This document shows, in pieces, positions 1-64,000 of a stretch of DNA of 64,000 nt. Source of the stretch: Obrimoposthia wandeli (Eukaryota). The position numbers were made by a program, and so were the translations under genes. How positions within the stretch are numbered: the first letter of the stretch is position 1; each line of letters opens with the position of its first letter. A model generated the notes under the pieces. That model was not told where the DNA came from. It saw only the letters and a program-made list of their open reading frames with translations, and made no database searches. The stretch spans positions 124,001 to 188,000 of the forward strand of contig CDROCS010000253.1 in assembly GCA_977020255.1 (NCBI GenBank), in the 5' to 3' direction.

Positions 1-357
1 CAAGCAAGAGAAATGACAGTTCGCCCCTATAAAGAAGATTGGCAAGGCAGTATTGAATCTAGACCTTTCAGGTTAGGGGAAACCTTAAACCAAAAGCTTG
101 CAGAATACTCTGCAAAAGACGGTATTGATTTAATTTGGTGGTTAAACCGTGATTATGTGGTGAAGGATGCGTTTCGAATTGAAAAAAACCTTTTAAAAAC
201 CACCTTTCAAGTAGCAAAAGCTATAGAAGGACATTTTGAATCAGGTCTTTCAGTCTTCTTTTGTAATCGTCAACGCTCGACTGTAGTCATTGAGAGTGCT
301 CCTCATCCCTTTTTAGATAAGGAGTGTCTTCTACTTAAGAGTGAACAAGCGTATTAA
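1..357 (+). CDS. 3' part of a protein of unknown function (frame open to the left window edge)
   Basis: Frame 1 is open from base 1 (CAA GCA AGA GAA ATG...) to TAA at 355-357. No recognisable motif. Convergent with glnE. Confidence 0.5.
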   Translation, partial: QAREMTVRPYKEDWQGSIESRPFRLGETLNQKLAEYSAKDGIDLIWWLNRDYVVKDAFRIEKNLLKTTFQVAKAIEGHFESGLSVFFCNRQRSTVVIESAPHPFLDKECLLLKSEQAY

Positions 358-405
358 CCAACCTTATTCACTCTTTTGGTTAAGTATCTTTATTAATCAC
401 CTTAG

Positions 406-3264
406 CTAATCAATTAAGCGTTTTTTCCAAATGCCTGTAATAACATCTTGTCCTGCTACGTTTTGCCTATCAATTAATTGCCCTGCATTTTGCATCGTTG
501 CTTGATGACCTAAAGCTCTTAATTTTTGATACATATTACTTAGCTGTTGTTGTTCTGCCTTTGTTACTAAGTCCAATTTCAGTAAGCTTTTAAATATACC
601 TAGATTGTCACATACCAGCATCAATTCTCTATGTTGTGTCGCGTGGGCAAGTACTAAAAATTGTGCAAGAAATTCAATATCAACTAACCCCCCTTTCCCC
701 TGTTTAATATCAAAGAGCGATTCAGTTGATTTATCTAAATGACTACGCATTTTTTCCCGCATAGTAATGATATTGCTTTTGAGTTCGATAAATTCTCTTG
801 GTTTAGATAAAACATCGTGTCGAATATCGATAAATTGTTGCTGAAGCTCTTCATTACCAAAAATCATTCGGGCTCTTACTAACGCTTGATGCTCCCATGT
901 CCAAGCATCTTCATGTTGATACTGAGCAAAGGTAGTTAAATGTACTACCAATAAACCGGAGTTCCCTGACGGCCTTAAACGCATATCCAACTCATATAAT
1001 ATGCCGCTATTCATACGGGTGTTAAAAATATGCATAATTCGCTGAGCTAACTTCATATAAAACTGGCTTGCTGGTATTACTTTACTGCCGTCAGCTCTAC
1101 CCGTTGTGTCTTCACTTGCCTCACTATGATGGACGAATACTAAATCTAAGTCTGAGCTATAACCTAACTCTACCCCACCCGTTTTTCCGTAAGCAATAAC
1201 ACCAAAGCCTTTTTCCTTCTCGCCATCTAAGCAAGAAGTCGGAACACCAAAACGTTCACTAACTTGCTGCCATGCAAGGTTTATCACTTCCGAGACAATG
1301 GCCTCAGCCAAAGACGTTAAATGTTCACTGATTTTTGCTACTGGTAATACATCAGCAATTTCAGCGGCAGCAATGCGTAATTGCTGAGATTGTTTAAACT
1401 GACGCAAAGCCTCCATTTGTGCTTCAAGATCTTCTTCTGGAATTCTCAACATGCGCTCACGTAACTCTATCGCATAAGATGACAATTGTGGTGGGTTATG
1501 TAATAACTTGGGGTCAATAAGCTCATCAAGTAAAATAGGGTATTTAGCGATATAATCTGTCACCCAGCTACTTGCCTGGCATAAATGAATAAGTTGCTTT
1601 AACGCGCCTTCATTTTCAAAAAGTAGCTCCAGATAAGCAGTACGTGTCACTATTTTGCTAAAGACTTGTAATACTCTTGCTAAAACTTGTTCTGCCATCT
1701 CATTTTTTTGTAATCGACATAAAAGTAACGGGATTAATTTATCTAAAACCTGACGTCCTCTGTTACCTAAACTGCGTTTGCTAGTATCCTCTCTAAAATC
1801 ATGCAGTATTCGCCATATCTTACCACTTTGCCAACTAAGGGCCTCTTGCTCTAACCAAGCGATAGATTCTTCGTTACTCCAGCGACTATGCCAAAGCGTT
1901 ACCCAGTGTTCGTCTGCCGCTTGATGATTTGGGCTATCTAGTCCAATAAGCAAATCAAACTCTTGGTGAACACCATCCATATGTTTGGCTAATATAGCTA
2001 AAAATTCAGGCCACGTTTCAATGGCAAGTACAGCTAATAATCGCTGCTGATCAAGCTGATTATCGGGTAATGTTTGCGTTTGTTTGTCTGCTAATGCTTG
2101 AATAATATTTTCAACACGTCGTAAGAAACGGTAAGCGTTTTCTAATACTTTTTCGTTCGCTGCATTAATTTCGCCTGACTCAACAAGTTTTGGTAATACA
2201 ATTAATAAACTGCGTTGTTGAAGTTCTTTTACCCGTCCTCCTCGAATCAACTGAAAAACTTGCACGATAAACTCAATTTCACGAATACCGCCAGCGCCAA
2301 GTTTAATATTATTAATGAGCTGTTTACGACGAACTTCTTGGGCAATCATCATTTTCATACGGCGTAAACTATCAATAACACTGAAATCAATATAACGGCG
2401 ATACACAAAAGGTCTGAGCATGCTTGATAGTTGAGTATGGTATTTAGAGTCACCAATAACCCGGGCTTTCAACATCGCATAGCGCTCCCAATCGCGCCCT
2501 TGCTCTTGGTAATAATCTTCCATTGCATTAAATGTCAGCACAAGTGGTCCACTATCACCAAAAGGACGTAATCGCATATCGACACGATAAACAAAACCAT
2601 CACAGGTTACTTGGTGTAATGCAGCAATGAGTTTTTGTGCTAAACGGGTAAAGAATTGTTGATTATCAATACTGCGACGACAACCTATGGTTTCTCCACT
2701 GTCAGGATAAGTAAAAATTAAATCTATATCGGAGGAAAAATTTAACTCCTTACCGCCGAGTTTCCCCATGCCATAGACCAATAAAACCTGACTTTCACCT
2801 TCTTTATTAGTCGGTGTACCCCATTTCTGCTGACAAAAGTCAGTGAGCCATTGTAAGCTCGCTAAAATAAGTTCATCGGCTAATGAGGATAATCTTGCCA
2901 ATGAAATATCTAGGCTAATACTAAACACTAAGTCATCGAGCGCTATCTTAACCATTTGTTGTAAGCGAAAGCGTCTAAGGCTTCGATGCAGCTGAGCTTC
3001 ATCAGTACAAAGCGATAATTTTTCACGTAAAAGACTTTTATAATCCGGCAACGCTTCTTCGTTAGGTACTTTAAAAAGTTCAATTACGATTTCAGGCGCT
3101 TGTAAGGCACTTGTTAAGATGAAATCACTCAAGGTTATCGCTTGTTTAAACGTATCAAGCTGCTCTTGTGTTAATTCATTACAGGCATCTGCATGCTGGT
3201 CAATAAATTGCTGCCAGCTGGTTTTTTGTTGTTCATGTAAAAGGGGAGAAAAAGATAACGTCAC
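406..3264 (-). CDS. glnE: Bifunctional glutamine synthetase adenylyltransferase/deadenylylase
   Basis: 952 aa with two nucleotidyltransferase repeats (GMGKLGGKELNFSSDIDL; AYGKTGGVELGYSSDLDL; DMRLRP twice). Confidence 0.97.
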   Translation of the reverse strand: MTLSFSPLLHEQQKTSWQQFIDQHADACNELTQEQLDTFKQAITLSDFILTSALQAPEIVIELFKVPNEEALPDYKSLLREKLSLCTDEAQLHRSLRRFRLQQMVKIALDDLVFSISLDISLARLSSLADELILASLQWLTDFCQQKWGTPTNKEGESQVLLVYGMGKLGGKELNFSSDIDLIFTYPDSGETIGCRRSIDNQQFFTRLAQKLIAALHQVTCDGFVYRVDMRLRPFGDSGPLVLTFNAMEDYYQEQGRDWERYAMLKARVIGDSKYHTQLSSMLRPFVYRRYIDFSVIDSLRRMKMMIAQEVRRKQLINNIKLGAGGIREIEFIVQVFQLIRGGRVKELQQRSLLIVLPKLVESGEINAANEKVLENAYRFLRRVENIIQALADKQTQTLPDNQLDQQRLLAVLAIETWPEFLAILAKHMDGVHQEFDLLIGLDSPNHQAADEHWVTLWHSRWSNEESIAWLEQEALSWQSGKIWRILHDFREDTSKRSLGNRGRQVLDKLIPLLLCRLQKNEMAEQVLARVLQVFSKIVTRTAYLELLFENEGALKQLIHLCQASSWVTDYIAKYPILLDELIDPKLLHNPPQLSSYAIELRERMLRIPEEDLEAQMEALRQFKQSQQLRIAAAEIADVLPVAKISEHLTSLAEAIVSEVINLAWQQVSERFGVPTSCLDGEKEKGFGVIAYGKTGGVELGYSSDLDLVFVHHSEASEDTTGRADGSKVIPASQFYMKLAQRIMHIFNTRMNSGILYELDMRLRPSGNSGLLVVHLTTFAQYQHEDAWTWEHQALVRARMIFGNEELQQQFIDIRHDVLSKPREFIELKSNIITMREKMRSHLDKSTESLFDIKQGKGGLVDIEFLAQFLVLAHATQHRELMLVCDNLGIFKSLLKLDLVTKAEQQQLSNMYQKLRALGHQATMQNAGQLIDRQNVAGQDVITGIWKKRLID

Positions 3265-3297
3265 AAGAATTCCTTATATTAAGCAAGCGTTGCTATA

Positions 3298-3310
3298 GAC
3301 ATAATATGTC
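3298..3310. promoter_or_regulatory. Palindromic operator GACATAATATGTC (copy 1), between glnE and the lipoprotein-DUF350-speE operon
   Basis: Exact 13-bp match to the core at 7513-7525. Overlaps a TAGACA -35-like hexamer at 3296-3301. Confidence 0.7.
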
Positions 3311-3360
3311 GTTAATGGTATTAATTGACAATTGTCTATGATTTGTCGCTAAAATTAATA

Positions 3361-3622
3361 ATAGCCAAGCCACTTCAAAATGTGAGCTTCAGGGCGTCTG
3401 AGTAAATCAGGATCAAGGCGCATCTTTTATTAATGGTTATTCACTTATAAATAGATGCAACGACGAACATGTTTTACTCAGTCGCCCCCAAAGGGCTGGT
3501 TTAGAAATGTTTTATACTGCATTATTGATTTCGACAAGGGAATAACCATTTTCTTCAATCGATGCTTTGCCTAAAACGTTTCTAATTCCAGCTGAATCCT
3601 CATCTTGAGGTGGTTTGGGTAT
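3361..3622. repeat. MITE/ERIC-like interspersed repeat, ~260 bp (subfamily A')
   Basis: Imperfect terminal inverted repeats (atagccaagccacttcaaaatg / revcomp atacccaaaccacctcaagatg). The core gacaagggaataaccatt..ttcaatc.atgc.ttgcct is shared with copies at 7566, 14796 and 42834. Confidence 0.8.
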
Positions 3623-3654
3623 CACTATTACGATAACATAGCATTTTTAAGGAG

Positions 3655-4644
3655 ATGATGGCAGAAATGCACTTACTAAAAACACCTTTTTTATTGCTCT
3701 TGATCATAATTACTACGCTTAGTTTGTTTGGCTGTGGTGATCCTGTAAAAGAACAAATTGAACAGCAATTACCGATAACTGAACAAAGAGTTACTCAGTT
3801 AGGTACGGCCTTAAATAATGGTCAAATTCGCAATGCCAGCTTAATTAATCAATACGCTGATAAAGTAATGGTTAATAAAGCTAATTTAGCGCCCTTGATT
3901 AATGAACTCCGTAAAGATGCTTCCACTAATGGCCCTATGTATAAAGCGCTATTAGATAGAATTAATACGGCAAAGACTCAGCCACAAATGTTTGAGTCTT
4001 CTCAAGCGCTTTACAATGAATTGCTTAATATTTATCAAGCGGCAGACCCTGTACTTTATTCTGATGCATTGAGCGACCCGCTTAATGTGTTAGCTGATAT
4101 GTCTGATGGTCAACTGCCTCGTATCAATTCTTTATCCAAATCGCAAAGTCAGCAAGCCAACAATGCCCAAGACTTTGGTACAGGTGAGCAATTAATTGGT
4201 AACCCCAGTTATGGTAACTGGCAAACAGGCAGTAATGGCATGTCTTTTTGGGCATGGTATGGCATGTACTCTATGATGGGCGATATGTTTGGTCGTCGTA
4301 CTTCTTATAATGATTGGGGTAGAAGTCGTAATTATAGCTATTACAACGACTACGGCAGAACCCGTTACAGTTCACCTGGGCAATTAAAGAAACAAACATC
4401 CCTTGATACCCGTACTAAAAAATCATTTAGTAATCGCGGGCAAAAGTTTACCAGCCCGTACAGCAAAAACCGAGCGGGTTCATCAAGCTTATCAAGCCAG
4501 AGTAGAACAGCCCAAACCAGTGCTAATCGCTTTCGCACCAATACGGTGAAGAAAAGCAGTTATGCTAATAAATCTAAAAGTAAAAACTCTAGTTTTAGAA
4601 ACTCAAAAACCAATACATCACGCGGCTTTAAACGCGGGAAGTAA
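3655..4644 (+). CDS. Lipoprotein with a Gly/aromatic segment and a long Ser/Arg/Lys-rich C-terminal tail (positional analogue of YjfM/YgiB)
   Basis: Lipobox LSLFG-C after a hydrophobic signal; low-complexity basic tail; first gene of the DUF350-speE operon. Exact start codon uncertain (3655, 3658 or 3667). Confidence 0.75.
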   Translation: MMAEMHLLKTPFLLLLIIITTLSLFGCGDPVKEQIEQQLPITEQRVTQLGTALNNGQIRNASLINQYADKVMVNKANLAPLINELRKDASTNGPMYKALLDRINTAKTQPQMFESSQALYNELLNIYQAADPVLYSDALSDPLNVLADMSDGQLPRINSLSKSQSQQANNAQDFGTGEQLIGNPSYGNWQTGSNGMSFWAWYGMYSMMGDMFGRRTSYNDWGRSRNYSYYNDYGRTRYSSPGQLKKQTSLDTRTKKSFSNRGQKFTSPYSKNRAGSSSLSSQSRTAQTSANRFRTNTVKKSSYANKSKSKNSSFRNSKTNTSRGFKRGK

Positions 4645-4675
4645 TGAATAAATAAAGAATAGGAACGCTAAAATT

Positions 4676-5578
4676 ATGAACTCATTCATCGAACTCGCTG
4701 GTGTTAATCAAGACTTACTCGTTTATTTGGCCATTGATGTCTCTATAGCCATATTATTATTAGGGGCGATGCGATTCCTTTCAGGGCTGAGTGCCAAGGT
4801 AAACAGTACTGAAGAATTAGCAAAAGAAGATAACTTCGCTTTTGGTATCAGTGTTGCAGGTAGCATATTAGCACTAGGTATTGTACTTACTGGCGCTATT
4901 ACCGGCGAAGCAGCAAGTAGCTATGCCATGGAAGCTATTGGCATGCTCGCATACGGCGGTTATGGTTTGATACTTATTAAAGTAGGTCGTATTATCCATG
5001 ATAAAGTAGCACTGCAACGTTTAGATAAAAATGCGCTGATAATAGAGAAAAACTTAACCATTGGTATTATTGATGCCGCTGGTGCTATTGCAACGGCGAT
5101 AGTCATTCGTGCAGTATTATTATGGGTAGATGGACTAGATTTTAGTACATTTATTGCTATTACCAGTGGTTTTATTGTTGCTCAAACAATGTTGGTTCTA
5201 GTGACTCGACTTCGTGAACGACAATATGCTAAAAACAATCAAGAAGACTGCTTACAAGAAGCGTTAAGTAATGGTCAACTTGCTTTAGCCATTCGCTATA
5301 GTGGGCAGGTAATAAGTACGGCTTTAGCGGTAACAGCTGCAAGTCACTTCCTTACTTATAGCCCTGAAACGTTAGTTGTTAATTTACTGGGCTGGTTAAT
5401 TTTTGGTATCGGAATGACCTTACTTGTTGCCCTACTTACTGCAATAGCTAAGCGCATCGTACTTTGGGGAATTGACTTAGTTGAAGAAGTTGATCAACAA
5501 CATAATATCGGTGTTGCTAGTATTGAAATGGCAACCAGTATTGCCATAGCCTTAATATTAACGGCGCTAATGGCTTAA
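4676..5578 (+). CDS. DUF350 (YjfL-like) inner-membrane protein with duplicated domain
   Basis: About 8 hydrophobic segments with repeated 'N.A.GI..AG / NIGVASIE.A..IAIAL' patterns; context of the yjf cluster. Confidence 0.8.
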   Translation: MNSFIELAGVNQDLLVYLAIDVSIAILLLGAMRFLSGLSAKVNSTEELAKEDNFAFGISVAGSILALGIVLTGAITGEAASSYAMEAIGMLAYGGYGLILIKVGRIIHDKVALQRLDKNALIIEKNLTIGIIDAAGAIATAIVIRAVLLWVDGLDFSTFIAITSGFIVAQTMLVLVTRLRERQYAKNNQEDCLQEALSNGQLALAIRYSGQVISTALAVTAASHFLTYSPETLVVNLLGWLIFGIGMTLLVALLTAIAKRIVLWGIDLVEEVDQQHNIGVASIEMATSIAIALILTALMA

Positions 5579-5708
5579 TAGGTTACATATATAAAGTAAA
5601 CTCGCCACCATAGTGCTATCAAGCGCTGGTGGTGAGTATTTCAAAGACTCTCTGACTTCATATTTCATTCCTCTCCCCACTGATTAATACTTATTAACGA
5701 TTAACACT

Positions 5709-7430
5709 ATGTCACAAAATACTTTACCTCAAGACCCTTTACTTCAAAATAAGTCTCACTTGCTCGACGATATTCTACTTATTCTAACAATGGCTGTTTT
5801 AGCTGGTTGTGGTCTGATTTATGAGTACTTGCTATCTCATTACGCCGGTCGAGTGTTAGGCGTGATGGAAAGTACTATCTACACCATGATCGGGTTAATG
5901 ATAGTGTCAATGGGGCTTGGCGCTTTTGCCGCTCGAAAAGTCCGCTGTGCTTTTAATGGTTTTGTCTGGTTAGAGCTTATGATTGCCTTACTAGGTAGCT
6001 CTGCCATTTTGATCATTGGTGGTTTAATCGCTATTACGCAAATATTCCCGCAATTGATTGCCGATATGCTATCACTGCCACCTGATATGAAACCACAAGG
6101 TGGACTCTTCAAACAGTTAAGTTGGCTGGCTTTTAATAGTCCTTACTTTTTCGGGGTTGTTTTAGGCTTTTTTATTGGCATGGAAATTCCGCTTATTGCT
6201 CGCATTCGAGAGAGTATTCATCAGCAGCATCTTGCCAACAATTTAGGTACTATTTATGGTGCAGATTATGTTGGTGCCGGTATTGGTGCGGCAATCTGGG
6301 TAGTTTTTTTACTAAGTATCGATATCAGTAAAGCCGCAGCACTCACCGCAAGTTTAAATCTAATTGCCGGCGCTTTTTTTATCTTACGCTATTGGCAACA
6401 ACTTACTTGGCGAAAAACCTTTGTAGGTTTACATTGTGCATTAGCATTAATTATTATTTTGATGTTTAATTATGGTAATCAATGGCTTAATCAAATGAAT
6501 AGTCTGCTTTACCTTGATAAAGTGGTTCACACCGATAAAACACGCTATCAGCAGTTAACCTTTACCGAACGTCACATGGGTCTTGAGCAAGACAATATAA
6601 TCAATTTCTACCTAAATGGTCGCTTACAGTTTTCATCTATTGATGAACATATTTATCATGATTACCTTGTTGCTCCTGTAATGGCAGGCTCTGCACGACA
6701 TGATAATATATTAATTATTGGCGGCGGTGACGGTTTAGCCTTAAGGGATGTTTTAAAATACAATCCTAAACAGGTAACATTAATCGACTTAGACAGTGAA
6801 CTAATCGATATATTTAAACAACCTAAAGGTCTAGTAAACCCTCGCTTAGCACGTCAAATTTTACAATTGAATAAACAAAGTTTACAGGATAAACGCGTCA
6901 AAATTTACCGTGCCGATGCGTTTATTGCCATTAATGAATTATTAAAAGCACGACAAACATTCGATGCTATTATTGTTGATTTACCAGATCCAAGCCATCC
7001 TGATCTCAATAAACTCTATTCAGTAAATTTTTATGCGCGGCTTAAATTGTTACTGTCGGGGGATGGTTTGATTGCGATTCAATCAACTAGCCCATATCAT
7101 GCTAAAGACTCTTTCATTGCGATTGGTAATACCTTAGCAGCAGCTAAATTTGCTCATGTTGAGCAATATCACGACAACGTGCCCAGCTTTGGTGAATGGG
7201 GTTGGACCATTGCCGCTAAAAATGGCGCTAGCCCATTAACAAGATTAAACAAATTAACTAAGCTTCCGGTAGCGCATCGATGGTTAAATTTAGCTATATT
7301 AAAAGCGGCTTTTATTTTTCCTAATGATTTTTATCAAAATAAAGAGAATATCGGCATTAATATATTGGGCAGTCATACCATTTATCAATTACATCAAAAG
7401 GCTTGGCAAGACCAACAAAACTTGAATTAA
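5709..7430 (+). CDS. speE: Polyamine aminopropyltransferase (spermidine synthase) with an N-terminal multi-TM domain
   Basis: N-terminal ~250 aa hydrophobic; SAM-binding IIGGGDG motif, IIVDLPDP, VPSFGEWGW. Confidence 0.88.
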   Translation: MSQNTLPQDPLLQNKSHLLDDILLILTMAVLAGCGLIYEYLLSHYAGRVLGVMESTIYTMIGLMIVSMGLGAFAARKVRCAFNGFVWLELMIALLGSSAILIIGGLIAITQIFPQLIADMLSLPPDMKPQGGLFKQLSWLAFNSPYFFGVVLGFFIGMEIPLIARIRESIHQQHLANNLGTIYGADYVGAGIGAAIWVVFLLSIDISKAAALTASLNLIAGAFFILRYWQQLTWRKTFVGLHCALALIIILMFNYGNQWLNQMNSLLYLDKVVHTDKTRYQQLTFTERHMGLEQDNIINFYLNGRLQFSSIDEHIYHDYLVAPVMAGSARHDNILIIGGGDGLALRDVLKYNPKQVTLIDLDSELIDIFKQPKGLVNPRLARQILQLNKQSLQDKRVKIYRADAFIAINELLKARQTFDAIIVDLPDPSHPDLNKLYSVNFYARLKLLLSGDGLIAIQSTSPYHAKDSFIAIGNTLAAAKFAHVEQYHDNVPSFGEWGWTIAAKNGASPLTRLNKLTKLPVAHRWLNLAILKAAFIFPNDFYQNKENIGINILGSHTIYQLHQKAWQDQQNLN

Positions 7431-7510
7431 GCTTTACTACTAGGGTTATTACTCAGTAATAGTTCTAAGCATTATTTATAGAATGGTTACAATTAGTTTA
7501 TAAAAACCGC

Positions 7511-7561
7511 TTGACATAATATGTCAAGGTGTTAAATTTAACTCAGACGACATATTATGTC
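7511..7561 (+). promoter_or_regulatory. sigma70-type promoter with two operator copies (TTGACATAATATGTCAA 7511-7527; GACATATTATGTC 7549-7561)
   Basis: TTGACA at 7511-7516, then TG-n-TAAATT (extended -10) at 7530-7538. The 17-bp perfect palindrome covers the -35 and the second copy lies just past the predicted start site. Confidence 0.75.
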
Positions 7562-7565
7562 ATCT

Positions 7566-7834
7566 TATACCAAGTTGATTGAGTTCTTTCCCACTCAGCG
7601 AGAATTAAAAGGTTTATAGGCAAGGCATTGATTGAAGATAATGGTTATTCCCTTGTCAAAATCAATAACGCAGTATCTAAACCTTTTAAACTCGCCCTTT
7701 GGGAGCTTGCTCGATAAGCACTAACATCGTTAAATTTATTGAGTTTAGAGTGACTAAACCTAAAAAAATTTACCTTGTTATTGAACATCGAGCACAGCTC
7801 TGAGTTGGGAAGGAATTTAATCAAATTGGTATTA
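7566..7834. repeat. MITE/ERIC-like interspersed repeat, ~270 bp (subfamily A)
   Basis: Terminal inverted repeats tataccaagttgattgagttctttcccactcag / revcomp taataccaatttgattaaattccttcccaactcag. Colinear by eye with 42834-43102. Confidence 0.85.
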
Positions 7835-7866
7835 TTTTCATCAAAGAAAGGAAGGATAGGAAATAC

Positions 7867-8280
7867 ATGAACATTCATACTATAGCCGATCACTTAAACA
7901 GCTTGGCAGATAATTCAGACACAGGAATGAGCTTTGATTGCCAACCGATATCTGGCGAAGTCGACGTCCTGCAAATTAGCATTTCAGACCGTGAAGAGTT
8001 ACCCATTTTTGTTTCAGTAACCGATGACCAAATTATTTGCATCAGCTACTTATGGGGAACCGAAGAAGTTAAACCTGAATGTATTCATACCATGCATGAG
8101 AGCATGTTAGAAATGAATATCCCTATGCCCTTATCATCATTTTCAAAAATTGGTGATAAATATGTAGTCTTTGGCGCTTTATCTATCAATTCAAGCTTTT
8201 CTGATGTTGAGCATGAGTTAGCGGTATTAAGCAATAATGCCATGGAAGTGATTGATGATATGAGTGATTACTTACTTTAG
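7867..8280 (+). CDS. yjfI: YjfI family (DUF2170) protein, CesT/Tir-chaperone-like
   Basis: 137 aa, acidic; 'LPIFVSVTDDQIICISYLW...MLEMNIPMPLSSF....YVVFGALS' pattern; directly upstream of the PspA homolog. Confidence 0.8.
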   Translation: MNIHTIADHLNSLADNSDTGMSFDCQPISGEVDVLQISISDREELPIFVSVTDDQIICISYLWGTEEVKPECIHTMHESMLEMNIPMPLSSFSKIGDKYVVFGALSINSSFSDVEHELAVLSNNAMEVIDDMSDYLL

Positions 8281-8340
8281 TTAAACAACTAATTAAGCGT
8301 CATTTTGATTACCCCTAATTAGGAATAAGTGGAGTTAATA

Positions 8341-9030
8341 ATGAGTATATTTAAGAAAATAATGACCGCAATTCGTGGCGGCGCATCAGAAGCTGGTGAA
8401 GCAATCATTGATGCGAATGCAACCCGTATTTTTGAACAAGAAATTCGTGATGCTGAAAATCACCTAACCAAAGCAAAACGTGATTTAACCGGTGTTATGG
8501 CTGAGCAAATGTCAGCAAAACGTGAAGTAGATCGCTTAAGCCGTGAAATTACAGAACATGAAGGTTATGTAGCACAAGCGCTTGAAAAAGGTGATGAAAC
8601 ATTAGCACTTGCTGTAGCAGAAAAAATTGCTAACTTAGAAAGTACTTTAGCTGATCAACAACAAGCCCACGATAGTTTCAGTGGTAGTGCTGATCGTTTG
8701 AAAGAGTTAGTTAAGAAAAGTGAACGCCAAGTCGCGGAGCATAAACGTCAACTTTCTATGGTTAAAACGACTGAAAGTGTACAAAAAGCAACGTCAGCAA
8801 TTACCGATAATTTTTCATCAAGCAATTCTAAGTTATTAAGTGCGAAAGATTCTTTAGAACGCATTAAAGCTAAGCAACAAAAGTTCGATGATAAAATGAA
8901 AGCGGGTGAGTTACTTGAATCTGAAAACTCTGACTCATCATTACAAGCGCAATTAAAAGCCGCCGGTATTGGTTCACAAGACAATAGCGCTAATTCAGTA
9001 TTAGAGCGTTTAAAAGCTAAACAAAAGTAA
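8341..9030 (+). CDS. pspA: PspA/IM30 family protein (YjfJ-like)
   Basis: MSIFKKIMTAIRGGASEAGEAIID.NATRIFEQEIRDAE; long coiled coil. GGAG RBS favours ATG 8341 over GTG 8329. Confidence 0.92.
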   Translation: MSIFKKIMTAIRGGASEAGEAIIDANATRIFEQEIRDAENHLTKAKRDLTGVMAEQMSAKREVDRLSREITEHEGYVAQALEKGDETLALAVAEKIANLESTLADQQQAHDSFSGSADRLKELVKKSERQVAEHKRQLSMVKTTESVQKATSAITDNFSSSNSKLLSAKDSLERIKAKQQKFDDKMKAGELLESENSDSSLQAQLKAAGIGSQDNSANSVLERLKAKQK

Positions 9031-9038
9031 TATGCCTT

Positions 9039-9072
9039 AAGCCAGTTGAATTATTTAACTGGCTTTACTTTT
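9039..9072 (+). terminator. Intrinsic terminator-like hairpin after pspA, inside the operon
   Basis: aagccagttgaa-ttat-ttaactggctt followed by tactttt. Confidence 0.65.
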
Positions 9073-9164
9073 AACAATTTTTAAAATAATACCGTATCTG
9101 AGCCTGATTTATTCACTCTATAGTATGGTATTAAATAAGCATCCATCCTACTTCAGGTAACCCT

Positions 9165-9806
9165 ATGAGCTTTTTTAAAAAGATATTTAATAAATCATCT
9201 AACGAACCAAGAAAATTAACACAAGTTAATCAATTATTGGCTGATGATATTATTGTTTTGACCGATAGTTTTGCTCTACCTGAATCATTACGTGGACAAG
9301 AGTTTCAAGTAAAGTCCGTTAATAGCTATGAATTTGAAGATAAAGTACAAACCGAATGGGCTTTAATGGGTTCTAACGCGCTAGAAATATTTTTATCACT
9401 GGAAGAAGATGATATTTCCGAGCTGAAATTATCATTAAAAATTCAGCACGAAGATGTCGAAACCTTGTTTGACTTAGATAATTTTTCCGAAATTTTTGAT
9501 GAGCCAGGAAACGCTTTTTTAGAGAAAAAAGCTGACTCCAAAATCACCACGATGTGGAGCAGCGAGCAATATCAACAAAGCGTATTTGCTAAGGTCGGTT
9601 TTTTTCACCGCAAAGATCACCGTAGTGAGAGCCTGTCAGCTTATGAAGGAAAAGATAGCGGCGAGCAATTTGAATTATATAGCTTATATAATGAAGACCA
9701 GAGTAAAGGTATTGATGTTGAAGTATGGCAAGATGGCGATACTGAAGTGTGCTTAACTCTATTTAGGCCCCTTAGTGATATAATTGATATGTATCCAGCA
9801 AGTTAG
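9165..9806 (+). CDS. yjfK: YjfK family (DUF2491-like) protein
   Basis: 213 aa, acidic, starting MSFFKKIF; position after the PspA homolog matches the yjfIJK order. Confidence 0.65.
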   Translation: MSFFKKIFNKSSNEPRKLTQVNQLLADDIIVLTDSFALPESLRGQEFQVKSVNSYEFEDKVQTEWALMGSNALEIFLSLEEDDISELKLSLKIQHEDVETLFDLDNFSEIFDEPGNAFLEKKADSKITTMWSSEQYQQSVFAKVGFFHRKDHRSESLSAYEGKDSGEQFELYSLYNEDQSKGIDVEVWQDGDTEVCLTLFRPLSDIIDMYPAS

Positions 9807-9856
9807 AAAAAAATTATTCACCAAAGAGTTTGGAAACTACTAATTCGGAAACGACA

Positions 9857-10198
9857 ATGGCGAGAAAAATCCCCGATAAATGGCAGTCCTCAGTTAAAGC
9901 GATAAAAGCTGTGCAGGTCGCTTTTGATATGGACGAAAAGATCCAACTGTCTATTCGTAAACAGGCACTTGATGCAGGCTTAAGTCCTTCAGATCAAATT
10001 CGTGATATTTTAGGCTTACCAATCAATAAAAGACCCAAGCGACCACGCTTAACTGTGAGTTTGGCTCCCAGTGACTATCAACTTCTTGCTGAGAAATATC
10101 AACTACCAGCCGAAGATCAACTAGAAATTAAGAAGAAACTTATGGATGATTTAATCACTCATATTAATTCGGGCAATAGCGACCAAGATGAACAGTGA
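9857..10198 (+). CDS. Putative tandem ribbon-helix-helix DNA-binding protein
   Basis: VQVAFDM-DEKIQLSIRKQALDAG-LSPSDQIRDILG fits the beta/helixA/G-x-S/helixB RHH pattern; second RHH-like unit RLTVSL-APSDYQLLAEKY. ATG 9857 preferred over TTG 9830. Confidence 0.65.
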   Translation: MARKIPDKWQSSVKAIKAVQVAFDMDEKIQLSIRKQALDAGLSPSDQIRDILGLPINKRPKRPRLTVSLAPSDYQLLAEKYQLPAEDQLEIKKKLMDDLITHINSGNSDQDEQ

Positions 10199-10287
10199 TA
10201 TCAACATATAACGACTTTGTTAAAGTTTTTTTTTGTGCCATACTGGAATGAGAAAAAACAAATAATAACTTCACTTGGGATATCCTT

Positions 10288-10545
10288 ATGTTAAAAAAAA
10301 TGACCGCAGTAGCTCTAGCCTTAACGCTATCGGCTTGTGCTAACACTGATGCACTTGATGCAAATATCACCTCATTAACCAGTAAAGTTGATGCTTTATC
10401 AGCCCAAGTTGCTGATTTAGAAACACAGCAACAATCTGTATCAGCTGATGCTAAAGCAGCAAAATCAGCAGCAGAGCAAGCAGCAACAGACGCTAAAGCA
10501 GCAAATGAGCGTATTAATAACGTTGTAGCTTCATATAAAAAATAA
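10288..10545 (+). CDS. lpp: Major outer-membrane lipoprotein (Lpp/OprI alanine-zipper family)
   Basis: Lipobox LSA-C, heptad Ala-rich coiled coil, C-terminal SYKK. Confidence 0.9.
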   Translation: MLKKMTAVALALTLSACANTDALDANITSLTSKVDALSAQVADLETQQQSVSADAKAAKSAAEQAATDAKAANERINNVVASYKK

Positions 10546-10608
10546 TCATTATTGCTAGCTTAATTAGTAATTTAATTAGTAATAGATAACAAAAAAGCAC
10601 CTTTAGGT

Positions 10609-12032
10609 TAATGCCGATCAGTTAAGCAATTTATAGCTTGATTATTTTGCTAATGAGATCAAAATCCAGTGATTGATATCACTGGATTTTTTTATGCAAC
10701 TTTCTACCGCACTTTCCTTAGTTAACTCAAATAATATCACTGAATTTAAAAGCCTTACCGATATTTTATCACCCGAAATTATCGAACAAGGGTTAAATAC
10801 ACACGGTATTGCAACCATTAGAAAAAGAAAACTACCCATGGAAAGTATGATTTGGGCTGTTATTGGTATGGCTTTATTCCGTAATTTTTCTATGCGTCAA
10901 TTACTCAATCAATTAGATATAATTCTGCCTAATGGTACGCCTTTTGTTGCTCCAAGTGCCGTAACTCAAGCGAGAAAAAAGCTTGGAAGCGAAGTGATTA
11001 AAACCATTTTCGAACAAACCCAATTACAATGGAATGAAAAATCTGAACACCCACATTGGTGCGGTTTAAACCTGTATGGCGTTGATGGCGTAGTATGGAG
11101 AACGCCTGATACAAAAGAAAATAGTGATGTTTTCTCTAGAGCAAGTAACAAAAAAGCTATTGGTGCTTATCCACAAGTAAGAATGGTTTGCCAAATGGAG
11201 CTAACAAGCCATATGCTCATTAATAGTGCCTTCGATAGTTACGATGTCAATGAAATGAAACTTGCTGAAAATTTAATTGCTACGACACATGATAACAGTT
11301 TAACTATTTTTGACCGTGGTTTTTATTCATTGGGTTTATTAAATCGTTGGCATAATACAGGTGAAATGAGGCACTGGCTTATCCCTTTAAAAAAGAATAC
11401 TCAGTATAAAGTTATTCGAAAAATGGGTAATAAAGATTATTTAGTCAAAATCGAAACGACACCACAGTCTAAAAAGAAATTTGATGATTTAGGTCATTCA
11501 GTAATCGCTAGATTAGTAACAAGGACGGTTAAAGGCAAAGAAGTAGAAATATTAACGTCAATGGTCGACCCAATGCGATTTCCTAAAGGCGATATTGTTG
11601 ATTTATATTCACATCGTTGGGAGATAGAGCTTGGCTTTCGAGAAATGAAACAATACATGTTAGACAGCAGATTTACGCTTAGAAGTAATCAACCAGACCT
11701 TATAAAACAGGAGTTATGGGGAATTTTATTAGCCTATAACTTAATTCGTTACCAGATGGTTTTAATGGCAAAGTCGCTGAAAAACATCCATCCAAATCAA
11801 CTTAGTTTCCATGGTGCATCACTTCATATAATTCATCATTTAACTCAGTTACCCTTCATATCACCAGGTAATATTCCCAAGTTTGTAATGGATATGACTA
11901 AAGCGGCAGAGCAATTTATCTTGCCATCGAGAAGAGAGAGGAAATACCCTCGAGCATTAAAGTGCTCTAAAAATAGATACCCGGTCAAAAAAGCAGTAAA
12001 AAAATGCCACTCACCTTAAGTGAACGGCATTA
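10609..12032 (+). mobile_element. IS4-family insertion sequence, 1424 bp, structurally complete
   Basis: 18-bp IRs TAATGCCGATCAGTTAAG (10609-10626) and revcomp TAATGCCGTTCACTTAAG (12015-12032), 2 mismatches. 10-bp direct repeats ACCTTTAGGT at 10599-10608 and 12033-12042. Confidence 0.96.
10673..12019 (+). CDS. IS4-family DDE transposase
   Basis: [26 protein letters not shown] (DDE / YREK signature). The stop codon lies inside the right IR. Alternative ATG at 10694. Confidence 0.95.
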
Positions 12033-12083
12033 ACCTTTAGGTGCTTTTTTATTATCTATTACTCTAATGCCATAATTTTAAGG

Positions 12084-12995
12084 TTATTTAACTAACTCAA
12101 TCACTAACCCATGTGGCTTTTCAATGACTGGTAGTAGTTGCTGCCAATGATCACGATTAGTACCCACAAACCGTTGCATCGCTTTCGTTAAAATAACATT
12201 GCCTTTAGTCGTCTCAAGGTCTGTCAATTGTTGATGTATTTCTATTAATTGCTTATCACCATTTTCATATGACATTTTTACTGGCTGATTAACCACTCTC
12301 ACTTTAGTATTTACAGGGACATTATCAAAAAGCCACTTAATATCATTGTCATACATTCGAATACAACCTGAACTCGCACGCATACCAATACCAAAGCGCT
12401 TGTTAGAGCCATGAATTAAGTATTCACTGGTGCCTAATCGTAAGGCATATTTACCAAAAGGATTATTTGGTCCTGCTGGGACTTCATCAGCAAGATACTT
12501 TCCATGCTTAGCAAAGTGACGCTCTTGCATTTCTTTGGTTGGACGCCAAACAGGATCTTTTCTCTTTTCACCAATCACTGTGTTAGTTAACGGTGTCGAT
12601 AGCCCTTGTCGACCAATACCTACCGGAAAAACATGCACTTTATTTTCTTCGGGTGAAAAATAGTACAGACGTAATTCAGGCAAGTTTATTACTATTCCCG
12701 TTCGCGTAATAAAAGGTAGTAACATTTGATTTGGAATAACGATCTCTGCATCAACTTTAAGTAAAAATGGGTCATACTGTGGATTAGCTGCCATTAACGC
12801 TAAAAAGCCAACATCATACTGCTCTGCTAGCTGCTGAAAGTAATCACCTTTAACTACGGTATGTATTTTGGGCTCACCTATAAGGCGCTTTTTCTCACTT
12901 TTTATATCATACACAGTTGCCATCAAAGGCTTAATAGATATCAAGAAGATAAAAAAGCTTAGCAAAATAGAAAGTGACTTTTTATTTTTTATCAT
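12084..12995 (-). CDS. L,D-transpeptidase (ErfK/YbiS/YcfS/YnhG family) with LysM domain
   Basis: LysM-like HTVVKGDYFQQLAEQYDVG..ALMAANP; YkuD motif IHGSN...ASSGCIRM. Confidence 0.92.
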   Translation of the reverse strand: MIKNKKSLSILLSFFIFLISIKPLMATVYDIKSEKKRLIGEPKIHTVVKGDYFQQLAEQYDVGFLALMAANPQYDPFLLKVDAEIVIPNQMLLPFITRTGIVINLPELRLYYFSPEENKVHVFPVGIGRQGLSTPLTNTVIGEKRKDPVWRPTKEMQERHFAKHGKYLADEVPAGPNNPFGKYALRLGTSEYLIHGSNKRFGIGMRASSGCIRMYDNDIKWLFDNVPVNTKVRVVNQPVKMSYENGDKQLIEIHQQLTDLETTKGNVILTKAMQRFVGTNRDHWQQLLPVIEKPHGLVIELVK

Positions 12996-13000
12996 GATAA

Positions 13001-14608
13001 TTATAACCAGTAAGGTTTCATTGTTAAGGCTTTTGCTCTGGACTGATCTAATGCCGTGATTAGATTTTCACTTTTATTGACTAGCCATAGCGTTAATTTT
13101 TTTTCTGGCTTTGGTAGGTGCACTAATTGTTGCTGTAATAAGTTCAACGACTGCAGCTCAACGATGCCCTGTTTAATATCAAGCCAAGGCATATTGAATC
13201 GCTTGACAATGTCGCTCTCTGGTTCAGCGAACAAGCAGCTAAACCAACTTGTAGTTAATAGTGCCCTAATCAATAAACTATGCGCGGTTAAATATAATTC
13301 AATAGAGGTAGAGCCTTGTGGCTTTTGCAATTGAGCTAACTCATCACTCAACGCTTGAGTGCTATTGCTTAAGTGCTTAGCGGCAAAGGCAACTAATGAT
13401 GAAGAATTTTCGGTTTTAAGCGAATCGTCTTTATTTCTTTTAAGTAATAAAGACAGTAAGTCTATTTGTAAATTATTAAAGCGTTCACTATGTAATAACG
13501 CTAATACTTGCGACTCGCTTGGGTAACGATTCTTAGCCAACTGCAACTTACTTATCAGCTCTTGATTAACTAAGTTTTCTTTTTGATATGAACTTTGTTT
13601 GTTGATTAATAATTGAATATAACGTGCATTATCGACCCAATGAATTGTTCGAATAAAATAGCTAAGCTCATTACGAAGTGCTTTCTCATCCGGTGTTAAG
13701 AACTCATCAAAAAGCCAAAACCCCTGCCTAAGTAGTATAAGCTGTTCACTTACTTTATTAAGCATATTTAATGAGGGAATTTCAACATAGTTATCAACAC
13801 AGCGTTGTAACTGGTTTAACGCAAACTCTATACCATAGGTGAAAGCGTTATGTAGTTGAATTTTTTTTGGTAAATCAATCATCGAAAGTGATATTTTCTC
13901 AACAACAGCATTGTCATTAGCTGGTTTATTCTCAACATGGGAGCCCAATTCAGTACTCTCATGATATAAAGCATAACCACGAGCGGCTTTTGTTAGCTGT
14001 CCGGGTCGCAAGGCTAATTGACTAAATAAAAGCTTAGTTAGCACCAATAACGCTTCGGCATTACCACTGACTAACTCTAATTCAACTTCATATATCCGCT
14101 GCTTATTAGCATGGTCTTGGCAAGCAACTTCACCACAATCAAATGCTATCTCAATTTGAGCATCAGTTAAACTAACAAGCCAAGTGTGGCGGGTAAAGTG
14201 AGTAGAAAATAGTTCAACAATCTGTTGCTGCAATTGATTGATATCAGTATTGGGCTGAAAAATATTATTAGAAAATAGCGCAATAATAGGTTTAGCATCA
14301 CCAATGTCGACATTATATTCGGGCCGTTGGTGTAAACCTGCAATGATAGTGCCCGAGGTTTTTATTGTTTGTTCAAAACGTTCATCTTCACCAAAGCATT
14401 TTGTACCGCGAGTACGTAAGGCAATTTTATTCTTGCGTAGTGTTAGCTCAGCAGTATCAAAATAGTGATTACTCAATCGCTTCTCTTGGTGAACAAAGGT
14501 GACCTCATGTCCAGAGAGTAGCTGGCTTATCGTTTTTTTTACCTGCTCTGGATTAACCTGTTCATTACTTTCAAGCAGGGAATACTTTAATTCTATTTCT
14601 GTAACCAT
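13001..14608 (-). CDS. ygiF: CYTH-domain inorganic triphosphatase with CHAD-like C-terminus (YgiF-like)
   Basis: N-terminal EIELK motif, LRTRG, EQTIK, EVELEL, KAARGY. Confidence 0.85.
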   Translation of the reverse strand: MVTEIELKYSLLESNEQVNPEQVKKTISQLLSGHEVTFVHQEKRLSNHYFDTAELTLRKNKIALRTRGTKCFGEDERFEQTIKTSGTIIAGLHQRPEYNVDIGDAKPIIALFSNNIFQPNTDINQLQQQIVELFSTHFTRHTWLVSLTDAQIEIAFDCGEVACQDHANKQRIYEVELELVSGNAEALLVLTKLLFSQLALRPGQLTKAARGYALYHESTELGSHVENKPANDNAVVEKISLSMIDLPKKIQLHNAFTYGIEFALNQLQRCVDNYVEIPSLNMLNKVSEQLILLRQGFWLFDEFLTPDEKALRNELSYFIRTIHWVDNARYIQLLINKQSSYQKENLVNQELISKLQLAKNRYPSESQVLALLHSERFNNLQIDLLSLLLKRNKDDSLKTENSSSLVAFAAKHLSNSTQALSDELAQLQKPQGSTSIELYLTAHSLLIRALLTTSWFSCLFAEPESDIVKRFNMPWLDIKQGIVELQSLNLLQQQLVHLPKPEKKLTLWLVNKSENLITALDQSRAKALTMKPYWL

Positions 14609-14795
14609 TATGTCCTAATTTAAGTGTTTACTATCACTTAACAAGCATACCGTTAGTGCATCAATATGCCAATAGAGAGTTTCTGCTTATTTACTACAAA
14701 CTGATACAGAATATGGGCTAGCCTACTAAGCGCTAAAGAGAAAATAACAAAACTTGTTTGATTAATTGGGTTTCACACCTTGGAATAGTAAATTT

Positions 14796-15165
14796 ATACC
14801 AAACAGATTAATTTATTGGTCAACTTAGAGCTACATTAGCGAGCTTAAAACAAGCAAAATGAGTTAAACATAGTTATTCTATATTTCATTAATTTTGTGC
14901 TGTTATCAGTTTGCTAATGAGCTCCCAAAGGGCGAGTACCTAATAAAAGGTAAAGGCTTATATACTGCGTTATTAATTTTGAGAAGGACGCTGCATGGAT
15001 GCCGCTTATTAGAGAATCCAGACGGTACAGGAAGTACCTTATTAGATAATGCAAGAGCAATTATCCTGAGCACATTCTCCTGAATAACCATTCTCTACAA
15101 TCAATGCCTTGCCTCTAAGGATTTTAACTCTCGCTAAGTGATCAATAAATTAGTCCGATTGGTAT
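14796..15165. repeat. MITE/ERIC-like repeat (subfamily A, reverse orientation) carrying a nested 94-bp insertion at 14988-15081
   Basis: TIRs ataccaaacagattaatttattggtcaacttag / revcomp ataccaatcggactaatttattgatcacttag. The core aagg|gaataacc is interrupted by acgctgcatggatg...cacattctcct. Confidence 0.85.
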
Positions 15166-15281
15166 TACTGAAGGCTTGAGCTGATTTTTGTAAGTAATGA
15201 AGTCATTCTTAGCTTGCCATCAAAGCAGCAAACACATAATATCTTTTCTTCTTTGATTTATTTACTACATTTGGTTTTTCT

Positions 15282-15887
15282 ATGAATAATGTTCTTAACG
15301 TCATAGCATTTCTTGCTATAACTTTATCTAGCTCGCTTTTTTTATCTGTTCAGGCTGCAGAAAACAATTACAAGCAGGGCTATATCTCTGATGAATTATT
15401 CATATATACGCATACTGGACCAGGTAAAAACTATCGAATTTTAGGCACTATTGTTGCTGGTTCAAAAGTTAAAATTACCGGCTCGGTAGACAATGGCTAT
15501 AGTGAGGTCATCGATGATAAAGATCGAGCTACTTGGGTTGAAAGTAAATATGTCACCACTCAAGCAGGACTTCGTTTTGTTGTTGCTGAACTTAATGGAA
15601 AAATAGCCCGTAGTAGTGATTATAGCAGCCAGCTCGATGGTGAAGTAAATGAACTAAAAAGTAAGGTTAACTTATTAACTAATGATAAGATAAAGCTGTC
15701 ATCAGAGCTTGAAAAATTGTCAAGTGCATTAGCACAAACCCAAACTAAAATTAAAGATCAAGATACCAACATTAAAAAACAATGGTTTTTCAATGGCGCC
15801 TTAGTATTAGGCATAGGTTTGATCTTAGGCTTAATTTTACCACGCTTCTTCGCTCGCCGCCGTAGCGCTAAAGATAGCTGGTCATAA
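15282..15887 (+). CDS. ygiM: SH3-domain membrane-anchored protein (TIGR04211 / YgiM family)
   Basis: Signal peptide, YISDELFIYTHTGPGKNYRILG SH3 start, coiled coil, C-terminal TM WFFNGALVLGIGLILGLILP plus basic tail. Confidence 0.88.
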   Translation: MNNVLNVIAFLAITLSSSLFLSVQAAENNYKQGYISDELFIYTHTGPGKNYRILGTIVAGSKVKITGSVDNGYSEVIDDKDRATWVESKYVTTQAGLRFVVAELNGKIARSSDYSSQLDGEVNELKSKVNLLTNDKIKLSSELEKLSSALAQTQTKIKDQDTNIKKQWFFNGALVLGIGLILGLILPRFFARRRSAKDSWS

Positions 15888-15904
15888 CTTTACAACCTAG
15901 GTTA

Positions 15905-15932
15905 AATACCTCAAAACTCAATTTGAGGTATT
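15905..15932. terminator. Hairpin after ygiM
   Basis: aatacctcaaa-actcaa-tttgaggtatt; weak U-tract. Confidence 0.5.
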
Positions 15933-16150
15933 AATAACTGATATTCAACTGCCTCTCTTTTTAGGCTAATCCTGTATCTACCCTAAATTAGCCAAGCAGC
16001 CTATGAGCGAAATTTACTGCTTGGGGTAGCGGCAAACCTATATGGGTGTTTTTATCGGTTGAACACAAGATTATCAATGGTTTTTTAATAACCCTAATAT
16101 TTATAAATAATAAACCGCTTGTTTCCATTTATTATTAAAGAGCACTCTCG

Positions 16151-17248
16151 ATGAAAATACTAGCTATTCCCAACCGTGGCCGCTCATATAATGCAGTGCG
16201 TCCAGAAGCAGAGTGTTATATCAGCTTGGCTAAAGCGGGTCATGAAGTTACCTTATTTACTTGTGAAAGCAATGCTTATTATGCTGACTATAAAAAAGCA
16301 GCTATTAACTTAGTAGAGTTGTCTTCTTTAAAAAAATATAGCTTATCTGTTATCAAACAAGTTCATCGTTATATCAAAGAACATAACATTGATATTGTTT
16401 ACGCGACGGAATCTAATGGTATCCCAAATGCTGCTTTTGCCTGTATAGGCACCCAAGCCAAAATGATTGCTTATCGCGGTACCACTGGAGGCATGTATAA
16501 AACCGATCCTAGTAATTACTTGTGTACATTACATCCAAGAATAAACGGTTATGTTTGCGTATCCAATGCAGTAAAAAAGCATGTTACTACTAAGGTAAGA
16601 AGTGCAATAAAATCTAATATAAGTACTATTTATAAAGGGCATGACATAAATTGGTATAATGAACCTGCAATAGAACTTTCAAGTTTAGCTACCAGTCCAA
16701 CCAATTTCAATATTCTCTGTATCGGTAGTCCTAGACCCTACAAAGGTATGCACTTTATGTTAGATGCGATGAAACATCTAACCGACTTAAGTAATATAAA
16801 ACTGATTCTAGTAGGTGATAATTTTAATTGTGAGCCATTTTCTTCACAAATAAAAGCTACAGGTATGAGTGATCATATCATTGAAACTGGCTTTAGAAAT
16901 GATGTCCCACAAATAGCAAAAGCTTGCGACATATTAGTATTACCTTCAGAGCGAGAAGGCTTGCCTAGAGTTGTATTAGAATCTTTAGCAAGCGGAACGC
17001 CTGTAATAACATCGGCTAACGAAGGGGCAATGGAGATCATTGAAGACGGTATAAATGGTTACGTAGTGCCTATTGGTGACGGGCAAGCAATTGCCGATCG
17101 CATTCGCCATCTTTATCAAAATGAACAGACAAAGCTACATTTAACCGATGGCGCCCTCAATACGATAAACACAACAATGTCTCATAAAAGAACGGTTGAA
17201 AATTATATTAAATATTTTGAAACCATACTTTCGGGTCAAGCGTTATAA
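16151..17248 (+). CDS. Glycosyltransferase family 4 (GT-B fold)
   Basis: EGLPRVVLESLASGTPVI (E-x7-E), GFRNDV, NGYVVP. Confidence 0.9.
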   Translation: MKILAIPNRGRSYNAVRPEAECYISLAKAGHEVTLFTCESNAYYADYKKAAINLVELSSLKKYSLSVIKQVHRYIKEHNIDIVYATESNGIPNAAFACIGTQAKMIAYRGTTGGMYKTDPSNYLCTLHPRINGYVCVSNAVKKHVTTKVRSAIKSNISTIYKGHDINWYNEPAIELSSLATSPTNFNILCIGSPRPYKGMHFMLDAMKHLTDLSNIKLILVGDNFNCEPFSSQIKATGMSDHIIETGFRNDVPQIAKACDILVLPSEREGLPRVVLESLASGTPVITSANEGAMEIIEDGINGYVVPIGDGQAIADRIRHLYQNEQTKLHLTDGALNTINTTMSHKRTVENYIKYFETILSGQAL

Positions 17249-17594
17249 TCAGAAAGTCAGCTCAGCTAAAATGTAATGTAGACTCAATAAGCTACTAAGC
17301 GCAATCACTTCATTATCTTACGCGAGTAATATCGTAATAGATAAGCCAACATACCCACGGCAAGATCATTATAAATTGAATTAATGTTGTAGCTGTGATC
17401 AAATCAATGCCTAACAAAGCATTGGTTTCCCAGTATGAGTACTAATTGTCTTTCCACGTATAAACATGACTTTTACTGGCTATCAGTTATATCAAAGGCT
17501 AAGATGAGGACTTTAGCTTGATTGGCTGACCAACGCCAATAATTTAGTCATGGATTCTTGTCGCATTGTTGATTGATGGCAAAACAGCTAGACT

Positions 17595-18596
17595 CTACGA
17601 TAAATTAAACGGTTTTGATTTACTTGGTAAATTTTTTCCTGACAATAATTCATCTGCAGCAGCTAAGACCCGCTCTGATGACAAACCATCAATGTCAGGA
17701 TGTGTATCACTGATGAAAGCCTCAACTCTCTTTCTGAGCTCGTCAGGATATGACAAACCATATTCAATACTCTCTTCAAGCTTTTCTTTATTTGTAATAT
17801 TAACCATATAGTTTTTAGGTGAAATATTATTAAAAGTAACAACTGGTTTGTTTAGCATTAAAAACATCATCAATACTGATGAGGTATCACAGACCATTAG
17901 ATCAGCTTGCTGCAATAATGGAATAACATTATCCGTTTCAACAAAAGAGATATGCTCACTTTCGAGACTTTTATATTGTTCTATTATCTCTTTAGGCATC
18001 TTGGGATGAAATTGAATTAACCACTGCCACTTTCCTGTCAGACTCAACCGCTTAACCGTTTCAAATAAATGAGGAGCACAAGTTAATGCTCTTGAAAAAG
18101 TTGAGCACATCAAGATGACAGGTTTAGTTTTATGACTTCTTTTTGAGTGTTCAAATAGCGGGTCTAATGCTGGCCAACCAGTTTGTTTAACTGAAAAGTA
18201 TTGATGTTGCTTAGCTAACTCAATAAAGGGCAATGTGGTATTGGGACCTTGTGTACAATATAAATCAAAGCAGCCTCGAATATTAAAATGATCTTCTAAA
18301 CCACGCCTATTTAACTTACCCGCATTAAAACCATGAAAAATGCCAACTTTAATGCCGGAAATAAAGTCAGGTACAACATTACCAGGTACAAAAACAACAT
18401 CAGCTTGATAGTTTTTGACTTCTGTCACAGTTTTCAGATGGGTTTCGACCACTGTTAAATAATTAGGGGATACCTCTTTACCTTCTAAAAACCATGCAGC
18501 TTGATCACCCCGAGCCAATATAGCCGCCTGTATAGGCCGCAAAATAGCATAAGAATAATTTTGCGAAATATAAAATAAATAACGCTTCGTAGCCAT
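17595..18596 (-). CDS. CDP-glycerol glycerophosphotransferase (TagB/TagF-like) family protein, C-terminus possibly eroded
   Basis: KVGIFHG, DLYCTQGP, TGWPALD, FHPK, ADLMVCDTSSV; likely start MATKRYLFY at 18596. Confidence 0.8.
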   Translation of the reverse strand: MATKRYLFYISQNYSYAILRPIQAAILARGDQAAWFLEGKEVSPNYLTVVETHLKTVTEVKNYQADVVFVPGNVVPDFISGIKVGIFHGFNAGKLNRRGLEDHFNIRGCFDLYCTQGPNTTLPFIELAKQHQYFSVKQTGWPALDPLFEHSKRSHKTKPVILMCSTFSRALTCAPHLFETVKRLSLTGKWQWLIQFHPKMPKEIIEQYKSLESEHISFVETDNVIPLLQQADLMVCDTSSVLMMFLMLNKPVVTFNNISPKNYMVNITNKEKLEESIEYGLSYPDELRKRVEAFISDTHPDIDGLSSERVLAAADELLSGKNLPSKSKPFNLS

Positions 18597-18740
18597 CGTA
18601 TTCACCCTTACTCTTTTTAAACAAAAACACACTATTTTACCTGTATATAATAACAATGAAAACACGTATAATTCATTTTTTTTGATGTCTATATTCCCTT
18701 AAGACTTTCTATATATTATTAATAACTGGATATTTTTCAC

Positions 18741-20258
18741 ATGCATTTTTTTAAATTTTCCTTTAAAAAACTACTCATAGTTAATAGCTGTATTTTAAGT
18801 TTTTCTGCGCTAGCTGAACCTTGGATTGATACCTCTGATATCTATTTAAAAGCTAACATTCAGCTGCTTGCTGATACAGGGCATATCATAACGCCGGTCA
18901 CAACCTACCCTTTAATGTGGCAAGATATTATTCGCGATTTGAAAAGAATTGATCAAAGTGATTTAACATCAAATCAACAAAGTGCTTATCATTACATAAA
19001 GCATCAAGCTAAATTATCTAAAAAAAATCAAACTCGCCTTAAAGCACAGGTAGGTAGTGATGATAAACGCTTCTCAAGCTTTGGTGATACGCCTAGCGAC
19101 AAAAACAGCATTAGTGTTCATTCAAGTTTTATGATCGGAAATTTTGCGGCTAAGATAGCGCCAAGCTATACCCATAACCCCGCAGATGGTGACAAAAGTC
19201 GTTTCGATGAAAGTTATGTTGCTGCCTTTATGGGTAACTGGGTACTTTCCCTTGGTCGACAAAATCGCTGGTACGGCCCAACCTGGGATACCAGTTTAAG
19301 CTTAACTAACAATGCTAGACCGATAACGGCATTAACGCTTTCACGTAAGTCTGCTGAACCATTAATCATACCTTTTACTGAATTCGATATTCCCTGGACT
19401 GTTACTAGTTTTATGGGAAAAATGGATGATGAACGCACAATAAAAGATACTTTACTTTGGGGATTTAGACTCAACTTTAAGCCATTTAAAAATTTAGAAG
19501 TTGGTATTACACGTTTAGCACAATGGGGTGGACAAGGACATTCACAAAACTTATCTACTTTTTGGGATGTGCTCATTGGTAGAACTAACTGTGGCATTGA
19601 TGATCTTGTTTGTGATGAAAACAACCCAAACCCAGCTAATCAACAAGCGGGATATGACATACGTTATAGCTTCAATTTATTTAATTTACCCATGAGTTTT
19701 TATGGACAAAAATTTGCTGAAGATGGCAGTGAAGGTACTTTACAGTATGTGACCAAAGCCCAACCTCAAGTAGGCTTTGATATACATTTAAATATTTTCG
19801 ATAAGCCTAGTACTGTTTTTATCGAATTAGCAGACAGTTTAGCCGATTGTGGTGAAAGAGATAAGCTAGGGAATTGTTATTATGAACATTCTACCTATAC
19901 AACAGGTATGCGTTATAATGGACGCACTATTGGCAGCGCTTATGATAACGATGCAAAAACCTATGTACTAGGTGCTATTTCTCAACTTGGCACCAACACC
20001 CGACTAACCACGAAATTACGCTATTTAGATCTTAATTATGACAATAGTGATAAAGCACCTGATAATCCTATCATAGGAAACCCGGTTACTAGTATCGCGG
20101 AACAAGTCTGGATGATATCAGGCAGTGCCCAACATGATTATAGAAATTGGCGCTTTACCTTAGCCGCAGAAATCAGTCGTTCTAGTTTCTCCGGTACTGA
20201 CAATATGAGCAGCAGCACCGACATTAACGGTTCATTCGCAGTTGAATATAACCTATAA
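18741..20258 (+). CDS. wzi: Capsule assembly Wzi family outer-membrane protein
   Basis: Signal peptide AEPW; GRQNRWYGP..D.SL.L.NNARP; NQQAGYD; C-terminal aromatic residues. Confidence 0.88.
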   Translation: MHFFKFSFKKLLIVNSCILSFSALAEPWIDTSDIYLKANIQLLADTGHIITPVTTYPLMWQDIIRDLKRIDQSDLTSNQQSAYHYIKHQAKLSKKNQTRLKAQVGSDDKRFSSFGDTPSDKNSISVHSSFMIGNFAAKIAPSYTHNPADGDKSRFDESYVAAFMGNWVLSLGRQNRWYGPTWDTSLSLTNNARPITALTLSRKSAEPLIIPFTEFDIPWTVTSFMGKMDDERTIKDTLLWGFRLNFKPFKNLEVGITRLAQWGGQGHSQNLSTFWDVLIGRTNCGIDDLVCDENNPNPANQQAGYDIRYSFNLFNLPMSFYGQKFAEDGSEGTLQYVTKAQPQVGFDIHLNIFDKPSTVFIELADSLADCGERDKLGNCYYEHSTYTTGMRYNGRTIGSAYDNDAKTYVLGAISQLGTNTRLTTKLRYLDLNYDNSDKAPDNPIIGNPVTSIAEQVWMISGSAQHDYRNWRFTLAAEISRSSFSGTDNMSSSTDINGSFAVEYNL

Positions 20259-20378
20259 GACTAAAATAGACGATTAAAGCTATTGACACTGGTCAACCAA
20301 GTACGCTATTAATAGTAATATATTGAATAGTTTCAAACTAAAACGCATATTTATTAACAATAATAGAATAATATTACA

Positions 20379-20444
20379 ATGATTAAATTAATTAAGCATA
20401 TTACCAACAACCTCTTACTCGCACTCATCATCATGCGCGGCTAG
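20379..20444 (+). CDS. leuL: leu operon leader peptide MIKLIKHITNNLLLALIIMRG (not in the ORF track)
   Basis: 21 codons with clustered Leu codons CTC TTA CTC GCA CTC, directly upstream of a terminator and leuA. Confidence 0.85.
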   Translation: MIKLIKHITNNLLLALIIMRG

Positions 20445-20530
20445 GTTTTTATTGCTTATTACTTAATTTAAAAGAGATTCAAGTAGAAAGAAATCAAATG
20501 AAACCCGCGCTAATTAACGCGGGTTTTTTT
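20430..20530 (+). promoter_or_regulatory. Transcription attenuator of leuABCD
   Basis: Terminator aaacccgcg-ctaattaa-cgcgggttt-tttt (20501-20530). The alternative pairing GCGCGG (20435-20440) with CCGCGC (20505-20510) forms the antiterminator. Confidence 0.85.
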
Positions 20531-20587
20531 ACGTCTACGCATTAATTAGTTACCAACAAAGATTACCGATTTTAAAGGACAAAAAAC

Positions 20588-22183
20588 ATGAGCACGACAA
20601 ACGCTTCTAGCAATAAAGTGAGCAATGACCAAGTTATAATTTTTGACACCACTTTACGTGATGGTGAACAAGCATTAAATGCCAGCTTATCGGTACATGA
20701 AAAACTTCAAATTGCCTTAGCTATTGAACGTTTAGGGGTAGACGTAATGGAAGTCGGTTTTCCGGTTTCTTCTCCTGGTGATTTTGAATCAGTACAGCAA
20801 ATTGCACGAACAGTTAAAAATGCACGTGTTTGTGGTTTAGCTCGCGCAGTAGAAGCCGATATTGATGCCTGCTACGAAGCATTAAAAGTGGCTGACCAAT
20901 TTCGTATTCATACCTTTATTTCAACCTCTGATGTGCACGTACAACAAAAATTACGTAAAGAATTTAGCGATGTAGAAGCCATGGCAATACATGCGGTAAA
21001 ACATGCACGTAAATATACTGATGATGTTGAATTCTCTTGTGAAGATGCTGGTCGTACACCCATCGATAACTTGTGCCGTATGGTAGAAAGTGCCATTAAA
21101 GCCGGTGCTACAACAGTAAATATTCCTGATACAGTTGGTTATACCATGCCGTTTGAATTCCAAGGCATCATCACTGACTTATTTAATCGTGTACCAAATA
21201 TTGACCAAGCGATTATCTCAGTACATTGTCATAACGATTTAGGTTTAGCCGTTGCAAACTCAATGGCAGCGGTTCAAGCCGGTGCACGTCAAATTGAATG
21301 TACCATTAACGGTATTGGTGAACGTGCGGGTAACTGCTCGTTAGAAGAAGTCGCCATGATCATGCAAACCCGCCAAGCGTTGTTAGGTGTAAAAACCAAT
21401 ATCAATCATCAAGAAATAGCACGCGTATCTAAATTAGTCAGTACTGTCTGTAATATGCCAGTGCAATTAAACAAAGCCATTGTTGGTGGTAACGCTTTTA
21501 GCCATTCATCAGGTATTCATCAAGATGGCATGTTAAAAGCCAGTAATACTTATGAGATCATGACACCTGAAAGTGTCGGTATAGCTAAAACAAAGTTAAA
21601 CCTAACCTCTCGCAGCGGTCGTCATGTCATTAAACACCGTATGGAGAGCTTAGGTTATCAAGAAAGTGATTATGAGATTGAAGAATTATATGCTGACTTT
21701 TTAACGTTAGCGGATAAAAAAGGCCAAGTCTTTGATGATGACCTAGAAGCGTTAGTATTTAAGTTGCAGCAAAAAGATTTACAAGATTTTTTCCAGTTAG
21801 ACACTATCAATGTGCAGTGTGGTGATGGCGAATTTTCTACCGCTAGCATCAAGCTTATCTCTGGTGAAGTAACAGGTGATAAAGATAATATCAAGGTTCA
21901 CGCTGCTACGGGTAACGGCCCGGTTGATGCGCTGTATCAAGCAATTAAGCAAAGTGTTGATATAGAATTTGAAGTCAGTGATTACAAAATTTCTAATAAA
22001 GGCTCAGGTGAAGATGGCTTAGGCCAAGCCGATTTAATAATCATTTGGCAAGGCAGAAATTTTCACGGTTATGGTTTAGAAACCGATGTTATTGAAGCAT
22101 CCGGTCAAGCATTGATTAATGCACTAAACAGCATCCATAGAGCGATGACTATTGCCGATTTAAAATCAGCAAAACTAGCTTAG
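20588..22183 (+). CDS. leuA: 2-isopropylmalate synthase
   Basis: [30 protein letters not shown]-terminal GNGPVDA regulatory domain. Confidence 0.98.
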
Positions 22184-22248
22184 TCGCTTTTAAAAAAGAT
22201 AAACATTAGCAGTAGCGGATCAATCGCTCGAAAGTTTCTAAAATATAA

Positions 22249-23364
<1,116 letters not shown>

Positions 23365-23365
23365 G

Positions 23366-24781
23366 ATGACAACTTCTACTCCGCAAACCATGTATGAAAA
23401 ATTATGGCAAACCCATTTAGTTGAAGCAGCAAAAGGGGAAACGCCATTATTGTATGTTGACCGTCACCTAATTCATGAAGTGACCTCACCACAAGCTTTT
23501 GCAAATTTACGTTTTCATAACCGACCAGTACGTCATCCTGAACGTACTATTGCGACCATGGATCATAATATTTCAACGCGTTCAATTAAAATTGATGCCG
23601 CCGGTGAAGGCGCTGCCAACCAGTTACGCGCATTAGCAATAAACTGTAAAGACTTTGGTATCGAGCTTTTTGACATGGGTCATAAAAACCAAGGTATAGC
23701 ACATGTTATTGGGCCTGAACTAGGGTTGACATTACCCGGTACTATTATTGTTTGTGGTGACTCTCATACTGCTACCCATGGCGCTTTTGGTGCCCTTGCT
23801 TTTGGTATTGGTACCTCTGAAGTAGAACATGTTTTTGCGACACAAACTTTACGTCAAAATAAAGCAAAAACAATGAAAATTGAAGTTAAAGGCCATGTCG
23901 GTGCCGGTATTAGTGCCAAAGATATTATCTTAGCCATTATCGGCAAAACAGGTAGTGCTGGTGCAACAGGTTATGTGGTTGAATACTGTGGCGAAGCTAT
24001 CGAAGCGCTAAGTATGGAAGAGCGCATGACTGTTTGTAACATGAGTATAGAGTTTGGCGCAAAAGCGGGTTTAATTGCACCAGATCAAACTACCTTTGAT
24101 TATGTCGAAGGTAAAGAGTACGCACCAAAAGCTGAGATATTTGAGCAAGCAGTCGCTGATTGGAAAAACCTAAAATCTGATACTGATGCAACATTTGATG
24201 CAGTATTAACACTTGAAGCAACAGATATTAAAGCGCAAGTTACTTGGGGTACCAACCCAGGGCAAGTTATCAGTGTCGACGGTATAGTGCCTTCTCCAGA
24301 AGACTTTAGTGACCCAGTTGAGAAAGAGTCTTGCGTTAATGCCCTTAACTATATGGGCTTAACGGCAGGCACCAAGATGACTGATATTCATGTGAATAAG
24401 GTATTTATTGGTTCTTGTACTAACTCACGTATTGAAGATTTACGCGCCGCTGCCGGTGTTGTTCAGAAATATGAAGGTCAGCAAGTAGTCAAAACTATTG
24501 ATGCCATCATAGTTCCAGGTTCATATCGCGTTAAAGAGCAGGCTGAAAGTGAAGGTTTAGATAAAATATTCACCGATGCAGGTTTTGAATGGCGCTTACC
24601 TGGTTGCTCAATGTGTTTGGGCATGAATGACGATGTCCTCGAAGAAGGTGACCGTTGTGCATCAACGAGTAACCGTAACTTTGAAGGTCGTCAAGGCCGT
24701 GGTAGTCGTACTCATTTAGTTAGCCCTGAAATGGCAGCCGCAGCTGCTATCACTGGTCATTTTGTTGATTTAAATGCGTAA
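23366..24781 (+). CDS. leuC: 3-isopropylmalate dehydratase large subunit
   Basis: [39 protein letters not shown]; start ATG 23366 just after the leuB stop. Confidence 0.98.
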
Positions 24782-24784
24782 CGA

Positions 24785-24889
24785 TTATCTTTTTGCTATT
24801 TAAAGCAATTAAGGTGTCACTAGTACTCATTGACTAGCGTCAACTCCGTGCTATTTCCTGTTAATTACATGAAATAGCTTCAAGAGAAA
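24785..24889. repeat. Degenerate ~105-bp short repeat (family B) between leuC and leuD
   Basis: agtactcattgactagcgtcaactccgtgc aligns with the revcomp of 35761-35866 (agtgctcattgacatgcgtcaactccgcgc), and the flanks align weakly. Confidence 0.7.
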
Positions 24890-24918
24890 TCGCTACTAAG
24901 AATTTTTAGGAAGAGAAA

Positions 24919-25515
24919 ATGGAAAAATTTAACACACATACAGGTTTGGTTGTGCCATTAGATGTTGCAAACGTCGATACGGATCAAATCATCCCTAAGC
25001 AGTTTTTACAAAAAACTGAACGCGTAGGCTTTGGCGTGCATTTATTTCATGATAGCCGTTACTTAGATCATGCTGGTACGAAAGTGAATCCTGACTTTGT
25101 TATCAATAAGCCAGAATATAAAGGTGCTAGCATCTTATTAGCGGGTGAAAACTTTGGTTGTGGTTCAAGTCGTGAACATGCACCTTGGGCACTGCAAGAA
25201 TATGGCTTTAAAGTCATAATCGCATCAAGTTTTGCTGATATTTTTTACGGTAACTGTATCAATGTTGGTCTTTTACCCATTAAATTAAGTGAAGCTGAAG
25301 TGGAACAGTTATTCAAACTAGCTCCTAATGCTCAATTAACACTTACCGTTGATTTACCGAATAATACTGTTACTTGTGGCGAGCTATCATTTAAGTTTAG
25401 CTTAAATGAGTTTCAACAATATAGCTTAGAGAATGGTGTTGATAGTGTCGGTTGGACTTTAGATAAGCTTGATACCATCAAAGCCTTTGAAGAAAGAATG
25501 CCTGCTTGGCAGTAA
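24919..25515 (+). CDS. leuD: 3-isopropylmalate dehydratase small subunit
   Basis: [29 protein letters not shown]. Confidence 0.98.
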
Positions 25516-25530
25516 AGTTAATCTCTGAAC

Positions 25531-25568
25531 GGTAAGTATTAATAATGTACATTTAGTACTTACCTTTT
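25531..25568 (+). terminator. Intrinsic terminator after leuD
   Basis: ggtaagtattaa...ttagtacttacc-tttt. Confidence 0.6.
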
Positions 25569-25647
25569 ATCCTATAATGAGCATTATTATCACAACGCTA
25601 ATTGAATATATAACCGCTAAAAAGTAAAAAACATAACAAAATCATCA

Positions 25648-25752
25648 TGTCAGCTTCCTTTACATTTCTTTAAAAATAAATTTACTTCCTCACCATAAAA
25701 AAAATAAACACATGAAAAATAAAGACTTTAAAATATTGGTCTGTTTTTTGCT
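25648..25752 (+). promoter_or_regulatory. sigma54 (-24/-12) promoter with an upstream TGT-N11-ACA enhancer-like site
   Basis: TGGTCTGTTTTTTGCT with GG at 25738-39 and GC at 25750-51 (GG-N10-GC); TGTCAGCTTCCTTTACA at 25648-25664. Confidence 0.6.
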
Positions 25753-25827
25753 TAAGCGATGATTCTAAATTGATTTGTTTAATTAATAACAATCAAACAA
25801 TACACTTATTAAAGGATTAAAAATTTC

Positions 25828-26577
25828 ATGTTAAAGAAAATTTTTCAAACAACTCTTTGTTTAGCTGCTTTCTCTACTTTTAGCGCCAATGCTAACTTAA
25901 TGGTTGATGTTGAATTACAACTATTAACAGATGTTTCAGGCAGTGTGAGCAGCACTGAATATAACTTACAACGTCAAGGTTACATTAACGCATTTCGCAG
26001 CAGTGAAGTTATTGACAGCATTTTAGCTGGTAATAATGGTAGCATTGCAGTGCAATATATTGAATGGTCAGGTAGTAGTGATCAAAATACTCAAGTTGAT
26101 TGGTTTTTAATTGATAGCATCGCATCAGCTAATGCTTTTTCAGATACTATAGCAGGTATCACAAGAGCTTTTACTGGCGGTACAGGTATTGCTGCTGCAA
26201 TCAACTATGGTGCTGGCTTATTCTCAACAAATGCTTTTGACTCTGCTCGTCAAGTAATTGATGTTTCTGGCGATGGTAAAGAAAACCGTGGTGGTGATGT
26301 TAGTGCTGCTCGTGATGCTGCCCTAGCTGGTGAAGTTGATACTATTAATGGTATTACTATTGGTAATGCTAGCGGTTTATCTGCTCATTATCTTGATAAT
26401 GTTATTGGTGGTAAAGATGCTTTTCATCTTCATGCAACTACTTTTGGAACATTCAGTGCTGGTATTCAACAAAAATTAAAACGTGAAATTACCTCTCCAA
26501 TTCCAGAGCCTAGTTCAATTGCTTTAATGGGTTTAGCTATTATTGGTTTATTTGGCGCTAGCCGTAAGCGCGCATAA
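25828..26577 (+). CDS. vWA-like (DUF1194) protein with a PEP-CTERM sorting signal
   Basis: Signal peptide; MIDAS DVSGS...GGT...DVSGDG; C-terminal IPEPSSIALMGLAIIGLFGASRKRA. Confidence 0.9.
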   Translation: MLKKIFQTTLCLAAFSTFSANANLMVDVELQLLTDVSGSVSSTEYNLQRQGYINAFRSSEVIDSILAGNNGSIAVQYIEWSGSSDQNTQVDWFLIDSIASANAFSDTIAGITRAFTGGTGIAAAINYGAGLFSTNAFDSARQVIDVSGDGKENRGGDVSAARDAALAGEVDTINGITIGNASGLSAHYLDNVIGGKDAFHLHATTFGTFSAGIQQKLKREITSPIPEPSSIALMGLAIIGLFGASRKRA

Positions 26578-26622
26578 ATTGATTTGTTAGCATAACCAAC
26601 GTTATGTTCGCTACTCAATTAT

Positions 26623-26658
26623 AAAAGGCAATAACTCACGATAGTTATTGCCTTTTTT
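26623..26658. terminator. Bidirectional terminator between the PEP-CTERM gene and the exeA-exeB fusion
   Basis: aaaaggcaataact-cacgat-agttattgcctttttt. Confidence 0.8.
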
Positions 26659-26694
26659 ATTGGCTAAAATAATTTAATCAGCTTAATAATTTAC

Positions 26695-28398
26695 TTACCA
26701 ATTAGTTAACGCTGGCAAGCTAAAGACTTGCCCTCGATAACTTAAAATCACTTGCTGCGGTAATATTTTACTGACTTGTAGATCTGCTGTAATCATATCT
26801 CCTTCATACCTATCTCGACCATTAACATTTACCCAACCGTGACCGTCAGATGCATATATATGCTGTTCAAATTTCAAACTTGGTAAGGCATTTTGTAGTT
26901 GTTGTGGCATTTTAGTGAGTGGTCTAATAGTAACCTCTTCATTAGCATTGAAAGAGGGCTGATAAGTATTACTACTACTTTCAAAACGAGAATCGGTTGG
27001 CTGACTACTCGATGTGTCTGCTACGCTAGTTTCATCTATTGCGGCTTGAAAACGAGCCAATAAATCACTAGAAACCCCCTCAACATCAGTAACCTTATAA
27101 TTAATATTCGTTTTTTGTTCATGAGAAAAATTATTTTTTTCACTACTTACCAACAACATTTTATCATTGATAGGTACGTTAATTTTATTTTCAACTGTCA
27201 GTAAATGATCTGATTTACGCTCGTCTTCGACCTTGCTCAATTTTTTACCCTTAACAGACATCATATTTCTAGAAGAATCATCTATGTTAGCCTTAGCGGT
27301 ATCATTATTGGTCATGGTGTCGATTCTAGTTTGCTCTAATTTAGCCTTATCATCTAACAGTAGCTCTTTAGCACTATTAACTAAGGCCACCTTTGCCAAC
27401 TCAGTATTACTTAGTTTTTCTTCAGTACTGATTACACGCTCTTGGCTACCAGTTACCGAAACGTTCTTATCATTAAGGGATGTCTGTCCCCACCAAAATC
27501 CTGCTAAAGCAAAAAAGGCAGCAATACTTAATGCCGTTGAAAATATCAAAGCACCGTTATAATTAACTCGACTTTTTTTACTGGTTAAATCTTCTCCTAA
27601 TGCACGCTCTGCCGCCGCAATAACTGTCTTTTTATTAACAACACTATCATTTTGGTTATACGACAGCATCAATGCGCTATGACAGAGTAAGTTAGTTAAC
27701 CTTGGTACACCTTGAGATAACTGATGTATTTTATTTAACGCACCTTTATCAAAAAGTGACCTTGCACAATCTGCAACCGTTAAACGGTGTTGAATATATT
27801 GGTTTAGCTCTTGTTTTGTTAACGGCATTAAATGATATCTAGCCGTTATACGTTGTGCTAATTGACGTAAATCACGACGTTGCAATAATTGCTGTAATTC
27901 TGGCTGACCAATTAAAATGACCTGTAATAACTTTTTAGTATTAGTTTCTAAATTAGTAAGCAAGCGTAATTGCTCTAATGCTTCAGGCTGTAAATGCTGG
28001 GCTTCATCGATAATCAATAGTGTATTGATATCATTTGCATGGTTTTTAAGTAGCTTTTCTGCAATTTTGTCGGTTAGAATTTTTAAACTAGCATCTGTTT
28101 TTCGATAACGAATTTTTAATTCATCACACAGGGTCGCTAAAAGCTCTTTACTAGAAAGCGTCGGGTTAAGAATAAAAGCAGCTTGAGTGTTGTCTGGTAA
28201 CTGTTGCATTAAACAACGACTTATTGTTGTTTTTCCTGTTCCTACTTCGCCTGTTAATAAGGCAAAACCGCCTACCTCACCTAAGCCATAAGTCAAGTGT
28301 GTCAGCGCTTCCCTATGCCGCTCACTCATAAACAAATATTTAGGATCAGGAGAAATTGAAAAAGGTAATTCACTTAATGAGAAAAAGTTGCGATACAT
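26695..28398 (-). CDS. exeA: ExeA/GspA-type AAA ATPase fused to an ExeB/GspB C-terminal domain
   Basis: MYRNFFSLSELPFSISPDPKYLF..ERHREAL, Walker A GEVGTGKT, Walker B LIIDEAQHL, one TM, then VSSDLLARF...LKFEQHIYAS...WVNVNG...EGD (GspB-like). Likely start 28398. Confidence 0.85.
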   Translation of the reverse strand: MYRNFFSLSELPFSISPDPKYLFMSERHREALTHLTYGLGEVGGFALLTGEVGTGKTTISRCLMQQLPDNTQAAFILNPTLSSKELLATLCDELKIRYRKTDASLKILTDKIAEKLLKNHANDINTLLIIDEAQHLQPEALEQLRLLTNLETNTKKLLQVILIGQPELQQLLQRRDLRQLAQRITARYHLMPLTKQELNQYIQHRLTVADCARSLFDKGALNKIHQLSQGVPRLTNLLCHSALMLSYNQNDSVVNKKTVIAAAERALGEDLTSKKSRVNYNGALIFSTALSIAAFFALAGFWWGQTSLNDKNVSVTGSQERVISTEEKLSNTELAKVALVNSAKELLLDDKAKLEQTRIDTMTNNDTAKANIDDSSRNMMSVKGKKLSKVEDERKSDHLLTVENKINVPINDKMLLVSSEKNNFSHEQKTNINYKVTDVEGVSSDLLARFQAAIDETSVADTSSSQPTDSRFESSSNTYQPSFNANEEVTIRPLTKMPQQLQNALPSLKFEQHIYASDGHGWVNVNGRDRYEGDMITADLQVSKILPQQVILSYRGQVFSLPALTNW

Positions 28399-28504
28399 AA
28401 CGGGTGCTGGACAAGAAAAGTAAGGTACAAAATTAACTGCTTGTTTAGTGGATGTCAAAGAGTTAACTAAATTTAGAGCTATTGCGTAACATTTAATTGC
28501 AAAC

Positions 28505-28523
28505 AATAACAATTATCATTAAG
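28505..28523. promoter_or_regulatory. Fur box
   Basis: Revcomp CTTAATGATAATTGTTATT matches 14/19 of GATAATGATAATCATTATC and lies 45 bp upstream of the TonB-dependent receptor. Confidence 0.7.
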
Positions 28524-28567
28524 ATGTGACCGATTAATTACTTACTTAAGATACTTAGAAGGAAACT

Positions 28568-30733
28568 ATGGTGCTCAAAACATCTATTACTCTATTGGCA
28601 CTTATTATCAGCAGCCAAGTACACAGCCAAGCAGTCCAATCAGAAGAAAAACAAGCTCAACAAAAATATAACGAACAAGATATTGAGCGAATTATCGTCA
28701 CCGGTAGTCGTATTGCAGAAAGCATAGATGAAGTACCAGCATCAATAACTGTAATCACTCAAAAACAAATTGCAGCACAGTTAAAAGTTTCCTCAGAAAT
28801 TCAAAGCTTATTGTCAAATCTTGTTCCTGGCATGGCGCCTAGTACTGGCACCTCAAGTAATTCAGGACAAACTCTACGAGGTCGTTCACCCCTAGTTATG
28901 ATTGACGGCGTACCGCAATCAACACCATTACGTAATGGCTCATTAGGTATTAGAACACTCGACGCCAGTGTTATTGAGCGCATTGAAATAATCAAAGGTG
29001 CAACCTCTATTTATGGTAATGGTGCTGCAGGCGGCATCATTAATTACATCACTAAAAAAGCCAATAGTGATAAAGCGCTAAGCGGTCATGCAAGTATTTC
29101 AAGTCGTTTTAGTGCAATAGAAACAGAAGACTCAATCGGCCAGCGCTATGAAGGAGGCATTAACGGCGAAGTAAATAATTTCAATTATGTATTCAATGCC
29201 AGTTACGAAAAAAATGGCTTACAGCGAGATGCTGACGGCGATATTTTAGGTTTAAAATACGGACTATCTGATGCGGTAATGCAAGATTACTTTGCCAAGG
29301 TGGGTTATCACTTTGATGATGAAAAGTCATTACAGTTCACTTATAACTACTACCAATCAAAGCAAGATGTCGATTTAATCGATCAAGTTGGTAATATTAA
29401 TAGCGGTGAAAAAACCCAAGCAATACCCGTTCCCAAAGGTAAGTCAGTCTTAGGTGAGCCACAAGGTCCAACTAATCATAATATGATGCTTAAATACGTT
29501 GATGATGAAGTTTTTGAGCAAACACAATTGATGGTCGATATTTACAGCCAAGAAGTAGAAAATATTTTCTTTTATTCGCCTACATTGGCTAACCCAGATG
29601 CTGGCTATTCTGGCGGGCAATCATTAATAAGCTCAGAAAAAAAGGGTCTACGAGTAACGTTCAATACACTGGTTGATTTCAGTTTTGATAATGGTGACTC
29701 ACTTGAGACCACCTTCATTTATGGTATCGATGCGCTCAATGATGTGACGTCTCAACCTATGGTAGATGGTAGAGTTTGGGTCCCTGAAATGGACATGGAG
29801 AACCTTGCCGGATTCTTGCAAACCAAATTAATTTATAATGATGACCTTGTTATTAAGTTAGGTGTCAGACAAGAAGATATTGATTTAACGGTAAATGATT
29901 ACAGTACGCTCAAGTTATGTAAAAAAGTTGGCCAATGCTCTGTAGCTGTTGATGTCACTGGTGACACCTTAAACTATAAAGCGACGACCTATAATATCGG
30001 CATAAAATATAATGCGCTGCCACTTTTTAGTCCTTTTGTCAGCTACTCTCAAGGGGCCGATATTTCTGATACAGGACGCCTATTACGTACTGCAACAGTA
30101 ACCGATATTGCACTTATTCATACCCAAGCTTCGGTAATTGATAATTATGAATTAGGTTTTAGTTCTGATTTCGAACAAGTGCATTTTGAGTTTGCCACCT
30201 ATTTTAGTACTTCTGAATTCGGTACCACCAATAAGTTTGATAAAACTACCGGTGTTTATAAACCCATTCGCGCACCACAAGAAATCTACGGTTATGAAGC
30301 GTTAATCAATTATGAAATCAACGACGCTTGGGCAGTAAATGCTACGTATAGCTGGGTTGAAGGTAAAAATACTCAAGCCGATGTTTATTTAGGGGCAAAG
30401 CAAATCAGCCCTGCTAAGGCGACAGTAAATGTAAACTGGAACCCTAATAGTGATATCAGTGTAGCGCTTAATTATTTGTATGTTGGCGATCGTAAACGCT
30501 TTGAACCCGTTGACGGTAAGTATGTTGGCGATCAAGGTCCTATCGATAGCTATCAAATTGTCAATTTAAGCGGTAATTATGATTTTGCTACCGATTGGTC
30601 AGCATTTATCGGGATTGAAAACTTATTTAATCAAGATTACTACCCAACAAAATCACAAGGTTATACCTACGGTGGTTACAACATCAAAGGTTTAGGCGCT
30701 ACGGTTAATATGGGCGTTAATTATCAATTCTAG
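28568..30733 (+). CDS. TonB-dependent receptor, ferric-siderophore (IutA-like) type
   Basis: TonB box ERIIVTG; plug motifs LRGR..LVMIDGVPQ and IERIEIIKGATSIYG.GAAGGIIN; ENLFN; C-terminal Phe. Confidence 0.92.
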   Translation: MVLKTSITLLALIISSQVHSQAVQSEEKQAQQKYNEQDIERIIVTGSRIAESIDEVPASITVITQKQIAAQLKVSSEIQSLLSNLVPGMAPSTGTSSNSGQTLRGRSPLVMIDGVPQSTPLRNGSLGIRTLDASVIERIEIIKGATSIYGNGAAGGIINYITKKANSDKALSGHASISSRFSAIETEDSIGQRYEGGINGEVNNFNYVFNASYEKNGLQRDADGDILGLKYGLSDAVMQDYFAKVGYHFDDEKSLQFTYNYYQSKQDVDLIDQVGNINSGEKTQAIPVPKGKSVLGEPQGPTNHNMMLKYVDDEVFEQTQLMVDIYSQEVENIFFYSPTLANPDAGYSGGQSLISSEKKGLRVTFNTLVDFSFDNGDSLETTFIYGIDALNDVTSQPMVDGRVWVPEMDMENLAGFLQTKLIYNDDLVIKLGVRQEDIDLTVNDYSTLKLCKKVGQCSVAVDVTGDTLNYKATTYNIGIKYNALPLFSPFVSYSQGADISDTGRLLRTATVTDIALIHTQASVIDNYELGFSSDFEQVHFEFATYFSTSEFGTTNKFDKTTGVYKPIRAPQEIYGYEALINYEINDAWAVNATYSWVEGKNTQADVYLGAKQISPAKATVNVNWNPNSDISVALNYLYVGDRKRFEPVDGKYVGDQGPIDSYQIVNLSGNYDFATDWSAFIGIENLFNQDYYPTKSQGYTYGGYNIKGLGATVNMGVNYQF

Positions 30734-30798
30734 TTATCAACTCTAATTATCGATTTTAGTCACCCCTTTTAATGGCAATACTAACCCACGATGAACAA

Positions 30799-30829
30799 GG
30801 GCAAAGCAGTACTTACTACTGCTTTGCCC
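30799..30829. terminator. Perfect 13-bp hairpin after the receptor gene, without a U-tract
   Basis: gggcaaagcagta-cttac-tactgctttgccc. Confidence 0.45.
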
Positions 30830-30902
30830 AACTGACAATCTCTGAACTTATGATTATCTTATGGTACACTTTAGTTAACATTCTCTTCATTTTGGTCGTA
30901 AT

Positions 30903-32240
30903 TTGTTAACCAGCAACTCTGTAATTAAAAATAGCCAACTTAACACTTACTTAGTCGGTGGTGCGGTACGTGACAAGCTACTTAATCGCCCCGTCAAAGA
31001 TAAAGATTATTTAGTGGTTGGCGCCAGTGTTGAGCAAATGTTAGCCTTAGGTTACCAACAAGTTGGTAACGATTTTCCTGTTTTTTTACACCCCAAAACA
31101 AAAGCTGAATATGCCCTAGCCCGAACTGAACGTAAACAAGGTCAAGGTTATACCGGTTTTAGCTGCTACTTCGCTGCAGATGTGACTATTGAAGAAGATT
31201 TAAAACGTCGAGATTTAACCGTTAATGCCATGGCAATGGATGATAACGGTGAAATTATTGATCCCTACAATGGCCAAAACGATCTTAACGATCGTATTTT
31301 ACGTCATGTCAGTGATGCTTTTATTGAAGATCCTTTGCGTGTTCTGCGCGTAGCCCGCTTTGCCGCACGTTATCATAAATATGGTTTTACCATTGCCGAT
31401 GAAACACTTAACCTAATGCAGGAAATAAGTGCCAGTGGCGAGTTAACAAGCTTAACGCCTGAGCGTGTTTGGCAAGAAATGCAATTAAGCTTGGCTGATG
31501 GTGGTGCTAATTCTGATACTAATTCAGGTAACCCTGAAGTCTTCTTTGAAGTACTACAACAATGTAATGCCTTAGCAGAGTTATGGCCTGAATTGGCCGT
31601 TTTGTGGGGCATTCCCAACCCTGCGCTTTGGCATCCTGAAATATGTAGCGGCATACATACCATGATGGTATTACAACAAGCTGTTTTGTTAACACAAGCG
31701 ATACCTGTCGAGCAAAGTGACTATAGAACTGCAGTACGTTTTGCCGCCTTATGTCACGATTTAGGTAAAGGTGTTACTTCTGATAAGTTATGGCCTAGCC
31801 ACAAAGGACATGAAACCACAGGTTTACCCTTAGTTGATAAAATCTGTCGACAACTGAAAGTACCTTCACATTACAAGCAACTTGCTTTGAAGGTTTGTGA
31901 ATTTCATTTACATTGTCATAAAGCGTTTGAACTTAAAGCCAGTACCCTATTAAAAATGTTTGATCAGCTTGATATTTGGCGAAAACCAGCAGAATTTGAC
32001 TTATTTTTAATGGCCTGTAAATCTGACTTTTTAGGCCGTTTAGGTTTTGAAAATCGTCCCTACCCACAAGAACAGTATTTACAAGCCGCGGTAAAAGCAG
32101 CAAGAGAAGTAACAGCACAACCTTTTGTTGAACAAGGCATACAAGGTCTTGCTATAAAAGAAGCGATGGCAAAAGCAAGACTAAACGCTATTAAAAAAAT
32201 TAAAGCCGACTATGCACATTTAAATCCTACCCCGCAGTAA
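30903..32240 (+). CDS. cca: Multifunctional CCA tRNA nucleotidyltransferase with HD domain
   Basis: YLVGGAVRD..L..P.KDKD, DLKRRDLTVNAMA, EDPLRVLRVARF, HPEI, LCHDLGK. Confidence 0.97.
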   Translation: MLTSNSVIKNSQLNTYLVGGAVRDKLLNRPVKDKDYLVVGASVEQMLALGYQQVGNDFPVFLHPKTKAEYALARTERKQGQGYTGFSCYFAADVTIEEDLKRRDLTVNAMAMDDNGEIIDPYNGQNDLNDRILRHVSDAFIEDPLRVLRVARFAARYHKYGFTIADETLNLMQEISASGELTSLTPERVWQEMQLSLADGGANSDTNSGNPEVFFEVLQQCNALAELWPELAVLWGIPNPALWHPEICSGIHTMMVLQQAVLLTQAIPVEQSDYRTAVRFAALCHDLGKGVTSDKLWPSHKGHETTGLPLVDKICRQLKVPSHYKQLALKVCEFHLHCHKAFELKASTLLKMFDQLDIWRKPAEFDLFLMACKSDFLGRLGFENRPYPQEQYLQAAVKAAREVTAQPFVEQGIQGLAIKEAMAKARLNAIKKIKADYAHLNPTPQ

Positions 32241-32249
32241 ATTTTTCTA

Positions 32250-32284
32250 ATGGAGCTTAGCTAGCACTATTAGTTAAGCTCCAT
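32250..32284. terminator. Hairpin between convergent cca and the alkB-like gene
   Basis: atggagcttagcta-gcactat-tagttaagctccat. Confidence 0.6.
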
Positions 32285-32349
32285 GGACAAAACAGATAAT
32301 TCAAAGTTCAAAATACACGCGACAAAAATCATGCAGGAAAAGCTTAGCT

Positions 32350-32982
32350 TTACTTAAGTTCAGGTTTATCTATGGTTCTAAAGGTGAGGTTTATTCGTGC
32401 TTCAACTACTTTTTTCGTGGGAGGTAAGCGGTGTAACCAATGTTGCTGCGTAGTGCCTTTCATCACTAACAAGCTACCGGGCTTAAGTTGCAAGGGAATT
32501 ACTTGTTTAGAAACTTTATGTTTGAAGGCAAATTTTCGCTCCGCACCAAAGCTTAGTGAAGCAATAGCGCCCTGCTCTTTTAAATCTGTTTCACCATCAC
32601 TGTGCCATGCCATCCCTTCTGCGCCAGAGTGGTAAAGGTTTAATAGACACGAGTTATAGGTTTCATTACTTTGTTCTTCTATTAATTTTTTTAGGATTAA
32701 TAGCTCGTTAGTAAACGGCATAGAGTACCTAGTGACCCCTGAATAACTATAGGAAAAGTTTTTTCCATCAATCGTATCAGCGCACCAAGCGACTTTTCTT
32801 TTTGTTTCAATGATCTTACCTAACACGAAAGCTTGATCGCAACGCCAAGCAATAGTGTTAAATAATCGCTCAAAATAATAATCGCTATCACTCAATGGCA
32901 TAATTTCGCCATAGTAATTAACGACACCATCGCTAGGTAAAATATTAATCGGCTCATCGAGCAAAGCAGAAAATAAATCCAT
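32350..32982 (-). CDS. AlkB-like 2OG-Fe(II) dioxygenase (ALKBH2/3 type)
   Basis: NSCLLNLY, WHSD, IASLSFGAER, LLVM.G..Q..W.H, RINLTFR. Confidence 0.92.
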   Translation of the reverse strand: MDLFSALLDEPINILPSDGVVNYYGEIMPLSDSDYYFERLFNTIAWRCDQAFVLGKIIETKRKVAWCADTIDGKNFSYSYSGVTRYSMPFTNELLILKKLIEEQSNETYNSCLLNLYHSGAEGMAWHSDGETDLKEQGAIASLSFGAERKFAFKHKVSKQVIPLQLKPGSLLVMKGTTQQHWLHRLPPTKKVVEARINLTFRTIDKPELK

Positions 32983-33031
32983 GATTAGATAAAAAACCCT
33001 TAACGGTGATTAATAGTTTAGCTAATAAATT

Positions 33032-33053
33032 ATACCAATCGGACTAATTTATT
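33032..33053. repeat. Solo terminal repeat of the family-A MITE
   Basis: ataccaatcggactaatttatt is the exact 22-nt revcomp of 15144-15165. Confidence 0.65.
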
Positions 33054-33465
33054 ACCTACTGCCCCAAGGATTAGTTGGACCAGTTCTAGCAGAGCGCTCT
33101 CGGGTTTTTTCAGCTGTCTTTACGCGTATTTCTTCCGCATTCTCAAGGCTTAACTCTTTAGGTGGTCTTTGCTCTAACCCTGCTGGCACAATACGATCAC
33201 GTGGTGGTAATTCAAAGTTAGCATCATCAGCTTTAGGTAAGCTGTTATATTGATACATGAAAAAGGCTTCTACTTTTTCTTGTGCCCATGAGGTTTTTTT
33301 CAAAAACTTTAAGCTCGACTCAATACTGGCATTTTGCTTAAAGCAGTTTAGGTTCATATAGGCTGATAAAATTTCGAAACCGTAATGGTCAACTAATGTT
33401 GTTAAAACTGTTTCTAAACTTGTGCCGTGCAGTGGGTTTGTTTTGTAAATATCGGAGTTGCTCAT
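33052..33465 (-). CDS. VF530 / DUF2132 family putative DNA-binding protein
   Basis: NPLHGTSLE..L..LV.HYG.E.L.....NCF...S..SSLKFL.KT.WA.EKVE. Confidence 0.85.
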   Translation of the reverse strand: MSNSDIYKTNPLHGTSLETVLTTLVDHYGFEILSAYMNLNCFKQNASIESSLKFLKKTSWAQEKVEAFFMYQYNSLPKADDANFELPPRDRIVPAGLEQRPPKELSLENAEEIRVKTAEKTRERSARTGPTNPWGSR

Positions 33466-33667
33466 GTTTGTTCCTAACTTTTCATCACTATTCAATATTT
33501 TTATTATACCTTCTTTTGATGCATCACTACATACGGGAGCGTTAAAACAAATAAAAAAGCGGTAAGATAAGTATCACTATATCAGTGATACTTATACCCA
33601 CAGCTTTATCGTTTGTTCAATTTAAGCGCAAATATCTTTACGCTCTCATTTATAACAATATGACTAA

Positions 33668-35485
33668 CTATTGCTTAGTAACATTCACTTCAGCATCAGC
33701 ATTATCAAGTGCTAATTTATAACCAAATGAAACATGGTGATAACGTGCACTTGAATAATCGTCATGTATTGCAAAGCCAAAGTTATATACTTTACCTGCT
33801 TCAATACTAACATCACCGGCATTATCAGATTTAAGCTTACGCTTAACAACTACCGACCAAGTACCATTTTTCAGAGAAGCTTCAACACTTGCGCCCACGC
33901 CTTTATGCATATCTCGTTCTGCTAAAATCTGACCATCTTCAACTTCTTTGGTGCCTGATTTATAACGAACAACATCCATAAATTGATTAGCCGTTTGTGC
34001 CGCATCAATGTCGCTTTGATCTTTCAGTTTATCCCAACCACCGAGTGATTTACCGCCACGACCTTTAAGTTCTAACTTAGTACGCGATTCTTTCAGGTAT
34101 TTAGTAACACCTGTACCTGAACCCGTATCGAACTTAAGGCGTTTAGCTAAATCACTGCCTTTCAACGTATCAGCATCTGGTGCAAACGGCATAGTGTTAG
34201 CATCCGCATGACACGTTCCCCAACAACCTGCTCTATCTGCGTATTCAACATCATCAGTTGCTAGCATAAAGGCTAATTTCATTGGATTTTCTGGGTCCAT
34301 TTTACCGCCTTCAACAAAAGGAACAGCAGCATGTTCGCCATCAGCCCAACTGAATCTCAAATATAGGTTTTCAGCATCGTGAGTTGAATCAATAGTTACA
34401 TCAATATGACCACGTTTTCCAGGGATAACATTAGGTTCAAGTTTCTTCTCACTTTCACCTGTAACGATATTATTACCGATATCAGCTATCTCTTCACCAT
34501 GACATTCAATACAACGATCACCTTTAGTGAAGGCACGTTTACCACCGTGTCTGCGACCTAAAATCCATTCAATAGACGCAGTACCAGGATAGAAAACACC
34601 AATATCTTTTGAGCTTGCTTTGCCCCAATCAACATTAATATTACTTGTCACGGGCGCAGCGCTTGCAGATCCTTTAGACAATTTACTTGTAGTAGAGCTT
34701 GTTTTACTCGGCACTACATTAGCCAGTGCTTCTTCTACAGCCGCCGCTATTTTTTGTTCAGTTTTTGCTTTTTCAGCCATTTTTTCTTCTTTGACTTTCG
34801 CAGCAACTGCAGCTTCTTTTGCTTCAACACGTGCTAAACCATCACGATAGGCTTGTGGCACTTCACGAATATAATCAGGGTTCGGCGCTTCTAGCTTTTC
34901 TAACGCTTCATCAGAAAGTTTGTCGCGTACATTATTATGCGCAATACCTTTATGACAATCGATACAGGTTTGTCCTGTTTCAAACGCATTTAAATGTTGC
35001 TTACGTGCGCGTGGTTTTTGAAACTCAGGATTCATAGATTCAAAGTTGTGACAGTTACGACACTCTCTTGAATCAGTTGATTTCATTGCATGCCAAACAC
35101 TTTGCGCTAATTCAAATCGATGCTCATTAAATTTTTCTTTGGTATCAAGCTTACCTGTTAACCAAGAGAAAACTTCTTTTGACGCTTGAATTTTACGCAC
35201 AACTTTATGTATCCAAGGCTTAGGAACATGGCAGTCAGGACAGCCCGCTCTTACCCCAGTACGGTTAGAGAAATGTATTGATGGTTTGTACTCTTGGTAA
35301 ACGTTGTCTTTCATTTCGTGACAACCGATACAAAATTCGGTGGTATTTGTTGCTTCCATGGCAGTATTGAAACCACCCCAGAAGACGATACCCACGATAA
35401 AGAAGATAACAGCACCTGAAACGGTAGTGCCGAGTATTAATCGACGTGACCAAAAACTAGGTTTTAAAAAAGTGTTATTTGCCAT
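33668..35485 (-). CDS. nirT: NapC/NirT tetraheme quinol dehydrogenase fused to a NirB-like diheme cytochrome c domain
   Basis: N-terminal TM, then CIGCH, CPDCH, CRNCH, CIDCH; Ala/Lys/Glu linker; then CIECH and non-canonical CWGTCH; C-terminal FAIHDD.....HHVS. Adjacent to nirS. Confidence 0.85.
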   Translation of the reverse strand: MANNTFLKPSFWSRRLILGTTVSGAVIFFIVGIVFWGGFNTAMEATNTTEFCIGCHEMKDNVYQEYKPSIHFSNRTGVRAGCPDCHVPKPWIHKVVRKIQASKEVFSWLTGKLDTKEKFNEHRFELAQSVWHAMKSTDSRECRNCHNFESMNPEFQKPRARKQHLNAFETGQTCIDCHKGIAHNNVRDKLSDEALEKLEAPNPDYIREVPQAYRDGLARVEAKEAAVAAKVKEEKMAEKAKTEQKIAAAVEEALANVVPSKTSSTTSKLSKGSASAAPVTSNINVDWGKASSKDIGVFYPGTASIEWILGRRHGGKRAFTKGDRCIECHGEEIADIGNNIVTGESEKKLEPNVIPGKRGHIDVTIDSTHDAENLYLRFSWADGEHAAVPFVEGGKMDPENPMKLAFMLATDDVEYADRAGCWGTCHADANTMPFAPDADTLKGSDLAKRLKFDTGSGTGVTKYLKESRTKLELKGRGGKSLGGWDKLKDQSDIDAAQTANQFMDVVRYKSGTKEVEDGQILAERDMHKGVGASVEASLKNGTWSVVVKRKLKSDNAGDVSIEAGKVYNFGFAIHDDYSSARYHHVSFGYKLALDNADAEVNVTKQ

Positions 35486-35682
35486 AATTGACTCTTGAAT
35501 TGACTCTTAATAAGTTCAGCTCTCTTCCCTTTAACCATAAAGTTTGAGGGAAATTATTATCCATTGCCTTCCCGATTAACCTTAGCAAGGAAGTCGCAAT
35601 GCTTATAAGGCGTAGTAACCTGTGTATAAAATACGGTTACAACCCTTTCTATTTTCACTATTTATTCGTTTAAAATGAAAAT

Positions 35683-35711
35683 AAAAAGGGCACGGCATTA
35701 GCCATGCCTTT
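35683..35711 (-). terminator. Terminator-like hairpin downstream of nirS
   Basis: Minus strand aaaggcatggc-taat-gccgtgccc-ttttt. Confidence 0.6.
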
Positions 35712-35760
35712 AATTACTTAACCTTGTATTGAAGCGTTTAAAATATACACTTCGGAGTAT

Positions 35761-35866
35761 TTAACCTTACAGCTAGTTGGTTCAAATTCAAGGAGAAAGC
35801 GCGGAGTTGACGCATGTCAATGAGCACTTTCGACAACGAAGTTGAGCCAAATAGCAATAAGGTTAA
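35761..35866. repeat. ~106-bp MITE-like repeat (family B) with TTAA ends
   Basis: TIR ttaaccttacagctagttggttcaaatt / revcomp ttaaccttattgctatttggctcaactt; central TTGACGCATGTCAA. Confidence 0.8.
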
Positions 35867-35874
35867 TACTTCAA

Positions 35875-37503
35875 CTAGGTTTTGTGGTTCATACGGTTGT
35901 GCACGTTAAACTTACCTGTAGGCGTTGTTAAGCCTTTAATGCGTGCTTTCTCTTTAAGCGTTTTCGCATCATAAACTACAATTTCACCTGTTGGATTTTT
36001 CGCATCTTTACGGTTCCAAACTGAAACCCAAACCTCAGTACCGTCATCGTTGAATTCCATGTGAAGCGCAGCTTTACCTGGCTCAGTTGTTACACGGATA
36101 GTCTTAACGATTTCGTGAGTTTTCTTATCAAAAACTTGCACTGATTGTTGAACTTCAGGTTCAGGGTGCTTAAGTTGATCAGCCCAAACATATGGTGATG
36201 TTTCATGGGTACGGATAAAGACACCTGCACCATCAGTTTCAACTTCGTAACATAACTTCCATGATTGATCAGGATGACCAACAGGATCGTTACCCCAAAC
36301 AGATACAAGACCAACACCTAAGTGAGTTGTACCAGCAACAGGACCACATTTTTCATCAATCCAGTTAGCGCCTGGACCAGGATGTGGAAGTGAATCAACA
36401 TCAATCATTGCTTCTAATTTACGTTCGATAGTATCGATAACAACCATTTTGTTTGACGCATTAGCCGCAATTTGGAAGTAACGACCTGACGGGTCGAAGA
36501 AACCATCATGTAAGAATTCTGCTGAAGCCATACTGGTAATTGTTAAGTTGTCTAAATCGGTATAATCAACTTGTAACATTTGACCTGTTTCTTTAACAGC
36601 AACGATAAATGAAGATGTTAGAGGCGAAGTGTAAATAGCCGCTACACGTGCTTCATTGATGAATTCACCTTTAGTATTGTAACCACGAGTCGATACAACT
36701 TTAAGTGGATTCAACGTTACAGCATCCATAATAACGAAATGCGCAGGCCAGTAACCACCAGCAATTACGTATTTACCGTCACCAGAAACTGCAATATCAC
36801 GTGCGTCATATGCCATTTTAGTTTCAGCAACTAACATTTTTTCAGGTGTTTGCCATAAATCGATTTTGTTAACTTTACCGTCACGACCAATGGTGTACCA
36901 GAAACGGCCAACATCTTTAGCGTGTTCAACTTTATGATGCTCAGTACCCTTGATTACATGTACTGCGTAACCCGTATCGATATGAGTAACTATTTTCTTA
37001 GTATCACCATCGATAATTGCCGCAGTACCTGCATCACGTTCGATAACAACAAAGAAATTTTTCCAATTTAAACCGTGCATTGGCTTAGTTGGGTAATCCT
37101 TCGGTGCTACATATTCTTTAGTATGTGAACGCATTTGCTCTAAAGACATTTCCGGTGGAACAGGAGGCTCCATTTGAATGAACGTTGCCATGTTGGCAAT
37201 TTCTTTTTTAGTGAATAAATCATCAAAGTTGTTCATGCCGCCTTCAGTACCTAAAGAAATAATTTTCTCTAAACGCTTCTGGCCTTTTTTCAAAGTGCTT
37301 TTTGGCTCTAAGTTTTTACCTGTAGCGCCTTTACGCAAGGTACCATGACAACCAGCACAACGTTGGAAGTACTGTAATTTTGCTTTATCAAAGTCAGCTT
37401 CAGATAACGTAGGCTCTGCTGCAGATACTGTCATACTAAGACCAGTAGCAGCCATACCAATTGCAAGTCCAAGTGCTGAAAGACCATATTTCACTGTTTT
37501 CAT
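35875..37503 (-). CDS. nirS: Cytochrome cd1 nitrite reductase
   Basis: QRCAGCHG.LRKGATGK.L, TGYAVH, FLHDG, PHPGPGAN, TPTGKFNV. Confidence 0.97.
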   Translation of the reverse strand: MKTVKYGLSALGLAIGMAATGLSMTVSAAEPTLSEADFDKAKLQYFQRCAGCHGTLRKGATGKNLEPKSTLKKGQKRLEKIISLGTEGGMNNFDDLFTKKEIANMATFIQMEPPVPPEMSLEQMRSHTKEYVAPKDYPTKPMHGLNWKNFFVVIERDAGTAAIIDGDTKKIVTHIDTGYAVHVIKGTEHHKVEHAKDVGRFWYTIGRDGKVNKIDLWQTPEKMLVAETKMAYDARDIAVSGDGKYVIAGGYWPAHFVIMDAVTLNPLKVVSTRGYNTKGEFINEARVAAIYTSPLTSSFIVAVKETGQMLQVDYTDLDNLTITSMASAEFLHDGFFDPSGRYFQIAANASNKMVVIDTIERKLEAMIDVDSLPHPGPGANWIDEKCGPVAGTTHLGVGLVSVWGNDPVGHPDQSWKLCYEVETDGAGVFIRTHETSPYVWADQLKHPEPEVQQSVQVFDKKTHEIVKTIRVTTEPGKAALHMEFNDDGTEVWVSVWNRKDAKNPTGEIVVYDAKTLKEKARIKGLTTPTGKFNVHNRMNHKT

Positions 37504-37761
37504 TGGGTACTCTCCAGATTTTAAAAATTCTTTATTTATTAAAGGTGTTAAACAAGTTAAATAACCATGCTTTACCTTTGTTTAACTTTTTAATTGTTTT
37601 CATTTAGCAGATCGGAGCTATTTAGATCCAATCGACTGACATCCTGATAAAAAAGGCATCTTCAGGAAATTTGCTTACACATAATGTGTAAAACGTTGAT
37701 GCGTCATTTATGTAACTAAATATTACTATCAGCACTATCAGCTATATCCACTTTTGAAAAT

Positions 37762-37824
37762 GTGATTCAGATCAAGTTTAAAAAAAATTAACATTTAATG
37801 AATACACAAGTTGATCAAGGTCAA
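37762..37824. promoter_or_regulatory. Two FNR/DNR-type boxes in the nirS / hemerythrin divergent region
   Basis: GTGAT-TCAG-ATCAA (37762-75) and TTGAT-CAAG-GTCAA (37811-24), each 9/10 to TTGAT-N4-ATCAA. Confidence 0.75.
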
Positions 37825-37933
37825 CAAATTGCGCTTTGAATTATAAAAATACTACTTGTTCATCAGTATTAAGCGCTACTATTCAGTCAACGTTACAAAT
37901 CATTTAACCATATTTTTTTTAGGGGTATTATTC

Positions 37934-38500
37934 ATGGAGAATCGCACTAAGTCGTTTATTTATGCGGCTATCATCGGCTTAATTATTGTTGCCATATTTT
38001 TAGGATTCTTATCAAGTATGGCGAACCCCATCTCTTGGATCTTAATTGCGGTATTGGTTCTTATACCAATACTTTACAAGAAAAAGTCTAATCGAAATCA
38101 AGTAAAATGGCGTGATGACTACAGTGTCGGCATAGCACATATAGATGATGATCATAAGAAACTAATCAGCTTATTAAATAATTTCAGTATTGCCTATGAC
38201 TACGCCATGAGTGAGTCTTTTGAAAAAGAAGCATTAAACGAATTAATTAGCTATACCAAATATCATTTTGAACGTGAAGAAAAGATGATGGAAGATAATG
38301 ATTACCCTGACTTAATTGCCCATAAAGCGCAGCATAAAGTAATGATTGGACAAGTTGAAAAATTTGTCCAGCTATACAATGAACAAGGTCATGATGCCCT
38401 TGATGAAATTGCTAGCTTCTTAACTGATTGGTTAATAAATCATATCAACGGTACCGATAAACAGTATTCTGAACATTTACATAATAAAGGCATTTATTAA
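37934..38500 (+). CDS. Bacteriohemerythrin with two N-terminal transmembrane helices
   Basis: Hydrophobic N-terminus, then HIDDDHKKL, HFEREE, HKAQH, HINGTD iron-ligand pattern. Likely start ATG 37934. Confidence 0.88.
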   Translation: MENRTKSFIYAAIIGLIIVAIFLGFLSSMANPISWILIAVLVLIPILYKKKSNRNQVKWRDDYSVGIAHIDDDHKKLISLLNNFSIAYDYAMSESFEKEALNELISYTKYHFEREEKMMEDNDYPDLIAHKAQHKVMIGQVEKFVQLYNEQGHDALDEIASFLTDWLINHINGTDKQYSEHLHNKGIY

Positions 38501-38524
38501 CACTTAATCACATATTCTTCACAG

Positions 38525-38569
38525 ATAACAACAAAAAAGAGCTTCCTAGAAGCTCTTTTTTGTTGTTAT
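38525..38569. terminator. Long bidirectional terminator after the hemerythrin gene
   Basis: ataacaacaaaaaagagcttc-cta-gaagctcttttttgttgttat. Confidence 0.85.
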
Positions 38570-38601
38570 AAAAAGCGAATAATGAAGTAACTTCCTATTA
38601 G

Positions 38602-38615
38602 ATGATTTAAATCAA
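38602..38615. promoter_or_regulatory. FNR/DNR-type box upstream of the heme d1 operon
   Basis: ATGAT-TTAA-ATCAA, 9/10 match, ~100 bp before nirC. Confidence 0.7.
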
Positions 38616-38716
38616 AAAAGCCCCGCACTACCTCATCAAAGTATGATCTTTGACAAAAAACCAATCCCCTAAGCGTTATAAGGTTAAGTCAACTTAAAAA
38701 GCACAGTGGAAATGTA

Positions 38717-39088
38717 ATGAGTCCTGTAAAAACCACCTTAAGCGGCTTAGCTATCGCTACTCATTTATTAAGCCTTATCTTTGTTACAGTTGCTGTTGCA
38801 GCGAACGATGACACCAGTAAAGAAGCATTATCTCAAGTACGTAAAGATCAACTTATCCATATTGTTAAACAAGATTGCGGTTCTTGCCATGGCATGACCT
38901 TAAAAGGTGGTTTAGGTCCGGCTTTATTACCGGAAAACCTTGAAGGTAAATCGATTCATTTTTTACAACATACTATTTTATATGGCCGTCCAGGCACTGC
39001 AATGCCGCCATGGGAACCCCTATTAACCAAACAAGAAGTGTTGTGGATTTCCCAACAATTAAAAGCAGGAAAAGTAGCTAAACACTAA
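38717..39088 (+). CDS. nirC: Cytochrome c55X (heme d1 maturation)
   Basis: QDCGSCHGMTLKGGLGP.L, GRPGTAMPPW. Confidence 0.92.
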   Translation: MSPVKTTLSGLAIATHLLSLIFVTVAVAANDDTSKEALSQVRKDQLIHIVKQDCGSCHGMTLKGGLGPALLPENLEGKSIHFLQHTILYGRPGTAMPPWEPLLTKQEVLWISQQLKAGKVAKH

Positions 39089-39205
39089 ACACTGTACTCA
39101 ATAAAAAATACCTAAACTAAATAGTCAATTTTACAAACAAGATATTTTACCAAAATAACAACAAAGACTCTTAGTACCAATAAAAGCACAATGAAAGGAT
39201 AACTA

Positions 39206-40441
39206 ATGAACACTACCTTATTAAAACTAGCAAGCGTTGCAATACTCTCTAGCGTTATTGCCGCTTGCGCTAGTCAAACAACTCATGAAACACCGCTTCT
39301 TCGCGCCACTGGAGATATGGGTGTTGTTATTGAACGCGCCACTGGCCAAGTACAAATTGTTAACCATACCCATCAAGAAGTATTAGCAGAAATAGATGGT
39401 CTAGGTGATTTATCTCACGCGTCCATAGTTTATTCACGTGACCAACGCTACGCCTATGTTTTTGGCCGTGATGGCGGGTTAACTAAAATAGATATTCTTA
39501 AAGATAAAATTGCCAAACGCGTAATGCAGTCAGGTAACAGTATTGGCGGCGCAATTAGCCAAGACGGTAAATTAGTAGCCGTATCAAACTACACCCCTGG
39601 CGGCGTAAAAGTATTTAACAGTGAAACGCTTGAATTGGTCGCCACAATCGATAGCTCTATTTTAACGACTAAACCAAAAAATAAAGATGGCAGTCCAGTT
39701 CGTTCTAAAGTGGTTGGCTTAGTTGACGCACCAAACAACAAATTTGTCTTTAGCTTATTCGATAGCAATGAAATATGGATTGCTGACTTTTCAACAATTG
39801 AGCAAGACAAAGTACCTAAAGTAACGAAATTCACTGATATAGGCTTATTTCCTTATGACGCATTGATCAGCCCTGATGGACGCTACTATATCGCCGGTTT
39901 ATTTGGTGAAGACGGTATGGCATTACTTGATTTATGGCATATAGAAAAAGGGGTTAAACGTATTTTACCTAATTACGGTAAAGGCCAGAAAAAATTACCT
40001 GTTTATAAAATGCCGCATTTAGAAGGCTGGGCAATAGCTGGCGATTACGCTTTTATGCCAGCTGTGGGTCAACATAAAGTTTTAGTGGTGAATACTAAAA
40101 CATGGCAACAAGTAACTGAAATTCCTGCTCATAGCCAACCAATATTTGTTATGGCGCAGCCTGATAACCGACAAATATGGGTTAACTTTGCTCACCCTGA
40201 TAACAATACTATTCAGATATTTAATACCGAAACCTTTGAATTAGTAAAAACCTTAACCCCTGGCCCCGCTGTTTTACATATGGAATTTACGCCCCGCGGC
40301 GAACATGTATGGATGTCAGTTCGCGACAGTAATGAAATTCAGATATACGACACAAAAACACAAACGTTACAAAAAACACTTAAATCATCAAGCCCGAGCG
40401 GTATTTTCTTTACCAATCGTGCCCACCAAATAGGTTTATAG
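39206..40441 (+). CDS. nirF: Heme d1 biosynthesis protein NirF (lipoprotein, beta-propeller)
   Basis: Lipobox IAA-C; GDLSHAS, GNSIGGAIS, KMPHLEGW, HMEFTPRG, PSGIFF..RA..IGL. Confidence 0.95.
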   Translation: MNTTLLKLASVAILSSVIAACASQTTHETPLLRATGDMGVVIERATGQVQIVNHTHQEVLAEIDGLGDLSHASIVYSRDQRYAYVFGRDGGLTKIDILKDKIAKRVMQSGNSIGGAISQDGKLVAVSNYTPGGVKVFNSETLELVATIDSSILTTKPKNKDGSPVRSKVVGLVDAPNNKFVFSLFDSNEIWIADFSTIEQDKVPKVTKFTDIGLFPYDALISPDGRYYIAGLFGEDGMALLDLWHIEKGVKRILPNYGKGQKKLPVYKMPHLEGWAIAGDYAFMPAVGQHKVLVVNTKTWQQVTEIPAHSQPIFVMAQPDNRQIWVNFAHPDNNTIQIFNTETFELVKTLTPGPAVLHMEFTPRGEHVWMSVRDSNEIQIYDTKTQTLQKTLKSSSPSGIFFTNRAHQIGL

Positions 40442-40443
40442 TC

Positions 40444-41562
40444 ATGACTAAAAAAACTGCAATAATTAGTCAATTACAACAAGACATTATTAATAATAGC
40501 CAAAAGGGTTTTCCGCTTACCAGCCAGCCTTATAAAACGATTGCTGAGCAATTGGCTCACGTTAATATTGTTACTAATGAACTGGAAGTATTTCAAGCTA
40601 TTGATGATCTCAACAGCCAAAAAGTGCTATCACGTGTTGGCCCAGTATTTGATCATAAAAAAGCAGGCGCAAGCACATTAGCTGCACTTGCGGTGCCAGC
40701 AAAAGACCTTGATAAAATTGCCGGTATTGTTAACCAATTTGACCAAGTGAATCATAACTACGGTAGGGAGCATGTTTATAATTTATGGTTTGTCGTCACG
40801 GCCAGCGATATGGTGGCACTCAATAGCACCATAGTAAACATTGAATTACTCACAGGTTTACCTGTTTTAGTATTACCAATGGAAGCTTCATATCACATTG
40901 ATTTAGCGTTCAGTATTAATGTTACTGGCGTAGAAAGCCCCACTTCTAATCAAGCAAGTAAAGCCGTTACTTTTAATAATAATAACACTGTTAGCTTAAC
41001 TGACATTGAAAAAACAACCTTACGTGACGCTATTGAGAAAGGTTTACCTACGCACTTATTTCCTTACCAAGCAATTGCTCAGCAACTCGCGTTAACAGAG
41101 CAACAAGTGCTTATGCAAATATCTCTTTGGCAAGAAGATGGTTTGATTCGTCGCTTTGGTTTAGTCATTAAACATAGAAAGCTAGGTTATGACGCTAATG
41201 CTATGGTGGTTTGGAATATTCCTAATGAAAACATGGATGCCGTTGCCCTGAAATTAGCAAAGTGTACCCCTGTTTCGCTGTGTTACCAGCGCCCTCGCCG
41301 CTTACCTGATTGGCCTTATAACTTATTCTGCATGATTCATGGCACGGATAGAGCCTTAGTTTTACAGCAAATAAGTCAAATTACAGAGCAGCTTGGTCTT
41401 GAGTCGATCGAAAAAGATGTGCTATTTAGCTTCAAAGCTTATAAACAACACGGTGCGCGTTACGGTAAAAAAAGTAGCGATAAGGCAAAAAAAATCAAAA
41501 TAAATGCCGCCAATACACAGAATATCAACGAGATAAAAAAACAAGGACAAGCCCATGGATAA
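40444..41562 (+). CDS. nirDL: Siroheme decarboxylase subunit, NirD-NirL fusion
   Basis: Two Lrp/AsnC-like repeats (Q.GFPL...PY...A; STLAA; VNHNY.REH; NAMVVW; CY.RPR...WPYNLFCMIHG). Confidence 0.88.
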   Translation: MTKKTAIISQLQQDIINNSQKGFPLTSQPYKTIAEQLAHVNIVTNELEVFQAIDDLNSQKVLSRVGPVFDHKKAGASTLAALAVPAKDLDKIAGIVNQFDQVNHNYGREHVYNLWFVVTASDMVALNSTIVNIELLTGLPVLVLPMEASYHIDLAFSINVTGVESPTSNQASKAVTFNNNNTVSLTDIEKTTLRDAIEKGLPTHLFPYQAIAQQLALTEQQVLMQISLWQEDGLIRRFGLVIKHRKLGYDANAMVVWNIPNENMDAVALKLAKCTPVSLCYQRPRRLPDWPYNLFCMIHGTDRALVLQQISQITEQLGLESIEKDVLFSFKAYKQHGARYGKKSSDKAKKIKINAANTQNINEIKKQGQAHG

Positions 41563-42079
41563 CAGCAGCAGTCCACTTAACGCTGAAAGTACAGCGACTA
41601 TCAAAAGCAAAAGCCGAAAATGCCAAACAGTTGAACTTTCTGCGCTAGAAAAACAATTAATCAACCTACTACAACATGGCTTACCTGTTTGTGAGCGCCC
41701 TTTTGCACAAATTGCCGAAGAAATATCAAGCACCGAACAAACCGTCATTGAATGCTTAACTAAATTACGCAGCGAAAAAGTACTGACCCGTTTTGGCCCC
41801 ATGTTTGATGCAGCAAGTTTAGGCGGCGCTTTCACCCTAGCCGCTTTAGCAGTACCCGAGGCAGATTTTGACTTTGTTACCGAACAAGTCAATAGCTTTG
41901 AGCAAATTGCTCATAACTACCGCCGAGATCATGATTTTAATATGTGGTTCGTTATCGCCACAGAATCAGCTGAAGAAATTGAGAAAGTAATACAAGCCAT
42001 TGAAATAAAAACCGGTTTAAAAGTACTCAACGTACCCAAGTTAAAAGAGTTCTATGTGAATTTATACCTACCAGTATAA
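41555..42079 (+). CDS. nirG: Siroheme decarboxylase subunit NirG
   Basis: LQHGLPVCERPF, RFGPMFDA..LGGAFTLAAL, AHNYRRDH.FNMWFV. Confidence 0.9.
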   Translation: MDNSSSPLNAESTATIKSKSRKCQTVELSALEKQLINLLQHGLPVCERPFAQIAEEISSTEQTVIECLTKLRSEKVLTRFGPMFDAASLGGAFTLAALAVPEADFDFVTEQVNSFEQIAHNYRRDHDFNMWFVIATESAEEIEKVIQAIEIKTGLKVLNVPKLKEFYVNLYLPV

Positions 42080-42168
42080 CTACCCGTTTAACAGGTTACT
42101 CGTTTAAAAACAGCGGTAAAGCGTGTTGATTACTGAGTAAAAACGCCACAGTCAAAAGAGTTTATATT

Positions 42169-42750
42169 ATGTCTACAATCACTCAAGAACACGAAAAAGC
42201 ATTTCAACAAGAAAATAGCCGCTGCTCACAAGAAAAACTTAGTGATCAAGAAAGACAATACATTTTATTAACCCAGAATGGTTTACCTATTATTCAGGAG
42301 CCTTATCACGCGATTGCAGAGCAAATGAACCTTAGTGTTGAGCAAGTACTCACCCTAACTAAAAGCATGCAAGAACGTGGCATTATCAGACGTATTGCCG
42401 CTGTACCTAATCACTATAAATTGGGTTATCAATTCAACGGCATGACCGTATGGGATATTGATGATGAGCAAGCCGAAAAGTTTGGCGATGCTGTTGGTAG
42501 GTTACCTTTCGTTAGCCATTGTTATTTAAGACCACGCTTTTTACCCGAGTGGAATTACAATTTATTCGCCATGGTGCATGGAAAAACAGAAGAATCAATC
42601 ACCAAGTATAGGGGTCAGATCAAAGAATTGTTAAAAGAGATATTGGTCTCCCGCAACCATGATTCAAGTCAAGACATTATTACCAAAAGTAATGATATGT
42701 TAACCAGTACAGCAATACTGAAAAAAACAGGTTTGCGATTAAAAAAGTAA
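42169..42750 (+). CDS. nirH: Siroheme decarboxylase subunit NirH
   Basis: TQNGLP....PY, VPNHY.LGY..NGMTVW, VSHCYLRPR....W.YNLFAMVHG, LKKTGLRL. Confidence 0.92.
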   Translation: MSTITQEHEKAFQQENSRCSQEKLSDQERQYILLTQNGLPIIQEPYHAIAEQMNLSVEQVLTLTKSMQERGIIRRIAAVPNHYKLGYQFNGMTVWDIDDEQAEKFGDAVGRLPFVSHCYLRPRFLPEWNYNLFAMVHGKTEESITKYRGQIKELLKEILVSRNHDSSQDIITKSNDMLTSTAILKKTGLRLKK

Positions 42751-42833
42751 TAGTAGCGTAATACCAAAGGTATACGGACTTATAACTAGATTACATTAAT
42801 CGCACAAAGAACAACGCCGAAAAACAAGGTATG

Positions 42834-43102
42834 TAATACCAAGTCTATTAAGTTATTTCCCGCTCAGCGAGAATTAAAAAGCTTAGAGGCAAGGCTTTAA
42901 TTAAAGATAATGGTTATTCCCTTATCAAAATAAATAACGCAGCATATAAGCCTTTTAAGCTCACCCTTCGGGAGCTTATTAGCAAACTGATAACATCGCA
43001 AAATTGGTGAAATATAGAATAACTATATTTAATCAATTTCACTTGTTCTAAGCTCGCTAATAGTAGCTCTGAGCTGGGAATAAATTTAATAAAATTGGTA
43101 TA
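42834..43102. repeat. MITE/ERIC-like repeat (subfamily A) between nirH and nirJ
   Basis: taataccaagtctattaagttatttcccgctcagcgag...ctctgagctgggaataaatttaataaaattggtata; colinear with 7566-7834. Confidence 0.85.
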
Positions 43103-43107
43103 ATATT

Positions 43108-44340
43108 ATGTTTAGAATCTCACAACTTTTAAAAACATTACATGATGATATGGCTGAACTTAAGCCAGTTAAAGCATCACGTAAAATGAAGGGTCCTGTG
43201 GTTATATGGAACCTGATCCGTCGTTGCAACTTGCAATGTAAACACTGTTATTCAACATCTCTTGATATCGACTTTAAAGACGAATTATCTACTGAGCAAG
43301 TTAAAGCCACCATAGATGATTTAAAAGTTGCTCATGTGCCCGTGTTAATTTTGTCAGGTGGTGAGCCATTATTACGCCCTGATATCTATGAAATTACTGA
43401 GTACGCTAAGCAAAAAGGTTTTTACCTTGCGCTATCTACCAACGGCACGTTAATTAACGAAGATAATATTGAAACTATTAAAGCCGCAGAGTACCAATAT
43501 GTTGGTATCAGCATTGATGGTTTAGAGGAGTTTCACGATGAGTTCCGTCGTCAAAAAGGCAGTTTTAAAACCTCAATGCATGCCATTAAGTTATGTAAAG
43601 ATGCCGGAATTAAAGTGGGGATGCGTTTATGTTTAACGCGCGAAAACTTCAAAGATTTACCTGCCATGTTGAATTTAATGGAAGAAAATAGTGTTGATAA
43701 ATTTTATTTATCTCACCTTAATTATTCAGGCCGTGGCAAGCGTACCGCTGAAAATGATGCCATGTTCAAAATGACTAAAGACGCTATGGAGCTTCTTTAT
43801 ACTCGTGCTTGGTCGCATATCAATCAAGGCATAGAAACCGACTTTGTTACCGGTAACAATGATGCTGACGGTCCATTTTTATTACAATGGGCAAGTAAAA
43901 AATTTGCTGAAGAATATCCAGAAGCTATTGCCAATTTAAAACAACGCTTAATTAATTGGGGCGGTAATTCAAGTGGTATTAACGTAGCCAACATTGATAA
44001 CACTGGCACAATTCATCCTGATACTTACTGGTGGAATCATCCTATTGGCAATGTAACCACTGAAAAGTTTTCGGATGTCTGGCGTGATACTCAAGACTCA
44101 CTAATGTTAGGTTTTAGACAAACTCCACGGCCAGTAAAAGGACGTTGCGCAAGTTGTGATCACTTAGCTATTTGTGGTGGAAATACCCGAACCCGTGCTT
44201 TTGCGCAAACTGGTGATGCTTGGGCTGAAGATCCTGGCTGTTACTTAGATGACGATGAAATTGGCTTTATCCCATCACCATCAAAGTTTGCTGACGAGTT
44301 AACCAACAAAGAAAACCCGATTCAATTTGTTGAAGTCTAA
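43108..44340 (+). CDS. nirJ: Heme d1 biosynthesis radical SAM protein
   Basis: PVVIWNLIRRCNLQCKHCY (CX3CX2C), LILSGGEPL, SPASM-like C..C.....CGGN.R.RA. Confidence 0.95.
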   Translation: MFRISQLLKTLHDDMAELKPVKASRKMKGPVVIWNLIRRCNLQCKHCYSTSLDIDFKDELSTEQVKATIDDLKVAHVPVLILSGGEPLLRPDIYEITEYAKQKGFYLALSTNGTLINEDNIETIKAAEYQYVGISIDGLEEFHDEFRRQKGSFKTSMHAIKLCKDAGIKVGMRLCLTRENFKDLPAMLNLMEENSVDKFYLSHLNYSGRGKRTAENDAMFKMTKDAMELLYTRAWSHINQGIETDFVTGNNDADGPFLLQWASKKFAEEYPEAIANLKQRLINWGGNSSGINVANIDNTGTIHPDTYWWNHPIGNVTTEKFSDVWRDTQDSLMLGFRQTPRPVKGRCASCDHLAICGGNTRTRAFAQTGDAWAEDPGCYLDDDEIGFIPSPSKFADELTNKENPIQFVEV

Positions 44341-44502
44341 CAGCGATAAGTGCGCAATTTCTTAACGAACACTTAGTAACACGTAACAAATTAATGATTA
44401 ACGATACCTAGTTAATTAATTATTAATGATAAATAACTAAAGACACTAATTAAGCAACGGAGCCTGTCCTGAAAATAGGCTCAAGTGCAATAAGGCGAGA
44501 GC

Positions 44503-45381
44503 ATGAATACACCATCAACAAACCAACCAAACAGCCTCATTTCAGTAGATAATGACAAAGTATCTGCGAGAGGAAAATCAGTTTTACATCAAGGTGAAGT
44601 TGCCTTAGTAGGCTCTGGCCCTGGTGATGCTGAATTACTAACTATTCGTGCGATGCGTTTTATTGATCAAGCTGAAATCGCGATTTACGATAGATTGGTA
44701 AGTGATGAAATATTAGCGCTATTACCTGACAACTGTGAACGATTTTACGTCGGTAAAGAGCAAGCGAAACATTGCGTACCACAAGATAAAATTAACGAAA
44801 TTTTAGTACACGAAGCACGTTTAGGTAAAAGAGTATTACGTCTAAAAGGTGGCGACCCGTTTATATTTGGCCGTGGTGGAGAAGAAGCTGAATACATGCT
44901 AAAAAATGGTGTTAGTTGTCATATCTGCCCAGGTATTACCGCTGCTTCTGGCTGTACAACCTATGCAGGCATTCCATTAACACATCGTGGTGTTGCTCAA
45001 GGCTGTACATTCATTACCGGACATATTCAAAACAATGGTCAGTTGAACTTACCATGGCAGAGTTTATGCTGCCCAACCCAAACCGTTGTATTTTACATGG
45101 GCATTAATACCCTTGCTAAAATTGCAGAAAAATTAGTAGAACATGGCAGAGATATTAATACGCCAGCCGCATTAATTCGTAAAGGTACACAACCAGAACA
45201 AAAAACGTATCGTGGCACTATCGGTAACTTGGCTGAGCTTGTTGAAAAACACAACATTACTCCACCAACACTTATCGTTATTGGTGATGTAGTCAATCAG
45301 CTAACTGAACAGCAATTAAAAACACCCGGTTTTTTAGATGCAAATGATTATATACAATCAGTTTCTGAAAAAAAAGCTTAA
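44503..45381 (+). CDS. nirE: Uroporphyrinogen-III C-methyltransferase of the heme d1 pathway
   Basis: LVGSGPGDAELLT, RLKGGDPFIFGRGGEE, PGITAA, GIPLTHRG. Confidence 0.93.
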   Translation: MNTPSTNQPNSLISVDNDKVSARGKSVLHQGEVALVGSGPGDAELLTIRAMRFIDQAEIAIYDRLVSDEILALLPDNCERFYVGKEQAKHCVPQDKINEILVHEARLGKRVLRLKGGDPFIFGRGGEEAEYMLKNGVSCHICPGITAASGCTTYAGIPLTHRGVAQGCTFITGHIQNNGQLNLPWQSLCCPTQTVVFYMGINTLAKIAEKLVEHGRDINTPAALIRKGTQPEQKTYRGTIGNLAELVEKHNITPPTLIVIGDVVNQLTEQQLKTPGFLDANDYIQSVSEKKA

Positions 45382-45388
45382 CAAAACG

Positions 45389-45491
45389 TCTGACTCCTCG
45401 ATTAAAACACCACGAGGATGACAACTGAAAAATGATTTTATAAAACATTAGCCCTACAGCCGTCATTCCCGCATTCACTTAGCGGGAATCT
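45389..45491. repeat. REP-like inverted doublet between nirE and nirN
   Basis: ctgactcctcg..cgaggatgac (45389-45422) and gtcattcccgc..gcgggaatct (45462-45491). Confidence 0.6.
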
Positions 45492-45524
45492 ATGGGGTAA
45501 AACCACGAACATAAAGGCTCCTCC

Positions 45525-47144
45525 ATGACAAAACTCCCTTTTTTAATGTTTCTTTCTGTGGCACTTTTATGTAGTTCCTTTACCGTCAATGCAGCTCCAG
45601 CCCAAAAGACCATAATGTCTGCAACAGAACAAGTTGCTGCCCAAAAACTCTATCAAGACAATTGTCAAAGCTGTCATGGCGTTGATCGATTAGGCGCTAT
45701 GGGGCCTGCATTATTACCAGAAAACCTTGCCCGTTTTCGCAAAAACAAAGCCATTAAGGTTATTAATACCGGTCGTGCTGCCACACAAATGCCTGCCTTT
45801 AATAAAACCTTAACTAAGGCTGAAATCGCCAGCTTAGCTGACTATATTTATACGCCGTCAAAAGCCTCACTTAGCTGGACAGTTGCTGATATTAATGCGT
45901 CAAAAGTACAACATTTTGACCAAAGTAAGTTACCAAATGAAGCACAGTTTGACGCTGATTTAATGAATTTATTTATTGTTGTTGAATTAGGTGACCACAG
46001 CGCCACCTTATTAAACGGTGATACCTTTGAGCGCTTAGATCGCTTTAAAACCCGCTTTGCATTACATGGTGGACCAAAATATTCGCCCGATGGTCGTTTT
46101 GTCTTTTTTGCCTCACGCGATGGTTGGATAAGTAAATACGATATTTACAATCGAAAAACTGTCAGTGAAGTTCGCGCCGCAATTAATACCCGTAACATAG
46201 CTATTTCAAATGACGGTCAATATTTAATTGTCGGTAATTACCTACCTAATAACGTAGTCATACTCAATACCACTGATTTATCGCCCCTTAAAGTGATTGA
46301 TGCCATCGACAGTGACGGCAATAGCTCACGGGTAAGCGCCGTATACAATGCACCACCGCGCCATAGTTTTATCGTCGCGCTAAAAGATGTGAAAGAAGTA
46401 TGGGAAATTCCTTACAGTGATGAAGGCGGCGTAGAAGTCTATAAAGGCTGGGCACATGACTATAGAAATGAAGCTAAAGCTGAGGGTTGGAAAGCTGACT
46501 TATCTAAAGAAAGCGAGAAATTTCCTATTCGCCGCATTAAAACCGACGATTACTTGAATGACTTCTTCTTCGATCCTGATTACATCAACTTAATTGGTAC
46601 GGCGCGTAACAGTCATAATGGCCAAGTTATTAACTTAGACACTAAAAAGAAAGTCGCTTCAATTGGTTTAACTGGCATGCCGCATTTAGGCTCTGGTATT
46701 ACCTGGAACTATCAAGGTAAGGAGATATTTGCTTCACCCAATATCAAAGAGGGTAAAATTACCGTCATCGATATGGAAAACTGGCAGGTAATTAAAGAGA
46801 TAAAAACCGAAGGTCCAGGCTTCTTCATGCGCAGCCACAGCAAATCACCTTATGCGTGGACCGACGTATTCTTTGGTCCAAATAACGATAAAGTACACGT
46901 TATTGATAAGAGCACCTTAGAAATAGTAAAAACCTTATCACCATCACCAGGAAAAAATGCTGCTCATGTAGAGTTTACCAAAGACGGAAAATACGTATTA
47001 CTCAGCGTATGGGATATCGACGGCGAACTCATTGTTTACGATGCTCAAACATTAGAAATAGTGAAGCGTATGCCGATGAAAAAACCCTCTGGCAAGTATA
47101 ATGTTTTTAACAAAATTAGTTATGAGAAAGGCACTAGTCATTAA
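45525..47144 (+). CDS. nirN: NirN heme d1 dehydrogenase (cytochrome c plus d1-type propeller)
   Basis: CQSCHG..RLG.MGPAL, ALHGGPK.SPDGR, MPHLGSG, GPGFF.RSH, KPSGKYNV. Confidence 0.92.
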   Translation: MTKLPFLMFLSVALLCSSFTVNAAPAQKTIMSATEQVAAQKLYQDNCQSCHGVDRLGAMGPALLPENLARFRKNKAIKVINTGRAATQMPAFNKTLTKAEIASLADYIYTPSKASLSWTVADINASKVQHFDQSKLPNEAQFDADLMNLFIVVELGDHSATLLNGDTFERLDRFKTRFALHGGPKYSPDGRFVFFASRDGWISKYDIYNRKTVSEVRAAINTRNIAISNDGQYLIVGNYLPNNVVILNTTDLSPLKVIDAIDSDGNSSRVSAVYNAPPRHSFIVALKDVKEVWEIPYSDEGGVEVYKGWAHDYRNEAKAEGWKADLSKESEKFPIRRIKTDDYLNDFFFDPDYINLIGTARNSHNGQVINLDTKKKVASIGLTGMPHLGSGITWNYQGKEIFASPNIKEGKITVIDMENWQVIKEIKTEGPGFFMRSHSKSPYAWTDVFFGPNNDKVHVIDKSTLEIVKTLSPSPGKNAAHVEFTKDGKYVLLSVWDIDGELIVYDAQTLEIVKRMPMKKPSGKYNVFNKISYEKGTSH

Positions 47145-47274
47145 ATTCATTTAATGCACTATTTCTCAATAACAAATAACTCGCCGATGACTAACTGATA
47201 TACTCATAAAAAGATAACTACTTACTGCAATTAACTTAATTAAAATTAATTACAGTAAGTCAGGAGAATATTTA

Positions 47275-47757
47275 GTGAGTTATGAAATTCGGCCCATCAA
47301 GACACATCACGATCATCAGGTTTGCAAAATAATTAAAAAAGTTGGATCAGAGTTCGGCGCTGTTGGTGAAGGGTTTGGTCCTTCTGATCCCGAAGTTGAA
47401 GCTATGAGCCTTTATTATAAAAATGAAGATGCTAGCTGCTACTTAGTTGCCACTATTGCAGAAGAAATAGTCGGAGGAAGTGGAATTGCGGCTTTTAATG
47501 GCAGCAAAGAGATATGTGAGTTGCGTAAGTTATTCTTACTCCCAGAAAGTCGAGGATTAGGTTTAGGTAAAAAACTTACTAAAAGTTGCTTAGATTTTGC
47601 GAAAAGTAAAGGTTATAAAGAATGTTATTTGGATACACTAACAAGCATGAAATCTGCAATTTCTCTCTATGAAAAGCTAGGTTTTATTCATCTAGATAAA
47701 CCATTAAAAGGTACAATCCACAGCGGATGCGATGTTTGGATGTTAAAAAAGCTGTAA
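47275..47757 (+). CDS. GNAT family N-acetyltransferase
   Basis: CELRKLF.LPE.RGLGLG, LDT...M..A..LYEKLGF. Confidence 0.9.
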   Translation: MSYEIRPIKTHHDHQVCKIIKKVGSEFGAVGEGFGPSDPEVEAMSLYYKNEDASCYLVATIAEEIVGGSGIAAFNGSKEICELRKLFLLPESRGLGLGKKLTKSCLDFAKSKGYKECYLDTLTSMKSAISLYEKLGFIHLDKPLKGTIHSGCDVWMLKKL

Positions 47758-47933
47758 TCTGCACTCCACGCTAAAAAGTTAGCTGTCTTATTTAAGCCAA
47801 TCGATTCTATATTGAAATTAGTTTACTCTTAGCTAGTTCTTAATTAAAAGAGCTTTATAATACTAAAGCTTTGTCATTGGCTAACAAAGATTAGCTAAAA
47901 AATAACTTAATCATCAATAAAGGCTATCCATCA

Positions 47934-48821
47934 ATGTTCTCAACTTTTTTTAAAGCAAAACCTGTTATTGATGAATCAAGTAAAGAATGGATTTTTGATA
48001 CCTTTGCTTGGTGTATCGAGCAACTTGATAGTGAATTTTTCAAAGATAATAGTGAGTTGATATTACCTAATAATAAATTTTATCCGGGTAGTGCAAGCAG
48101 TGTAGAAGCGATGGCGGATAAGATATTCTCTAATACGCTTAAGTACGCTGGCATGACATCTTGGCCGCTAAAACTTGTATCGAGTGACAACTTTAGCCAA
48201 AAAACAATGCCTCAGTTAACGTTTGAATCACGACTTCGTGGTGAAAGCGCGATTGTTAGCTCTGAGATCAGTGCTGAGGTAAGTTCTGTTATCAGTTATA
48301 AAGTAGAGGGTGAGGCACTAACACCTACAATCGCACCTTCAACACCTACTATAGACATTGCTTTTCATTCAAGTCAGCTTAACCAACCGCAAGATTTAAT
48401 TGCCTATTTAGTACAGGTCCAGGCAAGTATTTTAGTTAATCAACATGGCCTGACTACCTATGGTGCTTCAGGTAGCCCAGACGCCCCGGGTGGTAACGAA
48501 GTATTAGCGCAAACCATTGATTTAGTCGCCTGCTTTATGGGCTTTGGTGTCATATTTGCTAATACCGCTTATCAATTTAAAGGCGGTTGTGGCTCGTGTA
48601 ACAACAAAAACCTTAACCGACAAGCTGCATTACCTGAGTTAGAAACAGTTTACGCCTTGGCATTATTTTGCGTAATAAAAGGTATTGATATTAAGCCAGT
48701 TAAAAAAGAGTTAAAAAAACATTTATATAAGCCATTTCGCCAAGCATACAAAGACATTTCATTGTATTTACAACAAACAACCAATCCTGAACATACACGA
48801 CTAATCGCGGCTAAAAATTAA
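47934..48821 (+). CDS. Hypothetical protein, possibly a degenerate zincin-like fold
   Basis: 295-aa ORF; PGG...TIDL.A.FMGFG..FAN pattern; no HExxH. Confidence 0.6.
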   Translation: MFSTFFKAKPVIDESSKEWIFDTFAWCIEQLDSEFFKDNSELILPNNKFYPGSASSVEAMADKIFSNTLKYAGMTSWPLKLVSSDNFSQKTMPQLTFESRLRGESAIVSSEISAEVSSVISYKVEGEALTPTIAPSTPTIDIAFHSSQLNQPQDLIAYLVQVQASILVNQHGLTTYGASGSPDAPGGNEVLAQTIDLVACFMGFGVIFANTAYQFKGGCGSCNNKNLNRQAALPELETVYALALFCVIKGIDIKPVKKELKKHLYKPFRQAYKDISLYLQQTTNPEHTRLIAAKN

Positions 48822-48845
48822 CAAAGGCTCTCTTTAGGGGCGTAA

Positions 48846-49904
48846 TTAGTAAGATTGGTATTCGTGAGTTATTTTATTAATCTCCATTTTACACTGATGT
48901 ATATGGTCTAATAAATCACCTTGATATACCGTGTATTCTTTGACAATAGATAAAGGCTTAAATCCCATTGGTTTTGCAATTTTTTCAACCAACTGGTTAT
49001 ATAAGCCAACGCTAATCGATTTGATTTGTTCGAGTTTAGTTAACAACTCTTCTTGCTCTTGCGTCGATAGTTTTTTTCCCTTAGATACTTTATGAGCCTT
49101 TTCGATCCAAAAAAGGTAAGCATGCCTAACGTCACTCTCGCTTACTAAGGTGAGCCTACTGATACGGTAATGCAACCTGTCATATAACATAGGTTCATTC
49201 TTTAATATCGATAACCTAAGTAGCTGCAAACCGGCAACAATTTGACCAGAACGCCTTGAAATATTTTGTGATAGTTGCAAAGCATTTATCAAGTACTCTT
49301 TGGCCAACGTATAGTCCTCTTCTTTTATAGCCATTATTCCTAAGGTGTTATAAATAGCGCTTATAAATACATCCTCCTTTTTTTGTTTAGCTAATTGCAA
49401 AGCTTGAGCATAAGATTCTTTAGCCTGATTGTATTTATTTAGGTAACTTAAGCTATTTCCTTTACTAATGAGCAAGCTTATTTTTTGCTTGTCGTTTTTA
49501 ATCGGCTGTTTCAACCCGCAATTAAATAGCCAAATAGATTCATTAGGGTGGCCAGTTCGGCGCAAAAAGATACCTAAACTACTTAATAAAGAAACAAATT
49601 TATCTGTGTCTTTCTCTAGTTCCGGATAGGAGAGCATTGCTCTTACACTGCTCTCAACCTGATTTAAATCATTTAAAGCAATAGAAACTCTTAATAGGTT
49701 TTGATGCCAGGTTAATTGATCATTTATAGTCAACTGACCAATATTAGGAAGGTGTTTTTTAAGTATTCTTGATGAAACGGAGGGTTGGATGCGTAAGTAG
49801 TCTTCTGCTTCAGATAACTTGCTCAATAAACTTTCTGATGCAGGCTCTGCACTTACAGAGTGAATCATGAAAGTAATAATTATAAAAAATAGTAATCTAA
49901 GCAT
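48846..49904 (-). CDS. Exported tetratricopeptide-repeat protein
   Basis: Signal-like N-terminus; TPR-like repeats (SLGIFL...G...ESI..F; YNTLG..A....DY..A..Y...AL). Confidence 0.75.
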   Translation of the reverse strand: MLRLLFFIIITFMIHSVSAEPASESLLSKLSEAEDYLRIQPSVSSRILKKHLPNIGQLTINDQLTWHQNLLRVSIALNDLNQVESSVRAMLSYPELEKDTDKFVSLLSSLGIFLRRTGHPNESIWLFNCGLKQPIKNDKQKISLLISKGNSLSYLNKYNQAKESYAQALQLAKQKKEDVFISAIYNTLGIMAIKEEDYTLAKEYLINALQLSQNISRRSGQIVAGLQLLRLSILKNEPMLYDRLHYRISRLTLVSESDVRHAYLFWIEKAHKVSKGKKLSTQEQEELLTKLEQIKSISVGLYNQLVEKIAKPMGFKPLSIVKEYTVYQGDLLDHIHQCKMEINKITHEYQSY

Positions 49905-50232
49905 AATATCAAATATTGATTGAGTGACTTCAATGAAAGAAATTGGCTTGTAGTCTAAGTAAACCGTTTAGAAATTTTTATAAAGTCCTAAAATGCCTAA
50001 AATACAGTGAAAATTATAGCACCTCTTATTTCTTTATCTAGAAAACAGCTAAATTTAGCCATTAATATTCTCCCTAAGGAAAATAAATGAATACTTCCAT
50101 GACAAAGTAATACCACTAAAGTACATCACCACAGCTAGCTAATCCAAAATTAATTTAACAGTTTGAATTCAGTGATGTTTCATGTAAATTAGCAGTTAAA
50201 ATAGTCGATGTAATAACTAAGGCATCGCCACA

Positions 50233-50742
50233 ATGATCAGCTATTATTTAAACGGAGTTAACGTGAAACCTAAAATTGGCATTCTATTTTTAGTGTTAGC
50301 AGCCTTAATAGCGATGGGAACCGCAGCTGCGCATCTGTCTTGTATCTATTTTGGCCCTGAATGTTACGCCGCCCAAATGGCACCCACACAAATTATCGAG
50401 TCGGCAATTAATGGCACGTATTTAGCGCCAATTGGAACAATATTCGCCTCTGGTATTTTTGTAGTCTTAGGACTTTATGCATTAGCTGGCACTGGCCTTA
50501 CTAATAAAGTAATGAGTAAAGTGTTCGGTAAAGTTATAAATAAACTGCCACTAGTAAGCTATGCAATATATACCATAGCGACGCTTTGTATTATTCGCGG
50601 TCTATTGCCATTACAACTTTGGCTACGTCATCCCGAAAAAGTGAATGATGTTGTTTTTTACGTAGGTATTGTTTGGCTGATTACTGGGCTATTGTATTTA
50701 TTTGGTTATCGTATTTGTGTTAAACAACGCACTTCAATTTAA
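50233..50742 (+). CDS. Hypothetical 4-TM membrane protein
   Basis: Four hydrophobic segments; probable start GTG 50263 (GGAG RBS). Confidence 0.7.
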   Translation: MISYYLNGVNVKPKIGILFLVLAALIAMGTAAAHLSCIYFGPECYAAQMAPTQIIESAINGTYLAPIGTIFASGIFVVLGLYALAGTGLTNKVMSKVFGKVINKLPLVSYAIYTIATLCIIRGLLPLQLWLRHPEKVNDVVFYVGIVWLITGLLYLFGYRICVKQRTSI

Positions 50743-50756
50743 TAAAGTAGAAAATC

Positions 50757-51644
50757 ATGATAAATACTGTATTACAAACAACGCGTCCTTCCTTTCTCGT
50801 GTTAACACTCGCGTGTGTTTTTTTAGGACTTTGCACTTCATTAGCTACAGGTACATCAATAGATATAACATTGTTTGCGCTTATTTTCATTGGGGCGATG
50901 TCTGCTCATATCAGTGTAAATATGCTGAATGAATATCATGACTTTAAAAGTGGTTTAGATTTTAAAACGATAAAAACCTCCTTTAGCGGCGGTAGCGGCG
51001 CGCTGCCCAATAACCCAAAAATTGCTAATATAGTCTTGTTGTTTGGGCTATTAACATTATTTATCACTATCGCTATTGGCATTTACTTTATCAGCACTAT
51101 TGGCGCTACAATCCTGCCGATTGGCTTAGTGGGTTTAGTGATTATTGTTACCTATACCCAATGGCTAAATCGTCTGCCTATATTGTGTTTAATTTCCCCA
51201 GGGTTGGGGTTTGGGTTGCTGATGGTTGTGGGTACGCATATCGTATTAACGTTAGAATATTCATCGCTGGTTTGGCTGGTATCGCTTATCCCATTTTTTC
51301 TAATCAATAACCTGCTTTTGTTAAATCAATATCCTGATATGCAAGCTGATGCCAGTGTCGGGCGTAAGACTTTTCCGTTAGCTTTTGGTATGAAGTCCAG
51401 CAATACAGTTTATGCGCTCTTTATGGTTGCAGCCTATTCATTAATTTTGCTGTATGTTTTGGTTGGCATACTGCCAGCAATAAGTGTTATTGCCTTAATG
51501 CCAATGCCGTTATCCCTTTTTGCATTAGTTGGTGCTATCAAACATAAAGCAAACATCGGCAACTTCCCCCAGCACTTAGGCGCTAATGTCGCAGCCACCA
51601 TAATAACGCCATTTTTATTAGGCATTTCAATACTTATTGGTTGA
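50757..51644 (+). CDS. UbiA-family prenyltransferase, MenA-like
   Basis: TTRP.FL.LT, NMLNEYHDF.SG.D, LLLNQYPD...DA.VGRKT; multiple TMs. Confidence 0.85.
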   Translation: MINTVLQTTRPSFLVLTLACVFLGLCTSLATGTSIDITLFALIFIGAMSAHISVNMLNEYHDFKSGLDFKTIKTSFSGGSGALPNNPKIANIVLLFGLLTLFITIAIGIYFISTIGATILPIGLVGLVIIVTYTQWLNRLPILCLISPGLGFGLLMVVGTHIVLTLEYSSLVWLVSLIPFFLINNLLLLNQYPDMQADASVGRKTFPLAFGMKSSNTVYALFMVAAYSLILLYVLVGILPAISVIALMPMPLSLFALVGAIKHKANIGNFPQHLGANVAATIITPFLLGISILIG

Positions 51645-51680
51645 TCGTCAATTAACATAAAGCGATGTAATGAGTACTAG

Positions 51681-52556
51681 CTAGCGCTTCCAAAACACGT
51701 TTATTAACGCACCTACCATAATTAAGCTACCACCCATAACGGTGGTGGCCATAGGTACTTCACTAAAGTATGCCCAACCAATAAAGACTGAAAACAGTAC
51801 TTGTACGTAGGCATATGCGGTTGCTTTGTTAGCATCAGCGCTATGCAGTGCCTTGGTTAATCCTACCTGCCCTACTTGGGTGAAGATGCCCACTAAAATC
51901 AGTAACCCCGTCGCCGCTAAACTCGGCACAACAAAATCATTGCCCAACATGATCATTGAGATGGGAAAGGCAACCAGTGGAAAATAGAAAATAATAACCG
52001 AGCTGTCATCAGTTTTGGTGAGCTTTTTGATAATGACATAAGCAACAGCACTACCCAAAGCGCCCAGTACACCCGCGCCAATACTAATCCACGGATAATG
52101 CACGCCGCTGTCTAATTGCAAATTCGGCTGAATAATGATGAATAAGCCAAGGAGGCTAATGACGATACAAGCGATGGTCGAGCGCTGTATGGTTTCTTTC
52201 AAAAAATACAACGCCAGCACTGCGGTAAACACCGGATGTAAATATTGTAATACGGTCGCTTCTGCCAAGGGTAAGGTAGTTACGGCATAGTAAACAAACA
52301 TCAGAGCAAACGAGCCAACGGTGCCACGCGCAATGAGTAGCTTTTTATTATGCCCCCACAGTGAAATCTTTTTACGCTTAATATCAGCGTAACTAATAAT
52401 ACCCGACACGATTGCTCTTGCTGCAACAATTTCCAGCACTGGAATACCTAAACCGCTGACCTCTTTTACACAAGCAGCCATTAAGGCAAAACCTAACGCC
52501 GAGATCAACATATACCAAACGCTCATTGGCATTGAATTTTTTATGGTGGTGAACAT
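51681..52556 (-). CDS. DMT/EamA family transporter
   Basis: About 10 TMs in two EamA repeats (LPLAEA....Y..PVF..VLA..FLKE). Confidence 0.9.
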   Translation of the reverse strand: MFTTIKNSMPMSVWYMLISALGFALMAACVKEVSGLGIPVLEIVAARAIVSGIISYADIKRKKISLWGHNKKLLIARGTVGSFALMFVYYAVTTLPLAEATVLQYLHPVFTAVLALYFLKETIQRSTIACIVISLLGLFIIIQPNLQLDSGVHYPWISIGAGVLGALGSAVAYVIIKKLTKTDDSSVIIFYFPLVAFPISMIMLGNDFVVPSLAATGLLILVGIFTQVGQVGLTKALHSADANKATAYAYVQVLFSVFIGWAYFSEVPMATTVMGGSLIMVGALINVFWKR

Positions 52557-52661
52557 TTATTGTTGTACTCGAATAGAGAAGAAATAGGGCTATACCGAAC
52601 GGATTAGTTCGGTGAATAGGCGCTATTCTAACTCATGAAGGAGACTTCTATTACTCTTTAA

Positions 52662-54755
52662 CTAAATAATTTTCATACCTGCGAACAGCGGGGTAATTCT
52701 ATCTCTGATAGCTTGATATCGTTGCTGTTCACATAAGGCAAAACCTGATAATTGTCTTACTTTATTACGGCCAAATAATGGCACTGACATGCCGGCAAAA
52801 AAGCGACAATAGCTTTCAATTGACAATGGTTGATTTATTTTACCGCTAAGTCGCTCGGCTAATTCCGTCATGCCCTGTTTTAAGGCCTCATCACTCGGCC
52901 ATGGAATTTGTGCTTGAGAATGCTCAAGTACTGCCACTTGGCCACGACAAACACTACAGTGACCACATTGTGGGGCTGAGTTGCTGTTAGGACTGGGGTT
53001 AGTGCTCTCTACTCCATTACCGTCAAACCTTGTATCATCAAAACTATTATCATCGAAATAGCGCGCTAAGTTTACCGTTAAGCAAGTATCGAGCTGAAAG
53101 AAGCGTACTAAGGTAGCGATACGTTTTATTTCTTTTTCTTCATTGTCTTTAAAATAGTGACTAAGTGTTTGGCACAAACTCGGATCAGCTAATTCATCAA
53201 GGTTTATTTTAAACACTTCTGTCATGCCTTTGGTTTCAAGCACTATCAATTGTTGTTCTTGCAGGTATTCAAGGGCGGCAATAACACGATTGCGCTCAAT
53301 ACTTTTATCTTTTAATAACGTATCAAAATTTAAACTACCCCACACTTTTTTGAATTCAGTCGCGTTAAAAATACGCAGTAAGAAGTCTTTGCGTTGCTCA
53401 TTAAAGCTATTAACAATATCAGCTTTGGGTTGTAACAGTTTAATTTTAAAATCAGCAAAGTAAGCATATAACGGCTCAATCACGCCAGCGAGCTCTAACT
53501 GTACCAGTAACGTTTTCAGCGGTAATTGTTTAATATTCACAGCATTAGATAGTTGCAGAATTTGCAACTCCCACTTTCCTTCGGATCGGTTGTCACTTAT
53601 GCTACCGTAATCGCTTGTTATGACTTCTGATTTTATCGTGTTTAAAAGCATTTCAATGCCAGTAAACTCCGGCGTATCACCATAAACAAAGTTTTCAACG
53701 GTATTTAAGCCATCAAGGTTTGCTAAGGTAAAACACTGAGAAGGCAGGCCATCTCGCCCTGCACGGCCTATTTCTTGACTGTAGTTTTCTATGGATTTTG
53801 GCAAGTCATAATGGATAACAAAACGTATATCGCTTTTATCAATGCCCATACCAAAGGCAATAGTAGCGACAATGACTTGTATTTTCCCATCCATAAAATC
53901 TTGCTGAATTTGACTACGGGTATCACTGTCAAAACCGGCATGATAGGCACAAGCATTAATACCTTGCTGCTTTAAATATTGCGCGACTGTTTCAGCCGAA
54001 TGTTGCAAGGTAACGTAAACAATACCAGCACCTTGATGCGCCGAAATAATTTGTTCAAGTTGCTTGTTTTTATGGCTTTGAGTAACAGGCAACACACTTA
54101 AATCAAGGTTTGAACGATAAAAACCTGTTTGCACAATATGTTCATCTTGAATAGCAAACTTAGCCGCCATATCTTGTTTTACTTTACGCGTAGCTGTTGC
54201 GGTAAGTAATAATACCAACGAAATTTTTAACGCTTGGCAGTAACTCGGTAGTTTTAAATAATCGGGCCTAAAGTTATGTCCCCATTCAGAAATACAATGC
54301 GCTTCATCAACCACCAACATAGACACAGGTACTGATTCAATAAACTGTCTGAAGCGTTCATTCTTAAAGCGCTCAACTGACACCATCAACACTTTAATAT
54401 TACCATCACGCACACCCGCCATAACGGTTTGCGCTTCGTTGCCTTTTAAGGTCGAATCTATACTTGCCGCCTTAATGCCTTTGCTAGCAAGGAACGACAG
54501 TTGATCTTTCATCAAAGCTAATAAAGGTGATACCACTAACGTTAAGTGCGGTAAATGCAGCGCCGTTAACTGATAACACAAACTTTTACCTGATCCTGTC
54601 GGAAATATAGACAAGCTTGATTGACCATTAAGCAGTTGGGTAATGGTCTGCTCTTGTCCGGGTCGGAAGCCATCGAAGCCGAACGTCTGTTTAAGTGATG
54701 GTAACAGTGTTGATGATTGAACAGTTGCTTTATAGCTAGTCATGGGATCTTTCAC
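52662..54755 (-). CDS. RecQ-family ATP-dependent DNA helicase (short type, no HRDC)
   Basis: FRPGQ, PTGSGKSLCYQL, VDEAHCISEWGHNFRPDY, LTATA, ATIAFGMGIDK, YSQEIGRAGRDG; CGHCSVC zinc site. ATG alternative at 54743. Confidence 0.93.
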   Translation of the reverse strand: MKDPMTSYKATVQSSTLLPSLKQTFGFDGFRPGQEQTITQLLNGQSSLSIFPTGSGKSLCYQLTALHLPHLTLVVSPLLALMKDQLSFLASKGIKAASIDSTLKGNEAQTVMAGVRDGNIKVLMVSVERFKNERFRQFIESVPVSMLVVDEAHCISEWGHNFRPDYLKLPSYCQALKISLVLLLTATATRKVKQDMAAKFAIQDEHIVQTGFYRSNLDLSVLPVTQSHKNKQLEQIISAHQGAGIVYVTLQHSAETVAQYLKQQGINACAYHAGFDSDTRSQIQQDFMDGKIQVIVATIAFGMGIDKSDIRFVIHYDLPKSIENYSQEIGRAGRDGLPSQCFTLANLDGLNTVENFVYGDTPEFTGIEMLLNTIKSEVITSDYGSISDNRSEGKWELQILQLSNAVNIKQLPLKTLLVQLELAGVIEPLYAYFADFKIKLLQPKADIVNSFNEQRKDFLLRIFNATEFKKVWGSLNFDTLLKDKSIERNRVIAALEYLQEQQLIVLETKGMTEVFKINLDELADPSLCQTLSHYFKDNEEKEIKRIATLVRFFQLDTCLTVNLARYFDDNSFDDTRFDGNGVESTNPSPNSNSAPQCGHCSVCRGQVAVLEHSQAQIPWPSDEALKQGMTELAERLSGKINQPLSIESYCRFFAGMSVPLFGRNKVRQLSGFALCEQQRYQAIRDRITPLFAGMKII

Positions 54756-54874
54756 ATTAAAAAATGATCAATAGTTTATGTACTTATCATACCTCGCTTC
54801 ACGTAAAAATGCTTAACTCTTGTCATGAATAATCACTTGAATATCCCCATCAAAAGACAATTTTTAAACTTCAC

Positions 54875-54906
54875 TGTCGATTCAAAGGGTAATAATGTCA
54901 GTTCAA
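54875..54906 (+). promoter_or_regulatory. LytTR-type direct repeat pair upstream of the amidohydrolase
   Basis: TGTCGATTCAA (54875-85) and TGTCAGTTCAA (54896-906), 21-bp period. Confidence 0.55.
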
Positions 54907-55030
54907 GTAAAGCACACCGATAAGATTGTGCTAACACGCTAAATTTACGTTATCAACACGTAAGTGAGGCAAATAAAGCACCACTTTTTTAGTAAAAAAT
55001 ATGATTAATAATAAGAAAAAGGAATTCAAC

Positions 55031-56431
55031 ATGACCAAATTATCACTGACAATAGCAAGTTTATTTGTCAGCTTTACCTGTGTTAATAGCCTAAGCGTTC
55101 AAGCCATTGATTTACGCATAGACAATGTTCGCTTATATCAGCCTGAGCTAAGTAATTTTAGTCAACCCAGTACCCTATATATTGAAGATGGTAAAATCAT
55201 TGAAATTGCCACTAGTAAAACAAAAAGCAAAAAAGCTGATACAGTGGTTAATGTACATAATAGCTTTGCCCTACCCGGATTGATTGATTTACACGTTCAC
55301 CTTGCCGCATCTGGTAGCAACTTCGGTAACGCGTTTCAATACTTACCGGTAAAATCTCATTTTAACGCTAACCTATATTTAGGCGTGACCAGTATTGTCG
55401 ACTTATTTTCATTTGATAAAACACTTAACCAAGCAAAACAATTAATAGCAAAACAAAACTCACCAAACTTATTTTACGCCGGCCTATTATTTACTAATCC
55501 AGGAGGACACGGCACACAATTTGGCCAAACAGCACTAGAAGTTACTAGTTTTGCAGCCATTGGTGCTTTGTGGCAACAACACATGGCTCATAAGCCTCAT
55601 CTAACTAAGGCGGTTATTGAAACCTTTGGCGGCCATCGCGATTCGCTAACAGACAAACAATTGACTGAAATTGGTCGGCGTTCAAAAGTGGCAGGGCTAC
55701 CTTACTTTGTTCATGTGTCTAGCTTGGCTGGCGGTAAACGGGCGATAAAAGCAGGAGCCACCGCATTAGCGCATGGTATATTTACTGAGCTAATAGATGC
55801 TGAATTCATTAATTTAATGGTTAAATACAATGTTGCTTATATTCCAACGCTTGCTGTATCTCAAAATCATAGTGCTGAATATGAAAACCGACACATTAGC
55901 AAAAATTCAGCATTGTTAGCTACGGTGCCCGATAAATTGCAACACTGCTTGTTTGATAAAGTACCAGAGCCTTCAAAATGGCAAAATATCATTTGGAAAA
56001 AAAGACAGCTCGCCTATGAAAATATCCGCATACTTGCAAAGGCGGGTATAACCATTGGAGCTGGCTCTGATGCGGGTAACCCTTATACCTTACACGGTAG
56101 TAGTCTTCATCATGAGTTACTGGCCCTTAGTAAGTCACAGTTAACCGCCGCACAAGTGATTAATGCCGCAACAATAAACGCAGCTAAAATTATTAATGCA
56201 CCAAACCTTGGTCAATTGAAACAAGGTTTCCAAGCAAGCTTTATATTACTCGAACAAAACCCACTTAACGACATAAGCCAGTTAAGTAATATCCAAGCTG
56301 TGTATAAATCAGGACTGAAAGTTGATAGAAAAGCGTTAATTTCTCAAAATAAAAAACTAGTACCGCAAGGTAGTCAGTGTAATACCTATGCCAAGCTGGT
56401 CACTGCCGCTAAAGAAAGTGAGCCAAGGTAA
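55031..56431 (+). CDS. Exported metal-dependent amidohydrolase
   Basis: Signal peptide; PGLIDLHVH (HxH), TALAHG, GAGSDAG, G.L..G..ASFILL..NPL.DI. RBS favours ATG 55031. Confidence 0.88.
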   Translation: MTKLSLTIASLFVSFTCVNSLSVQAIDLRIDNVRLYQPELSNFSQPSTLYIEDGKIIEIATSKTKSKKADTVVNVHNSFALPGLIDLHVHLAASGSNFGNAFQYLPVKSHFNANLYLGVTSIVDLFSFDKTLNQAKQLIAKQNSPNLFYAGLLFTNPGGHGTQFGQTALEVTSFAAIGALWQQHMAHKPHLTKAVIETFGGHRDSLTDKQLTEIGRRSKVAGLPYFVHVSSLAGGKRAIKAGATALAHGIFTELIDAEFINLMVKYNVAYIPTLAVSQNHSAEYENRHISKNSALLATVPDKLQHCLFDKVPEPSKWQNIIWKKRQLAYENIRILAKAGITIGAGSDAGNPYTLHGSSLHHELLALSKSQLTAAQVINAATINAAKIINAPNLGQLKQGFQASFILLEQNPLNDISQLSNIQAVYKSGLKVDRKALISQNKKLVPQGSQCNTYAKLVTAAKESEPR

Positions 56432-56635
56432 ACAGCTTCAAAGTAAGTAACATAAGTTATTTTTAATTTGATAAGCTAGCATCGAACCTTATACAAAATA
56501 ATTAATGTAACGTTACTAAAGGTGTCTAATCCAAGTGTTTAGATACCTAAACTGAAAGACCTTATTTTTGATTACATTCATTCGATAACACTCATCATAT
56601 ACAAGTCAATATTTTTCCATAAAGCAGAGAAAAAC

Positions 56636-57673
56636 ATGTTACGACATCCTTTTTTTAAATACAGTTTTTTTATTCTACTCCTTGTCGATTTGGCTTTTGC
56701 GTTAGGGTTAATCGTTCTCGGTATGGCTTCAATTTCAATAGATAGCCTTATCATAACCACTATTTGGTTTGTGAGCTTTTATTGGTTACCGGTATGGCTT
56801 GCTGCTTTTATTATTTTAACTATCCGCGGTAAGGACATCGAAAATACTTTTATTGAATGGCTGGTTACTGTTTTTTGTCTGACCTTAGGCTCCAGTGCTA
56901 CCAATGAGTTACTACGTTTTGCTTTTGAAAGTAATAACTCATTGGGGAGTTTTGTATTTTTAGGCGGAATTACTTGGGGCACTCCGATTTACTTTATTAC
57001 CCGTTATATTGAAAGCAGGGGGAAAATAGCGCGTGAAAAGCAAGCCAGAAAACAAGCACAGCTGCAAACCTTAAGATATCAACTCAACCCACATTTTATG
57101 TTTAATAGCTTAAATACTATTTCAGCTTATATTCATTCTAACCCTGATTTAGCTGACGAAGTGCTACATGAATTAGCCGACATCCTTCGTTACTCATTAG
57201 ATACAGGCGAAGCGAACAGTGTTACTTTGCAACAAGAAGTTGCCATTATAAATAAGTATTTAAATATAGAAAAAGCACGCTTTGGTGAGCGATTAATCGT
57301 TAACTTTGATATCCCAAATGAGTTACTTAATACGCAAGTGCCTCCTCTTATTTTACAACCTATTGTTGAAAATTCGATTAAACATAACGCCACGCAAACA
57401 GCGCTGAAAATTAGCATTAAAGTAGTCAGAGATAATCAGAAAAATTTAAAGATTATAATCAGCGATAATGGCTCAGGTTTTAGTGAGGAGGTGCTGGCTA
57501 AAGGTTTTGGCGAAGGTGTGGGTATGAAAAATTTACAACTGCGTATGCAGCAGCTACCACAAGGTAAAGTCACTTTAAGTAATTGCCCCAATCGAAATTT
57601 AAATCAAGGTATAAATAAAGAGTCTATGCAAAATAACAAAGGAGCGACAGTGATGGTAGAAATGGCATTATGA
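56636..57673 (+). CDS. LytS/YehU-type membrane sensor histidine kinase
   Basis: TM N-terminus; L.YQLNPHFMFNSLNTI, LQPIVENSIKH, DNGSG, G.G..N. Confidence 0.93.
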   Translation: MLRHPFFKYSFFILLLVDLAFALGLIVLGMASISIDSLIITTIWFVSFYWLPVWLAAFIILTIRGKDIENTFIEWLVTVFCLTLGSSATNELLRFAFESNNSLGSFVFLGGITWGTPIYFITRYIESRGKIAREKQARKQAQLQTLRYQLNPHFMFNSLNTISAYIHSNPDLADEVLHELADILRYSLDTGEANSVTLQQEVAIINKYLNIEKARFGERLIVNFDIPNELLNTQVPPLILQPIVENSIKHNATQTALKISIKVVRDNQKNLKIIISDNGSGFSEEVLAKGFGEGVGMKNLQLRMQQLPQGKVTLSNCPNRNLNQGINKESMQNNKGATVMVEMAL

Positions 57674-58467
57674 GTAATATCATTTCAAATAAAATGCGTG
57701 TGATTTTTGCTGATGATGAAAAACCGGCCAGAGATAAGCTTGCCCATCAATTAAGCCTGATTACTGATATTGAGATAGTTGGCTTTGCCACTACAGGTAA
57801 AGAGGCGGTTGAATTAATTAACACTGCAGAGCCTGACTTAATATTACTCGATATTCAAATGCCAGAAATTAACGGTATGGATTTATTAAGTTTGCTGAAT
57901 TACAAACCCTTAGTTATTTTTACTACCGCTTATGATCAATTTGCTATACAAGCTTTTGAACAATCGTCCACTGATTACTTGCTGAAACCTTTTCCCCTTG
58001 CACGTTTGAAAGCCGCTATTTATAAGGCAAAGAAGCAGTTTTCAAGTGAGTTTCAAACGAATAATAGACAAGAATTGAAGAATAACTCAGTCGACAATCA
58101 AACGACTGACATTGACCTTAACCTTGTTGAACCGATTAAACGTTTAGTTAGTAAAAATGGTGAGCGCATGATTATTATATCGCCAAAAAACTTGTTCTTT
58201 ATTAAATCATCCCAAGGTAACTGTTTAGCTTGGGACGGCAAAAAAAATCACTCTTTATCAGAAACGCTCGATTTTTTAGAACAAGCATTACCACCATCAG
58301 AATTTGTTCGTATTCATCGCAGTTATTTAATTAATGTCGATAAAGTTAAAGAGATTCAACGTTGGTTTAATGGCAAGTTAATGGTGATAATGAACGATGA
58401 AGTAAAAACTGAGCTCAGCACCAGTCGCACTGGTGCTGATAAGCTAAAGCAATTATTAGGTTTGTAG
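57670..58467 (+). CDS. LytTR-family response regulator
   Basis: REC domain (ADDE..A, LLDIQMP..NG, FTTAYD, LLKP) plus LytTR (F.RIHRSY.IN); 4-bp overlap with the kinase. Confidence 0.95.
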   Translation: MSNIISNKMRVIFADDEKPARDKLAHQLSLITDIEIVGFATTGKEAVELINTAEPDLILLDIQMPEINGMDLLSLLNYKPLVIFTTAYDQFAIQAFEQSSTDYLLKPFPLARLKAAIYKAKKQFSSEFQTNNRQELKNNSVDNQTTDIDLNLVEPIKRLVSKNGERMIIISPKNLFFIKSSQGNCLAWDGKKNHSLSETLDFLEQALPPSEFVRIHRSYLINVDKVKEIQRWFNGKLMVIMNDEVKTELSTSRTGADKLKQLLGL

Positions 58468-58494
58468 TTTACCTTACCTTACTTTTTTAAACGA

Positions 58495-60000
58495 TTAAGT
58501 ACCGCAATAGGTATGATAATATTTATCGCCATCAACAGGAGCATCTTGATAGTCTTTAGTATCAGTGATTTCTGTATAAGGTTGTTTCAATACTGCCAAA
58601 AATTTATTTAGCGCCGTTAAATCACCCGTTTCTTGGCAACTATCTAACAGGGCTTCAACATGATGGTTTCTTGGAATAACAACAGGATTAGTGCTCACCA
58701 TTAACGTGTATGCCGCCGCTTTAAATGACTCAATTCGAGTATTCCAACGAGGTAACCATTCATTAAGTACATCAGCTAGCGACTCTTCAATGGCACTACC
58801 GTTAAGTGAATTAGTAAGCGATACAAAAGTTTGCGTGTAATCTAATTTTTTCTCTTTCATAAGAGTAATCAAGTCATTTATCAGTTTACCATCGCCTTCC
58901 GCTAATTCATCTATACCAAGTTTAGCGGCCATCATAGTCACGTAACCTTGTTGGAGATCTTGATGAAATTGGCTTAATAATGGCTCAATTTTCTCTACTG
59001 CATCATCTTCATCGCTATCAACTAACGGTAATAACGTTTCAGCTAGTCGTGTCATATTCCACTGCATAATGCTTATCTGTTTACCAAAAGCATAACGACT
59101 ATTACGATCAATTGAGCTAAAGACAGTCTCTGGGTGATAAGCATTCATCATGGCACAAGGGCCGTAATCTATGGTTTCACCTGAAATAGTGGTATTGTCT
59201 GTATTCATTACCCCATGAATAAAACCAACTCTTAACCATGAAAGTACTAGCGGAATTTGCTTTGATAAAACGGCAGAGAAAAATTCAAGCACTTGTTCAC
59301 TACTAACGTCATTAGTATTGGTTTTATCATCAACTTCTGCGGTGGTAGCTACTTTGGCTTCAACAAGTAATTCTGGAAAGTGACGGTTTATCGCATAATT
59401 TGTCAACGTTTTAAGCGAGTCAGTATCGCCACGTGCCGCAAAATATTGAAAAGTACCGACCCTTATATGACTTGCTGCAACACGTGTAACAACGGCACCT
59501 TCAAAAGGTCGCTCGCGATATACATTTTCACCGGTAGTAACTACCGCTAAACAACGCGTAGTCGGTACACCAAGGGCAAACATAGCTTCACTCATAATAT
59601 ATTCACGCAGGGCTGGACCAAGCGCACAGCGACCATCACCTTGACGTGAAAAGGGACTGACACCTGAGCCTTTAAGCTGAATATCCCAACGTTGTCCCTG
59701 AATATCAGCAATGTCACCTAATAAATGCGCACGACCATCACCAAGCTGCGGATTAAAGTGACCAAACTGATGGCCAGAATAAGCTTGTGCAACTGGCTTG
59801 CTTCCTTCAATCAATTGATTACCTGAGAAATATTGTGCGAGTAGTTCTGCATCATTATTTTTACTAAAAGGAATAGTTAGCGCTTTGGCTAATGGTTCGT
59901 TCCATAAGAATAATGATGGCTGAGCCACAGGCGCAGGTAATGTTTGCTCTGAAAAGCTTGTGCCAAGTGCTTGGTAGTTATTAGACAGGTTTATAGACAT
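58495..60000 (-). CDS. selO: SelO/YdiU family protein adenylyltransferase
   Basis: [10 protein letters not shown]....LGDGRA, QLKGSG...[29 protein letters not shown]. Confidence 0.95.
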
Positions 60001-60425
60001 TTATTTCTCTTGGTAAAATTGTTCTTCAATTCGTTGACAAAATTGTACTAGATTTTGATATCTTTTGGCATTTTTAGTAAATTTACTTTCAAAACTATTA
60101 TCAAACTGTACCGAAACAAACTCACATAAATGCGAATAAAAAACGGCGTCAAATGAGGTATACCTATCACCAAAGAAAAAGTTTTTATCTGCCAAAAGCG
60201 TAGACAATGACGCGAAACTCTTATCAGAAATCGCAAGTATCTCTTCTGAGGTGTGTCGACCAATACCTGTCCATGAAGGTTTTTCTTTACCGATTCACGA
60301 ATAATACTGGGTATAAACCAACGCAGTGTCACAAGTAAGCTACCAAAAAAAACGTCATTGATGAACGGCCAACTTTCATCCATCGCCCAACGAGAATAAA
60401 CAAAGCGCAATCAGAGGTGTCGTAA
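60001..60425 (-). pseudogene. 5'-truncated, frameshifted GST-like (metaxin/FAX-type) gene
   Basis: FVYSRW...WP....FF...RE.VKKNLHGQ continues as GIGRH.SEEI....DKSF.SLS.LL.DK.FF.GD....FDA.FY.HL only if one G is restored near 60267. Its stop abuts the selO ATG. Confidence 0.8.
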
Positions 60426-60430
60426 AACAG

Positions 60431-62395
60431 CTAGATCACTTTAGGTATTTTAATGGAAAACTTTATACCTTCATTAACACTACTCGTAACGGTAATCGAA
60501 CCATTCAATCGTTGAGTGACCAAATTATAAACAATATTCAAGCCTAAACCTGTACCTCCATTACTACGTTTTGTTGTATAGAAAGGTTCAAATATTCTCG
60601 GTAATTTATCTTCCGACACTCCAATACCATCATCTTGGTAAGTAAGATAAATGAACTGTTCATCTAAGGTAAAATTAAGAACAATATTATGCGGTTTATT
60701 TTTTTCAAAGGCATGTTTTAGTGAATTCATAACAAAATTGGTCAGTAGCTGTCCAAATGTTCCGGGGTAATTATCAAATTCAAAATTCTCATCACCATAG
60801 ATGCTTACTTGAACTTGATAATATTTTAACTCAGGAAGCAAGCTAGCAATGACCTCATGCATATAATTGTAAAGGTTAAACACTCGCCGGCTCTCATTAC
60901 TTTGATCGACAGAAACCTCTTTAAAAGTTTGAATCAATGAAGCGGCTCGGTTCAAGTTATTATAAATTAAATCACTGCATTCTTTATGATATTTGAGACT
61001 TGCTTCCATACTTGATTTAGTCAGTTTTCCTTGCTGAAAGTCTTTTTCGAGTTGCTCTATTTTATCCATCAGTGCTGTAGCAGCAGTCACGGCAATACCT
61101 ATTGGTGTATTTATTTCATGGGCAACACCAGCAACTAATTGCCCTAGCTGCGACATTTTTTCAGATTCAACTAAATGATTTTGCATTGTTTTTAGCTGAT
61201 TATTAGTTTTTGCGACATCATTATAGGCTAACTGTAAATCATGTGTTCTTTGCTCAACTCTATGCTCTAGTTCTTGATGGTTCAGTTGAATGCGTTTTGC
61301 CATTTCAGCTAATACATTTATAATTTGGTCAATTTCGTTAAAGAAAAGTTCAGGTTTTACCGGGCGTAAATCTCCATTAGCATAAGCACTAACAACTTGT
61401 GATAGTTTACTCAAGGGGCTTAAAATTTTATGAATGATGAAAGCATTTACAACAAGAATAATAATTAATATAAAAATGGTGAGTAAATTAAACTTTTCAA
61501 TAAAGGTATTTACTTTGATTAAAGCATTCGCTTTATCTCGTTCTACATTGGCATGCAATATAAGGTGTTTTTTATTAGGGATAAGCGCTTGTGTTATTTT
61601 ATTACTCGAAAAACTGATCTTATCTATAATAATATTTGTCTTTACTGCAATCACTTCAGCATCGCTGTTAAGATCACGACTAACTAAAGATTCTTCAGCT
61701 AATGATAGGTCAATAAGCTGGCTATTCGATAACTTTGCCTGCCAATTATCAAACACTCTTTCTATCGGTACTAAGCCAACTAAATAGCCAGTATTTAAGG
61801 TTTCTGAATCAGTAAAGATCAGTGGTGATATATAAAGTAAAACATGATCACTAGGCGTTTTTCCTTGATAAATGTCATTATGGATTGACGCTTTATTTCG
61901 TAATGACTGGCTAAGCTGAGGAGATTTCATCATTTTAACAAAATATTGTTGTAACGTTGGCTGCTCTGTAGGTAAATTATCTATTTCAGCAAGCAACGCA
62001 CTCACATCAATAAGCTCTGCCTTACTGGGTGATGCCTCAGCAATCCAGCCTGATTTATCAATTAGCATGACGGCGCTAAATAATGTATTTTGCGACGTTA
62101 ATCTATTCAGTTTTTCTCGTGCTTTTTGACCAAAAACACCAATATACGCGGCTAAAATCACATCAGCATCTTGTGATGTTTGTATTAAGTCACTGCTGAG
62201 TAATTGCAGTTCGAACTCCACCGATTGCGCAACGTTCAAATTTTGTAATTCTAACTTTTCAATTTGTTCATTTATTTGAATGTGCTGAAACTCTCCGATT
62301 AAATAGTTTGAGAAAAAATAAGTAGGTAATAAAGAGAAAATAAATGTCCAAATAAATAACGTTTGACGTAAACCTTTAAAAAACTTAACTAACAT
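60431..62395 (-). CDS. Sensor histidine kinase (periplasmic sensor, HAMP, HisKA, HATPase)
   Basis: Two TMs; ESEKMSQLGQLVAGVAHEINTPIG; N box; DDGIG; FEPFYTTK; GGTGLGL. Confidence 0.93.
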   Translation of the reverse strand: MLVKFFKGLRQTLFIWTFIFSLLPTYFFSNYLIGEFQHIQINEQIEKLELQNLNVAQSVEFELQLLSSDLIQTSQDADVILAAYIGVFGQKAREKLNRLTSQNTLFSAVMLIDKSGWIAEASPSKAELIDVSALLAEIDNLPTEQPTLQQYFVKMMKSPQLSQSLRNKASIHNDIYQGKTPSDHVLLYISPLIFTDSETLNTGYLVGLVPIERVFDNWQAKLSNSQLIDLSLAEESLVSRDLNSDAEVIAVKTNIIIDKISFSSNKITQALIPNKKHLILHANVERDKANALIKVNTFIEKFNLLTIFILIIILVVNAFIIHKILSPLSKLSQVVSAYANGDLRPVKPELFFNEIDQIINVLAEMAKRIQLNHQELEHRVEQRTHDLQLAYNDVAKTNNQLKTMQNHLVESEKMSQLGQLVAGVAHEINTPIGIAVTAATALMDKIEQLEKDFQQGKLTKSSMEASLKYHKECSDLIYNNLNRAASLIQTFKEVSVDQSNESRRVFNLYNYMHEVIASLLPELKYYQVQVSIYGDENFEFDNYPGTFGQLLTNFVMNSLKHAFEKNKPHNIVLNFTLDEQFIYLTYQDDGIGVSEDKLPRIFEPFYTTKRSNGGTGLGLNIVYNLVTQRLNGSITVTSSVNEGIKFSIKIPKVI

Positions 62396-63597
62396 CAGTT
62401 TCGCTTCCTATTCAAGATTATTTGTTCGCGTTCTACTGATTTTTGCATGTACGCTGCCGCTTCTTCAGCACTTAATTCGCCATTCATATAAAGCATAAAA
62501 CCTTTATACATACCATTCCACATTGCGGGAACAGAGGTACTTGCGGGTAAATTAGTACTACGATTAAATTGTTCAAACGAGAATTTTAAATCACTATCTG
62601 CATTAGCTAAAAATTTTCTCATCAGTTCAACATTTACAGGAAATGCATTGCTCTCTTCAAACATAAGCTGTTGATATTTTTCTTGTTGAATAAATAAGCT
62701 AAATTTTATTAACGCGCTACGCTTTAACCCTTGAAGAGAATTTTTAGGAAAGGCTATCACTAAGTTACCTTTCATTGGTTTAAATTCATGACCATGTAAG
62801 GTTGGGAAAGGCGCTAAACCTAAATTATTACCTAGTGCTTTTTTAGCTAATTTATATGCCCAAGATCCCGCCATAGCATAGGCGAATTTACCTTGGTAAA
62901 AATCAGTACTCACGCACTGATAATTACAATGAGGGTCAAACACGCCTATCTCAGCCAAGTATTTGTAATACTTAAGAGCAGACACTGTTGCGGGCGTATC
63001 TATAATTACCTTATCTTCATCTACAGGAAAACGACCAAAAGCATCAATAAAAGGCACAAACCAAAACATCTCATTATAATGAATAGCTACAGGCTTAATG
63101 CCTTTTTCATGTAACTTTTCACTCTCACTTATCAATGTTTCCCAGCTGCTAGCAGGCTTGTCCACTAATGACTTATTGTACATAAACAATAAGTGATTTC
63201 CCTGAAACAGTGGAATGCCAAGAACTTCTTTATTAAATATAGTTTGCTCAATAACAACTGAATTAATTGCCGGACTAATAATATTTTTAGGTACCACAGA
63301 AAACTGCATAACATTGTGGTAACCCAACCAGTCTGATGGCATAAGGATAATATCAGCCGACCTTCGTTGAAAACCAGATAAAATGATAGACTCTTTCATT
63401 TCTTCGTGGGCAAAAGCAAGAATTTTAAGCTCTACATTTTCATTATTAGCATTAAAGTCTTGCTTTATTTTCTGCCAAAGAGAATTACTTTCAACCCAAC
63501 TATGCCATAAGACAAGCTCAGTTTTAGCCTGTAAAGCACTAGCAAAAAACAGTACAAACAGAAAAGATAAAATAGATTTAAATCGCTTAAATTTCAT
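62395..63597 (-). CDS. Extracellular solute-binding protein, maltose-binding (MalE) cluster-like
   Basis: Signal peptide; LVLWH, MYNKSLV..P..SWE.L, GK.AY...G.WA...; TGATG stop/start overlap with the kinase. Confidence 0.85.
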   Translation of the reverse strand: MKFKRFKSILSFLFVLFFASALQAKTELVLWHSWVESNSLWQKIKQDFNANNENVELKILAFAHEEMKESIILSGFQRRSADIILMPSDWLGYHNVMQFSVVPKNIISPAINSVVIEQTIFNKEVLGIPLFQGNHLLFMYNKSLVDKPASSWETLISESEKLHEKGIKPVAIHYNEMFWFVPFIDAFGRFPVDEDKVIIDTPATVSALKYYKYLAEIGVFDPHCNYQCVSTDFYQGKFAYAMAGSWAYKLAKKALGNNLGLAPFPTLHGHEFKPMKGNLVIAFPKNSLQGLKRSALIKFSLFIQQEKYQQLMFEESNAFPVNVELMRKFLANADSDLKFSFEQFNRSTNLPASTSVPAMWNGMYKGFMLYMNGELSAEEAAAYMQKSVEREQIILNRKRN

Positions 63598-64000
63598 TAA
63601 TACGTTACCCGTTCTAGTCGCTTTATTTTCTCTAATTCATGCGCTATTTGTACCTGAATAAAAGAAACTGCTTGTTCTGCCGTTATTTCCTCAGCTAAAA
63701 ACAATTCAACACCTAGCGCCATTCCTGGCCACACCGCTGACATTGCAGATGAGGCTGGCATAGCAACCGTATTATTAAGTAATTTCATCACCATTTTTTG
63801 ATTTTCATTGCCTTGCTGCTGCAATATTTTTAACAAATCACTATCAACAGGAATAAGACCATTTCTTTCATATGATTTTCGCTGAACGTGCTTACTTTGC
63901 AAATAATTTGAAAAGGTAAAAATGGCCTGTGATTTTTCGCTGTGTAGTGAATTATTAGGAAAAGCTAATACGGTAGTTGATCTCATAGACTTTAAAGGTA
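63597..64000 (-). CDS. 3' part of a second, paralogous solute-binding protein (open to the right edge)
   Basis: Frame is open to 64000; VLAFPNNSL...MPASSAMSAVW.GM..G..L....ITAEQA aligns by eye to the C-terminus of 62395-63597; TAATG overlap. Confidence 0.8.
   Translation of the reverse strand, partial: PLKSMRSTTVLAFPNNSLHSEKSQAIFTFSNYLQSKHVQRKSYERNGLIPVDSDLLKILQQQGNENQKMVMKLLNNTVAMPASSAMSAVWPGMALGVELFLAEEITAEQAVSFIQVQIAHELEKIKRLERVTY

Follow-up and report, generated by a model that had tools for sequence, protein, structure and literature searches.

A conserved 13-bp palindrome at both promoters of a PspA-type locus points to a putative RHH repressor encoded in one of its operons

PspA systems of the YjfJ type are widespread. 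Published work connects them with heat tolerance in E. coli (PMC12492005) and, in P. aeruginosa, with biofilm and virulence (PMC10948618, PMC2587700), and the locus described here has the genes of such a system in two operons. The window denotes the whole 64-kb stretch of DNA that was analysed, which was treated as Colwellia genome. Both operons lie on the forward strand, and their open reading frames, translations and domain searches agree with the gene content given in an earlier note on this DNA. The first operon comprises a lipoprotein gene at 3655-4644, read from its ORF and translation and carrying a signal peptide with Cys but matching no family in Pfam or NCBIfam, a gene for a membrane protein with two DUF350 (YjfL-type) domains at 4676-5578 (Pfam PF03994, E 6.7e-32, in two stretches), and a gene for a membrane-anchored, SpeE-like polyamine aminopropyltransferase at 5709-7430 (NCBIfam PRK03612, 606 bits; Pfam Spermine_synth). 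The second operon begins with yjfI (DUF2170) at 7867-8280 (Pfam PF09938, E 5.5e-39), which has been placed in the CesT/Tir-like chaperone family (PMC11237479), and continues with a PspA/IM30-family gene of the YjfJ type at 8329-9030 (Pfam PF04012, E 3.3e-39), a gene in the YjfK position at 9165-9806 with a weak DUF4178 match under the cut-off (Pfam PF13785, E 6e-4) and, at 9857-10198 with its ATG at 9857, the gene for a 113-aa candidate repressor. The YjfK-position gene is dispensable for the proposed circuit because it is missing from L074-L076 and from 8 of the 52 metagenome operons with an RHH gene considered below. A terminator-like hairpin on the forward strand between pspA and the next gene (9039-9065; terminator scan, 12-pair stem, weak T-tract) makes attenuation of the distal genes possible.

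The same gene set has been described as an operon type in which CesT/Tir-PspA occurs with 7TM-SpeE, DUF350, a lipoprotein, DUF4178 and sometimes RHH (Ravi et al. 2024, PMC11237479), and the 'novel lipoprotein' of that type is the counterpart of the 3655-4644 gene. That paper presents no operator, promoter or regulon, whereas the genes of the window form two operons joined by a common operator. What is new is the operator and the regulon; the earlier note knew of no described regulator, but the presence of the RHH gene at the operon end had already been noted by Ravi et al. No bacterial paper came up in a literature search for the motif sequence.

The exact palindrome GACATA(A/T)TATGTC, with the centre base free and 0 mismatches, was found by pattern search of the 64 kb at three sites, namely 3298-3310, 7513-7525 and 7549-7561, and no further site with up to one mismatch was found in the window, where the earlier note had seen no other copy. 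Two matches with two mismatches, at 1549 and 27257, agree with chance (1.9 expected at up to two mismatches), and the observed total of matches was reached by none of 100 shuffles of the window sequence. The site at 3298-3310 is a single operator of the lipoprotein-DUF350-SpeE operon. The sites at 7513-7525 (O1) and 7549-7561 (O2) belong to the yjfI operon, and both were assigned from the exact match and from relatives. O1 is part of the perfect 17-bp palindrome TTGACATAATATGTCAA at 7511-7527 that had been reported to cover a -35 hexamer, and the symmetry even extends to 19 bp (7510-7528).

At both operons the operators are fused to predicted sigma-70 promoters, in which the -35 element consists of TT or TA plus the GACA of the operator and an extended -10 element lies downstream. 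The lipoprotein promoter (3296-3324, +) has its -35 TAGACA at 3296-3301, a TG at 3316-3317 and the -10 TATTAA at 3319-3324, and reading of the sequence gives a 17-nt spacer; the pattern TAGACATAWTATGTC-N4-rTG-n-TATTAAT is kept at the lipoprotein promoters of relatives. The yjfI promoter (7511-7538, +) has the -35 TTGACA at 7511-7516, a TG at 7530-7531, the -10 TAAATT at 7533-7538 and a 16-nt spacer, and scores 10/12 with TG in the promoter scan; O2 begins about 4 nt 3' of the predicted start point, where the earlier note had also put it. This arrangement is retained in 78/78 readable relatives and in metagenome loci. Three architectures occur, with site spacings of 15, 17-18 and 27-40 bp, and in all of them the -35 TTGACA is TT plus operator, with the partner site at the -10, at the start point or a little way upstream. 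A sigma-54 element (TGGCAC-N5-TTGC, -24/-12) with up to two mismatches has no match in 3265-3654 or 7431-7866, and no AAA+ activator gene is found among the ORFs and domain matches within 3296-10198, in line with the earlier claim of sigma70 rather than sigma54/PspF promoters. As predicted from sequence, this positioning on sigma-70 promoter elements is the design of a repressor. The earlier note had further placed the 3298 site before the lipoprotein operon and beside the divergent glnE. The assignment to the lipoprotein promoter stands, but the site is not primarily that of glnE, which was dropped as main target on the grounds that the promoter geometry is fixed toward the lipoprotein gene: among the Colwelliaceae loci the distance of such sites to that gene is conserved, whereas that to glnE varies from 31 to 350 bp.

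Conservation of the sites in relatives is extreme. We compared 80 loci obtained by a genome scan with a 14-sequence alignment, all of them Colwelliaceae, and exact sites are present at 78/78 readable yjfI promoters and, at the homologous position, at 70/79 lipoprotein promoters; having been picked via the RHH gene, these loci gauge conservation and not co-occurrence. The 1.51 Mb covered by the 80 loci hold 226 exact sites, every one at either of the two promoters and none elsewhere. At both orthologous promoters the footprint spans Colwellia, Cognaticolwellia, Pseudocolwellia, Thalassotalea and Thalassomonas, and O1 and O2 are 34-37 bp apart from start to start (mode 36). The 13 bp are invariant while the flanks are free to vary; the central base can be A or T, which symmetric recognition would lead one to expect.

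The palindrome is also strictly linked to the RHH gene well beyond this family. A metagenome scan by the motif alone returned 120 loci, 95 of which adjoin yjfI. Leaving out 43 of these 95 whose contigs end too soon, the RHH protein is encoded in the operon at 52/52 loci with at least 2.5 kb downstream (GC 0.34-0.60), which bears out the co-occurrence with the 9857-10198 orthologue that had been put forward as a check. Two abutting exact copies lie upstream of DUF2170-PspA-RHH in L081 (GC 0.66) and L207 (GC 0.59), whose RHH proteins are 51% and 35% identical, respectively. In L100, the operator pair and promoter stand before RHH-rhomboid, with yjfI and pspA absent, and the RHH gene is the only gene common to all variants, L100 included. 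The yjfI operons of E. coli and Salmonella have neither the RHH gene nor the motif, and these RHH-less controls represent one lineage, the Enterobacteriaceae, as E. coli YjfI, used as query for homologues, retrieved Escherichia, Citrobacter and Enterobacter only and the plasmid collection gave one Salmonella segment. Among the remaining candidates, TelA (L140) was discarded as a possible target, the sites lying beyond its 3' end, and L102, L125, L134, L136, L146 and L155 were judged unrelated or chance repeats.

Could the 113-aa protein bind such a site? It consists of unit 1 (residues ~17-54), a basic linker and unit 2 (~62-105), and its family counts 99 representatives at 50% identity. The protein itself matches nothing in Pfam or NCBIfam and no curated RHH family; among 58 homologues, six match NikA-like, three FitA-like_RHH, three RHH_1 and two RHH_10 (best E 7.7e-6), and the family profile finds NikA, AvtR and FitA in the PDB at weak E-values of 0.16-1. 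In the AF2 model (pLDDT 89.6), an extended segment is followed by helices at 27-39 and 44-51, so that unit 1 has, in the predicted structure, the strand-helix-helix topology of ~40-45 residues of the RHH superfamily. Foldseek relates unit 1 to NikA, CopG, Arc, PutA-RHH, FitA and MazE (rmsd 0.7-1.5 A over 36-38 residues, prob 0.7-0.93), the shortness of the unit keeping the E-values above 0.5. RHH proteins typically have a loop of the G-L-S-P-S type ahead of helix B, and unit 1 has a family-conserved Gly-x-Ser/Thr turn at this place (G41-L-S43-P-S45). Unit 2 has no Gly at the matching position. Modelled alone (pLDDT 84.7), it is predicted to form an extended segment and two helices, and Foldseek lists CopG, Arc, MazE, TacA and AtaR for it at prob <0.1 and rmsd 6-7 A; hhalign puts the two units in register, yet weakly (E 0.0022, prob 13%). 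Residues Q20, F23, R49, L54, R62 and R64 are invariant in the homologue alignment, and the invariant positions over 170 sequences map to both predicted strands and to the beginning of helix B. Polar and hydrophobic residues alternate in both candidate strands, in which Q20 and R62/R64/S68 are nearly invariant. The full-length monomer model has no paired beta-ribbon by DSSP. Of the two tandem RHH units that had been claimed, unit 1 is thus convincingly RHH as judged from model, Foldseek and profile matches, and unit 2 is no more than plausible as RHH-like, by its pattern.

Taken together, we infer, with a probability of roughly three in four, that the 113-aa protein represses its own yjfI operon and the lipoprotein operon through the 13-bp palindrome. 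Conservation, promoter overlap and the 52/52 linkage all support the repressor-controlled PspA-type circuit joining two operons that the earlier note had put forward on sequence grounds. With O1 over the -35 and O2 at the start point, the repressor would shut the yjfI-pspA-yjfK-RHH operon and so act in negative autoregulation, and with the single operator over the -35 it would silence the lipoprotein-DUF350-SpeE operon, in each case by keeping RNA polymerase off the promoter. Membrane stress might then release the repressor and turn on both operons together, which jointly would provide the functions of the single E. coli yjfIJKLMC operon. RHH repressors usually place two (pseudo)dimers on an operator of ~13-21 bp, and here probably two protein molecules would occupy each palindrome, one per GACAT half-site, with the ribbon inserted into the major groove so that Q20 reads from one strand and R62/R64/S68 from the other. 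Since the protein is without a sensor domain, its titration by YjfI or PspA is a possible inducing signal.

A different reading of the palindromes is that they are ends or by-products of a dispersed MITE-like repeat without regulatory role. The window operators lie ~300-345 bp from their genes, against ~20-90 bp in relatives, because such insertions are present in both leaders, between operator and gene: one of ~290 bp with ~38-nt terminal inverted repeats between O2 and yjfI (7563-7852, +), and a diverged copy on the reverse strand in the lipoprotein leader (3355-3625, outer limits approximate) with a well-aligned core at 3484-3595, a 112-nt inverted match to 7595-7706 at 81% by alignment and blastn. 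Each operator region thus adjoins a repeat copy, and O2 ends only a few bases before the inverted terminal repeat. However, a third full copy at 42836-43107, 77% identical to 7563-7852, has no palindrome beside it, the 3298 site is on the opposite side of the repeat compared with the 7549 arrangement, and in 76/78 relatives with readable promoters the palindromes stand near yjfI, 19-76 bp after O2, without the insertion, which among relatives occurs only in L005. In the lipoprotein leader, the repeat is missing in most relatives, where 28-100 bp separate site and gene. The by-product reading is already contradicted, and we give it virtually no credence. The inverted match was also tried as a shared leader or small ORF and rejected because of its inversion relative to the downstream genes, the ~38-nt terminal inverted repeats and two further copies, at 42836 and 14920; remnants of the repeat lie at 3484-3595 and 14920-15140. 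Likewise, the ~110-nt block common to both leaders was rejected as an RNA motif, being a dispersed repeat, and Rfam, searched with 3000-10700 at E<=1, yielded nothing beyond two chance matches.

It is, in our view, improbable that a different, unlinked factor binds the palindrome. Such a factor would fit the failure of the 113-aa protein to match any curated DNA-binding family, and also the ~25 of 120 metagenome loci with an operator pair and no RHH gene within the available stretch, although these are expected for a regulon as well. Against it stand the invariable presence of the RHH gene in the informative operator-bearing yjfI operons and its being the one gene shared by all variants, the joint absence of gene and operator from E. 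coli and Salmonella, and an operator that stays invariant alongside the invariant strand residues of the RHH protein down to 35% identity. We likewise see little chance that the 113-aa protein binds as an activator, a dual regulator or a co-repressor needing YjfI or PspA. The missing sensor domain speaks for a partner, and an accessory regulatory role of YjfI is made conceivable by P. aeruginosa, whose YjfI homologue BacA is similar to ExsC, a partner-switching chaperone, and where the other Bac proteins increase when BacA is lost (PMC10948618). Repression by the 113-aa protein itself is nevertheless favoured because in all architectures the -35, the -10 or the start point is covered by operators, at positions typical of repression and not of activation, and L100 has the identical layout without adjoining yjfI or pspA.

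The proposed repressor resembles Arc, Mnt, CopG and MetJ in being a small strand-helix-helix protein with a short palindromic operator over promoter elements and its gene in the controlled operon. It differs from them in that no curated RHH family or solved structure matches its sequence significantly, in having two units per chain, in serving chromosomal membrane-stress operons instead of phage, plasmid or methionine genes, and in an operator unchanged across very large phylogenetic distances. An RHH-class type II antitoxin would have a toxin gene beside it, and none is found among the adjoining genes, which are the DUF4178-like gene upstream and lpp downstream in the window, and PspA, rhomboid or yqiJ-like genes in other lineages. 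TraY of the F plasmid and VirC2 are natural single-chain tandem RHH proteins, and the 113-aa protein shares with them two strand-helix-helix repeats in one chain, with a possibly intramolecular ribbon. However, no sequence relation is detectable, neither is in the top 50 Foldseek matches, and the monomer model is without an intramolecular ribbon. With the enterobacterial psp system the locus has in common a PspA-family effector, dedicated transcriptional control and feedback via a locus-encoded protein, but that system uses the activator PspF, a sigma-54 promoter and PspA as anti-activator, whereas the window has predicted sigma-70 promoters, no enhancer-binding protein, a proposed promoter-occluding repressor and a PspA of the YjfJ type paired with YjfI. 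Closer are E. coli yjfIJKLMC and the P. aeruginosa bacA-F operon (PA3732 cluster), with a homologous YjfI-PspA core and DUF350, lipoprotein and polyamine enzyme partners. Unlike the window, E. coli yjfIJKLMC is without RHH gene and motif, and its regulator is not known (PMC12492005), while the bac operon has been proposed to be sigma-54 dependent (PMC10948618). For YjfJ-type PspA systems our analysis offers a candidate regulator, an exact operator and predicted promoter maps.

The near-absolute conservation of a 13-bp operator in genomes of 34% to 66% GC is unusual and would be a suitable model of protein-DNA co-conservation. In addition, the 13-mer could serve in uncultured bacteria as a sequence tag of membrane-homeostasis genes under shared control (flotillin, Band-7, YidC-like, SpeE-DUF350), and thus as a route to the joint role of these uncharacterised proteins. 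As a tentative and rather doubtful extension, we speculate that proteins of the 113-aa type might be master repressors of a portable multi-operon membrane-repair regulon, with ligand-free sensing by partner switching with YjfI (CesT/ExsC-like) or PspA. Across bacteria this regulon would comprise YjfI-PspA, DUF350-lipoprotein-SpeE, flotillin/YqiJ/AAA+, Band-7 and a short YidC-like insertase, possibly with rhomboid and NhaA as further members, and it would be a counterpart, built on a repressor, of the PspA-PspF logic. Flotillin (yqiJK-like), Band-7 and YidC-like genes are also preceded by the operator pair in other lineages, those of the Band-7 and YidC-like type in metagenome contigs only. In L166 and L182, a single contig has the operator pair at two operons, yjfI-pspA-RHH and a yqiJ-like/flotillin/AAA+ one.

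Strong comparative evidence supports the reading that two operons would be controlled by one repressor through a shared palindromic operator, the candidate repressor being encoded by the last gene of the second operon. The first operon carries, on the forward strand, a lipoprotein gene (3655-4644), a gene for a double-DUF350 membrane protein (4676-5578) and one for a membrane-anchored SpeE-type aminopropyltransferase (5709-7430), while glnE runs on the reverse strand from a 5' end at 3264. The second, also on the forward strand, encodes DUF2170/YjfI (7867-8280), a PspA/IM30 protein (8329-9030), a protein with a weak match to DUF4178 (9165-9806) and a 113-aa protein without a family match (9857-10198, ATG at 9857); lpp lies at 10288-10545, and just 3' of it, beside the locus, is an IS4-family transposase gene (10673-12019; NCBIfam transpos_IS4_1, E 1.8e-84). 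The palindrome GACATA-N-TATGTC occurs without mismatch at 3298-3310, 7513-7525 and 7549-7561, the middle copy inside a perfect 17-bp palindrome (7511-7527) that can be extended to 19 bp. A pattern search of the 64-kb window found no further site at up to one mismatch, and sites with two mismatches, at 1549 and 27257, are at chance level. Both the gene content proposed in the earlier note, as judged by ORFs and family searches, and its three palindrome positions with no other copy in the window were thus borne out.

A protein-guided scan of species-representative genomes yielded 80 loci from Colwellia, Cognaticolwellia, Pseudocolwellia, Thalassotalea, Thalassomonas and Alteromonadaceae, across which GlnE identity falls to about 55%. 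Conservation of the motif in orthologous promoters, which the earlier note had proposed as a check, was found in nearly all of this set: two exact operator copies lie 5' of yjfI in 78 of the 79 yjfI-bearing loci, the 79th (L043) being uninformative at this promoter because about 8000-8120 consists of Ns, from masking or an assembly gap, and the lipoprotein gene has an exact operator in 70 of 79 loci and one with 1-2 mismatches in six. The three loci without a site there belong to Thalassotalea litorea and T. mangrovi, where SpeE is missing and the lipoprotein is a different one. Outside the two promoters, no exact operator was present in 1.51 Mb of related loci, where an estimate from base composition gives about 0.1 by chance, so that in the window and its 80 related loci the operator is found at two operons only.

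The conserved footprint at yjfI reads TTGACATAWTATGTC, four variable bases, rTG-n-TAAATT, about ten variable bases and GACATAWTATGTC, with a spacing of 34-37 bp, and that at the lipoprotein gene reads TAGACATAWTATGTC, four variable bases and then rTG-n-TATTAAT; within the conserved operator string only the central base varies, as A or T. These footprints imply that the operator forms the -35 element of an extended -10 sigma-70 promoter at both operons, and the second yjfI site overlies the predicted start point. No sigma-54-type element was found in either intergenic region, which, with the conserved extended -10 pattern, agrees with the earlier proposal of sigma-70 rather than sigma-54 promoters. 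The 3298 site keeps its promoter geometry toward the lipoprotein gene but lies anywhere between 31 and 350 bp from glnE, which assigns this site to the lipoprotein promoter. In the window, only 34 bp separate the operator from the start codon of glnE, and a promoter scan of 3264-3331 showed a weak minus-strand promoter (TTGTCA, 3331-3326; CATATT, 3308-3303) with its -10 inside the operator; the same candidate repressor might thus affect glnE in the C. psychrerythraea clade, and this arrangement is not kept in more distant relatives. Just 3' of the lipoprotein promoter -10 lies a perfect 10-bp palindrome, GACAATTGTC (3327-3336), which shares the outer half-sites GACA/TGTC with the operator but has two central bases instead of five. 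It is kept in the closest Colwellia relatives only, reads GACACTTGTC in several, and may be a second, degenerate site or be recognised by another factor.

A 112-nt block is common to both leaders, inverted in one relative to the other. Alignment of the leaders with a third copy (42836-43107, plus strand) delimited an element of about 290 bp with terminal inverted repeats of about 38 nt (ATACCAAGTTGATT... / ...AATTGGTAT), a MITE-like dispersed repeat. One copy fills 7563-7852 (plus strand) in the yjfI leader, and remnants on the minus strand lie at 3484-3595 in the lipoprotein leader (outer limits about 3355-3625) and, as a fourth found by blastn, at about 14920-15140; blastn also found copies scattered at unrelated places in other Colwelliaceae. 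Since the third copy has no adjoining palindrome, the repeat does not include the palindromes. In both leaders the repeat sits between operator and gene, and for this reason 300-345 bp separate the operators from the start codons in the window; in relatives they lie 19-76 bp from yjfI, except in the related locus L005, which has the same yjfI insertion, and their distance to the lipoprotein gene is mostly 28-100 bp.

Distant homologues of the 113-aa candidate ribbon-helix-helix (RHH) protein keep the same operon position with the operator unchanged: at L081 (GC 0.66, protein 51% identical) two abutting exact copies stand 5' of DUF2170-PspA-RHH in GC-rich surrounding DNA, the same arrangement recurs at L207 (an NCBI genome, GC 0.59, protein 35% identical), and at L082 (protein 44% identical) the right half of the palindrome is present twice in tandem. 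A metagenome scan by DNA pattern alone, for two palindromes 0-30 bp apart, returned at least 120 stretches, with far below one expected by chance according to our estimate. Among these, 95 adjoin yjfI, and the RHH gene was in the operon in all 52 of those with at least 2.5 kb downstream, among the matches listed; the other 43 contigs end too early to show it. The co-occurrence that the earlier note put forward for checking therefore holds at every informative locus listed. The operons vary, with or without the DUF4178 gene, with a rhomboid gene, or with lipoprotein-DUF350 downstream, and the RHH gene is constant among the matches listed. Their promoters follow three layouts, with site spacings of 15, 17-18 and 27-40 bp; in each, the -35 element consists of TT plus operator, with its partner placed upstream, over the -10 or over the start point, all of them repressor positions. 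Neither the RHH gene nor the motif was found in the yjfIJKLMC operons of E. coli K-12 and Salmonella.

The candidate repressor, whose homologues point to Colwellia as the organism, belongs to a family with 99 representatives at 50% identity (exhaustive search), in whose alignment a basic P-x-R-P-R linker connects two halves that resemble each other. Residues Q20, F23, R49, L54, R62, R64 and L77 are near-invariant, and 97-100% conserved among 170 unique sequences from all loci. AlphaFold2 (pLDDT 89.6) places helices at 27-39, 44-51, 71-81 and 88-111, following two extended segments. Of the two RHH-like units claimed earlier, the first is supported by predicted structure and by sequence: with Foldseek one unit matched NikA, CopG, Arc, PutA-RHH, FitA, MazE and CopA (rmsd 0.7-1.5 Å, probability 0.7-0.93), with poor E-values because just 36-38 residues align, some homologues match the NikA-like, FitA-like_RHH, RHH_1 and RHH_10 families, and the family profile gave weak NikA, AvtR and FitA matches in the PDB, all on unit 1. 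The second is less clear, as unit 2 modelled alone forms an extended-helix-helix with RHH matches of low probability, and its profile aligns in register, but weakly, with that of the first unit. In the monomer model no strands pair into a ribbon, which may thus form within one chain or between chains. A conserved N-terminal segment containing W9 is a candidate docking site.

In the simplest case, two protein molecules would occupy each palindrome, one on each GACAT half-site, with a DNA-reading ribbon made of the strands bearing Q20 and R62/R64/S68; R49, where helix B begins, would lie on the backbone. Arc and CopG tetramers bind operators of comparable size in a similar way. Occupation of the -35 and start point would block RNA polymerase at both promoters, and the circuit would be negatively autoregulated, since the yjfI operon ends with the RHH gene. 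Between pspA and the DUF4178-like gene, a hairpin resembling a terminator (9039-9065; 12 pairs, weak T-tract) may act as a partial terminator, lowering distal gene expression and holding repressor output low relative to PspA. The 113-aa protein has no sensor domain, and BacA, the P. aeruginosa YjfI homologue, is similar to ExsC, a partner-switching chaperone, and acts negatively on the operon that encodes it (PMC10948618). We therefore prefer, as a low-confidence guess, induction by titration of the repressor.

Ravi et al. 2024 (PMC11237479) have reported this operon type, with an occasional terminal RHH gene, on the basis of gene neighbourhoods; their account includes neither an operator nor a promoter nor a regulon. 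What regulates E. coli yjfIJKL is not known (PMC12492005), and the use of sigma-54 has been proposed for the P. aeruginosa operon (PMC10948618). Literature searches found no bacterial paper with the motif string in the library covered and nothing on such a regulator, in line with the earlier note, to which no described regulator was known. The protein is alike in kind to classical RHH autorepressors; new are the protein family with its exact operator, the association with YjfJ-type PspA systems and the proposed control of several operons.

The regulon may be wider elsewhere. Two metagenome contigs, L166 and L182, carry the operator pair twice, once at yjfI-pspA-RHH and once (3390-3421 and 7095-7122, respectively) 5' of an operon whose first gene encodes a YqiJ-like membrane protein (E 0.002 to E. 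coli YqiJ). The genes after it encode a flotillin with homology to E. coli YqiK (E 4e-35) and an AAA+ protein of 1785 aa; this is the other PspA-linked module in Ravi et al. (PMC11237479). Among the matches listed, operator pairs also stand 5' of a short YidC-like insertase in five independent loci, of a Band-7 protein in two, of small membrane proteins in two to three, and of NhaA, an S10 peptidase and a carbonic anhydrase in one locus each, and these genes are a lead as candidate regulon members. At L100 (GC 0.52), a promoter built in this way, carrying both operators, precedes an RHH-rhomboid operon (rhomboid gene at 3764-4339), with neither yjfI nor pspA in its 6.5-kb stretch. In other lineages a rhomboid-family intramembrane protease gene lies 3' of the RHH gene repeatedly (L101, L142, L138, L151, L193 and L198), and the protease could be part of the signalling route; in L182, a Peptidase_M50B-like gene lies between the RHH gene and the promoter with the second operator pair.
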